Positions 1 to 64,000 of a DNA stretch of 64,000 nucleotides are shown piece by piece (the stretch's first letter is position 1; every line of letters starts with the position of its first letter). The stretch spans positions 162,580,897-162,644,896 of the forward strand of contig NC_085845.1 in assembly GCF_035594765.1 (NCBI RefSeq), read 5' to 3'. The translations under genes were made by a program, and so were the position numbers. The DNA is from Anolis carolinensis. Lineage: Eukaryota. The notes below the pieces were generated by a model that did no database searches, was not told the origin of the DNA, and worked only from the letters and a program-made list of their open reading frames with translations.

Positions 1-402
1 GCAGTTCTCTGTTGGACCAGGAGATGCTTGGGTCGTGAAGTGTCAGCCATGGAATTCCCAAAATCACAGGGAAATGGGGAACCTCGGTAACAAAGAAGGA
101 AATCTCTTCCATATGTTCCCTTATCCACATTCTGTTGGGTTCCGACCACTGGCTTACGGGACCCGTCTTGAGGGGGCGGCCATCGATGGCTTGCACCACA
201 CGGGCGTTCTTGAAGTCATGATATTGTAATCCCAGAGAGTCGGCATACTCTCTATCAATGAAATTGTTTGTGGCTCCTGAGTCTATCATGGCATGGACCA
301 TGACGGGCCCTTTTTTTGCTGACCACAAGGTGACCACTAGAAGAAATAGGACCCCGGTTGGCGGCTCTTGAGTGGGTTTTTTGACCGGGTTGGCGAGCCT
401 CT
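1..402 (-). CDS. pol: pol N-terminus (aspartic protease), partial, -1 frame relative to gag
   Basis: Manual translation of the minus strand gives ...GPVMVHAMIDSGATNNFIDREYADSLG...VILGIPWLTLHDPSISW. The D-S-G catalytic motif has its Asp codon at 283-281. The frame is open to the window edge. Confidence 0.9.
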
Positions 403-1389
403 CTACGCCCGGTCACTGGCTTCCCCCGCCGGCTGTGCGCCAGCCGCCTCAGATGCCTTCGTCTCCGTGGAGGACGCCGCCGCCAGACGGGCGGCGGGCT
501 TCCCCTTGGCTGGGCACTCTCTGGCGAAGTGGCCCCCGTTTCCGCAGTAACAACAGAGATTTAGGCATTGGCGGCGGGCCTTCTCGGCGGCATCTAATCT
601 GGGACGCACATTGCCCAACTGCATCGGCACCTCTTCGCTCCCTCTGGGGTATGGGGCTGGTGGCGGGGGTCTCCATACTGGACGCGGCTGGACGCCGGTG
701 GGAGCGGGAGGTTTCACCCCAGCTCTACTGCTCTGGCCTCGGACCCATTGTTTTCTGTTGGCAAGCATGACTTCAGCTCGTAAACATTGATCAATGAGTG
801 CTTCAAGAGAGTGGGGAGGATCCACCTTGGAGATTTCTTCCAGCATCTCAATGTTGAGACCCTCCCGAAATTGTCCTTTGAGGGCTACATCGTTCCAGCC
901 GGTGTTGTGGGCCAGCACTCGGAACTCGGCTATGTACTGGGACAAGGGTCTGTCCCCTTGGGAGAGGCGCCGGAGTTTGTGGCCGGCTGCCTCCAAATTG
1001 TCCTCGATTCCCCAGGTCGCCTTAAGGTGGTCCAAGAAATGTTGCGCTGACCTTAGATGTGGGGAGACTTGGTCGAACAGTGCCGTCGCCCAGTTGGCCG
1101 CTGGCCCGTCCAAGAGACTGTAAATCCACGCCACCTTGATGTCTTCTTGGGGAAACTCGGCAGCACGGGCCTCTAGATAAGCCTGGCATTGGCGACGGAA
1201 AACATGAACCTTAGAAGCTTCTCCAGAAAACTTGGTTGGCAACGCCATGGCCGGGAGACGGATTCCGCGCTCCTTCAAACCCCTTATTTCCCCATCCTGC
1301 GCATTGAGCTTGTCACGGATGCGGTCCACTTCGTCCTTGTCGATGGTGTAGCTAAGTGGCTGGCCACCCGGCACGGTTCCGGTAGACAT
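403..1389 (-). CDS. gag: Gag (capsid plus CCHC nucleocapsid) of the gypsy element, 328 aa
   Basis: Motifs LPTKFSG, LSQGDRPLSQYIAEF and WNDVALKGQFREGL, plus the zinc knuckle CCYCGNGGHFAREC, are typical of Sushi/PEG10-like Gag. Confidence 0.93.
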   Translation of the reverse strand: MSTGTVPGGQPLSYTIDKDEVDRIRDKLNAQDGEIRGLKERGIRLPAMALPTKFSGEASKVHVFRRQCQAYLEARAAEFPQEDIKVAWIYSLLDGPAANWATALFDQVSPHLRSAQHFLDHLKATWGIEDNLEAAGHKLRRLSQGDRPLSQYIAEFRVLAHNTGWNDVALKGQFREGLNIEMLEEISKVDPPHSLEALIDQCLRAEVMLANRKQWVRGQSSRAGVKPPAPTGVQPRPVWRPPPPAPYPRGSEEVPMQLGNVRPRLDAAEKARRQCLNLCCYCGNGGHFARECPAKGKPAARLAAASSTETKASEAAGAQPAGEASDRA

Positions 1390-1419
1390 ACTGGCCTAGG
1401 TTAATTGGTGCTTAGGGTG

Positions 1420-1429
1420 GCGGAGTCAA
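1420..1429 (-). promoter_or_regulatory. Primer-binding site, self-priming type (TTGACTCCGC)
   Basis: Starts 2 nt after the LTR end, lacks the TGG of a tRNA PBS, and is perfectly complementary to LTR positions 1958-1949. Confidence 0.75.
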
Positions 1430-1431
1430 AC

Positions 1432-2375
1432 TGTCACGACCCAGGCTGCAGAGCACCAATAACCATACACAGAGGCCAGAATCTAACTAATATCTTTATT
1501 GAAGGAATATATAAAGTTAATAAAAGCAAGTGTATGAAATAGTCCAGAAATAGACCTTTCAGGAAAGGTCAAAATTAGTCCAAAGAAACAATGTCCAATA
1601 TGAAATATTAAGGTCCAAAGTTGTAATCCAATAACCGAAACACTCACTTTGCCAGGCAAAGTGAGGGGAGATGACAAGGTCTTTTAGTCCGTGAAACTTG
1701 AGCGAGGCTAGGAAGTAACTTGATTCTTGGGAAAACGAGGCTTGATTCAAGGCAACAAGGAAACAAGGAACAAGAACAAGATCCGTGGTAATTTCTTGGC
1801 AAAATCCGGGAAACAAGACGAGGTTGAGTCTTAGAAAGCAAGGCAGGATTCGTGGAGTAAACAAAGCTGGGAACGAAGGCTTGGCGACAGGAACGGAGGC
1901 TTGGAAGCGGAGTAGCTGTCCACACACGCTACTCCGGTTGCTGACGAATTGACTCCGCAAGATCCCTTTGTGGGTAAAACACCTAAATAGGGTCCCGTTT
2001 TCCCGCCCAAGAGCAGTTCTCTGGAGAACCAGAAACGAAAGCTATTTTCTGAGTCCAGATGCATGACTCCCTAAAGTTTCCCATGGGAAGCAGGCTTAAT
2101 CAGCTGAATGCTTAGCAGCTATCCTAGCACTCCTGCGAGACGCCTGATCGACTCCTCTCTGTTGTTTACAAAAATCATGGCGAGAAAACGTAGGAGATTT
2201 AGGCTCAGGGCTTGTTTGACAGACTTCTGGAAGACAAATCTCTTGCAGGTGCAAGGTTTCCAAATCTGGCTGGGAAAGTTCCAATTCTGACTGAAACGGC
2301 GAAAAACCCAAGTTTTCCTCTTCATCTGGCACCACAGTGCCAGGAATGGGACTACATTGCCCATGGGTCATCACA
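1432..2375 (-). repeat. 5' LTR (944 bp) with TATA-like TATTTA (1989-1984) and AATAAA (1500-1495)
   Basis: TG/CA termini, 10/12 terminal IR, and promoter and polyA motifs in element sense orientation. Confidence 0.88.
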
Positions 2376-2767
2376 ATTTTTGACATTTGGCAGGAAGGAA
2401 TTCTGCCCTGCTGCTGCCCCTGGAAAAGTTACAGGGCAGAGCCAGTGGGATTTTTTAAAGGGGATATTATTTCTAGAAAGAAAAATGTTCCTAAAAACCA
2501 GGAGATGACCCAAACATTATGAAACTTGGTGGGCCAGCAGTGGTACATGTCTCCTCCAAGTGTGGCCATTTTCATCCCGATAACCCTGAAAATGATGAGA
2601 AGGGGAGCCAGATCTAGCTGCATTTTTCAGCTATGGACCAAAAATGGCTGTTCATCCACCCACCCATTTTCTGGAGGCTTGTAAAAACAGAACTGCCCCC
2701 CCCCCCCCCAAAAAAAAAAATCAGGTAGCAAAAATGGATCAAGATTCAGCCGAATTGCACAAGCCTA
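2376..2767. mobile_element. End of a non-autonomous DNA transposon (TAGG/TAGA-TIR hAT-like) into which the gypsy element probably inserted
   Basis: Ends in ...GAATTGCACAAGCCTA, resembling the TIRs TTGCACAGCCCTA at 52721 and TAGAGGTGTGCAC at 31001. Confidence 0.45.
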
Positions 2768-3903
2768 TTATGCACTTCTTAAATGAACTTTTTTTTGCCC
2801 TTGGCAGATTCCTCAAGCTATATTCATAATGACCAGACTGCAATATATCGTGAGGAACTGTGTCCTCCCTTCAAAACTTAATAAAGTTGCTTCCATTTGG
2901 TTTAGTAACCAGCATGCTTTTTTGATGATTTTTGAGGAAATTGATTCTTTTCCCCATTGAGATTTCAATTTCCTTAGAATTGTTTTTAATTATCATTTCT
3001 GATGCAGAACAATGACATCAGGAAAGGTTTCAATCATCCCTGGAGCTAAAATTGTTTGAAACCTGTGGATTATTAAACAAAACATATAACTACAGCTGAC
3101 TGAACATAAGAAAGAGATCTGAAGCATTTAATCTAATTTATGAAAGGTTTTTGGTAACAGGTATGCTGATATAATTGGAAAGAACTCTTCATTTCTATGT
3201 TGCCTTAGGAACCACAATAGGAAAACAGTAATATCAGTGTACGATGAAAATGAAAATTATTTTGGGTAAAGAAGAAAAATGGAAGACTATCACACACATT
3301 TCTGGAAAATGTAGCATACAAAAATTGGTCTACAGTTGTTTCTGTTAATATAATATATATGAACCTTTGGCATTGATCAAAAAGCAACAAACATACTATA
3401 TATAGAATTACTAATTAAAAACCCATGACACCTTGTTAGCAAATACTTATATTTGGAGGTATAAGTATTTTGTCCTTCCCATACCCAAATTACCGATTAC
3501 ATAAACTTTATTTCTCTCTATTTGTACTCCAGGAAAGGAGTTCCAAAATGGTGACTCTGTCACCGAGAAAGCACTAACCCGTTCATCTTATTTTTATTGG
3601 CAATGAGAGCAGGGCCTAATCATATGCAAATGTTGAAATATACACTGTGGTTGTCTTAACTTCATTTTTATGTCACCATTGGTTTAAATTTTCAATAATT
3701 TATTTCAAGTTTCAGGTGTTTGTAAGGGACAAATTATATTTTAATAGTATGGTGTAATTATTACGGCAACTGCAAGTACTTATCAGTAATTTGGAAGCAA
3801 TGAAATTAATCTCAAGTGCCAAGAATAGATTAAGATCTTCCAGTGAGTCCAAAGATAAATGCTGAATTCAGTTAGTTGAATTCTCAAAATCTTTGCTAAT
3901 ACT

Positions 3904-3904
3904 G

Positions 3905-3946
<42 letters not shown>

Positions 3947-3964
3947 ATAATAATAATAATAATA
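3904..3964 (+). repeat. Compound microsatellite (CTA)n(TAA)n
   Basis: Seen directly. Confidence 0.95.
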
Positions 3965-4235
3965 ACAAAAATATAAAACTATTTCTGGACTGCCCTCTCT
4001 CCCTGGAAGGACTTTGCAGTTTACACACACAAAAAAGGGCAAACATTCAATGCCCCAAATAAATACAAACACATCAAAAGTCCAAAGTAATACACAATAA
4101 TAACAGTAAACTTCTAACAAAGAAATTAATAATCGAAATAAAAACAGAATAAAATAAACCAATATGACATGATAACACTAATAACACTAATATATGGAGG
4201 ATGACAATAAAATTTCCTAATTTTCTTTCACACAC

Positions 4236-4392
4236 CTTCATGTGTATGAGGGCTAAGAACTCCTGGTTCATGGGGTGAAGACCCATCAATGAGTTTGGGC
4301 GTGGAAGCTTCTTCTTCTTCTGTGTCTTCTGGCAAAGGTGGAGGTAAATAAATCTCCCCTGTTATGGATGGTGAAATAGTTCCAATTTCTGT
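4236..4392 (-). CDS. EPYC: Epiphycan exon 3 (157 nt, phase 0 to phase 1)
   Basis: Not in the ORF track. Acceptor ttctctatctag, translation TEIGTISPSITGEIYLPPPLPEDTEEEEASTPKLIDGSSPHEPGVLSPHTHE, then G|gtgtgt donor. Matches the epiphycan acidic/STPxLIDGSSP region and splices in frame to exon 2. Confidence 0.92.
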
Positions 4393-6441
4393 CTAGATAG
4401 AGAAACATATATATTGAGTAATGCAATTTGTTTTCAATAATAGCTTGTTATACATCAACTTTGGATGTAATTGGAATAGGGGTATAGCTGGAGGTTCAAT
4501 TGCTGCTGGGTTGTCTATGGAAATATTTGGGCGGGGGGTGGTGGTGGTGGAATGGTCACAAATGTATTTATCCAGTGCTGAGAGACCCTGATGAGAAGAA
4601 TCCAAGGTGTTGCAAATCATCACGATTTGGGATTTATTCCATGTAAATTTGCATGTGGTTGTTCTGCACAGAAAATGGCATTTTTAGTGCATAAAATAAT
4701 AATCCTAAACCAGAATATTATTTTCTACATAGAAAATGCTGTTTTCTATGCAAAACAATCACATGTGAATTTCGCATGTAATTAATCGCAAATAGAAAGT
4801 GTATTTGAAAACTGCACTGTTTTCACAAATATTATCATGTGAGAATAAAAATGATAAAATTATTATTGCTTCCTTCAAGGAGAAAATTAGCACAAAATTA
4901 CATCCCTACATGGCTAATCCATTCTCAGGTTTACAGCCACTTCTCCTGCAGCTCTAAATGGTATAGGAGCTTTCCTGGTGATGGACCAGGAGATTTCCCA
5001 AAAAACTCAGAACAGTTGAGGTGGAAAAAAGACATGCAACTCAGAAAGGCCTTGCTTCCTCCTTGGTACCAAGTCCATTTGGTCACCAAGATTAAGAAAG
5101 AAGGATTTGATTAATACAAGATGACTGTATCCTGGGGAGACATTTTATGCCAGCTTTGAGGAAATATAGAACATGTGTATGAAGTATGCATTTTAATTCG
5201 AATTCTGAGAAATGAAACATTTACAATTATTGTGATCTTCCTGCCTTGACCTTCCTGTTTCAAAGCAGAAGTCACATTCTTTGAATAAATCTAGGTTTGT
5301 TTCTCAATCATCGCTATTATGCATGAGGCCATGTAGTTTCTGAGAAGTAATCCCTAAATCACTGGACTTTGTAAAAAGGAATTTCACATAGGCTTTTTTA
5401 TCATCAGAGAAATTGTTTGAAACAATTAGGCCATTATATAAATAATTGCTCCATTATTTGTGGATGTCCAAAGAAGTTAGCATAGTGTAATGGTTTGAGT
5501 ATTGGGCTAGGACACTGGGAGACCACTTAGTCGTGGAAACTCACTGTGTCTCCTTGGGTAATTCACATCCCCTCAGGTTCAGAGGAAGGCAAGGGCACCC
5601 CCACCCCTGGAACAATAATACCCCATGATGATTCAGTTTACTGTCATGAAGACACACAATAACTGTAAAGGACTCTAAAGCTTGTGACTCTTGGACTTAG
5701 CTCTCTTTCCCACTGTTTTTGAACTGGAGGAAACGTTGAGAGGCAATTTGCACAATATTGTAGTGTACCGGTCTGCTATTCAGAAGTAGAGTTCTTCTAA
5801 GTATATATAGGTTTATATGAGATGTCTATAATTAAAAATGGTTGATCAGTTTAGGTTTTTCTTCTTCCCCACCTTTTTGAAAATATGAAATCTCAAGTAC
5901 TTTCCATCAAATTTATGGTGCAATTTTTGAATGTTGGAAAGGTATTATTAAAAAAACAAGTAGAATTTGATCATTAAATTAATAAACAGGGGATAAAATA
6001 GTTTTATGGTAGCATTCCACCACTAGATGGTGCATATGACCTAGAACATAAGGCTACCGATTTACTGACTGTTGCATATACATCCCTATTTTTGAAACAA
6101 TATCATATTCTTCTTGCATTTATTTTAATTTTACATTTCATAGTAAACACATTGGATTCACTGGACTTTCTATTATTAAGAATTTTATTCTCATCCTAGA
6201 TTATTTACATTCTGAAAAATGGCAGTAAAATGTAAGATACAACAAAACCTGAGAGCTATTTATTTTAAAATAAATAATGCCAAATGTTCAATATTCTCAA
6301 TGTGATTCAATTGACTAAGCAAGAGGTGAGTTAATCACGAATTTGCTACTATTTGAGAAGGGCAAATTTGCTCTCAGATATTAAGAGCTTGTTTATATTG
6401 TAGTCATGAAAGCCAACATACTAAAAGACTGTGAGTGAGGT

Positions 6442-6658
6442 TGTTGTGTGCTTTCCAGGCTGTATGGCCATGTTCCAGAAGCATTCTCTCCTGATGTTTC
6501 ACCCACATCTATGGCAGACATCCTCAGAGGTTGTGAGGTTGTATACCTCACAACCTCTGAGGATGCCTTCCATAGATGTGGGTGAAACGTCAGGAGAGAA
6601 TGCCTCTGGAACATGGCCATACAGCCCAGAAAACACAGGTCATGAAAGCCTTCAACAA
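6442..6658. mobile_element. Penelope-like element terminal fragments in inverted (hairpin) arrangement, 12-bp TSD TGTGAGTGAGGT
   Basis: Arms about 6445-6539 and 6545-6638 with a 5-nt spacer. TSD at 6430-6441 and 6659-6670. Contains the ACCTCTGAGGATGCC...GAAACGTCAGGAG motif. Confidence 0.8.
6554..6594 (+). ncRNA. Minimal type I hammerhead ribozyme motif (Penelope-associated)
   Basis: CCT-CTGAGGA-T-stem II-GAAAC-GTC-AGG: the CUGANGA and GAAA core, a GUC cleavage triplet, CCT/AGG stem I and a palindromic ACGT stem III. Confidence 0.7.
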
Positions 6659-7371
6659 TGTGAGTGAGGTATTTTCTCTCAGCCCAACCTATTTCTTAGG
6701 GGTCTTCCAGACTCATTTTTGCCTACATTGCTGTTCCCACACCTGGGAGAGCATGTGATCACCCAACACCTCCTCCCAAAAGCCCTTAAAATAAATAAAA
6801 CAGTGTGCCATTGGGCCTCTCAATAGGCCTCTTAGCATGTAGAAATGATGAACCAGGAGATGGAGGGCCCCAGGAGTGATTTGGCCATGGGTCAGTCCCC
6901 ACAGGGCCGATAACACATTAGACCTGGAAGACCCAGATCTAATGATGTATCAGATTAATTTGGGACAAAGCAGGGTTTTCCTGATTTGTCCTGAATTAAT
7001 CCTCTTTTACTTGAGGCGTTGCTGGGCTACCTCACTTAAAAGTCCGACAGGGCCCACATTTTGGGCTCTCTCTGGAAGGGCCCTTAGATTCAAAGGTTTG
7101 ATAAAAGTTTGTACATGGATATCATCATCAACAACAACAACAACAAACAATGTGTGAATATTCTTCACTTAGGAACGGACTATGAAGGACAGTGATTAGA
7201 TAAAACACTTGGAAATGGTGGGATAAGCTACAACCATGGTATGTGATATGAAATTTCCATCTGGGTACACACAGGACTAATTTGTATGATTCCTCTCTCT
7301 CAAGGGAAAGGTGTGATATTAATCAAACATATCACTTTTACTACATGTTCCTTCTACCATATAAAACAGGC

Positions 7372-7805
7372 TGGGGGCTGTGGAGCAGGCTGGTTAGCAG
7401 CCAGCTGCAATAAATCACTCTGGTCATGAGTTCAAGGCCAGCTCGTGTTGGGGTGAGCACCCGACAATTAAAAAAAAAATATAGCCCCTGCTCGTTGCTG
7501 ACCTAAGCAGCCTGAAAGATAGTTGCATCTATCAAGTAGGAAATTTAGGTACCACTTATTTGTGGGGAGGCTAATTTACGACACCATAAAAATCATCCAG
7601 CCGCTGTTGGAATGAGGAAGTTGCCGTCGCAGTGGATGATGAAGCAGCTGCTCCCCCTGTGGCCGGAATCAAGCATACCCTCAGGAAGCTGGAAGCTGGA
7701 GATGGTTTAAATTGCCTCTGCATCTGTCTCTGTTCTATGTTATATGGCACTGAATGTTTGCCTTATATGTGTACAATGTGATATGCCCCGAGTCCCCTTC
7801 AGGGT
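7372..7805 (+). mobile_element. tRNA-derived SINE with L2-like tail
   Basis: GGGGCTGTGG...GGTTAG A-box-like and GAGTTCAAGGCC B-box-like head; tail GCCCCGAGTCCCCTTCAGGGTG. Confidence 0.55.
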
Positions 7806-8288
7806 GCACTCACTTTTGTAATGTACTCCTCAGTCATGATGGATAGACTGAGATTTACCTTAAGCAGACATATCAGAATGATAGCTTAGAATTGGCATGA
7901 TATATACCTATTTTTAGCCAATTAAAAAAAGAGAAATAAGGCATCTAGCTGTTGTTTGCTTGTAAAACATCTATAGGAACTGCTATAAGGCAGACTTTTA
8001 AAAATATAGTTAAATTTTCTATGCAGCTTTAATTTCAAATTAAGATTTGGCCGTCATTATGTACTTTTTTTTTGGACAGTGGTCTGTAACAGCTGCTTGG
8101 CAAGCTTAGATTATAACTATAAAAATAATTGCTCTTCAAATTTTAACAATTATAGAGACTGCCTTTGGCAAACACAGCTATTGTAGGGTCCCTGTAGAAG
8201 TGGTGGAGAAGGAGTGATCTACAGTCTATGTGATAACCATCCCCATTTCTCCAGATCTCACACCCATAATCTTTCTAAAGACATTCTT

Positions 8289-8425
8289 NNNNNNNNNNNN
8301 NNNNNNNNNNNNNNNNNNNNNNNNNNNNNNNNNNNNNNNNNNNNNNNNNNNNNNNNNNNNNNNNNNNNNNNNNNNNNNNNNNNNNNNNNNNNNNNNNNNN
8401 NNNNNNNNNNNNNNNNNNNNNNNNN
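8289..8425. other. Assembly gap (137 N)
   Basis: Run of N. Confidence 1.
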
Positions 8426-10166
8426 TCAAGGACTGAAGGATTGACAGTCTTAATTCCAAGCCAGCCAGCACTGACCCCCTCACTCACAATAAAAACCAGG
8501 TCTCTTCCAGTTAATATAGGCATGCAAAATCAGATATTACTGGGGTGCAGAAGTCTCCTGGAATGGACCTCAAAATCAACCCCTAACCTCACTGCAGATG
8601 TTGAGCCCTGCTGGAAAAGGAGGCAAAAAGAATGAGGGAGAGGGGGTATGATGTTATGATACCATAACAATATAAAAATCAGTTAATCTTGATCCTAAAA
8701 TGTAAAGTCAAATATGAAATAATCATTCCTGGTAAAGCAATTGATCCAGTAATAAATCTGTTCATGGCTACAGTTCTGCCCCATGCCATTTCCATACAAG
8801 TGAATGAAATGATGTTTCTGATATACATGAATAGGACAGTGCTATGGCATCATAAAAGCATTTTATTACATTTTAATGTGTGTTGATATTGTTTTACAGT
8901 TTGATGGGATAAGACAGACAAGAAAGTTCACTTTATAGAAAGCTGGGGCACACCATATGTTTTGTACTTTACCTTTCATGGCAGACAGGAAAGTTATTCA
9001 ACAGAACTGTGCTTTGTAAGCAAGCAAGGAGTTTACTATTGAGTTGCCATATGTAGTATTCAGATTTGCTTTGTATTCCTGCTGGGAAAAACTCCACACC
9101 ATGAAGAATGATATTTGACCTGTCTAATCTACCCTTGTCCTGCCCCCTGCCCTTGGCTTCAACTACTACCAGCATGCACCTTTCAAGACCCCTCCAAAAT
9201 TTGAAATTTAGTTGAACACTACCAGCAAAAACCCCATCCCAGTTATGTAGGACGATGCTATAAGAGTGTTTATTCAAATTAGTGGCCCATAGACCAGTGC
9301 TGGTTTATTAGACAATGGTTGTTTGTTCCAGCTAAGTTTATACAGGAAAGAAAGACGCAGTGGTAGCCTCTAAACACAAATATTGTGTAGTCACTGTCAT
9401 CATGATGGAAAAAAACTTGCTGATCCATCACATCAGATAATTAAAAAGTACTGCAAAAATGAATTTCTATATTTTAAACCACTTCCGATAGATAACCTAA
9501 ATTCTCTCTTCTTATGGTAAATAGAATTGAGGAAACAGTTATGGAAGAAATTCAGTCACCTTTGGTCTTCTTTTGACAAAGCTACTGAAACAATCTTGTG
9601 TATGGAATACCAGCATTTTGATGATATGGAAGTTCATGTCCCCTTAGGGCAATCATATGCAAGTCTAAAGACTATCATATGTTCCTAAAACAAAATATGG
9701 TTGCCATCTGTGATTTTGAAATGGAGACAGCTTATAAAGGAGTGGACTTCGGGACACATTTTTTAAAAAAACTTTTGGAACACAGGAAATCAAGACAGAT
9801 GTTTCTGAGGAGGAAACCTAGAAGGAGGAATGTATTCCAGACATCTTGACCTAACGTTGTTCCTTCCAAAAGTATTAACGTATGCAATAACTCTTCTCCA
9901 TGGCAATATTGTCACTAGCATGGCTGATGGTACAAACAATTGACTTTTGATTGGAGCAGTACTGAGGCAGCATCACTCTTTTCTAAAAGAAAAATTGAAG
10001 GGTAATTGTAGCTCATTTAGGAGTAAAATCTGAATTAACAGATGTTAATAAAAAGAAATGTAAAAGTTGTATTAATTTTGCAGAAAGACTATAGATATAT
10101 TTTAAGTAGAAAATGAATTAAGCCCTCTTTGTTTGTGATGATCAATATAAGTGTTATTAACCTTTA

Positions 10167-12917
10167 GCCTTCCTTGACCAGATGACCAAACATGCAGAAA
10201 GAAGAGATATACTAGTAATGGGGGATTTCAACTATTTTGATATTTGTTGGAAAACAAACTTTGCCAAGAGTACAAAGTCCAACAAATTTCTCACTTGCCT
10301 TACAGACTATTTTATTGTCTAGAAGGTAGAAGAGGCAACAAGGGAATTAGCCATTCTGGATCTGATCCTAGCCAACAATGAGGACCTGGTCAATGAAGTG
10401 GAAGTGGTGGGATCCTTAGGTGGGAGTGACCATGTTCTCCTGGAGTTAGTGATACAAAGGAAGGGTGAGACTAAGAGAAATCAAACATGCATTCTAGACT
10501 TTAGGAGAGATGACTTCAGGCAATTTAAGGAAATACTGAGCATGATTCCATGGACAGGAATACTAAAAGAGAAAAGAGTTAATGATGAATGGGCATTTCT
10601 TAAAAGTGAGATACTGAAGGCACAATTGCAAACATTGCCAGGAAGGAGAAAAAATAGAAGTGTAAAACAACCAGAATGGATGTCCAAAGAACTTTTAACT
10701 GAACTAAGATTTAAAAGAGACATGGAAAGGGGGGGGGGGATCACCAAAGAGGAAATCAAACATGTAACCAGCATGTGAGGGAAAAGGCTAAGGCACATAA
10801 TGAGCTCAGGCTTGCCAGAGAGATTAAAAACTATTTTATTTTTTAAAAATAAAATAAAAGGGTTATTTCATTATGTCAGTAGAAAAAGGAAAAAAAAGGA
10901 AACAGTAAGGCCTCTATGTGAAGAAGCTGGTAAAATGCTAACGGGATAGAGCTGTTCAACACCTTCTTTGCCCCAGTCTTTTCCCAAAAGGAGGTTGGTG
11001 TTCAACCTGAGCAATATGGAGTGGATGAGGTAATAGGGGAAAGTAAAGATAAAGGTTTCCCCCTGACATTAAGTATAGTCATGTCTGACTCTGGGGATTG
11101 GTGCCCATCTCAATTTCTAAGCCAAAGAGTCGGCATTGTCCATAGACACCTCCAAGGTCATGTGGCCGGCATGACTGCATGGAGCGTCGTTACCTTCCCA
11201 CTGGAGCGGTACCTATTGATCTACTCACATTTGCATGTTGCTGGTTGGCAGAAGCTGGGGCTAACAGCAGCTCACCCTGCTCCCCGGATTCGAACTGCCG
11301 ACCTTTCAGTTAGCAAGTTCAGCAGCTCAGAGGTTTAACCCGCTGTGCCACCGGAGCTTCTTAATAGGTAAAGAAATAGTTCAGGAATACCTGGCTACTC
11401 TAAGCCAAGTCTCTCAGCCCAGAACTATATCCAAGATATTGAAAGAACTAACAGAAGTCATTTCAGAACCACTGGCATAATCTTTGAAAATTCTTGGGGA
11501 TAGCCTCAGCAGACTGGTGTCAGACAAATGTGGTCCCTATCTTCAAGAAGGGGGGAAAAAGAGAGGACCCAAAAAATTACCGTCCAGTCAGCCTGACTTC
11601 AATACAAGGAAAGATTCTGGATCAGATAATTAAGGAGACAGTCTGCAATTACTTAGAAAAGAATGCTGTGATTACTAAAAAGTCAACATGGATTTCTCAA
11701 AAAACAAGTCATGACAGTCTAATCTTATTTCTTTTTCGATAGAGCTTGGTAGATGCAGGGAATGCTGTGAATGTAGCATACCTTTATTTCAGCAAGGTCT
11801 TCAACAAAGTCCCCCATGACCTTCTTGCCAGCAAACTAGTCAAATGTGGGCTAGGCAATGTTACTATTAGGTGGATCTGTAATTGGTTAAGCAACCGAAC
11901 TCAAAGAGTGCTCACCAATAATTCCACTTCATCCTGAAAAAAGTGACTAGTGGAGTGTTGCAGGGTTCGATCCTGAGCCCAGTACTGTTCAATACCTTTA
12001 TTAATGACTTTAATGAAGGTTTAGAGGGAATGATTATCAAGTTTGCAGATGACATCAAATTAGGAGGGATAGCTAATACTCCAGAGGACAGGATTAGAAT
12101 TCAAATGACCTTAACAAATTAGAACGTTGGGCCAAAACTAACAATATGAATTTCTACAAGGACAAATGTAAAATACTACACTTAGGCAGAAAAAATGAAA
12201 TGCAAAGATACAAAATAGATGATGCCTGGATCTACAACAGTACACGTGGAAAAGATTTTGGAGTCTTTGTGGACAGCATGTTGAATATGAGCCAACAGTG
12301 TGATGCAGCAGTTTAAAAAGCCAATGGGATTTTGGGCTTCATCAAAATAATTATAGTGTCAAGGGAAGTCATGGTGCCTTTGCATTCTGCTTTGGTTAGA
12401 CCTCATCTGGAACACTATGCCCAATTCTGGGCACCACAGTTCAGAAAAGATATTGACAAGCTGGAAGGTGTCCAGAGGAGGAAGACCAAAAATGATCAAA
12501 GGTCTGGAGACCATGCCCTATGAGAAGCGTCTTAAAGAACTGGACATGTTTAGCCTGCAGAAGAGAAGGTTGAGAGGAAACATTATAGTCATGTATAATT
12601 ATGTGAAAGGATGTTGTAAAGAAGAGTGAGCAGGCTTGTTTTCTGCTGCCATTGAAACTAGGACTCGGAATAATGGGTTCAAATTACAGGAAAGGAGATT
12701 TCGTCTGAACATTAGAAAGAACTTCCTGCCTGTAAGAACTATTCAGCAGTGGAACTCTCTGCCTCGGAGTGTGGTGGAGGTTCCTTCCTTGAAAGCTTTT
12801 AAACAGAGGCTGGATGTCCATCTGTCAGGGGTATTTTGTGCTTTTCCTGCATGGCAGGGGATTGGACTAGATGGCCCATGTGGTCTCTTCCAAATCTATT
12901 ATTCTATGATTCTATGA
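10167..12917 (+). mobile_element. CR1 LINE, 5'-truncated and decayed ORF2 (EN plus RT)
   Basis: GDFN and GSDH endonuclease motifs, YRPVSLTS, QGS and KFADD (about 12040) RT motifs, many stops and frameshifts, and the diagnostic (ATTCTATG)n 3' end. Confidence 0.93.
11043..11360 (-). mobile_element. Sauria SINE inserted in the CR1
   Basis: tRNA-like head (GGTTCGAATCC B box) and ACCTTT tail on the minus strand. Confidence 0.9.
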
Positions 12918-13324
12918 ACATGCCAGTTCAGCTTTGTACTTCTAATTAAATTTCATGTTTGGGCCTTCCAACTTGTCTTCTCTGTACCTGTATGGGTACT
13001 TCTGTATACTGTAATGGTTGTAAACTCGAGGCTTTTCCACTCTTGCCCAAGGAAACCACCCATTTCTACTCTTGCTGCAATAGAATAAAGAAGGTCAACA
13101 GAAATGACTTTGCTTACTTAAGTATGAATCAATGCTGACAATAAATGTCACTGTAGTTTATTTTAGGACTTAGCTTATAATGAAATGGAAGCATATAATA
13201 ATGTACCTCTTAGTTAAATAGCCTATTTAATAATTAGAACTACTATAATGGTCTCTATCTTTTAAAAATAGTACTGGCTTTTCTAGTTTTTGTTTTTAAG
13301 GCAAAAAGAGTTTGGATGTCCATA

Positions 13325-13405
13325 TGTCAGGGGTACTTTGATTGTGCATGGCAGGGGGTTGGATTAGATAGCCCACGTGGTCTCTTCCAACTCTATTATT
13401 CTATG
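13325..13405 (+). mobile_element. CR1 3' tip
   Basis: Near copy of 12850-12910 (GCATGGCAGGGG...GGTCTCTTCCAACTCTATTATTCTATG). Confidence 0.75.
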
Positions 13406-15673
13406 TGAAACATCAACTTTGATATCAGTGTCTGTCGTAGATAATGTGATCATAAAATAGAGCACGACTCCTCAGCTCCTTGTTCTTTATAGCAACAGCA
13501 ATCCGGGCATTTATTGACTTGGCTGGGAAGAGAGGAAAATGGCAAAAATGAATGTTAAGATAATGTCTTTAGAAATGATTATCCTTTCTCACACTGCCAT
13601 CTTTTTTATTTTATACATCATGCAGATTGATACTGTTTTGTTGTTCTTTACCAGTAAAGTGCCATGTACAATAATGGTGATATAATAATAACAAACAATA
13701 AGCTGGTGTGTCAGCTATGTAACCCATGGAAGTACAAAACCCTAATGAGGTTCTGTGCCACCTGTGAGTGAGGCATGCCCAACCAGTTTCTTAAGAGGAC
13801 CCCAATCGCTCAGGCCCTGTATCCCCTTAACTGGATCTATTTCACACAACAAAGAATAATCACTCAAAACTGTACCATAATTATAACGTACTGCCAACAG
13901 AAATGTTGAGTGTGAAAGCAGGAGCTCTGGGTTATTTAAGTCCTCCCCATATGACTTCTCATCCTCCTAACATGGCTGGTAATTCAGGAAGACCACATGG
14001 CGAAGAGATTTGCAACACCTGGGGTCAGAGATTTAACTTTGTACCCTTGGACAAAAAGGGAATGGGCCAGCCTACATCTGGACTGGCATCCCTAATTGGA
14101 TCCTAATTGTGGTCTTTAGCCTAGATTTTAAATTTTGTCAATGATTCAATTTTATAATGGTTTTTATTAATAATTGGATAGATATTTGTTCACATCTTGG
14201 ACTGACAATATACTAATTATGAGAACAGCACAAACTCCCAAGGAGAAATAGAGCGGGATATAAATAAAGTTTTATTATTTATTTTTACTATTATTGGATA
14301 TATTTTGAACATTTCACACATGTTAATTGTAATTTACTAGAACCTTCTATGGGACTGAACTTGGAAAATTGTGCTGTGCACTCATTCCAGCTAAGAAGCA
14401 CTTGGGTCTACAGATGTTCAGAATGATACTATTGGACACAAAGAATGGGATCAAGGACAATCTTTCTGACCATTACATTTTAAGTCTCACAAGATTGTCA
14501 ATAAAATGGTAATTTTGGTTTTATCTTGTAAGCACCAGTAAAAAGGAATTAAAGCATTATTTTTTTGGGGGGGGAAACCCTTGACAGGTATGCTACTATA
14601 CAGCAAAACACAATGTGAGCATGTGATATGGAAGTTTAGAAAAATCTGTTTCTCATTGGCATTATCCAGAACCAAAAACTGTTCTGTTTTTATTTAGTTG
14701 GCAGATCAAACGGAGAGTTTAACAAAGCAAAGATGCTTCTAAGTTTGATAATATTCAAAATGGCTTTTTGGTTTTCCAAATGTTTGTTTTTGGCAGTGCT
14801 TGAAAATGATCAGAAATTTGATAACATAAATGAGGAAAACAGCAGATGTAGTGTTTCTCCTGTATTTATGTGTTTTCCTGCTATTTTTAGAAGCTATTTT
14901 CCTCTCAAATAAATTCACAATAGTAATGATGTTTTATTTTTGAAAAGAATAAAAGGTTGGGTGGAAGGGATTATTTGATGGAATAATGTTCCTATGATGG
15001 TCCAGGAACATCACAACAAAGTAACTGGGGTAGAGTGACTGATTTCTGTCTATTATGATGTAGTTTGTGACATACATGATTGGAAAGAAGAAGACACAAT
15101 TTCTACGATTTTGATTACAAACTTCTGGTGCCTTTGTAACCTATGCTGCTATTAAAACAATTAAGAGTTGGGAATAGTATATAGCCCTCCTTGAGAATGC
15201 AAGAGTCTTGGAGTTCTCACATTCATAGGGTCACAATAAGTCAAATCTGTGAAGATGTTAGACAATAATAACAACAACAAATACAACCAACAGAGAAAAT
15301 ATCAATTATTCCCTCCACTTCTTTCTTCAGTCAGGGTATTGTTATATAATGTATGCAAAAGGATCATGTAGCAACTTAGAGACTAAACAAGAGAACAAAA
15401 TTAGTAGCAGAAGCTTTTGTAGACTAAGGATGCATCTACACTGTAGATTTAATAATACTAATACTAATAATAGCAACTTTATTTTTGTACCCTGTCTCCA
15501 TCTCCCTGAAGGGACTAGGGGTGGCTAACATGGGGCCAAGCCCAAGCAATTACAATAAAACAAAATAAAATACATACATGACATGTATCATCAGCAGGTA
15601 AAAATGCAACAAGTAAAACCCAATATACACATGATAAAACAGTAAAATAGTAACAATAACATAATAAAACATA

Positions 15674-15994
15674 GAGTAGAGTCTTACTTATCCAACATAA
15701 ACGGGCCGGCAGAACATTGGATAAGCGAATATGTTGGATAATAAGGAGAGATTAAGAAAAAGCCTATTAAACATCAAAATAGGTTATGATTTTACAAATT
15801 AAGCATCAAAACATCATGTTATACAACAAATTTGACAGAAAAAGTAGTTCATTACACATTAATGCTATGTAGTAATTACTGTATTTACGAATTTAGCACC
15901 AAAATATCACAATGCATTGAAAACATTGACTACAAAAATGAGTGGGATAATCCAGAATATTGGATAAGTGAATGTTTGATAAGTGAGACTACTG
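15674..15994 (+). mobile_element. Tc1/mariner-type MITE (CAGTAGAGTCTCACTTATCCAAC TIR family), TA TSD
   Basis: TIRs and TA flanks; closely similar copies at 24809, 29245 and 51208. Confidence 0.88.
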
Positions 15995-18375
15995 TAGTAT
16001 AAAAACAAAACAGGAGTTAAACGAAAGTGAACTGGGCCAAGGTGCAAGGAGTGAAATTATAAATGCAAAGGGTGAGGTAGATAGATAAAGTGCTGCATTT
16101 AGTGAAGGACTTGGGGTGGGATAATGGAATGAATGAAATTTGACATGACATACTATAGCCCGATGCACTTGAATTGTGAGAATTGTAGTTTGGTGAGACA
16201 CCAAATTTAGTTGACAAAGAAGGCTAAAGATCTTGTGAAATGAGGAAATATTATCAGGAAATAATACTTCTGCACAAAAAATTCTGTCTCCTTTGAAGAA
16301 ACTGCTAGTTTCTATGCAAAACAATCAAATGCAAAATTTTGCACCAAATGGGTTCCAAATGATGAAGATTTTCATCAAGAATCTTCTCATCAGAGTTTTT
16401 AAGCATTTGAAAAATATAAATTTAGCCATCTTTTGAATATTGTCCACCCCTTCAACAAATCTATCAGCGGGGACTGAAAGGCTGGTTGTGATCAAAAAGT
16501 TGTTCTTAATTTGATACATTTGACTGCTTCCTCTAAAGTCAGAAGTTGCATATTGTTTGAAGGTTAGCAAGGTATTATTCATTCGTACCAGAAAATAAAC
16601 TATTTTTTAAAATAGGAAAGCAGTATTGTTGAAAACCATTTTTTAGATTTGTTCATGATTAAGTATATCGTAAATATTTTTATTATCTGCCTGAATATTT
16701 AGTGAATTGATTTCCCTCAAATATCACAGCATCAGACTTGTTAGGGCTGCTCCTGAAGGAAAAAATGAAGCCAGCTGTGATCAAAATCTTCCCTTAATTA
16801 TTGTTGCAGACATTATAGTTTAGGAATAAAGAAGACACCAGAACTAGGTAAGGAAGAATAGCCCTATAGTGACCTTTATGCTAACTTCATGAATTACTTT
16901 TATCCCAAAGACATGTGCTAAGGATGTTAAATTATCTGCTTGGAAGCATATAGTATGACCCGTATTAACCATGAGAAATATGTTCCTAAATTTACAGTGG
17001 GAACAAGAAACCAGGAATAATAGTGAGTCTTATTGAAATTTTTTCTTAATGAGATATTGAACACTTTCTTTAAGAATCCTACTATTATGTTTACTCTGGC
17101 TAAAGGAATTGACTTTTAACATGTTTTCCTGTGTGGTTTCTATTAAGTACCTGCTGGCTTACCTTGGCAAAGTCCCCAAACAACTGAGGTCCCCAGCCCT
17201 CAGAAAATGGCAAGTTAAAAATGCAATTTGTCCAGGAAAAACACACTTGTTTACCTGGCACTACATAAATGAGCTATATGCTAAATACAGAAATTAGTCT
17301 TTGTAGGTCTGGCAGCTATATAAATTTGCTTTCCTTTTTTGGCAATCAGAATTTTCCCATTACTTTCTGACAAACTAAGTCCAAACTATAATTTACTTTA
17401 CCTTGTGGCATCCCACACCTTGTGGCATCCCACACTTTGTATTAAGAAGGATCCTTAACTTGGAAGAAGTAGAACTGTTAGTACAGAGCACATTATCTTG
17501 TAAACTATGCACATTTGTTGCTTCCCACCTCTTATGGATGACTGTAGGATCAATATGTATTACCTCCCTAATAGTTGGCATTATATAACTCCATCCCCCT
17601 TTAACAAGGGTACCTTGCTGAAGGTACCCTTTGACATAAACTGCAAAGGGCTTCTGGGGTGGCATCCCTGACTGGATAGATACCAGTTCACAGGTTGGAT
17701 TGGCATTATAAAAATGACAAAGACAGGTTAAACTATGGGCAGCTGCAGCTATTTCCAAGTTCTCATTACAACAAACACTTTGGTCAACTTTTAATATGGC
17801 AGAAACATATTTGCTAGTTTTCCATGCCTTGTCTCTATGAAATGGCATTATGTGCCAAGTTATCCCACCTGCAGTCGGCAAGTGAAACCTAAATTGTGTG
17901 GGAGGATATTTTATTCCTCCTGTGGAGAAGAAGCCAACCGCTGGTTGAGGCCAGCTGAATTCACTGGCCCCAGTATCATAGCGAGGGGTGGAGTAGGAAC
18001 TTTAAATGTGATCATTTTCTTTTCTTTGAAATTGTGCAAGAGTAAATAATAGTAGAAGGGGTATACATAAAAGGCATGTCAAAGAAGAGAAAAATGTTTT
18101 CAGCTGTGATGGTTGACAATATTGATTCTAGCAGAAAGCTACAATTACAGATGGGCAGAAGCTTGAAATTGCTCTGTGCCAAACTTTGTGAAATCTGCAT
18201 ATGGAAATAATGTGAAGTGATCCCACATTCATGCATGGTAGTTGTGAAGCAACAAACAGTCATAGCTTCTATCAATGTGCTCTGATCATTAATAATTATT
18301 TTAAGGCAAGCTATTTCAGAATTCTGTAACAATTCTAATTTTATAAAACAAAATGTCAAATCAGTGATATGTGCT

Positions 18376-18621
18376 GGAGCCCCTGGTGGCACAATGGGTT
18401 AAACCCTTGTGCCAGAAGGACTGCTGACCAAAAGGTCGGTGGTTCAAATCCGGAGAGCAGGATGAGCTCTAGCTCCCAATGCGGGGACATGAGAGAAGCC
18501 TCCCACAGGATGGTAAAACATCAAACATCTGGGAGTCCCCTGGGCAACATGCTTGCAGATGGCCAATTCTTTCACATCAGAAGCAATTTGCAGTTTCTCA
18601 AGTTGCTCCTGACACAAAAAA
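18376..18621 (+). mobile_element. tRNA-head SINE, second family (A-tail, ...GCTCCTGACACAAAAA)
   Basis: Sauria-like head with a different body; TSD ATATGTGCT/ATATGTACT; a relative lies at 32809. Confidence 0.8.
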
Positions 18622-20369
18622 GTTATATGTACTATGCAAATAACTGCACATGTCCATAATACATCCTGAAAAAACTGACCAACTCTGATGTAGCCAAGTT
18701 TAAAACATTGATAACCTCCTCCCCCCTCCCCCGGCCATGTCAAGAATACAGTTAAAACCAAGATGACCTATCATTATCTATTTTATGATTAGCATTTGGC
18801 TTGAAAAAGAACTACCATAATCTACTAAGGCTTCAGTGAAGAAATCCACATTAAAGAGTTACTAAAAAGTACATGTGTGCTTTGTGGATTGTCAGGCAGA
18901 AGTATAGTACAGGATAATGCAATGGAGACAATTGAATTCCCATTATGAAATTAAAGACACCAAAGGAAATTGGCTCTAAAGGGCTATTTCTTGATCTATT
19001 TATTTATTTTCTAGAACTTCTGCCAAAACTTGTGAACAGAAACATTGTTAAGGGGAATTAATCTGTAAGGAAATAATTCTTGAGTTATAAGCCACCTAGT
19101 GAGAACAGTCCCTGGGTCAGGTGCCACTCCCTCTGCCCACCTCCGAGGACAGGATTTATTGTGAAGCACAATAAATCCTGAGGAACATCCAAAATTATCT
19201 GGCCGCATACCTTAACTAATTTTAAGTGGAAGGCCATGCTGAAGGCGCTCCCTTCCAAATCTCAGTTTTTTAAGAGAGATAACCCTCATTCCAGCCCCAA
19301 GAGTAGCCCTGTTTTACAGTCCACCAATCTACAGAAACTCACGGAGACTATTATGGAAGTCCACACTTCATCCCTGAAAGTGGGGGTGCCACAGTGCCTA
19401 TTTAACCTTTACCATATTATGACAACCTATTTAAATGATTCCACCCGAAGCGAATTACCACACCCAGCTGAAGCAGTGTGGGGTGGGAGAACCCCCCCCA
19501 AAAAAAAATCACTGGGGGAGAGGAATTCCTATCCAGACCATATGCAATCAGTTTATACTCACACTGTTCTTAGGGTGGGAGGTTAGCACGTGCAAGGAAC
19601 AAAGGGGCAACTTGATCTTAAATAGGGTATCCTTTAATCAGAATGACTGGTCTAGAGTTTTCATTCATTTAAATAATTTAAAAAATCAGGATCTAAGTGA
19701 TCTTTACATTTTCCAATATGGAGTCCCAATTGTATTACAAAGCTTATATGTAGAAAAAAAAATGGTGATTCCTATATCTTCACCAATGAATCATTTTTCC
19801 TTTGACAACGCCCTTGAGGTGCCTCTTTCTTAATGATATAGCATTTGTCTAAAGACTTTTTCTATGAAAATAATTGAAGGTGTTGATTGGGTGGCCAAAC
19901 AGGACTGTGTTTGTGTGTGGTCCATGGCAATTGTTATAGATAATTGAATCTGGGATCTATGAAAGTAGCTCAACGTTGGGTTGGGTCAAAGGTAAGAATG
20001 CCTCATGCCTTCCATCTCATTGCTATAAAATATAAAAATATTTTCACACAAAATGTTAACCTTTTGACTTAAGAAAGTTTTGTGAGAATGTTTGTCATTT
20101 GGATGTTTGAAAACAAAAAAGATTTTGTGTGCACTTTATCCCCCTAAAACAGAATGAAAGTCTTGCAAATGTCTGGCTTTTGCCAACCTGTTTTGAATTT
20201 TAGGAGATGCCACATCATTTTTTAAGGAAACTGCAAATCCAAATATGTCCAAGCTACAACATGATGGTTAACAATATAAGAAATTCAGCAGAATTATATT
20301 ATGAGGACATTAGGTCTTCCAGAGGATGCTTACTCTAGTCAATCAGAACCTGACTCACAACCTTCACCC

Positions 20370-20645
20370 AGAGGACCTTTTCATTGGCTCCCCCATGACT
20401 ATGACATGACCTGCCAGAAGAAATCCAACAGATAACAATCTTTCCGAACTGGAAATGCAATTGAAGACCCATCTTTTCCTACAGGCCTATAAACTCAACT
20501 TTCATCATGAGTTTTGATTTACATTCTATTGCTACTATATGCCAATTCTGTATCTGTGTTTGGTGCAAGTTTTTTTAATATAATTGTGTTTTTATCTATA
20601 TTGTATATATTTTATGTTCATATGTTTTTGAATTTGTTGTAAGCT
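20370..20645 (+). mobile_element. L2-like LINE 3' fragment
   Basis: TGAAGACCCATCTTTTCC...CAGGCCT ORF-end motif followed by a T-rich tail ending TTGTAAGC. Confidence 0.5.
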
Positions 20646-21290
20646 ATCAGGAGAGCTGAGTTAAGGGCCTTTCAGGCCCCAACGGAGCTGGGGGGGATTT
20701 GCCACCTCCCCGTGGAAGAGGCTGACTGAAAGTAGACCCTGAAGGACTACTTTCGGGGGCGGGGTGGAGCTAAGGCGGGCAATCCACCTGCTTCTTCACT
20801 TTGGGGGCAACCGGCGACCCACCCTCTCGTCCCTTAACAGTATAAGAGCAGTGGGTAGGAATCTCCCCTCAATTTCTGGGGGGGGGGGTGCCTACCCTAT
20901 ACTGTTCTAGCAGGACAAATTGGAAGAAGGGCCGATTAAATAGGCAAATCCGGAAAGCAACAGGGGAGTTGAATTAGGTGCACAACCAAGGCGCCCATTT
21001 CAGAGCAGGCCAGGAGCTGCAACCCTCCTCCATTTGGTAAAATGAAGGGGGGCAGAGGATGTGCAACGGGGCCTAGAAAAATGGAGAAATATGACTTCAA
21101 TAATCCAGGGAACAGAAATGCTTGCATCATGCCCATTGTCAAGTTCAATGTTAAGTTCAGGGATAAGTTGATTAAGTGCTATATGCCTGCCTGGGGGAGG
21201 TAGAATTTTAATTAGGTAACATTGATAAAAGTTGCCCTTAGTTATCCCATATACGTTGTTGTCTCTTCATTTGCGGGGGTTGCGTGGCAA
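20646..21290 (+). mobile_element. GC-rich LTR-like solo repeat (possibly DIRS/Ngaro-type)
   Basis: Sharp compositional boundaries, GC boxes, TATAAG (about 20841) and a GT-rich end; no TG...CA ends. Confidence 0.35.
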
Positions 21291-23348
21291 TAAATAAATG
21301 CATTGTTATTGCTGTTAAACTTTTGTAGACAAGACATCATTTCTCAGATGCAAGAATTAGAGGAATAATGATGGAAATATATATAAATATGGGAAGAAGT
21401 AAGCCAATTTTTTCACGACTGCCTTTCAAGCTACGTAGACATTTGAGGATTATATATACCAATAAATTTGAATGGCATGATATAAATGTGATCATCACTA
21501 GCTACATGCCTCCCTCTCTCCCTACTTTTACACAGCAATGAGGGGGTTCCAAGCCACTTTGTTTAAAGGGTGAAATATGATAATAGTTTTTTAGGTTACA
21601 CAGTCTCTTTACACATATAAGAACAGTCACATTCTTATTTTTAGAAGTAACCTAAATCAGATCCCAACAATTAAATGCCATGTAGTTTTTTTTATGTCAA
21701 TTACTGCAAACCTAGTGCATAGCTTTACATTATGAAATTTGTGCTTCAGCTCAAGAATAGAAATTTATATAAACTGAGCCTTGAATTGTACTCCTTTCTA
21801 ATCTATCTCTCCTGCTGGTCCTAACCATCTCGTCCTTGTTCTTATGTTTATTTTCTTTTAATATTTCCCTTTTCCTGTTGTTTCTGCTTGGAAACAGCCA
21901 CATAAATTATATATTTGAATGACATCTTTCTTTCCTTAGGTCTCTCAGAACAATAAGGTCCCTTGGGATAAAATCTTGCAAAAAGTTTCAAGTTGCTTAA
22001 ATTTGGAAGCAAAAAGACAAATTAAAGCCAGTGTTTCACTTCATCTGCAAATTTCTGCAGAAAAGTAAACTTCTAGCACTTCCCACTCTATTATTATACT
22101 TAGCTATTAGAATAGGATTGTTAAAGTAAATTCAGATTTCTATTTCAATCTGTTAGCTCTTTCTTTCTCTCTCTCTGTAAAAGATTCACAGTGATACTAA
22201 AGAGAAATGACAAGGGGAGGTGTCAGAAGATGAATTTGTCTTCTAACATTTTAAAACTTGCACACAAGCTGTAAACACTTTTTAGCATCTGGCTTAAGGC
22301 ATTAGCATACGGTATATCTAGTAAGGAAAGACATACAATAAAGAGCATTCACAGAAAATCCTGGCATGTATATAATGTTACATTTATTTAATTTGTATTT
22401 GTTTGCTAGACAACATTCAGTGTGGAGAAAAGACCTCCTATTGGAACTTACTTTCATACCCACCTTGTGTAATATAACCAACTCCTTTGTAAACTAAATC
22501 ATGTGAAAAATATGTACATTGCCAAAACAAAAGTAGTTTTTCTTACTCCTTTTCAAAGATCTACTCCTTCCACAGCTTTAGTGCCTTTCCCATAAACATT
22601 TTACAAAGATAATTAGAAATCAAAGATGTTACCAAAGTCTTTCATTACCTGGTTCAAAATATAATTCTTACCTAGAACATAATGTTCAGATGGAGTTTCA
22701 TCACCCTGAGAGGATTTGTCCAGGTTTGGAATACAAAACAGGATTCTGTATATGCATGGCCAATGAGTTGATCTATATTGTTAGTTGAGGTCCTGGATTC
22801 TACTTGCCTCTCAAATAGTCTTTGATACACAACAGCTCACCCCAACTAAGGTAGGGTATTTTTTTGTTTTTGTTTGTTTGTTTGTTTTTGAGATATTGCC
22901 ATAGAACGCAACATGGTGAACTCCAAAGACTTGAGATTAAAGAAGCTATATAATTCCTGACTCTGGTCTTGTCTGCACTACCTAAAAACCTGGATTTACT
23001 TTGTATCCACCACGGTTTGTCTCTATGACACACAGGAACATCAAGTGAATATCCCAGGTTTTCCAGCTTTCATTCCATTTTGGCCCACTTTATGCAAGAT
23101 TCAGAAATATACCAGAATTTATAGGAAAGTCCAGAGAATCCTGGGACTTAGCAGAAGTCTGGAAGACTTGATCGGATCTGTTTTGAACCAATCCTCTGTT
23201 CAGATAGACAGTGCTGACATCGCACTTGCTCTGCACTAATCAATGTGTATTTTATGGAGTGTTTTAAAATGATTATGTGTTTGTTTATGTTTTAGTAATA
23301 CTGTAACCCACCTCGAGCCATGAGGAAAGGTGGGCAAGAAATAAAACT

Positions 23349-23648
23349 ATTATTATTGACACAACGACATCGTCTGACACAGCAAAGAAGATAGATATGC
23401 TGGATTTCGTATCACAAAATCAAGTCAAACACTTCCCAAGCATTCAGGACTCTGTGATGCATTTTTGGATGATGCATGCAGATCCCAGTAGGGTGGCCTT
23501 TTGCAGTTGGCAGATTCTAATTTTGTTAATGTCTATTGTTTCCAAATGCCGGCTGAGATCTTTTGGCACAGCACCCAATGTGCCGATCACCTGTACTGGT
23601 TTCTGCCAGAGTCTTTGAAGTTCAATCTTGAGGTCCTGATAGCAGCTG

Positions 23649-23650
<2 letters not shown>
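23349..23650 (-). mobile_element. R4/Dong-clade non-LTR retrotransposon 3' end in a (TAA)n microsatellite
   Basis: YQDLKIELQRLWQKPVQVIGTLGAVPKDL...LQKATLLGSA matches the C-terminus of a restriction-like endonuclease LINE; (TAA)n on both sides. Confidence 0.8.

Positions 23651-23708
<58 letters not shown>
23651..23708 (+). repeat. (TAT)n microsatellite
   Basis: Seen directly. Confidence 0.95.
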
Positions 23709-23878
23709 GTGTCACTACTACCACTCCCCACATCCAAAGAGCTCAAAGAGCCCCTCCTTCTTGCAGGTCATTCAAGGCCCCCAATCAGATATCAGGAGAT
23801 GCAATTGCAATGACCAGGTGCTTGCACAGAATTCTATGGCTGGTGGGGAGTAGCAGTAGGGGTAACACAGATTAAAAG

Positions 23879-24392
23879 AGACACATCTACACTGACCTGC
23901 TATCCTGAAAGTGGGTGTGTCAGCTCTGGGACAATGCATAGAACTGATTCAGGTTAACATAACCTTTAACCTTGTTAACCTGGGTTGCTCCAAAGTCTCT
24001 CTGAGAAACAAGAGCAAACCATAACTTTGAAACCATGTAAGTAGCAACTGTTTACAATGCCATCCAATATTCCCTAGGCTCAGGTCATCTGGAAGACTTA
24101 AGAGGCATTCACTGTCCCTCTTCCATTCTTATTGTAATGGTGACATGAACAATGTAGCTTGTGTCTGTTGTGTGTCACCTGGAGTGATGTTGACCATGGT
24201 GCCAGAGCAATCAGAGAATCTGGTGCATTCTCTTGCTCCCCGGTCAACTTTATTCATGTGATGAACAATAGATACTGGCCATGTTGCACCCACTGGGTGC
24301 CACTATAATGAAAATGGGAGAAGGCAGTAAGGTCAGGACTCAATTCAACACTTCAAATTAACCCTGGGATACAGGGTCATTGTAGATGTCTC
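23879..24392. mobile_element. Old palindromic MITE (PIF/Harbinger-like)
   Basis: Terminal IR ACATCTACACTGACC / GGTCATTGTAGATGT plus internal degenerate inverted segments. Confidence 0.5.
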
Positions 24393-24562
24393 CACTATCC
24401 AGGTGACATCTCAGCGGGTTGACACAATCTTGGCCTCATAGGACTGTCTGGACACTACCTGCAGATTCAGCACAATAACATGTCCATACAGAAATATAAA
24501 AAGCTGAGCTTGCTAACATAATTGTACAACAACTGGTTATAAAATTTATAATCTTGATTTAC

Positions 24563-24730
24563 CTGTGTCTGATCAACAGACAGATTCTCATCATAGTCAT
24601 ATAGGATATCCAGATCTTCCAATGTAACATCATATGTTTCAGAGTCATAATTTATAGAACTCATTGTAGGAGCAGCCATAATGGCATCAAAGAGAAAAAT
24701 TGCCAAGAAAATATTTGGAAAGGACTTCAT
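24563..24730 (-). CDS. EPYC: Epiphycan exon 2, first coding exon (exon spans 24563-24744): signal peptide and Tyr/Asp-rich N-terminus
   Basis: MKSFPNIFLAIFLFDAIMAAPTMSSINYDSETYDVTLEDLDILYDY...DQTQ followed by a gtaaat donor; acceptor ctttctctag at 24745; located downstream of KERA as in the conserved SLRP cluster. Confidence 0.93.
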
Positions 24731-24808
24731 CCTTCAATAGTTTTCTAGAGAAAGAAAGCGGAAGAATAATAGTTAAAATTGCAAATATTCCAGAAAGAAA
24801 GCAAAACA

Positions 24809-25115
24809 CAGTAGAGTCTCACTTATCCAACATAAATGGGCCGACAGAATGTTGGATAAGCGAATATGTTGGATAATAAGGAGGCATTAAGGAAAAGCCT
24901 ATTAAACATCAAAACAGTTATGATTTTACAAATTAAGCACCAAAACATCATGTTATACAACAAACTTGACAGAAAAAGTAGTTCAAAATGCAGTAATGCT
25001 ACGTAGTAATTACTGTATTTACGAATTTAGCACCAAAATATCACGATATATTGAAAACATTGACTCCAAAAATGCGTTGGATAATCCAGAATGTTGGATA
25101 AGTGAGATTCTACTG
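24809..25115 (+). mobile_element. Tc1/mariner-type MITE
   Basis: Same TIR family as 15674; about 64 nt from the EPYC exon 2 acceptor. Confidence 0.88.
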
Positions 25116-25243
25116 TATTATTATCAAACATTGCAGCTATTCCATTACATATTGGATTAATACTGTTTTTAGGAAGATTAACTAGAACAGCTGATGAGCA
25201 AAGAGATTTTACAACTCTGTGAATATATAAATCATGTTATCAA

Positions 25244-25609
25244 AGGCTTTCATGGCTGGAATCACTGGATTGCTGTGAGTTTTCTGGGTTTCAGATCAGT
25301 TTCCATCATTGATTAATTTATATAGGGCTTTCATGGCTGGAATCACTGGGTTGCTGTGAGTTTTCCAGGTTGTATGGCCATGTTCTAGAAGCATTCTCTC
25401 CTGATGTTTCACCCACATCTATGGCAGGCATCCTCAGAGGTTGTGAGGTCCTCACAACCTCTGAGGATGCCTGTCATAGATGTGGCCTAAACATCAGGAG
25501 AGAATGCTTCTAGAACATGGCCATACAACCTGGAAAACTCACAGCAACCCAGTGATTCCAGCCATGAAAGCCCTATATAAATTAATCAATGATGGAAACT
25601 GATCTGAAA
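25244..25609. mobile_element. Penelope-like inverted repeat; 160-bp-arm palindrome (25289-25609) plus an extra left fragment
   Basis: Symmetry centre at 25449; same sequence family as 6442-6658. Confidence 0.82.
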
Positions 25610-27896
25610 GCTAAAAGGGCAAAACTTCAAAATAATTTCTTCCCCTTTGTTTTCATTATATATGTTCTATTTAATTAAATGTGTGTGATGGAAGGAACTG
25701 ATTCACATTTTGTTCCAGCCCTATGTCAGTTGTAGTTTATAGAGAGCATTATGTACTGAAGAAAGGGGTTGTAGTGTTTATGGAGTGGTAATGCCACCTG
25801 GATAATATCCGGACACCTATGTTGGCCGTTCACCCCTTCTAGCAATCATAACATTATTAATTCCATAGGAAGACCACTGAAGTGTTCCCCTATCCATCTT
25901 TCTCTCACCTTGGAAGACATGACACTGATAAAAATGTGGTCTCTACTGATAAGAGTTGCTCCTTCATAACATCATATGCAATCATGATGGAGGCCACCAC
26001 CACATTATTCCAGATACAATTTTTCTGCAGAGTATAACTAGATCAAGCAGGAGAGTATCTGGTGCATACATTCAGGATTAAGCTGGATGATTTCTGTGGA
26101 GGTATGCTGATGAACTTTATGCAGCACAAAAACTCAGCTATCATGTTGACTTAAGTGGCTTTTTCTGTGTGCATGATGCCCCAATGACAATATGAATCAA
26201 CTCCATAAAAAAAATTCTTTTAAGCTCATACAGCCACTATACTTGTCATGTTAGGTTGACATAAGTTGTATCAATAAAATTCTCATTTTTAAGTGGGTTT
26301 TGTTGGATGTGATTCATGCATTTTATTTTAATGAGAATTATTATATATATTCATGTATAAAATTTAGTCAAAATTGACCCTAAAATTTGGATTTACTTAT
26401 CCATGAGTCAATGTACTTTAACTCTTATTTAAAAGAGGAACAAGGGTAGAGTGTGTATTTTGCAACCTATAAAAAGTCCCGATTTCCTCTATTGTTTCCA
26501 CCGCAGCATGACCTCTGGCTTTTTTGAATGTCTGTGTGAGAAAATAGTAGCAGCTTTCAGGGGTGGCTGGTCCCCTAATATGGTGGTGCAATTATCAATA
26601 CTTTATTATTTCCATACAACATACATATTGAATACTGGAGGTATCAGTAAGAGTATAAATATTAATACACAAATCCACTACCATCAAACCTGATGACTTC
26701 AGAAATGAGTTTTTATTTATTTACACACTGTGCCTAAAGAACAGCATGCAGTCTATAATATTAGAAATTCATAAGAAACTTTCTTTTTTCCGGTTGCCTG
26801 GACTCAAACAAACAGATACTAAGTCTCGTGAAAGAAGGCCTTTGTGAAGCAGGTTTACACATGAAGGCATGAAATTCCAATGGGAATGGTGAACTGCATA
26901 AGGCATTCATTTTTCTCTTTTTTCATTTTTTAACTAGCTAGTAGACAGACTGTATAGCAATTGAGTCTCTATGCCTTTAACTAAGACTTAATTGTCTTGC
27001 ACTCTTCTGCAGTGACTTATTTACTACTGATTTATTCTAAGTTTGCCTGAAGCATGTATTGATATGTATGTTGTATTATGTCAATAAAGTAGAGTGTATG
27101 GGCTTTTTCATAGCTGAGAAATATTTTTAAACAACAGCAAAAATTATGTATATTTTCTTTTTTTAACTTATTGAAAATATCAGTTGAATCTAACAGGTTT
27201 ATATTATAACTGTATTATTATTAGTTTAAGCCATATAGTGAGAAATTTTTCATTTGCAAATTGTTTTATCCCAATTCTTAGAAAAACTCTCTAAAATAAA
27301 TGTCTGGTGATCAAAGTGGGAAAAAACTGAAACTAATAACTAAACCCTAGATTAACTCATTAGCTAGAAATCTGTACCCACCTTCCTTCCAGGTCCAAAT
27401 TCATCACATATGATAAAATATCACCAATGTTCGATTTTTTTGTCAATACACTGATAAATAGAAACTATTCTGAAAGTTACGTGATATTGTGATAGCATAC
27501 CAGGGTTGCAAAGACTTCATAACTTGAGGCATGTTTACTTAAATACTGTTATATACCCCAGTGCGTGCACATACAAAAATAAACAGAAACATACACTTGT
27601 GAACCAGACTGGTCTGCCTAACCTGACCAAAATATTTTTTATGTCTGTAGTTTTTTTTATAAGCAAAATATTGGAACATACTGTAATTACACTGGCATCT
27701 ATAAGAGCTTTCAAATATTATGATGTAGGTTATGCAGTTTTCATAGAAATGCACTAAAACTAAATAAAAAGCAAATATCAAAAAATTAATAAGCATCATT
27801 ACAATTCTTCTTAAAATACAAAATGCTCATACCTTTACACATAAGGTGTTTTTAAAATCTAGTTTACTAATGAGAAAAAGGAAGCAGAAAACGTAC

Positions 27897-27975
27897 CTTT
27901 GGCTCTTGCTTTCTTAAATGGCATAGAGTTACTCTGAATACACAGTCTGTGGTTTTTAGCTTCACCAATGACAGT
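27897..27975 (-). other. EPYC: Epiphycan non-coding exon 1 (5' end approximate)
   Basis: Ends ...TGCCATTTAAGAAAGCAAGAGCCAAAG|gtacgt. Resembles the mammalian EPYC exon 1 end (...AGAGCCAAAG) as recalled from memory, not aligned. Confidence 0.7.
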
Positions 27976-29056
27976 GGGGTGCCAGGTTTGTGGGAGGAGG
28001 GTGTTGCAGAAAACCTTCATCCTGAGAAATTTCTTGATGCTCAAACAGTTTCATATCAGAAAGTCAGAAAAAAGCTCTTCCTGGATATCGTTCATTTTGC
28101 TGAAAGAGCACGTATTTAAAGTTCAATATTATACCAGTAAATGCATTGTTATCATTGTGCCAAGGATTAAATACAGATGTTTAAATATTTGATTCTGTGT
28201 CTTATAAATGAACAGTACCAAAGGGAAATCATTGATTGCTATTTTGATATTTAAATATATTGTTATTTTATCACTGTATCATATCACCAGGAGTTTTAGT
28301 GGGCAAAATGATTTATCATATTGATCTCATCCATCTCCTCCAAAAACTAGAAAGATGTGTTATTATTAAGAATAGGAAGAACAATAGATGAGCTAAAGTG
28401 ACTTGCTTTAGGCTGTTCAGAGAGCTCAAATCAGTTGACCCAGTTATCCTTAAGTGAAAACACTGAGATGAGTTATTTTTAATGACCAGAAATATTTTCC
28501 TCTCCACTAATTATTATGGTTAATGCTTCTGGATACATTGCATTACTCGTGATTTATGGCAGGATACTCTTAATAGCACTTTAAAAATGGGGATCCATTT
28601 TGGATTTTATTTTAAACAATAACTGAGCTATCTATGAATTCTAAACTATATCATCTGAATAGATATAGCATGTTAGATAATTATTTTACAACTAGTCCTC
28701 ATTAATTGATCACTTTAAGACCAGAATTCAGTTGGTTACATGCATATAAATTGGGATTGTCTATGTGTCCATTTTTGGATACTTTGAAGTTTATGTTCAG
28801 TACTCCCAGTGCAACATCTATTAAATCTTTCAAAGCAGCTTCCAAACACTTTCAATGGGAACACATTGCCCAAATTATTAACTAAAGGCTGCAGAAATTC
28901 TTCCATTCTTCTTTCTGTATTCTGCATTTATTATACTACTAAGCAATGTTTCCTAAGTATTTGTACAGGTCAGCAGTTGACTAGGCTCCACAGTACTATA
29001 GCCACTTCCTATGATGAATACAGAGGGCTTCCGCCATGGTGGAATTTTGTTTAGAC

Positions 29057-29192
29057 TAGGCATGGGAAAACTTTGGCCCTCCAGGTGTATTGGATTTCAA
29101 CTTCCACAATTCCTAACAGCCGGTAAGCTTTGCTGCGGTTTCTGGGAGCTGAAGTCCAAAACATCTGGAGGGCTGAAGTTTCCCCATGCCTG
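29057..29192. mobile_element. Short hAT MITE (CAGGCATGGGnAAACT TIR)
   Basis: Palindromic body; 8-bp TSD GTTTAGAC/GTCTAGAT (6/8). Confidence 0.75.
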
Positions 29193-29244
29193 GTCTAGAT
29201 GCTAGTTGGCAGTTAGACCTGTGTTGCCTCTCCTGTTAGATATA

Positions 29245-29550
29245 CAGTAGAGTCTCACTTATCCAACATAAACGGGCCGGCAGAATGTTGGATAAGTGAA
29301 TATGTTGGATAATAAGGAGAGATTAAGAAAAAGCCTATTAAACATCAAAATAGGTTATGATTTTACAAATTAAGCACCAAAACATCATGTTATACAACAA
29401 ATTTGACAGAAAAAGTAGTTCATTACACATTAATGCTATGTAGTAATTACCGTATTTACGAATTTAGCACCAAAATATCATGATATATTGAAAACATTGA
29501 CTACAAAAATGCGTTGGATAATCCAGAACGTTGGATAAGTGAGACTACTG
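29245..29550 (+). mobile_element. Tc1/mariner-type MITE, TA TSD
   Basis: TIRs CAGTAGAGTCTCACTTATCCAAC; TA on both sides. Confidence 0.9.
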
Positions 29551-31000
29551 TAGTTCCAACTATTTTCATCTTTTTTGTTTTCATCCAGGCCATTTTATAA
29601 TTCTATCTTTGAGAACCTTACTCATTCCCACTCTGATGGTCTTTTTACACTACATAATTATAGTGCTGCATTTTCTTTTTAACTGCCATTGCAGTTTAAA
29701 TGATTGGAAGTTTATGGAGAAACATTTAGATTTCTCTACCAACCAGAGATCTCTAATTCATCAACATAGTACAAACCTCAAGCTTCCATAGGTTGATGCC
29801 ATGGCAATAAGGGAGAACCATAGTGCTGTAACTGGGAAATGAAAAAGGGCCACAGGTTACCATGTTATTTTCCCTAATATGGACACACATACTATGGGTT
29901 TCTTCTTGCCATTCTTTCATATAGCCTTACAACCTGATATGGGCATATCTATACAATCCTCTTGTCAATGTATTCATGTGTATGCTAAAAAAAATGCCAG
30001 TGCCTTCGACTTGCTGACTGAAGACAATAAAGATTAGATGGAAAAGGCCTCTGCTTGTCAAATGTTTTAGCGGATACCTCTTCTGTATTCCATTATGTAC
30101 CCACAACATGTTTAAGGGAAATTATTGAGACAAGGTTTTATCTCTCTGTTATCTGGTACTGTGCTTGACAAATAATGCATTACAACATAAAATGGCATTG
30201 ATAGGAAATATTACCTTTGGGGCAAAGATGATTGACTTAATGCTTGTGTAATGTCTTTCTTAAGTGGATGTTTGTTTGAGACATTACTATCTTTGGATAA
30301 ACCAGCTATTGAGTAACATATCTCAAGTAGTCCAGTTGAACTCTGTTAGAAGATGTTGCTTTGTTTTAGAAAGCTTACTTATGGCATGCTTCCATAATTC
30401 AAACTTTGTGTCAGAGAATCATGTGAGCTTATTGTCTTTGTCTTTTGGACTTGGAAGCCTCTTGTGTTGTGAGGGAAATGTCATAGGATGCTTCCACTCT
30501 GGTTGCAGGCAGGGTCTCCGCCAGTGATTTCGTGTGATGGGTAGCTAGACTGGTGGGGAAGTGTCTTAGGATGCTAAAAAGCCCTCTGTGATGAAGTGGA
30601 AAGTCCTCGTTCCGGCTCAGAGACTTTAACTTGTTTTCTTTTCCTTCACTATTCCAGCCAGGAGTTCTCTCTAGCTAAAAATGAGTCCAATGGTAGCAAG
30701 GAAAAGTAATTTTTCAGTTTCTTAAATCTTCTAGGGAATACTTTCCCTATATATTGCAGCTAACCAAAACTACCCACTCTTACTCTGGTATATATGCGAG
30801 TGTGCGCGCGCATGTATATTAGGAAAAGTATTATATTAGCCTTACCTGAGAACCTCTTTCTTCCCTCCTTAATCATCTCTAAAGCTTTAGACAACTTTTA
30901 TTCCCAAATCCTCATAGCCTTGCAAATTTGCCGTTCTGCAATGTACTTTTGTCATTTGTGAAGCTTTACCATAACATTTACTATTCCCCAATGTAATAAT

Positions 31001-31830
31001 TAGAGGTGTGCACAAAATTTGTCTCATATGTTTCATTCGTGCTTCTGTTTTGTATCGTCCATTCGGATGGCACAAAACAGAAAGACCCCCAGTGAAACAA
31101 AAACTGCCTCGAAACGAAAGGCAGACGGGACGAATATCGGCCCCAAGCCTGCCTTTTGGATTGATCAGTTGTAGGCCCTGCGGGACCCAGGTGTGTAGGT
31201 CGAAAGCCTGCACCCATAGGCCCAGATGCCCGGGACTTCAGGTGCAGACTTTGGGCCAGGCCTAGCCAGGCCTCGCAGTAAGGATCGCTCCTTATTCAGC
31301 ACTCTACTGTAAGTCCTGCAAAGCAGAGGTGCCTAGGCCCAAAGCCTGCACCTGTAGGCCTGGGAGCTTTGGGCCTATAGGGACAGGCTTTGGGCCTACA
31401 TGCTTGAGCTCTGCAGAGCCAGGTGCTTAGGCCCAAAGCCTGCATCAGTAGGCCCAAAGCTATGGTGCATCAGTAGGCCCAAAGCCTATGGGTGCAGGCT
31501 TTGGATCTGGGTGCCCGGGCCTTGCAGGACTATGGGTGCAGGATTTGGGCCTATGCACACAGGCCTGGCAGGGGTGGGAGAGTTGTCCTGCACCTCCCCC
31601 CTCCCTTTGCCCGGCTCCTTACCCAGCATTTGAGCAGCGCTGGATGCTGCGGTTGCCTTGGCCTACAACTTTCCTCTCCCTCCGAAAAACAAAAACAAAA
31701 CAAAAACAAAACAAAAACAAAACTAATGTCTGATCTCCCAATTTTGGGAGGTCTGACGAAAACAGATCAGGGCCTCGACGAAAGCCGGGAAACGAAACAG
31801 AACAAGGCAAGTCCCGAAAGCCAATCTCTA
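31001..31830. mobile_element. Non-autonomous hAT-like element with internal GGCCCAAAGCCTGCAC-type repeats
   Basis: TAGAG...CTCTA ends; TSD GTAATAAT/GTAATAGT; a related left end starts at 63580. Confidence 0.7.
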
Positions 31831-31862
31831 GTAATAGTATATTGATTGTTGTATGTTCAGTA

Positions 31863-32637
31863 CAGAGCCGGCCCTAGGTATTTTTCAAGTGTAGGCGAAC
31901 AGAATTTTGGCGCCCCCCCCCCAAACCAATCACTGAAAAATAAAAGCATTGGATAAGCGAAAATGTTGGATAATAAGGAAGTATAAAGGAAAAGCCTATA
32001 AAACATCAAATTACATTATGATTTTAAAGATTAAGCACCAAAACATCATGTTTTACAACAAATCAATAGAAAAAGCAGTTCAATACATGGTAATGTTATG
32101 TAGGAATTACTATATTTGCAAATTTAGCACTAAACATTGAACAGGGATATAGGGCAGTGTGGACTTAGATAACCCAGGATAGCCCTCAGTATTAAAAAAA
32201 ACCTCTAAAATCAGGACAATAGATAAAGAACAACACTCTGAAAACAGAAGAAATCCAGACAGTAAACAATCAGGGACAGCTAACTCCTCCCAAAAAAAGA
32301 TTCTCCCAGGCAAGAAGAAGCCAGGCCTTGAAGCCACAGGGCCATTAAATGCTAATCAAGGTGATTAATTACAACATTCACACCTGCTTCAAAGAAAAGT
32401 TCTTTCTCCCACCCTCGACCTTCTACAGATATATAAACCCCACATACCTAGCTTCCAAGTTCCTACAGACCTCACAATCTCTGAAGGCCCCAAAGGTGGG
32501 CTTGCGTGGTGCAAAGGTGGGTCTGCGCTGGCTGGAAGGAGGTGGAGAGTGGTGCCCTCCTCCCAGGACGATGGTGCCCCCGGGACGATGGCGCCACAGG
32601 CAAATGCCTATTTCGCCTTATGGTTGGACCGCCTCTG
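31863..32637. mobile_element. Composite non-autonomous hAT carrying Tc1-MITE and Penelope fragments
   Basis: TIRs CAGAGCCGGCCC / GGACCGCCTCTG; TSD GTTCAGTA/GTCCAGTA. Internal 31948-32140 matches the Tc1 MITE; 32170-32486 ends in the Penelope GACCTCACAA-CTCTGA motif. Confidence 0.8.
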
Positions 32638-32808
32638 GTCCAGTAAAAGCCCTTTTTAAAAAAAAGTTAAGTATGAATGTGGGTTTTTGATTTCAGTTTG
32701 CCCTACTCACTGTTTGCCAAAGTTACAAGATTCCTGATAGGCATGTGTAGTCAGAGCATGTATGAATTTGGATCTAGTCGCCTGGGCCTTGAAGAACTAT
32801 GGGTGCAT

Positions 32809-33055
32809 GGAGCCTCTGGTGGTGTAGTGGTTTAAAGCCTTGTAACTTGAAGGTTGGGTTGCTGACCTGAAGGCTGCCAGGTTCAAATCCCACCCTGGGA
32901 GAGCACGAATGAGCTCCCTCTATCAGCTCCAGCTCCATGCGGGGACATGAGAGAAGCCTCCCACAAGGATGGTAAAAACATCCAGGCGTCCCCTGGGCAA
33001 CGTCCTCGTAGACAGCCAATTCTCTCACACCAGAAGCAACTCCTGACACAAAAAA
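32809..33055 (+). mobile_element. tRNA-head SINE, second family
   Basis: Similar to 18376-18621. Confidence 0.8.
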
Positions 33056-33464
33056 CAATGTATGAATTCACTCGTGTATCCTGAGGGCATATTTAGTAAC
33101 AGAGTAGATTTGTGGAGTATCTCAGGCCACTTCAAAATAGCACTTAAACATGTGCTGAAGCAGATTTAAGAAACCTGCTTAGGCACACATTTAAGAAACC
33201 CTCTTTGTTCATATGGCATCAAATTGTTGCTTATTGTAAAGCTGCTCTGAGTCCCCTTGGGCTGAGAAGGGCGGGGTACAGATATTGTAAATAAAATAAT
33301 TAGGTGCGTGTTTAAGAAACCCACTTAGGTGCGCATTTAAGTCCACCCATCTCCCTCTAAATCATGCACTTTCCCTGGGGAGGGAAGCGTCTAGATGAAG
33401 GGCATCAAGAACCCACCCACCCACCCACCCCCTTTACAAAGGTCTGAAAATAGAAAATAACTTT

Positions 33465-33614
33465 CCTGGCCACCATTATGCCTTTTGGCATGGTTTTTAC
33501 AACATACCAATGTAGTGCTAAAAGACGGGAAGGGGCAGGAGCAATTCCTCCCCTCTCTTAGTGCTATATTGGTATGTTCCAAAAACCATGCCAAAAGGCA
33601 TAACGGTGGCCAGG
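33465..33614. repeat. Inverted repeat with about 70-bp arms
   Basis: CCTGGCCACCATTATGCCTTTTGGCATGGTTTTT... / ...AAAAACCATGCCAAAAGGCATAACGGTGGCCAGG. Confidence 0.85.
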
Positions 33615-34156
33615 GGAAGGGATGGTTTCCCTCTTTGCTCTCCCTGCCCACTTGGCCCAAAGAAGTGAATTGGGCTGTGTGGACAGACCCCTCAGTAATC
33701 ACAGGGCCCATATTCCATTAGTCCTGGGTCTTTCAGGAAGACCTCAGTCTAATGGAGTATCAAATAAATTCAGGACAAATCAGGGCTTTCCTACTTTGTC
33801 TTGAATTAATTAAGTTTTACCAGAGATGTCATTCTGCAGAAGCTCCCACGTTATGGGACCTGTCTGAATGGTCCCTCAGTGTCTGATAGATGGGTTTTCC
33901 AATTTCAGCTGTGGATCTGTTCAGTTCATTCAGACTTATCATTGACAATATGATTACTTTTTGAAACATGCCCTTCTTTGTGTTTGGGTGGATGGCCTTT
34001 TCCAGAGATATTGTTTTCATTGAATAATAATGGTACTTCGGGAATATTCATGGTTTGGTTTTTTTTAATAACCCGACTCTGATTCATGGTTTTCACAACT
34101 TCACTTTCTCAATCATGAGTTAATTCATGATATTATTTATTTGGTTGTGTTCTTGA

Positions 34157-34487
34157 GGAGCCCCGGTGGCAAAGTGTGTTAAAGCACTGAGCTGCTGAAC
34201 TTGTAGGTCGAAAGGTCCCAGGTTCAAATCCCGGGAGCAGAGTGAGCGCCCACTGTTAGCTCCAGCTTCTGCCAACCTAGCAGTTTGAAAACATGCCAAC
34301 GTGAGTAGATCAATAGGTACCGCTCCAGCGGGAAGATAACGGTGCTCCATGCAGTCGTGTTGGCCACATGACCTTGGAGGTGTCTATGGACAATGTGGTC
34401 TCTTTGGCTTAGAAATGGAGATGAGCACCAACCCCCAGAGTCAGACATGACTGGACTTAACGTCAGGGGAAACCTTTACCTTTACCT
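34157..34487 (+). mobile_element. Sauria SINE, full length
   Basis: GGAGCCCCGGTGGC head, B box and ACCTTTACCTTTACCT tail. Confidence 0.92.
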
Positions 34488-34569
34488 ATGTTCTCCTAAA
34501 ACTTTTGGGCCTTCCAGAAGCAGGTGCTGCTGATGGGGTAACATGACATAGACAAATCATCACAGATGA

Positions 34570-34885
34570 TTTACATAACATGAAAAACAGATGAAGTCAT
34601 AGAAATAGTTGGAGATTTTCCATACCTTGGCCCAGTCATTAATTAGAGTGGAAATTGCAAGCAAGAAATCAGAAGGAGACTAGGGCTTGGGAGGATAGCT
34701 ATGAAGTAACTAGACAAGATCTGTGGTGTAAATATATATCACTGAATACTAAACTAAGGATGACCACATTCCAAAAATCCACAGCCCCGGGTCTGCAAGA
34801 CCTGAGCAGGATTTTTGATGATAGCGTGATTTGAAGGCCTCTTATTCATAGAGTCACCATAAATTTGAAGGCAGTTAACTACAAC
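34570..34885 (+). mobile_element. Old RTE-clade LINE fragment
   Basis: Degenerate FPYLG...QEIRRRLGLGR translation; related pieces near 47180-47460 and 49250-49500. Confidence 0.55.
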
Positions 34886-37800
34886 AATAAAACGTGGCAC
34901 TGAAATTGCACTCAGGTGAGCTCCATTCAACTATTTAGATGAAATTTCGAGGCAGTGGGTTGTCTATGAGAACTCCATAGTAGAGGATGATGACTATTAT
35001 AACCAGGCCTGCTGGAGGGGTGCAATTTCCCATCAGCCTTTTCATGGCCATCACAACATTGTATTACATTCGACAGAAAATCTTTTTCTTGTGTTGCACA
35101 CCTTCAAAACTGAGATGCTCATTACATTCAGTGTTACATTATACTCAAGTATATATGGTATTTTGCTCTTCCTGGTATTGAATATCAAGTGATAAAATCT
35201 AATTCTAGTTTCAGGCTATATAAAAAGTGGAAATGTGTATGAATATTTCTCCAAGGCACTACATCTTGTTCTTAGAAGTAATCATATTCGGTCTCTATGT
35301 CTGGGGGATAGTTTGTTTATATGGCAACATTACTGAAATATGAAAAGGAATTTTTGGAATTTTTGGAATTCTATAACCAATTACTTATAGGATTAGATAA
35401 GTGTGTTTGATCGAGCCTCAGCAAGTACTGGTATGGGAAAATATACAAGATATACAAACTTCTTTCCTGATCCCTGAACTATGTTTGAACAATAGTGGTA
35501 TGATGCAGTGCTCAAATGCCCAAAAATCTATGCTTCGTTGCATAAATTTTGCTTCACCAAGGCTTTGAAAGAAAGTTGTCTAGTTTTTTAAAATATTAAT
35601 ACAATATTTATGAATGGACAAGTGAAAATGACTTCCTGTCTTTAAATCTAGTTTTTGTTGTTGTTACAATGCCAGTGAGTGAATGGGAGCAGTAACCAAC
35701 TCATATGCAAATTCCACTGGGAAAAAAAGATGAATGTAAATTTCATCATTTCACCATTGTCCTATAGATGCCCAGTATCATATAATCAAGTAACTGTGCC
35801 TTATTTTTTATGAAAATAACTATCTTGTTACTTTTAATGCTAGGTTGACAAGTTGCTATGTTTGGCTTTTTATGCAACAGATGTGCTTCTTTTTTTTTGT
35901 TTTATAGTCCTAATATGTTTCGGGCTATGTAAATATTTTAGGATTCTTCTACATATGTGCACAGACACACTATATATCAAATGTATGCCCAATAAAAATG
36001 CCATGCTGTCTAGAATGGTTTCATTTTAAGTATCTTCCATGACACTGAGAAAACAGTGTTTTAATTTTAAATTGTTATGCAATTCAGTATCTGAAAATAT
36101 TAGCTGGCTTCATTTTGTGGACTAAGATTGTATTTTTTATTTTACTCTGTTATCTAAGCATCAGAGGTTTTGAGATATGAATTTCAATCTAATTTAAAAC
36201 AACCAGATACACTCAACTTTTCTTATTCCTAGATCTGCCATATGGGAAACATTTATCATCTATTTCCAATTGCCAGTATTTAGTATACTGAGTGCTTATT
36301 GTTACCTGTGTTCTCACCTCATAAGCCTCTTTATTAAAAAATGTACTACGAAAAATTAGCAGGGAGGAATGAAAGTGCAGATTACAGTTACAAACTCCCA
36401 GTTGAGAACCTGGCTTCCATAGAATAACATTTAATGGAAGATTATGTCATTTTGACAGTCAGGATTCTGTAATTTATGCCTACAGAGCTGAATGTTATTT
36501 TGAAATGCATATGAATACAGAGTACTCAAAATTCTGTTCCAAGATCTTTCATCTCATAAAAGACTACAAGAGCTGTAATATGATGCACACAAGGTTTTCC
36601 ATCACCTCATCCAGCAAATGATGATGGCTGGAAGGGTGAAGAAATACATAATCACTGTCATCTGTTCTATGCATGTGTCTTGCCCATGCAGAATCCAGCC
36701 GCAGCCTTCTTTTGCACATTGGAAATTATGCAAAACATGGCACTTCATTTTCCAGAGCTCAGAAAGTCCTTAAAAAGTAAAAATCCCTCAGCTAATGTGG
36801 CTAGTTCAAATTAACCTTTTCAACACTGATGAATTTCCTGTATGTATTTCTAAATCTTATATATCTTCCTTTTGGATCTTGTTGTTATTTTAAAAAAACA
36901 ACAACAGGATTTTGCCTTGGTGCCATCAACCTGCAGCTGGACAGATGAGGAGAGGCATGTTGCAAAGAACTACTGGCTACTTCTTACTAAAATTTAAAGC
37001 ACAATAGCATATACCCCGTATACAATTCTAGCTTTTGTAATTTGGGCTCCAACACGGTGAGCAAAAAAAAATCCAGATACTCCCTGACCTGAAGACAAGA
37101 TTTACCCCTGTCTTTTTCTGCTGTTTCGTTGATGTAAATTGATCTCTTCTCTGGTGCTATTAGGCACAGTGAGAAAGGAGACAAAATACTCATAGTTTAC
37201 CAGTCATTTAACCTGCCCAGCTAAAAGCTATTGAAGAAAACAACTCACTTGCTTTTAAGTAGTATATGTGAAAAGGCTTTCTAAGTCACAAGAATGGCAT
37301 GAAGAGAAAAGGCTAAACTCCACTGTTCCATTATTTGGGTGGAGGCCACTAGTGGATGGTAGAGAAAGAAAGATACTTCATTTTATGGAGGTGGGTGGTG
37401 GTTGAAGGAGTAAAACATTTCCCCCCCTGTTTTCCTGTTATTCCCCCCACCAATGTCCATGTCATAGAAACAACTCTTATTTATGATATGGGGAGGGGGA
37501 AGGGGGAAGAACCAGTGAAAATGGGGGAAATGGTTTTTCACTTTCAATTCCCCTCCCCCATAAAATGAAGTATACTCTCTCTAGCAGCCCCTAGTGGCCT
37601 CCAGACAGATAATGGAACAGTACCAATACTTTTGGGAACTCCAGTCCCAAGTCACATGTAAATTGTCCCACTGCCACCTTAATTTAACCTTTAGACTCTT
37701 CTGTTGTTCTCTTCCCACATACAGCAATGGTGTGCAAGAAATAAAGCTCAAAGGCAATGGCACATAGTGTTAGCTAGTGAGATATGTGGCTAATGTAGCA

Positions 37801-39612
37801 CTTGGTGTATGCTGTAGGGAGACTTAGGCACATTTTTCTGTAATGGAGATTACTGGATAGCCTTGAGTGCAATCCTTGGATCCAGTTGGAGAAAAAAATT
37901 GGGCTATAAAGTAAATAAATACAGTCATTCATTTTTACCCTACCCACATAGGATTTTTCTGAAGGTAAAATAGTGAAGCAGGATACCCCAAAAAATAAAA
38001 AGAAGACTGGAAATAGTTGCAATAAGGTACCATTTTGTGGTGTCAATCCAGTGAAACAAGAGTGGCATTCCATTTCATGGTCAAGGAAATACATACCTGA
38101 TTATTTTCTAAGTCCAATGTAACCAGTATATATCACATATATGTGCAATTCAATGTGAAATAGCCACAATGTGAACTTGAATACAAGGATTTTGAGTTAG
38201 CAAAGCCATTTTAGACAAAGTTATTCCACTCAGCACTGTTGCTAATATAGGCATGAAATAGGAAAATATTGATCTAAGAGCAAAAATCTGTAGTGTTTAT
38301 ATAAATCAGGAATGTATGGAAGTGATGGCCTTTCAGATTTGTATAGACTAACTCTTGTTTGTCATAGTCAGCAAAGTCAATGAAAACACATGCCTGAAAA
38401 ATTGAAGTGCTCCATTATTTTGGCCACAATGATTCTAGGCTTCACACTTTGGGGCTTGAAGATATTTAAGAAAACTCTTTTAGACTATTCCTGTACTGTT
38501 TCACATGCCATCTACTTTTTCATAAATATATTATTAAATGCAATATAAATGTAGCAATATAATTTGCCATGAAATTAATAAATTTTCATACATTTATCCA
38601 ATTAGGTTATCCAAATAGAAATAGATACTTGTTTTCTGCCATGGCTTATGAATCCTACTCTAATTTTGAAACTGAAAATAACAAATTTCATAAAACTTGG
38701 AAATTAATTTTGAATTGTATAGGCCTGCTACTAGTCTCGGCCATGAAAGCGCTGAAATTAAGAATGCATTGAATCCAGCATTTGTAGGGCCCATACACAC
38801 CTAGGATCAATACTCATGGTTTCACATACCTGCATCTGACTAAATATGTCATTTCCCCATTAACACAGAGTTACCCTGGAGAACCTAGCAAATTCCTTAG
38901 AAAGATATCTATGGGAATTTTCTAGGTGCTTCAGCAAGATTTCATGGTAACTTCTGGAAGAAATAATTAATTTCCATAGGATTTGCTAATGGCCACTGCC
39001 TCCTGGAAACTTCATGGTGTGCACAGGAAAGGGTTTGCTTCAAGTACCTAGAGATAATATAACATAAATGTAAGAGTTAAATTAGCTTAGTGTGATATTA
39101 TCTATTGTACACCCCCGCCCCAATATTTAGCCTCTGCCTTTCAAAATATATCTGTGGCTAAGATCTTAAATCCAGTTAAGGAACTGGAGATAGTTGCTAC
39201 AGCTTATTTTCCTGCTCAAATGTAGTTGCCTATGATTCACAAAAATCTTCATTTTTCATAAAGGCATTGAAAGGCAAAATTAATGTTGTTTAATGTCTAT
39301 TTTGAACTCAATATTCATGCTTGGATAGGACAAGATGCATAGTGTGTACCATATAGCAAATGTTTTATTGATTTTCCTAGTTCTTTATGGATTTTATCAT
39401 GAGGAAAACCAACCTTTTAGAAACTGCCTTTAAAATAAACATGGGGAGAATTTTTGTAAATAATCTAAGAATGATGCAACAGTGAAGACAAAGCATCACA
39501 AAGTATTAAGGAAATTGAAAGTATAACTGAGAGACATGTGAAAAGGATAGCAAGTTTAATGCCAGCAAAACTTGATAACTGTCAATGACACAACTATGAG
39601 AGTATGCTGTCC

Positions 39613-39779
39613 TTAGATAACAACAGCCTGAAGGAGTCGGAAGCAAAGCATAAGATCAAATGGGATTGGGGGCTTGATTTCATTGCCATCCAGGCGGAGG
39701 TAGCGGAGGCGTGGCAGGTTTCTTTCATTGACATAGTCTCCTGGTATAGGAATTGGACACACTTGAGTTCCATTAACAC
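39613..39779 (-). CDS. KERA: Keratocan exon 3 (coding part)
   Basis: Acceptor tttatgtctag, then (S)VNGTQVCPIP...PRLRYLRLDGNEIKPPIPFDLMLCFRLLQAVVI*. The phase-1 junction fits exon 2, giving 349 aa in total. Candidate AATAAA at 39369-39364. Confidence 0.95.
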
Positions 39780-40747
39780 CTAGACATAAAAACAGACATG
39801 TATATAAGAAAGGTTACTGGAAGAAAGGTATCCTGTAATAACATAACACATTATTTACACTGAGTAAAAATGCATTACTATGTATTTGTACTCTTGTTAT
39901 GAAGCCAGTAAGATTGCAGTTCTGTACTTGGTTTCTCATTTCTACCATGTAAATTCCTGATGCTCCAATGTCCCCTGAAATAAGAGATGTCATTGCATTA
40001 TTCAGCCCAGAAAATTACAAAAGGAACCTCAGTGCTAGTTCCTCTTTACCACCAAAATTTCTGAAGCAAAGGTGGCTGATGGTCACCAGTTCAACAACGT
40101 ACAAACCTATTAGTCTGAATTTCAAGGAACTACTGAAGATGCTGAGCCTATTTTGGTGAAAGGGTTCAGTACATTGGATAGCTCCTTTCAGAGTTAAACC
40201 TGGATTCAAAACCCAGTTTATATGAAAACTATCAGTCATCATCCACTTTGAAGGGGTGCTGGCAAGGGCAAAGGATCTAGAAAGTTTTTAACAGCCACTA
40301 AAAGCAATAAAGTAATCCCCCTGCATCTGTTGCTCTCCTGTACAACTTAAACATATTTTCAATAAAATATGGCCTTTCCTAGGTCATAATTAAGTAACTC
40401 AGCACTGTAACAGAAACAGACATTGCTATCAAGTAAATTGTGTGCATACAAACAACACTCCATTCACATACTCCAGCAAAATCTAAAAATGAAAGTGAAA
40501 AAACAATGCATGTGTACTTCAAATTTGTTTTAAATTGATCAAGGTAATTTGGATCCTAGTACTGATGAACCAACAGTAGACAATAGTGACAAATCCCTGT
40601 AAAAATAGATTACCAGTATTTCAGCTAAACATGCTAGACCTGAAAGTTGCTGCAGAATACTGACATTTCTAATATAAAGTGTGGAAAAACATGTAACACA
40701 TATATTATGTGGGAGTGAGTTTCACCAATTACCTTGGATGTTGAATA

Positions 40748-41066
40748 AGGTAAAGACAAAGGTTTTCCCCTGACATTAAGTCTAGTCATGTCCGTGCTCA
40801 TCTCCATTTCCAAGCCAATGAGCCAGTGTTGTCCATAGACACCTCCTAGGTCATGTAGCCAACATGATTGCATGGAGCTCCGTTACCTTCCTGCCAAAGT
40901 GGTACTTATTAATCTACTCACATTTGCATGTTTTTGAACTGCTAGGTTGGCAGAAGCTGGGGCTAACAGTGGGAACTCACCCCGCTCCCCGGATTCAAAC
41001 TGCTGACCTTTCAGTCAGCAAATTCAACAGTTCAGTGGTTTAACCCACTGTGCCACCAGGGGCTCC
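40748..41066 (-). mobile_element. Sauria SINE in KERA intron 2, 10-bp TSD ATGTTGAATA
   Basis: Head and tail motifs; TSD at 40738-40747 and 41067-41076. Confidence 0.92.
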
Positions 41067-41428
41067 ATGTTGAATATCTAAATTTAAATACCTACTCAGT
41101 TAAGATAGGTGGTACATCCTTGAGTTTGACCCCAACGGGTTCACAGGGCTATTGTAAAGAGGAATTATAAAATGTATTATAGAAAACTGCCCATAGTAGT
41201 AGTAGTAGTTTACCAGCATCTTTAAAAATCATCTAGCTAAAATTTATCAGCTGTTTCTGGAATATGAACCTTATGGTGTTAACGGGACAGACTTTGCATT
41301 GAAACAGATATGCAGAACTGGCAGACTATTCTATTGTTCTGTATAATTGCATATTCATCAAGTAGCAATTATTTGCATCTCTTTATGGTTGTTTTTGGTT
41401 AATGTCTTTGTTTTCTTGCTATATCATA

Positions 41429-41578
41429 AAAAAGATAAAGGTTTTCCCCTGACGTTAAGTCCAGTTGTGACCGACTCTGGGGGTTGGTGCTCATCTCCAT
41501 TTCTAAGCCGAAGAGGTGTCGTTGTCCGTAGACACCTCCAAGGTCATGTGGCTGGCATGACTGCATGGAGCACCGTTA
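41429..41578 (-). mobile_element. 5'-truncated Sauria SINE, TSD CTATATCATA
   Basis: 3' half only, with a perfect 10-bp TSD. Confidence 0.88.
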
Positions 41579-42978
41579 CTATATCATAGAACATCATATA
41601 AATATGTTTAAAGGAACATCTGGAGCAAAGTTGAACAGGGAAACTTCCCTCATAGAAAAGTAGCTATGCAAAATGAAGCACATTGTACTCGTGGACAATG
41701 GCTTGTGTGTGCTCAGATTTTGCATCATCAATGCATGTATTTTTAACTTCCTTTGTGTATATGAAAAGGAGTGGGGAACTTGGCTTCCTTTCTGAGTGAT
41801 CTGCCTTGCATGTCTTGAGTTCATTGGCATAAATTCACTTGGTTTGTTCTGTAGCTTGTGGTTAGGCACAGTGCCTTTGTGTGTGTTCTGATCTAAATGG
41901 GATTTGAGTTTTCTGGCAAGATTATTCTTTGTACTAGGAGCACTTTGTGTTTCTCAGCTATAAAAGGAGTAAATTGTTTTCTAGATGGCTTTTAAGAGTT
42001 ATTATTCCTGCAATATTTCAAGGGTATTTGTACAAATTATATACATAGCATTAAAGTATAAGCAACCTGCTTCTGGCCTCACCTAGTTGAGATATGCAAT
42101 TTAGTGACTCCTTTGCTGTTGTGATAGACTAGAGTCAATTTGGCATAAAGCTGTTGTATCGATATCATAAAAAGATGCACTACTTGCTGGCATAGAATTT
42201 GTAAGTACATCAGATAGCTTGTTATTTCAGGCTCAGGAGCATGAGCCAGACTAATAAGTGGAGAACGATTATGAAAACTGAAGACTGGATACTCATTAGT
42301 TTACTTCTTCTTACAGGACAGATCATATCAGTGAGTTCCACCTCTTTTCTGATGATGTTTTACTGAAGAAGCTACATGGACACTACCTCTTTAAACCTCT
42401 GAAGAACTTTGCTTTAAGGAGCTGGCAACCTCAATTGTCACCTGTCATATGATCCTGCTACAAAAAATACATCCTATTACTTTTGGTAAACCAGTCATTT
42501 ATCTATATAAGAAGTAGTAGATTTTACCTTTGACAGAGGCAACACAGTTCATCAGTTGAGTCGATAATGACAATACTGTATTAGCCAGAAGACACAGCTG
42601 GATAGTGTTCTCCAAGTAGTCACTGTGAGCAACCTTGTCTCACTCTTATTTCAATATGCATTTCTCACTGGTAAGCAAACTAGACCCAGATCACAATTCC
42701 ATAGAAATTACATTTTAAACTGCACCCAAATTCCTTAACTACATTAGGTTTTTCTGATTAAATAAGAATCGATTTATCAATTGTTCTACTAATCGTTCAC
42801 TGGCATCATTTGAACATTTTTTAAAATTCTCTTTAAGCTTCTTTCTGCTTTCTGCTGTGTATTAAATAATCCTATACATGTAACAGAGAAGTCCAGCTGA
42901 AGAAGGAATTGCAACTCTAGGACTGAAAACAGAAAAAGAATGAGACAAGAATATTTCATGGTAAATATTTCTGTCATA

Positions 42979-43200
42979 CAGTGCATTTACACTGTAGAAT
43001 TAATACAATTTGACACAATTATAACTGCTGTGGCCCAATGCTATGGAACCATGGGAGTTGTCTTTTAGTAAGGTGCCAGCATTCTTTGGCAAAGAAGGCT
43101 AGAGACCTTGTAAAATCACAATTCCCATGATTCCATAGCACTGAGCCATGACAGGTAAAGTGTTGTCAAATTACTTTAATTCTACAGTGTAGTTGCACCC
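42979..43200. mobile_element. Palindromic MITE (GGGTGCATCTACACTG TIR, PIF/Harbinger-like)
   Basis: Long internal inverted arms; copies at 44332 and 52790. Confidence 0.8.
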
Positions 43201-43223
43201 TTAGATTGCCGATGAGCACTTAC

Positions 43224-44106
43224 TGCTGATCTTGTTGTTATCAAGATGAAGGTGCTCAAGGTGAACAGTGATAGCTGGGATTCTGGTCAGAGCATTGTAA
43301 GATAGCTGAAGATCAAGAAGAGATGAAATATTAAAGATCCTGTTTGGCAGCCCTTCATTGGTTAACTTATTGTTATTCAGGCGAAGGAAAATCAGCTTCA
43401 GCATTGTATCAAAGTAATGTTCTGGTATTGCTTCAATGGAGTTATTGTCCAAAAAAAGCTGCACAACATTTCCCGGAAGGATTGGTGGCATTTGAGTAAG
43501 TGAGTTTTGAGCAATGTTGAGTTGCATGAGATTCTTCAGTCCTTGAAAGGTGGTGCTTGAAAGCGTACTGTCCAGCAGCTTATTGTGATGCAGATCTAAC
43601 ATAGTGAGGTTCTCTAGATTACTGAAGGCTCCTTCAGGGATTGTTGTGATTTTGTTCCCTGCCAAACGTAGCTGTTCTAAGCTTGTGGGCAGTGGAGCAG
43701 GCACCTCTTCTAGCTCATTGTGTTCAAGGAACAAGTACAAGAGACCTTTAAGCTTGCTGAATACACCTTTCACAATTCCACTACTAGTAATTTTGTTCTT
43801 GTTGAGATTTATCCATTTTAGCTGAGTGGCATTCACAAAAGACTTCTCTGTGACAGTGTCAATGAGATTGTTTTGGAGATAGAGGTACCGAATTCTTGCT
43901 GGGATGATGGGTATTGCTTTAAGTTCCTTGTTATCACAGTATAAGGCATTTGGGAAACTAGGAGGGCAAAAGCATTCTTGGGGACACTCAAAGCTGTAGT
44001 AAGACCAGTCATATGGATCATCATACTCCATTGTTGTGATACTCTGTGTCCACACAGCATCAGTCATGAAGACTACCAAAAGGCTGGAATAGAGTTTCAC
44101 ATTCAT
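43224..44106 (-). CDS. KERA: Keratocan exon 2 (exon spans 43224-44113): signal peptide, class II SLRP Cys cluster and LRRs
   Basis: CPQECFCPPSFPNALYCDN (CX3CXCX9C), YLYLQNNLI, WINLNKNKIT and LYLFLE are keratocan-type. Acceptor ttcaaag at 44114; donor A|gtaagt at 43223. Confidence 0.96.
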
Positions 44107-44331
44107 TGTGTACCTTTGAAAGAGGGAGGAAAGTAGTTAAAATGTGTTATTTTCATAGCATCGTCCCCCCCCCCTCAAAAGCAACAATGTGCACACCTTA
44201 AAGTTGTGAAAAGAATTTGAGAGCTATTATTTGTTATAGGTGAAAATGTTTCTGCCTGTGTCAGTGATGTTTTATCAGAGGAGGAGGAAACAGAGAACTA
44301 ATAGTGTCTTACTATGCAAGATACATTCCAA

Positions 44332-44553
44332 GATTGCATCTACACACTAGAGTAATAAAATACTCTTTGACACCACTTTAATTGCAATGCTATGGAATCA
44401 ATGTGAGTAGTAGTTTTACATGGTCTTTAGTCTTTTCTGCCAAACAGTGCTAATGCCTAATCAAACTACAACTCCCATGATTCTTTCTATAGCACTGAGT
44501 CATGGAAATTAAGGTGGTGTCAAATTGCATGAACTCTACACTATAGATGCACC
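44332..44553. mobile_element. Palindromic MITE, same family as 42979
   Basis: TGCATCTACAC... / ...TATAGATGCACC. Confidence 0.78.
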
Positions 44554-45885
44554 TCATTCTCTAATAGTATATACCGTTTTCTGGATTACTTGTGATTTAT
44601 CAAACTTTTTATATGCACATTTATTTTTTTGTTTAAAAGATGTTTTTATTGAAGCCAGTGGTTTTACTGCTATTTTGAACTGGGCACTTTGTGCAAAAAC
44701 TCCAATGTTAACCGAAAGAAAATGTAATAATAGAAAGGCTGACATGTTTGCCTTAAGGACAGTGAAGCAGCCAGAGTTTGCTCTTCCTTTAAGCAGCTTG
44801 CATGTTCTTTATTTTACAGCTAGTTAGAAGGGCATCTGGATCAGATTTTCTAGGCCCAGATCACATAACACACAAGACAAAGATCAAAGAATATGTTAAC
44901 AGCTGCTTACTGGTTAAGTTCCCCAGGTGTCTGGATAGGTTTGTCTGCGGGAAAGAAAATCCCCTCCTTCTATCACTCCACCATGAATCTTTCTTTTTTT
45001 TCAATGGAAATTACTTTTAAAAACTAATTTTGCCCAGAACTTCACTTTTATTGCTTGACATGTGCTCAGATTTCTTTGTCCAGATTCACTCTTAATTTGT
45101 TTTCATTATATCTGGCTTTTCCATTGTTATGTGTTCAAATACCAGAGATGCAAAGCCACATTCCTATATCATATCATCTTATATCAACATTCATCTCAAA
45201 TTTCACTGTCGTATAAAATGAATTAACATTTTAAAGAAAGATTATCATAAGCTGCAGCAGTATACTGAAGTGTCATACAGAAAAGGATGGGAAGGAAGGG
45301 CTTGTTCAGTGGGGGACGTGTACTGAAAGAGTATTAAAGCTGAGACTATAAAGATAAAAATAAATTAAAGGGAAAAACCAAAGCCCCTTATCATTTATTT
45401 TAAAAGGATAGCTCTGATGTGGTACTGCTCTAAAGAAATCAAGTCCAAGGAATATCTCAAAGACTTAATAATCTTTGAAACTGCTGGATAACCATCCACA
45501 AAATTGCTGAATAGTGCCTGAAGTAATAAAAGAATATCAAAGAGAAAGAGACAAAAAGGTAAATGATTTACCAGGGAGTATCATATTTGATTCAACACAT
45601 TTTCTCTGGCATCTCTTACTCTTATACAAATATTTATATCTCATGCTCAACATTGATAAAATGAGTAAAGAAAATATTTTACCTTGTATAGGTTAGGTGG
45701 TGAATTTTGGAGCCTGTTAAAATCATTTAGGCACCACTTTATTCTTTCAGCACATTTCCTAGTCTGAACTCTTTTCAACGTACAGTATGAAAGCTTAAAA
45801 CACACAGCAGTAATCCCCAAACATTACCCAAGACACTTAACATTCAATTCTTTCTAATTTGACAGTGCTTCAGAATAGAGCTTAC

Positions 45886-45960
45886 CTCAGTTTTCTTGGA
45901 TTCTCTTCTGTTGTTCCTATTGGCCACTGTTGTAGACTGTAAGGGGTGGAATCTGTCAAA
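45886..45960 (-). other. KERA: Keratocan non-coding exon 1 (TSS approximate)
   Basis: Strong donor CTGAG|gtaagc at 45886, with a TATA box about 30 nt upstream of the inferred start. Confidence 0.65.
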
Positions 45961-45985
45961 TCACAGTCTGTTATGAATACAGCCT

Positions 45986-46005
45986 AATATATACGCACCA
46001 ATGAC
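45986..46005 (-). promoter_or_regulatory. KERA core promoter: TATATATT plus an adjacent inverted CCAAT
   Basis: The minus strand reads GTCATTGGTGCGTATATATT. Confidence 0.55.
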
Positions 46006-49000
46006 TACTACTATTAACCCTTAAAATCACCATGTACCACTGGACCCCTACACAATAAAATTCAGGAAATCCTGGATTTCACATCAAGCAACTACAACCC
46101 TCTAAGGGCATTCCCAGAGGTGCTTACCTCTGATTTTATGGCACAAATTGAGGCAGAAATGAAATAACTTTATTAATATTTGATTACAAATGCATTCAAT
46201 AATTGTCAGCGTTATCTAAGCTAGGGAACAAAGAATTAAAACTAGTACCATATGTTTTGGCGGAAAGTTATTATTTGATTCTGATGAAAAACAGATGCAG
46301 AAAAGCTTTTATATATGCGATTCCTGATTGAGAAAACTTAGGAAGACTGCTAAGAAATATTAATATATTATTTAATACATTATCTTTAACATACTATTTT
46401 GCTGCTTTTAGGATAGTGTGATACATTTCTTCACATTTCTCTATACATTTTGATTAACTTGCAAGAAATGGAGCATTCCCATAATACTGTCATTGTGTGC
46501 CATCTGTTCTAAATTTTGTTTTTCATAATTATTAGACCAATTATGCATTTTAGCATTTGTTTCCAATCCACTTGTATAATTAAAAGGATATACCACATGA
46601 ATCCTTTTTTTCTTTTCTTTTTTAAAAAACAAAACAGTAAAATCAAAGTGACTTTTGGTAGCATGGTCACATCTGCAACTCAAAAGCTATTTGCTGCTTT
46701 TAAATTGGATGATTCATCTAGTAAGGAGGACCGGGGGGGGGGGGGGGGAGAGATACCAACCACAATGGGAATTTCATGCCTTCACTGATAGGCTTTGAGA
46801 GGCAGTTTACGAAAGAAGCTGGGTTAGCATTTTGAGGCTCCATAGCTGCTATCTAGTGTAAAATATCCAATTTGGTGGGGAGGTAAGAAGACCTTTCCAG
46901 GTTCTTTTACTCTCTTGCCAAGAGAGAATAGGTTAGTCCCTCCCTGCTGTCCAGCAAACATCTTTTTTTTTAACAGGCATTTGGAGTTTTATTTCTTATT
47001 AAGGAATATATAATTAAATATCAAAATATGGATCATCCATACCATTGCATTTCCTGAATGAATGAATGAAGGAATGAATGAATGAATTTTTTATCCCACC
47101 CCATCTCCCAAAGGGACTCTAAGTGGCTTACAACAAAACGATAACATAAATAATAATACAACAAATAACAAGTCTTTATATTTCCTGCTTTGATGTGTGA
47201 TTGTAGAGAAACTCAATAGAAAGATAACTTACACTCTGAAATGTAGTGTGGAGTAGAAGTCTGTAGGTACCATTGATTCCAAAATGGCCAGAAGATGATT
47301 TAAGCTAGAAGAATTCAAGGTTAAACTCTCCCCAAGAGCCAAAATGAAGCTACCATGCTTTGGGCATATCATGAGACAAAATGCCTCATGAAAAAAAAAA
47401 CAATGGTGATTGCTGGGGTAGGTGGAAAAGAGCAAGACTATATTATAGGTGGATAGACTCAGGCCCCTTCTACACAGGCCTTAAAATCTGTAAGAAATTG
47501 GGATAAAAGGGGGGGGCAGATGACACTCAGTGAAAATGTGCACTGGATCACAGGATCGGCTGAAATACACATGTTAGAAAAGTCCTCTTTAAATTCTCGA
47601 TCAGCTAAAAATGTGCTGCTATGAAGCACATTTTTATGTATATCCCTGCAGTGAAGAAAATAATGAGACTTGGTTACAATACACTGGTGTGGACTGCTCT
47701 AATCCTCATAATCCTGAAACAGCTGATGAGATAAATAAATGGAGCCACACACGGGTAGCTAAATGGAAACACAAGAGGAAAGCAATTTCCATGTGAACTC
47801 TCTCCAAAAATTCCTTTGTCCTCATATTTATGAAATTAAACAGAGCTTTAAATTACACAATGGACACCAGCATGGCAGGAGCGTTCAAAAGGGCAAACTT
47901 AAAGGCAACATTAGGGTGAGGAGAGATAATGACAAAAAATCCGCTTGTGTGCAATTTCTAATATCTGCATCAGTGCTTATGAGGTCCAGCGCATCTTGGA
48001 GAAAAATGAAAAGAAAACGTCTGGTGGAAGATTAATGTATATATACATATATTCTTTCTGACTTGCAAGGGCTTCTTTCCTTTGTCAAAACATTCCCTTG
48101 GTTAAGAGTGAGGGAGGCTTTGGAAAAATAAACACTGATAAGGGAGGGTAAGATGAGAGATAAGTATATTATATTGCAAGCAAGGTCCTCCAGGCTTTGC
48201 TGCCGTTTTGATCTTGACCCAATTATAAGCCGGGGGAGGCTTTGTCAGCTCATAAAAAGGGCTGAAAAACTCAGCTTATCTTCGAGTATATATGGTAACT
48301 ACAATTTGCTGTAGGTGGTTTTTACTGTTTTGTGACTCGTATGCTGAGACATTTTCATTGTGATTTTGATCTGTTTATATCTTAAATATATTTGTTTTAA
48401 TCTGATTTTATCACTGTTTGAGAATTGCCAAGATTTTGAATCACATTGACAGAGTCGGAAAGCTCATCCAGCTTAGTTCCATGCCCTCCCTGTGTCCACA
48501 TATGCCATTTAGTTTCTTGCCACACAGGTGACTTCCCAATTATTTGCAGATTTTGATATCCACGGGGGGTCCTGGAACCAAACCCAGTGAATACCATAAA
48601 CCCACTGTTTCTTAATATAATGGGGCATAATGCATACCTATGTCAGTAATAACATCAGTAATATCATCCAGAAAAGTACACAGGTTTGAGCATTGCATGA
48701 CTCAAGAGTTCAAATCTCTGTTCAATCATGGAAACCCACTGGGTGACATTAAACAAGTCACAAACTCTTGGTTTCAGAGGAAAAGTGTTGCAAACCTCCT
48801 TGGAACAAATCTTGTTATATAAGCCCCATGATTCCTTCACCTTAAGTTTCTCATAAGTCAGAAATGATCTGAAGATCTGGACTAATGTCACCTAATAGGA
48901 CATTCTGGTCCTTATCACTGCTCTGAATGCCATGTTTATTTGTTCATTTCATTTTACTTATATCCCACTGTTCTTCTTCCATAGGATTCAATAGGGGTGT

Positions 49001-50745
49001 ACAAATTTAAGAAATAAATACATTCAATTTCAGGAACAAATGTTTAGGATTAGACTGCAGGTCCCATTGGAATTCTACCATATTGTCAAGTAGCTATGGG
49101 GCACTACTTTTATTAGGTTTAAAATATCTTAAACATTTTCTGGGTCCTGCTTTTTTCTTATTATAATTTATATTTATCTTTCATTTTACTATGACTGAAA
49201 CATGTCATAATAACTGCTCTGCAAATCAAGCCCAATCTTTTGGTAGTAGCCAAATGACTGAACTAAGGCTATCATACTTTGTAGGTATCATAAAATGACA
49301 TGACTAGCTGGAAAAGATTATAATGCTTAGTTAAGTTGAAGGAAATTAGATAAGTGGAAGCTCTCAGAAATGATTTATTGACTCAATAAAGGAAGCCATG
49401 ATCCCAAGTTTGCAGTAACTGGGGAAGGCTGTTAACAACAGAGGCCTTTAGAGGTCTCTTATTCATATGATCATAGTAAGTTGAAGCCAACTTGACAGCA
49501 CATAAAAATAGAAACAAAACACGTTTTCTCTAAAATATTTTTAAAATAGGTATCTTATATGTATCTTATAGTTACTTGAAACAAGAACTATGCTAAAGTA
49601 TGGAAATGCAAACCTTTGTTAACTAAATTATGAACTGTACATTCACTCAAAAAAATACAGAACATGTCTGTACTTTTATCTACAGCCAGAAAGATCAAAC
49701 TTCCCTTTAATCTCTAGATTAGGTCTGGAATGTAAAGAAAAGCAATGGTGTAGGAGATCTAAGGATGTGGCTATTAGAGCTGTGCAATCAATGAAAAACA
49801 TGTTTCAATATTCATTACAAAATTGGGGAGCAGGCAATTTGTTTTTGAATGTGTTTCCGAATTTATGGACCTAAAAAATTGTAACCATAATGAAGTAACT
49901 AATTTCTCGTTACTTTTTTGTTAAATAATTGAGCAAGTGGGGAAAGTTCAGGGGCTCATTTCTCCCTCATGTTTGAAGCTATTGTGATGAAACTTGCTAT
50001 AATTGTACCACACATTTTCCACTGTTAACCCATCAAATTTCAGAATGTTATGCGAATCCACTAATTATTGGGGATTTAATTTTTTTTTACAAACCATTAA
50101 AAAAAACTACAAGAGCTATCTACTTGAAAATTATATACAATGCACAAGATAACCAGGGCATCAATGCCCGGAAGTTTCAGAAAGATTCACACATCTACTG
50201 ATTTTGGGTGATTTCCCCCCCCCCCCCCAAAAAAAAGCCACAACAGGAATTCACTTGAATGTTATAGAGGATGTGGCTGAGCAATTGGCAGGTGAGGCCA
50301 TTTTGCTGCCACCAAAATAAATTATATATTATATATTTCTTTGCTGCCACCAATTTATATTAGATGTTTCTTTTGCTGCCACCATTTATGATATATACGC
50401 CACCGCTCACCAAAGCCAGCATGCAGAGAGACCCAAAAATGGAGGGAAACACTGTCTAATGGAGCAGTGGTTAATAAGCAGACAGGCCACTTCTTTATTA
50501 TATTATAACACACAAACACTTGAGGTGAAGTCAAAAACAGGAACATAATGTTTATTTGTACTTGAAGTGAAAAGTTGCGTATTGGTTTCAATAAAATAAC
50601 AGGCTGGTTACTTAAACAGAGAATGGTTTCATTAACTTGTGTTGCTTTAAAAATATGTTCCCTCACAAAGAAATATAAACAGGCGTTTTAAACCTTTGAA
50701 TCCTCTCTCTTGAGGCTCTAAACACAAGCACTCTAACCCTTAGAG

Positions 50746-51855
50746 CAGGGGTCCCCAATCTAAGGCCCAGGGGCCGGATGCAGCCCTCCAAGGTCATTGA
50801 CCTGCCCCCTGCCCTCAGTTTTAGACTTAGGCTCACCCAAAGTCTGAAATGACTTGAAGGCACACAACAACAATCCTAATTAACTCGACTATCTCTTTGG
50901 GCAGGAGCAGGCCCACGCTTCCCAATGAAATCCTGATAGGTTTACAGTATGTTGGTTAAAATTGTTTTTATTTTTAAATATTATATTGTTCTTTCATTTA
51001 CTAGTATTGTGCTATGGTAATAATATGATATATTGTGTATACATATAATATTGATAATAATATTATAATGTAATACAATATAATATTTATTTATTTATTA
51101 CAGTATTTCTACCCCACCCTTCTCACTCAATAGGGGACTCAGGGCAGCTAATAATAATTATACAATATAATTATATTGTAAAATATAATAATATTAATTA
51201 TATATTACAGTAGAGTCTCACTTATCCAACACTCGCTTATCCAACGTTCTGGATTATCCAACACATTTCTGTAGTCAATGTTTTCAATATATCATGATAT
51301 TTTGGTGCTAAATTCATAAATACAGTAATTACTACATAGCATTACTGTGTATTGAACTATTTTTTCTGCCAGATTTGTTGTATAACATGATGTTTTGGTG
51401 CTTAATTTGTAAAATCATAACCTAATTTGATGTTTAATAGGCTTCTCCTTAATCTCTCCTTATTATCCAACATATTCGCTTATCCAACATTCTGCCGGCC
51501 CGTTTACGTTGGATAAGTGAGACTCTACTGTATATATTAAATGTATAGTATAGTACCAGATAATAATATATAATGCTAATATTGTGCTATGCTAATAACA
51601 TAATATATTGTATGTACATACAACTTGTAAGCCACTCTGAGTCCTCTTCGGGGTGAGAGAGGGTGGGATATAAATGTAGTAAATAAATAAATAAATAAAT
51701 AAATAAATGTTGTTGGGGTTTTGTTTGTGTTTTTTTGCATTACAAATAAGACATGTGCAGTGTGCATAGGAATTTGTTCGTATTTTTTTTCAAATGATAA
51801 TTTGGCCCTTCAGCAATCTGAGGGACCATGAACTTAAAAAGTTTGAGGACCCCTG
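50746..51855. mobile_element. Non-autonomous hAT (CAGGGGTCC TIR), perfect 8-bp TSD CCTTAGAG
   Basis: TSD at 50738-50745 and 51856-51863; TIRs CAGGGGTCCCCAA / TTGAGGACCCCTG. Confidence 0.9.
51208..51530 (-). mobile_element. Tc1/mariner-type MITE nested in the hAT, TA TSD
   Basis: Perfect TIRs CAGTAGAGTCTCACTTATCCAAC. Confidence 0.92.
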
Positions 51856-52789
51856 CCTTAGAGGCTCACTGTAATTCTTAGCACTTTTCCCCAAAGGCTA
51901 ATTTAACTTTTCCCTCAAAGAGTTTCCTCACTAACAATTCCCAAAACCTCACTTCCTTTCTCTTCAAAACTCCACACCCTATCTCTACAAACTTCAAACC
52001 CTATCTGACTAACTTTCTGGCCGAATAGCTCATACTGCCTCTCTGGCTCCGCCCACCTCCTGTTGCTAAGCTGCTCCCTCCAATTTCATCAATTCATCAA
52101 TAAGACTGCACTTCCATACTTGAAGCTGCCTGATCACTCCTCCCCCCTGCTTTGCTCTGCCTTTCCAACCACAGAACTTCAACTTAGAACAGATTTATAC
52201 TATTGCTTCAGTCCTCTTTGCAGATTCAATAATTTTATTTTTTATTATTAGACTGACTTTAATTGGCTGCATCAGCCCTCATTGGGGCTTTCTGATGCTG
52301 AGCACTGCATTAGGGAAATGTAGTTTAGGGGAGAGTTCAAAAGGCAGGGCCTTTTGAACTCTCTGCCACAGGGGACCTCACCTTTCCAAACTACATTTCC
52401 CAGAATGCTGTGTTCTCAGTCTCACGCTCAGCCCAGCTATTCCTGCCCCAGGTGCCCTTCCTTATGGCGACGGGCAAGCAGGCTTGATCTTAATTTAAAC
52501 ACTAACAATGGCCTCTTTGACTTCTACTGAAAATTAAACTGACTCTGGGAGGCTTCCAAATGTTACAGAATCTTAATGAAAATTATTGGTGAGTGTTTTG
52601 ATACTTAAAGTTTTCTCTCCCCCCCCCCCTTTCCGGCATGTTTTTTAATAACGGTTTGTTTGCATGAATTTATCAAATTACTAATTACTTACGGGACTGA
52701 CAATAATTTTGCACAGCCCTAATGGTTATGCAATTCAATGTGGCTAAACATTTACAAAGGACTTGCATATGCAGAATTTAAACACACTT

Positions 52790-52946
52790 TGGGTGCATCT
52801 ACACTATATAATTTACATGATCTTTAGCCTTCTTTGCCAAAGATTGCTGGTACTACACCATACTACAACTCCCATGATTCCACAGCATTAACCATGGCAA
52901 TTAAAGTAATGGCAAACTTGATTAATTCTATAGTATGGATGCTCCC
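52790..52946. mobile_element. Internally deleted palindromic MITE (42979 family)
   Basis: GGGTGCATCTACACT start; AACTCCCATGATTCC right arm. Confidence 0.7.
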
Positions 52947-54808
52947 TGAATGTATTTAACAATCATAGGCATGGGTATGCCATTTTCTCAATTTCATTCA
53001 TTTATAGCTTTTAATGACTTGTTTCTAGAAAAGAATGGTATAATTTTAATGAAAACCTAGGAAATATAGCATCTCAGTGTTTTCTCTGACCTCAATATCA
53101 CATTTTTCAATTTTTAAAAAATGTTTTAATGTCTTAATACAACATTTGCTTTGCTTCAAGCAAATAATATCTTATCAGTACTTTTTACTAAGTCAAATCT
53201 TTTGTCTATCTCAGTAGTCATTACAGGATCCTAGGCATCAAAATGTGTATTATGCTACCTGTCTATGACCTCCTTCCACCCACCCGACAACCAATTAAAT
53301 GGGCAACCTCAATGGCAAAAATGAAAAAAAAATTAGGCACAAAACTGTGGTTAAATGTTAGCTGTTACTTGGCCAGTTGTCTGAGATTCTGACCAGTTTT
53401 CTGGAAAATATTTTTCAATCTATTTCTAAATGTATTAAAACAGTTGGTTTGAATTTGTGCTTTTCTGATTTTGTCCAGTAGTTGTGTCTATCTTGTCCAC
53501 CCAGAAAGAGAAATGGACCATTTAATGAGTGCAGCGGTCAGTAGTGACATTCCTTAGATCTTAAGACATCAATTGTTTTAAATCATTTCCTCTTCACTTA
53601 ATCCATTCCACATTTATTATCCTACTCAGTTTTTCATAAATTAATCTCCCTTTCCTCAAACTTCCCACTAGATGCCCATTGTATTATCCCCAGTTCTTCC
53701 CTCTCTTATCCAACAAAGAAAGGATTGCTCTCTGTTCTCACAAACCTACTAGCTCTGAATTTCCAGTTTGATCCCAAACTCCTCTGGTGCTGCCTCCTCC
53801 AGTCTGAAGGAAAGCAAAGACATGAAATTCCATATAGAGGTCAGACCCATGGAGCCACTCCTGAGTTCCCTGATGAGTCAGCCCTTTTTCAGTATTCCCC
53901 TCTCCTCTGCTATTATGGGCTGGAACAATGCTGCATCTATGGTGCAGTCATCGTAAGCAATTATGCACAAAGGTCTCTCTTAATTTAATGTTCTGTGGCC
54001 AGAACTTTTAAAAATTCAAAAACCAAACCAAACAACCATCCTAGCTAATTTTCCAAGATACATGCACATGTATGCTGATGTCTTGTGTTTTTTTTCTAAA
54101 CAGTGAACTTCAACACAGTACATCCAAAAATAAAACTGCAAATGCCTAGACTAACTATCACCATGTGTGGTTCATCTTAAAAGGGCTGTTCTTTCTATGA
54201 AGCTATATTATGATGAATTGGCTTACTAATCATACCCAGATGTCTTCAAAATTGACTATTTTCTAACAAAGGACTAAAAGACAACTCCTGATAACTGGGG
54301 AGCAGTCTATTTTACTAAGTGAAGTTGAATGTTTATAATTAGTTTATAGCATAGACCTCCTCCTGCACATATTTGAACAGAAGTAAATGTTATTGTGTTT
54401 GATGGGCCTGGATGGAAGTAAGTCTTTCAAGCATTGCATTGTGGGCCCCACTAGCTTCAGTGGAGCCAAACAGTTTTACGAATACTATGCTTTGTGGTTT
54501 GCAGCTGATATTGCTTATATGAGACAATGATCCAGTGTTAGGAAAAACACATCTCTCTTTTTTTTTTTGAAATAATTTTTATTATAGAATTTTTATTTAA
54601 CAATTGCCTCCTAAGGGAAAGGTGGGAAGGAAGATGAAGGGTTGTAGGGTAGGGATTGGGGAAGGGGGGAGGGGAGGGGTGGTGAGAGGGGGGATCAATC
54701 CTTGGGAAGGAATAGGGATTAAAGATGGGAAGGAGCCCTAATTGGGGTGGGGGAAGGGGGTGGGGTGGACTTCCGCTCTACTATCTTCTGTTAATCATCC
54801 TGCTTGAT

Positions 54809-57800
54809 TCATCTTCTTAACTCTTCTTCTACGTATTCTTCAAAGTATGTCCAATCCGTTTCTTTCATTATTCCTCCTGTGTTTTTTTTAATCAAAAAGT
54901 TAGCTTATCCATATTCTTGATGTCCATTACTTTGTCTATCCACATCTCTCTAGTAGGGGTTTCTGGGTGCTTCCAATATTTGGCAATTACCAATCTCGCT
55001 GCCGTTATTAAGTAAGTATAAATTTTATCTAAATTCTCCTTATTTTTGGCTTCTACTTTATTCTCTTTTTCAAAGATATTATATAACCCTAATAGGTAGT
55101 GATCTGGCTTGCATTCTAAATTAATTTTTAGAATTTTCCTACATTCCAAATTAATTGTTGACCAGAACTTTTTGATCTTTTTACAGCTCCACCACATGTG
55201 GATGTATGACCCAACCTGCTCTCTACATCTCCAACATTTATTATCAGTATTTTTGTACATTAAGGCAATTTTTTTAGGCGTCAGATACCACCTATGAATA
55301 GTTTTAATCCAATTTTCCTTAAGGTCGGTGGCCCGGCAGTACTTAATTTTTTTATTCCATTTCGCCTCCCATTCATTTATTAGAATTGGCCTGTTTATAT
55401 CTCTTGACCATTTTAACATCGATTCCTTTATTACTTCCTTTTCCGTGGCCCACTCCACTAATTTGTTATATAAAATAGTTATCACCTTTTTATTTCTTTG
55501 TAATATTATATCCCAAAACTCATTAGTAGAGCTAAAACCCACTTTTTTATCAACCGTGAAACTTTCTTTTAACTGGTAATAATGTAGCCATGACACGTTC
55601 TTATAGTTAATTTGGATTTCTTCTAACTTCTTGATCTCTGGTTGTCCTTTCATATTTGACCAGTTTAGCACCTCCTTATACATTGGCCAGGATGTCCATC
55701 CTAGTTCTCGTCTCTGATTCGCTTCTAGCGGCGAGAGCCAAAGCGGTGTCTTTTCATAAAGAAATCTTTTATACTTAGTCCAGGTTTTTAGTAGCGCCGA
55801 CCTAACAAAATGATTACCAAAATTTCTTTCAATTTTATGCTTATCGTGCCATAAATACCCATGCCAGCCCCTTCTTAAATTATAGCCTTCTAATGATAAG
55901 ATTTTCACTTTTTTTAGATTCGCCCAATCCCTAATCCAGTCCAATGCACAGGCTTCTTGATATAATTTAAGGTCTGGCAAGTCGAGCCCCCCTCTTTCTT
56001 TGGGGGTTAACATCGTCGAAAGTTTAATCCTAGGTTTTTTATTGTTCCATACAAACTTTCTTATATCTTTGTACCAATTATTAAACAGTTGATTATTTCT
56101 TATTATAGGAATGTTCCTAAACAGGTACAGCATCTTTGGAAGGACTGACATTTTGACTGTAGCTATTCTGCCTAAAAGAGATATCTTTAAATTTTTCCAT
56201 TCCTCCAGGTCTTTTTTTATTTCTTTCCATTTCCTCATATAATTGAGCTCCATCAAGCGGTTATTTTTTGCCGCAATCCAAATGCCTAAATATTTAATTT
56301 TGTTTGCTAGTTGGAGTCCCGTTTTCTTCTTTAATATTTCCTGGTCCTGTAGTGTCATGTTCTTTGTCAACAACACCAATTTATCTTTATTAATTTTAAA
56401 CCCTGCTAATTTGCCGAATTCTTCAATTTTATTTAGCCAAAGCCTGATATTATCCCTAGGGTTTTCTATTATGCAGATTACGTCGTCCGCAAATGCTCGG
56501 ACTTTTGTTTCCTGTCTATCTATTTTTATTCCTGCTAGCTTTTTATCTTCCCTTATTGATCGCAATAAGATTTCTAGAGCCAATATAAAAATTAGAGGCG
56601 AGAGAGGACAACCCTGTCTAGCCCCTCTAATGATTTTGAACTTTCCAGACGTTTGTCCATTCACTCTAATAAAGGCTTCTTGCTGAGTGTATATAGCATT
56701 TATACTGTTTTGGAATTGAACCCCTATGTCTAATTCTCTTAATAGCAATTTTACAAAGTCCCAATTCAGCTGATCGAAAGCTTTCTCTGCATCTAGTGCG
56801 AGAAAGCCTACTGTTTTTTGGTGGTTTTGCTCATAATATTCGATTGCGTCAATTATTATCCTTATATTATCTTTTGTGCTACGGTTTGGTAAAAAGCCCG
56901 ATTGATCGTCTGCAATCCAATTGTTTAGAAATTTTGATAGCCTTTTTGCCAGAATTTTTGTAAAGATTTTATAATCCGAGTTTAACAGCGCAATGGGTCG
57001 ATAATTCTTAACATCGCTTTGGTCTTTCCCTTCCTTGTGTATCATTATTATCTCTGCTTCTCTCCACGTCTTTGGAATAGTACTTTCTGTTAAGGCCAAA
57101 TTCATTATTTTAACTAGGTGTGAAATTACCTCCTCCTGCTCAATTTTATAAAACCCAGCTATAAACCCGTCTATTCCAGGCGCTTTATTTGCTTCTAAAT
57201 CTTTTATTGCTCCTTTCACTTCTTCGGGTGTTATTTCTTTATTTAATTCCAATCGTTGCTCATCTGTTATCTTTTGCAGTTTTTGCTTGCATAAATATTC
57301 TACTATTTCCTCCTGGCTAATCCGTTCCTTGTCATATAATTGCTCATAATAATTTTTAAATTCTTCCTTTATTTCCTCGTCCGTATACACTATTTTCCCT
57401 TGCGAGTTTATTTTTAATACTTGTTGACTATATCTTTTTTTCCTTAATATTCTAGCAAGCCACTTTCCGGGCTTATTGGCGTTTTCAAATGTATAATGTT
57501 TTGCCCACTTTATCTGATTTGCTAAATTTTCTAATTCGAGGTTTTTTTTCTGGTTCATTAGGATAACTAATTGTTGCTTTATTTTATTATTACCGGGGTT
57601 GACTTTTAGTACTTTTTCCTTTATTTCTATTTGGTTTTGTAGTTGTTTTAAATTCACATTTCTTATTCTCATTTTAACTTCTTTTGCTGAATAAAGAACC
57701 CTCTAGCCACTGCCTTATAGGCGTCCCATATAATTAGTGGGTCGGTCTCTTGAATGTTGTTAAATTTGAAATATTCTTTCGTCATTTGCTTAATTTTTAT

Positions 57801-58586
57801 AATATCCTCTTCTTTTTTAATTAGATTATCATTTAACCTCCACTTCATATTTATATTTTTCTTGTTGATTTCCATTAAAATAGCACAGTGGTCTGATAAA
57901 TCTCTAGTTAGAATTTCTACCTTATTTATTTTAGTAGCTATTAATTTAGATGTCCAAATCATATCGATTCTTGACCATGAGTTGTGGCGATTTGAGTAGA
58001 AGGTATAATCCAATTGAGTGGGATTTCTCAATCTCCACGAATCATATAGATCATATTCATTCTTTAAAGCTATAAAATTCTGTGGTAATGTATTGTTTAT
58101 TTTGGTCTTTTTATTTACTTTTTTGTCCCTATTTTTGTCCAATATTCCATTAAAGTCCCCCATGATAATAATATGATTAAAATTACTTTCGTTAATATGG
58201 TTTCTTAAGTTTTTGACAAATTTTCTTTTCGGCCCATTGGGTGCATAAATATTACAAATTAATATTATTTCTGAATTTAATTCAATTTTCACTGCTACTA
58301 TTCTACCCTCATTGTCTTTGAATTCTAAAGATGAGTTTAATTTGTTATTGATATACAGGGCCACTCCTTTTCTCTTCTTCTCCCAGTCTAAAGAGTGGTA
58401 TAACTTTCCAAGATTATCATTAATCAAATATTTGGCATGATTTTGTTTGATATGCACTTCTTGTAAGGCGATTACATCAAAATTATTCTTTTTTAAATAA
58501 TTATACACCCTTTTTCTCTTTGTGGGCGAATTCAGTCCATTGATATTGTTTGAAAAAAACTTTATTGGTTGATTAAAATCATTCAT
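54809..58586 (-). CDS. L1 ORF2 (APE endonuclease, RT, CCHC), about 1259 aa after repairing two 1-nt frameshifts
   Basis: EN motifs NINGLN, LQE, YAPN, GDFN, SRID, SDH; RT motifs YRPIALLN, DAEKAFD, QGCPLSP, FADD, YLG; zinc knuckle CWRC...HMWWSC. Frameshifts near 57672 and 54897. Confidence 0.92.
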
Positions 58587-59647
58587 TTGCCGCTTCCTCC
58601 TCTTCTACTTCCTCCACATTGTCCGTCAAGTCCTCTGTCTCTTTGTCCTTTAAAAATTGAATCAATAATTCCTCATCTTCTTTGGGAGAGTCAAATCTTC
58701 TTTTTTTTGTGTCTTTAGGGTTCTTTTCCTTTTCTGCAGACTCCAGATGTTTTTTTTTGGGATAGGTCTTTCTTTAATTTTCGATAAAACTCGTCCGCTT
58801 TCTCTTCTGAAGTAATCCAGTTTTTTTCACCATTATAGGTCACCATGATGCCCTCATATTTCTCCCACCGAAATTTTATTTGTAGTCTTTTTAATTCATC
58901 CGTAAGGAAGAAATAATTTCTGCGTCTATTTAATATAGACAGTGGGAACTCTTTCAACACAGCGATTCTTCTATCTTTATGAAAAATTGGGTTGCTTTTA
59001 TTGTTTCTCAATACTTCATCTCTATAATTTTTCCTTGCAAAGTGGACAATTACATCCCTAGCCACTTTGTTTTTTTTTGCGTAGTTCATATTTATTCTGT
59101 ATGCTCTATCTATCTGAACACTAGTTTCCTGCTCACTGCTATTCATGGACTTTGCTACTAATTTAATTATGGTGCTTCTAATGTTCTCCTTGGATTCTTC
59201 TTGGACATGCCTAAATCTCAATTGAAATTCCGTTTCGCTCAATTCCATTTTTTCCTGTAGTTTTTCTAGTTTGCTGTTCTTTGCTTCGATCCCTTCTACT
59301 CTCCTTTGTATTTTACTTCGTGTCCTTTCTTCTTTTAATTTCTCATCTTTCAATTCAAGAATGTCCTTTGTATTTTTTTGCACCTCACTTTTAATTGTGC
59401 TCATCTCCTCTCTCAACTCTTTTTTAATCTCAGTCAATTCTTCCTGAAATAATTTTTGTTGCAAGTCTTGTTTACATGCGATGGCTTGGATATCTTTTTG
59501 AAGCAGGTCTTGTTTCTCTGAGACCCGTTGGATCTCCCTCAAAAGATCTTTCAAGTTCACTTCGTCTGGTGCCGAGATAGAGTTCCTTCTTTGAACTGTT
59601 TTCAGTTCTTTCCAATCTTTATCCAGTTTTCCCTTAAAGGTTGCCAT
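58579..59647 (-). CDS. L1 ORF1 (coiled coil, RRM, CTD), about 355 aa after repairing one frameshift
   Basis: Heptad-rich N-terminal half with IDRAYRI and RDVIVHF motifs. The acidic tail continues in the shifted frame after the A9 run (58750-58758). Confidence 0.85.
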
Positions 59648-61960
59648 TTTCCTCTTACGTGTTGTTATTTATCCCTTGTTATGTTATATTTATGATTCAA
59701 TATCTAAGCATATATGTGTCACAAATTGCACTGGGTCTAGTCTGTTTCACTTTCACTGGTGCAGTTTCCAGGTCTCAATAACACCCGACTGCTTTAGTCT
59801 ATAGCCCCTAGATCCGCACTGAGTGCTTTGGTTAAATCGTCAGGCTCTATTACCAATACTTGGAATCTCCTCTTCTTTTGTTTGGGGGGCTATTTCGCTT
59901 GTTTCCCTGTAATAGAAACACAGCTTGCAATTCAATTAGTAATACAATAGATAATATCACCGTAATAGCCGTTCTCCCTTTCTTCAGGCACTGCTACTCC
60001 CAGCGCCCGAACTCCTCCAAATAATCGGATAACTCCGCCAGCCTCTAATGTCGATGATCTCAATATCCCCCAACCTGACTCCACAGGGAGCCTGTTACTC
60101 GAAGCACCCTTGTTTTACTTACTCAGCCAGTCTTCTCTGTAATTTATAGTCAATTCTAGGGTCTGCTGAAGGCTTTATTAGATTGTGGACTGATTTGGTC
60201 CTACTTGTTTCCCGTCGGGTGATCTATGTCGCCGTCCCCCTCTGCGTATTTCCTTCCTCGTTGTGTGCGTCAATTAAAGCCTTCCCTCCGTGTTCCTTCC
60301 GTTTGCTTAAGGCAGTTCTCGCTGGGGCTGCAGGCTCCCCCACAGCTCTCGCGAGTTCAAGCCTATCTACTGAGAGTTGCCGTAGACACAACACCAACTT
60401 TCCCCAAGGTCAGTGATTTTCCAATCTCTCCAGCCTCACAGATCCCGTTCAGGAGCTGGGGTTGTATTCGGGGGGGGGGGGTAGTCTCTCTTTGATGTCC
60501 TCTAGGCAAGGACTGCCTTCAAAGCACAATTAGGGAGAACATTTTCCCTCGCTGCAAATTCTTTTTAAGTATCTACCGTCAGTAAAGCCACTTCCAAACA
60601 CGCATACTCAATCTCTTTCTCCAATATCTCAGACCGGCACCTTCACAATTTAATCAATTAGAAAACACCAACATTTGAATTGTTTGGATTATTTGGATTG
60701 AGTTTCCAACTGAGTATATACAATATTTACAAAGAGAGATCTCTGCACTTTATACAGTATACTTTGCACTGGGCGCAGGAGAACTGACTTAAGTCTGCCT
60801 CATTACCTCTGGAGAACCGGACACAACACCTTTTAGTCTTCTACACACTGCCAAATATCCTCCACAGCCGATAGTGAGCTCAATATAGTTTGTTTGAACT
60901 TATGTTTCCAATTCTGGCTCCCCCATGCCTGGAATCTCGTATCACTTCACTATTTATTTCTTTCTTGAGGCGAGCGCGGCAGACAGCTTGTATAGAGGTG
61001 TCCCTCTATCGCACGAGCCGCTCCATGCTTGTCCTGGCCATCCGGACCCACTCAATCCTCCACCCTTGAGGGGCGGCTGATTTTTGGGGCCATCGGTGGT
61101 CCCTGCGGACTTTGCTAGCCCTCCCGTGTCAATCCGCGGCGAGGGCAGAGCCAAAGGCTCAGAATGGGCACGATCTCGTGTGTACCATCAGGAGCTCCGA
61201 TGGTGCATGCCTGTCGCCATTCAGCGCTCACCGCGGAAAAACACATCTCTCTTATGACAACGGTGTTCATCTATGTATTTGCATCTGATGTGAGCCATAG
61301 AAGGTTTTAATAATCAGGACAGTTTCTGATCAGATTGTGATGAGTTGGCATGGCTGACTAACTCTGGTAAATTAGATCAGCAGCATCAGCAGAGTGAAGC
61401 GAAAAACTGCGACTGGAAATTTCATGCAGGGTTTCTGCAATTCGGGTTGGTGCAGGCCAAGCTTTGACAGTAGGTCTTGCTATGAGCCTACCTTGTCAAC
61501 CATTTTTAAAAGGACCTTGCTACTTTTGCTGCACCATTACCATTCCTAATTAACTCATTACCTTTCCTAATTTGTTGAAAGCAAAGAGGCATTAATATTT
61601 GTATAAATAAATTGATGAGAGAGACGCATTTAGACAATAGCATTTTGTTTCACCTCTATATGTAGCTTTCTATGATCTATGCACTCATGCTTCCATTTTA
61701 CCTGCAGGCATCACTTCCCTCTTCTCTCAAATTACTCACTTTTTCCTTTCTCTGGGAAGGTGAATCCATGGGATTCCAGCCTAGATAAGAGATGCTAGTT
61801 TATACGCACACAGGAGTCTGATTTAAAAGACTCATTTAATGAAGTATATGCCTATCTCCTCATGAACCTCCTGAAACTAGAATTCCAAGGGTTTTTTTCT
61901 GCCTCACAAGAGCATTCAAAATCATTATTCATCTTTCTACCATATAATACACTAGGCCTA

Positions 61961-62290
61961 AGGTAAAGGTAAAGGTTTCTCCTGATGTTAAGTCCAGTCA
62001 TGTCTGACTCTGGGGGTTGGTGCTCACCTTCATTTGTAAGCCGGAGAGCCGGCGTTGTCCATAGACACCTCCAAGGTCATGTGGCCAGCATGACTGCATG
62101 GAGCGCTGTTACCTTCTCGTCAGAGCTGTACCTATAGATCTACTCACATTGGCATGTTTTCAAACTTCTAGGTTGGCAGAAGCTGGAGCTAACAGCGGCC
62201 GCTCACGCCGCTCCCGGGGTTTGAACCTGGGACCTTTCGGTCTGCAAGTTCAGCAGCTCAGTGCTTTAACACACTTCGCCACCGGGGCCC
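61961..62290 (-). mobile_element. Sauria SINE, full length
   Basis: Reverse complement of the 34157 family. Confidence 0.92.
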
Positions 62291-62950
62291 TACTGTGCTT
62301 AATATCGATGGCAAATATACCCAAATAACTGACAATGTTAATTGTTCACTGATTGTGCTCACTAAAGTTTTACCATGTGACATCTGGTCTTGGGAGCGAT
62401 CCAGTGTTGGGGCTTTTGGATTAAATTAATGGTTCTGTTTAATCAGACTACTGCTTCAAGGGGTCACCTCTTGCTCAGTAATCTGTGACATCAGGCTTCG
62501 GAACAACTGGGCTACTTGCTTTAATGTTTGATAGTAAGAGAAATTTGGACTTGCTAGCAAATCCTCTGTAAAACTCTAGACATACCATTGGCATGTAGGA
62601 ATCTGCACTTATAAGATTAAGTTTTCAAAATTGACTGTTAATGTCTCTTGCCTTGTTTGATACTGGTCTTACAGGCATTAGACCCAGTTTCTGGCAAAAG
62701 TGCAGGAATGCATGATGAGCAGCAGATTCTCAAAAGTGAGATCCATCCTGGCAAGGAACATTTGCATGTACTTCTCACGTTACCAACAAAAACATCTCTG
62801 GGAACAAAAAAAAATGTTTATAGATGCAACAGATAAACATATTTTTGGTAAGCTACCAAAATAAGCTTACCAAAAAAGCAGAAGTACATTCAAGTCATGT
62901 GGAAATCAATGTGTAGCCTTGAGTGCATTATTGTACCTCACAATCTAAAA

Positions 62951-63485
62951 CAGTGGTTCTCAAAGTGTGCTCCTCAAAGCCCTTGGGGCGTGCAAAACAT
63001 ACTGAGGGGCTCCGTGGTTTCCTTCTTCTCCTCCTCCAAGCTTTCCCCCCCCTTTCCTGCTCCCCTCTCTCTCTCCCCCTGCCTAACTTGCCACCAAAAG
63101 CCTTTTTCCCTTGGTCCCCTTGCTGCCCAGATCCTTTCCTCCCTGCCTTCCTTGGTTCCAAAACCCTATTTCCCTTCTACTGCTCAGGGGTGGGGATGGG
63201 GGGTTGATTTTGGGGTTGGACTGAATGGCCACTGGGGTTGCTCTTATTACAATTATTATTATTACAAAGGCTGGGTGGCCATATGTTGGGGGTGCTTTGA
63301 TTATGCTTTCCCTGCATGGACTGGATGGCACCTGTGGTCTTCCACTGAAATACTGTTAAGTTTAAGTTGGTTAAAATTGTTATTCATTCTAAATACTGTA
63401 TTGTTCTTTCTTTACTTTTTTGCACTAAAAACAAGATATGTGCAGTGTGCATAGGAATTTGTTCATGTGTTTTACAATTAGTTCA
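62951..63485. mobile_element. Truncated non-autonomous hAT (CAGTGGTTCTCAA TIR) with a CR1-like fragment
   Basis: hAT-type left TIR; 63365-63470 is shared with the interior of the 50746 hAT. Confidence 0.55.
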
Positions 63486-63579
63486 CACAAACACTCTCCA
63501 TCCATCTGCCCCTGGCTCAGCCCGTCTGTCAAATTTTAAAACACAATGTGTCAAAAATTTGCCTATTCATGATATATAT

Positions 63580-64000
63580 TAGAGGTGTGTGCATTATTTG
63601 CTCCATTTCTTTCATTTGGATATTTGTTTCGTACTGTCCATTCAGATGGCACAAAACAAAATAGCTCATTTTCAGATGAAACAAAAGGTGAAATGAAAGA
63701 GAAAGTTGCATGGTTTCCATTTGTTTAGATTTTTGGGCCGCATGGCTTTCCTTATGCAGCCCAGGGATTTCTTCCGCAAGCATCAGAGGAGGAGGAGGAG
63801 GAGGAGGAGGAGGAGGAGGAGGAGGAGGAGGAGGAGGAGGAGGAGGAGGAGGAGGAGGAGATGATGTTTGGGGCTTTTGGCCTATTAGAGGCCAAGGAAA
63901 CTGTGACGTCGCCAGTGAATTTAATGGGGCGACCACCCCCAAAGCGCATCCTTTGCTGGTGCTGACTGGCTGCCTGACTTTCTGTTGCTCACTCAACTCA
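63580..64000. mobile_element. Left part of a 31001-family element containing (GAG)n at 63785-63860
   Basis: TAGAGGTGTG start and GTCCATTCnGATGGCACAAAACA shared with 31001-31100. Confidence 0.6.

Follow-up and report, generated by a model that had tools for sequence, protein, structure and literature searches.

The window, by which we mean the whole 64,000-nucleotide stretch of DNA that was analysed, carries on its minus strand only the front end of an anole-type LTR retrotransposon, namely a 5' LTR, a primer binding site (PBS), gag and the start of the protease (Table 1). The LTR runs from TGTGA at 2375 to TGACA at 1432. Both of its ends are backed by public contigs of the same organism, which depart from the window at 2375/2376 on one side, and on the other side four contigs of run X2 show dissimilar loose ends at 1432. 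A second LTR copy and a tRNA gene were sought within the window and none was found. Elsewhere in it lie a non-LTR retrotransposon (59668-54892, minus strand), with an ORF1-like frame followed by endonuclease and RT frames in two pieces, and a host exon (44136-43201, minus strand) for a leucine-rich-repeat protein with an LRRNT, presumably resembling a small leucine-rich proteoglycan such as keratocan.

Table 1. Features of the element at the window's start, in order of position
Feature	Position	Strand	Basis
Aspartyl protease at the beginning of pol (-1 frame), cut off by the window edge	2..412	-	sequence and domain matches
gag (Retrotrans_gag, DUF4939), CCHC-type knuckle near its end	403..1389	-	sequence and domain matches
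Predicted U5-leader stem, leader side in two arms (1412-1399, 1397-1391), stopping right before the gag ATG at 1389	1391..1412	-	folding
Primer binding site UUGACUCCGC, from +3 after CA, without TGG	1420..1429	-	sequence
5' LTR, TG...CA, 944 bp	1432..2375	-	ends backed by contig break points
Predicted U5-leader stem, U5 side in two arms (1479-1473, 1464-1452); GU-rich, at the position expected for a poly(A) downstream element	1452..1479	-	folding
Polyadenylation signal AATAAA, the only one in the LTR, 69 nt before the LTR end	1495..1500	-	sequence
R arm GUCA of the short predicted R-U5 helix, pairing with UGAC 1436-1433	1942..1945	-	folding; weak alone
Predicted self-primer GCGGAGUCAA, the predicted RNA 5' end (U3/R border)	1949..1958	-	sequence, pairing
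TATTTA, a TATA-like word 31 nt upstream of the predicted start	1984..1989	-	sequence; 9 of 22 relatives have a similar spacing (30-36 nt)
Reading frame of U3, 91 codons, which supplies the C-terminal tail of integrase when read in the 3' LTR copy	2096..2371	-	identity to P0193
RRSARIAAK codons, HMGN/Dot5-like motif (putative acidic-patch binding)	2111..2137	-	motif comparison

Gag shares 91% identity with models from Anolis carolinensis, which bears out the lizard origin proposed in an earlier sequence-only reading of this DNA, and 35% with marsupial PEG10, the sole relative of solved structure found for it. RT/RNase H and integrase are known through A. carolinensis models of the family, the window itself stopping in the protease. 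The integrase models contain H2C2, rve, SH3 and a chromodomain, which scores above the cut-off for PF00385 in P0183-P0185 and is linked to the LTR of the window via P0193, whose last 91 residues are the U3 frame of the window. The order gag (CCHC)-protease-RT-RNase H-integrase, with gag and protease taken from the window and the rest from the family models, fits Tf1/sushi chromoviruses. The identity of Gag, taken together with the chromodomain of the family integrase, marks an anole chromodomain Ty3/gypsy element, which by its predicted proteins is a member of the Tf1/sushi group, where it had been placed earlier. Vertebrate chromoviruses are described in PMC2774666 as a V-clade of Amn-like and Sushi-like elements, and a chromodomain element of A. 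carolinensis is credited there to Piskurek et al.; the family in the window may be that element (cf. PMID 19118606). Metaviridae are reported as still active in Anolis, and one Tcn1 element as having neither kind of PBS, in the accessible text of PMC11011659, PMC2864245 and PMC3670739.

In the region 415-403, the pol frame of the window copy, in -1 relative to gag, opens only at 412, just past a stop codon, at a place where the frame of the A. carolinensis models continues further upstream. A canonical slippery heptamer was sought at 560-395 without success. This particular copy may be defective.

The predicted priming signal and its counterparts in relatives

The CA of the LTR is followed by GT and then by the PBS, TTGACTCCGC (1429-1420), whose complement GCGGAGTCAA lies at 1958-1949 with a match of ten out of ten and is present in the window a single time in each orientation. 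The letters on which the sequence-only reading had built its proposal of self-priming were verified on the minus strand: the PBS two nucleotides past the CA and lacking TGG, its exact 10-nt complement inside the LTR, TATTTA upstream of that copy, and AATAAA at 1500. Primer and PBS are separated by 519 nt, and the distance from the primer to where the LTR ends is 527 nt.

Against a background of 5000 dinucleotide-shuffled LTRs, a complement of at least 10 nt to the first 20 nt after the CA occurred 17 times and the exact 10-mer 4 times, and in none of the 5000 was the match accompanied by a TATA-like word at 23-36 nt upstream. Two of 68 control windows of 20 nt from gag and protease had an LTR complement of at least 10 nt, so that the 10-mer alone is an event of about 3% and modest evidence; the case rests on the position, the TATA spacing and the relatives rather than on the 10-mer by itself. 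The best pairing with the LTR end and PBS (-22.9 kcal/mol) was given by 22-nt LTR windows at 1958-1960, the best value elsewhere being -18.0.

Among the same-organism contigs a minority has one extra base immediately upstream of the primer. Of their 204 variant places, none of the 40 listed lies in the primer, the PBS or 1391-1485, an absence that has no power for the two 10-mers and is a weak hint for the 95-nt block 1391-1485. One contig each in runs X1, X2 and X9 aligns over 22 nt around the primer and then skips about 280 nt of R (window 1661-1940); these contigs are perhaps a diverged subfamily that has retained the primer region. Right after the primer, a 12-bp hairpin (1939-1905, minus strand) conceals a 7-nt decoy complement of the primer.

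For comparison with related elements, a search with an RT alignment yielded 80 loci, 79 from metagenomes and one viral; the gag alignment was too variable for scanning, and gag or pol used as single queries had no matches among the viral contigs. A usable LTR/PBS junction was available in 22 of the 80, the other 58 remaining outside the hand analysis. Fifteen of these junctions were set independently by a two-copy repeat, and in the seven with a single LTR the end was selected from 1-4 candidates in knowledge of the complement. An exact LTR complement of 9-13 nt, beginning from +1 to +3, is present in 14 of the 22 relatives, which differ in the letters of their PBS and belong to several separate clades; complements of at least 9 nt divide into 7 of the 15 with a two-copy repeat and 7 of the 7 with a single LTR. 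A complement of 8 nt was found in six more, all from one clade and all among the 15 with independently set ends (L029, L055, L063, L068, L070 and L078). It lies 88-89 nt from the LTR end, is accompanied by no TATA word, and, once a bulge is allowed, reaches about 13 pairs in the two members checked; in this clade either R-U5 is very short or the pairing is an inverted repeat of U5. L071 and L077 have a complement of 6 nt. The former fits if one G-U pair is accepted and has a suitably spaced TATAA, and the latter, with no complement to its own LTR beyond the 6 nt, fails the pattern. A strict TATA word stands 30-36 nt upstream of the complement in 9 of the 22. Because kin share traits, these relatives amount to roughly eight or nine independent lineages and not to 22. 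Compensatory change between PBS and LTR, to which the earlier reading had looked for confirmation, is seen at the level of families, the complement being kept despite the differing letters.

A blind scan of all 80 loci, with TNACA, complement and TATA as its pattern, returned 25 loci in sense orientation, 10 in antisense and 5-9 in each of five shuffles. It recovered L020, L025, L026, L052 and L075, which the hand search had missed; that search, of limited range, found no primer in these five or in L002, L010, L011, L021, L030 and L039.

The distance from the primer to the LTR end is 88-415 nt in the relatives, compared with the anole value of 527 nt, the longest of 23 elements. Three loci of the fish clade have the primer 316-415 nt from the LTR end, and two of them (L013 and L018) carry AATAAA 53-64 nt from that end; AATAAA near the LTR's 3' end is given as a trait of Sushi LTRs in PMC3601003. 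The sequence-only reading had called the R region unusually long. As a novelty we reject this, since AATAAA near the LTR 3' end is a Sushi trait and a long R is usual for the group; from the distances in relatives and this trait it follows that the long R is a matter of degree.

In a quick RT tree, with an unresolved base, the Anolis RT is sister to L065 (SH-aLRT 96) and falls outside the clade of fish proteins. It is 62-64% identical to L003, L005, L006, L007, L009 and L065, and 51-56% identical to the fish-clade loci; L009 has the junction GGTCGTGACA/GTTTGA in common with the window. The anole family may not be the closest one to the fish Sushi elements.

Predicted folding of the leader RNA

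Tf1 priming is described as requiring three helices, a 'pretzel' (bioRxiv 2022.12.06.519325 / PMC10085805), and candidates for all three can be drawn in the anole RNA. The central helix of primer and PBS would have 10 bp and a predicted energy of -17.6 kcal/mol. Flanking the PBS, a U5-leader duplex is predicted between 1464-1452 plus 1479-1473 and the two leader arms, with an energy of -31.2 kcal/mol that none of 200 shuffles equalled, and the R-U5 helix (GUCA 1945-1942 with UGAC 1436-1433) has only 4 bp and is equalled by 23% of 200 shuffles. In the relatives, the U5-leader helix is above shuffles in only 3 of the 22.

The pretzel is a pseudoknot, which ViennaRNA cannot draw as a whole. The primer helix and the U5-leader stem cross, so that the program gives them as alternatives, with probabilities of 0.37 and 0.63, respectively. 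With loop costs left out, the bound primer plus the U5-leader stem sum to about -46 kcal/mol, compared with -34 kcal/mol when the fragment is free. The primer-helix probability of 0.37 applies to a start at 1958 and varies between 0.00 and 0.90 from other starts, so the folding leaves the start unfixed. The complete R-U5-leader RNA is no stabler than its shuffles (z -0.13), and a search of Rfam gave no matches. Neither the U5-leader stem nor the integrase tail encoded in U3 figured in the sequence-only reading.

Probable self-priming and the competing explanations

From our analysis we consider it very likely that the RNA begins at about 1958 and primes reverse transcription with its own first 10 or so bases, in the manner of Tf1. 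This reading is supported by the exact geometry at the locus and by the complement of PBS and LTR in relatives whose sequences differ. On the model of Tf1, Pol II would start at the primer, and the 5' end of the RNA would pair with the PBS across the 519-nt loop, held by the two flanking helices. The RNase H of RT would then cut after about base 10-11, and synthesis from the freed 3' end would give a minus-strand strong-stop DNA about 520 nt long. We infer, in addition, that the U5-leader stem is possible only at the 5' LTR and would there hide the GU-rich sequence below AATAAA; by masking these bases, as we propose, it would keep the RNA from being polyadenylated before the PBS.

That S. pombe Tf1 primes itself, and that the mechanism is proposed for the Tf1/Sushi group, had been put forward as established and is indeed in print, with vertebrate elements included. 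Butler et al. 2001 are said to have predicted self-priming for the Tf1/sushi group. In Tf1 the first 11 bases pair with the PBS and RNase H cuts between 11 and 12, according to PMC7175516, and self-priming is presented as a common feature of Tf1/sushi elements of yeast and vertebrates in PMC6317226, PMC4600332 and the S. osmophilus paper. Self-priming in the anole element is thus an ordinary, predicted trait of its group, and both the mechanism and the pretzel are already in print. The accessible literature has it demonstrated for the yeast Tf1 and implicated elsewhere. A young amniote family of many copies can serve as a test case, with a prediction precise to the base, namely a start at 1958 and a cut near 1948.

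It would be logical to ask whether the same pairing is used in a way unlike that of Tf1, with a start further upstream, a primer excised on both sides, or a primer supplied in trans by a partner RNA or by transcripts of solo LTRs. The start at 1958 is deduced from the sequence, the anole loop is the longest of the 23 elements, and the contig depth of the LTR exceeds that of the internal region in all four runs, as expected where solo LTRs are common; the fission-yeast Tf2, moreover, is reported to use alternative start sites and to be controlled by the choice among them (PMC5341516). We regard these variants as unlikely, however, given that the complement ends at 1958 and that the distance from TATA to primer is 30-36 nt in the anole element and 9 of 22 relatives, just what a start at the primer predicts.

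Still less probable, in our view, is that priming at the PBS is done by a piece of a host tRNA or by some other small RNA, the LTR complement having a different role or none. Priming by half-tRNAs is known in other LTR elements, though the accessible part of the same source (PMC6317226) reports it only for Ty1/copia lineages, and here the PBS lacks TGG and the PBS letters of the relatives vary, each tracking its own LTR. Chance, finally, to which the two control windows in 68 lend something, is scarcely tenable as the source of the 10-nt match and is largely refuted by the relatives and the blind scan, with the match and TATA spacing combined in none of the 5000 shuffles, the layout repeated in 14 of 22 relatives and the scan returning 25 of 80 loci against 5-10 of 80 in its controls.

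Self-priming of the Tf1 kind, as preferred here, also agrees with what is described of Tf1 and Tf2 of S. pombe, Tj1, Tosmo1-3 and Tcry1. Like the anole element, these are Ty3/gypsy chromoviruses in which the PBS right after the 5' LTR complements LTR sequence below the TATA box. Their two flanking helices have predicted counterparts in the anole, of which the R-U5 one is only 4 bp. The anole primer is of 10 nt vs 11 in Tf1, its host is a vertebrate, and its priming is predicted from sequence. The anole Gag has a CCHC knuckle and pol lies in the -1 frame, whereas the fission-yeast elements are characterised in the accessible accounts by a Gag without CCHC and by one ORF or a stop codon; unlike in the Tf1-type elements, the anole integrase extends into the LTR. 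With the vertebrate Sushi/Amn chromoviruses (PMID 19118606) the element shares a Gag related to PEG10 (35%), and with Sushi elements, as far as described, AATAAA near the LTR 3' end and self-priming predicted for the group, but its RT stands outside the fish clade in the quick tree and its primer is farther from the LTR end (527 vs 316-415 nt).

An integrase tail read from U3

The U3 frame opens with an ATG at 2371 and is 100% identical to residues 422-512 of the A. carolinensis integrase model P0193. In such models the frame stays open past the chromodomain, across the PPT and on into the LTR. Of 48 examined, which are automatic gene models gathered by their likeness to the tail, 34 reach the LTR, and 30 of these go on to a motif at its end while 4 stop early. 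The protein models of the family end in RRS(A/L)RIA(A/T)(K/R) 84-96 residues into U3, the core RRS(A/L)RI being present in 28 of the 30 full tails. Tail lengths are 84, 91 or 96 in 28 of the 30, differing by whole codons with the frame kept. Within residues 1-64, 11 are acidic, 2 basic and 9 Pro, an acidic and proline-rich composition. Across 31 tails, R79, R80, S81, R83 and I84 are conserved at 97-100%, in comparison with 10-42% for H65, D66, V74, D75, Q76, H88 and S89, and the motif varies most at the position where HMGN and Dsup differ from each other. Among the listed variants of the tail frame, 4 of 8 fall at first or second codon positions, from which we take most of the tail to be loosely constrained.

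Foamy virus Gag tethers through an acidic-patch motif. The HMGN (RRSARLSA) and Dsup (RRSSRLTS) motifs are reported to bind the acidic patch via arginine anchors (PMC12487698), and the yeast Dot5 motif RRSARIAT to bind the nucleosome acidic patch in dependence on R6, R7 and R10 (PMC13347269). The anole tail has in common with HMGN, tardigrade Dsup and Dot5 the core RRSxR(I/L) with its three arginines, and RRSARIAA of the window equals the Dot5 stretch in 7 of 8 residues. Unlike in those proteins, the anole motif stands at the end of a retrotransposon integrase, is encoded by an LTR, and has a binding role that is predicted. A precedent for an integrase reading into the 3' LTR is described for group A of the plant CRM elements (PMC3059260), in which a CR motif replaces the chromodomain and priming is by tRNA-Met; in the anole the tail is added behind the chromodomain.

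We propose that the tail motif would act as an arginine anchor docking the integration complex on the H2A-H2B acidic patch, beside the chromodomain. On this proposal U3 would have turned integrase-coding and gained an anchor of the HMGN/Dot5 type, by which integrase could grip the acidic patch directly, in a layout convergent with that of plant CRM; the arguments for and against it are in our judgement evenly matched. For a nucleosome-binding role of the tail as such, the odds are about even, as read from the motif. A motif of five residues can arise by chance, and RRSxR(I/L) was found in none of the 183 other proteins compared. Likewise, none of 34 chromodomain-like tails of the 80 loci has it, and all of them are short (29-76 residues counted from YLVxWxG vs 150), so the tail is not group-wide. 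The 91-residue tail gave no match in Pfam, the PDB or the Atlas beyond the chromodomain.

In a literature search over titles and the openings of abstracts, covering few subscription papers and neither Piskurek et al. nor Butler et al., no such motif was met in a retrotransposon integrase. The HMGN-like integrase tail encoded by the LTR may be the part of this analysis that a specialist finds unexpected. If the motif does bind nucleosomes, a direct anchor on the acidic patch would join the ways in which LTR retroelements find chromatin, the unusual length of the anole LTR would be explained, and a mobile element would join HMGN, Dsup and Dot5, in which the motif has been shown to date.

As a minor observation, genes for H2A and H2B lie side by side in the 912-kb viral contig L081 (1862-3062, minus strand) and encode residues resembling those of the acidic patch.
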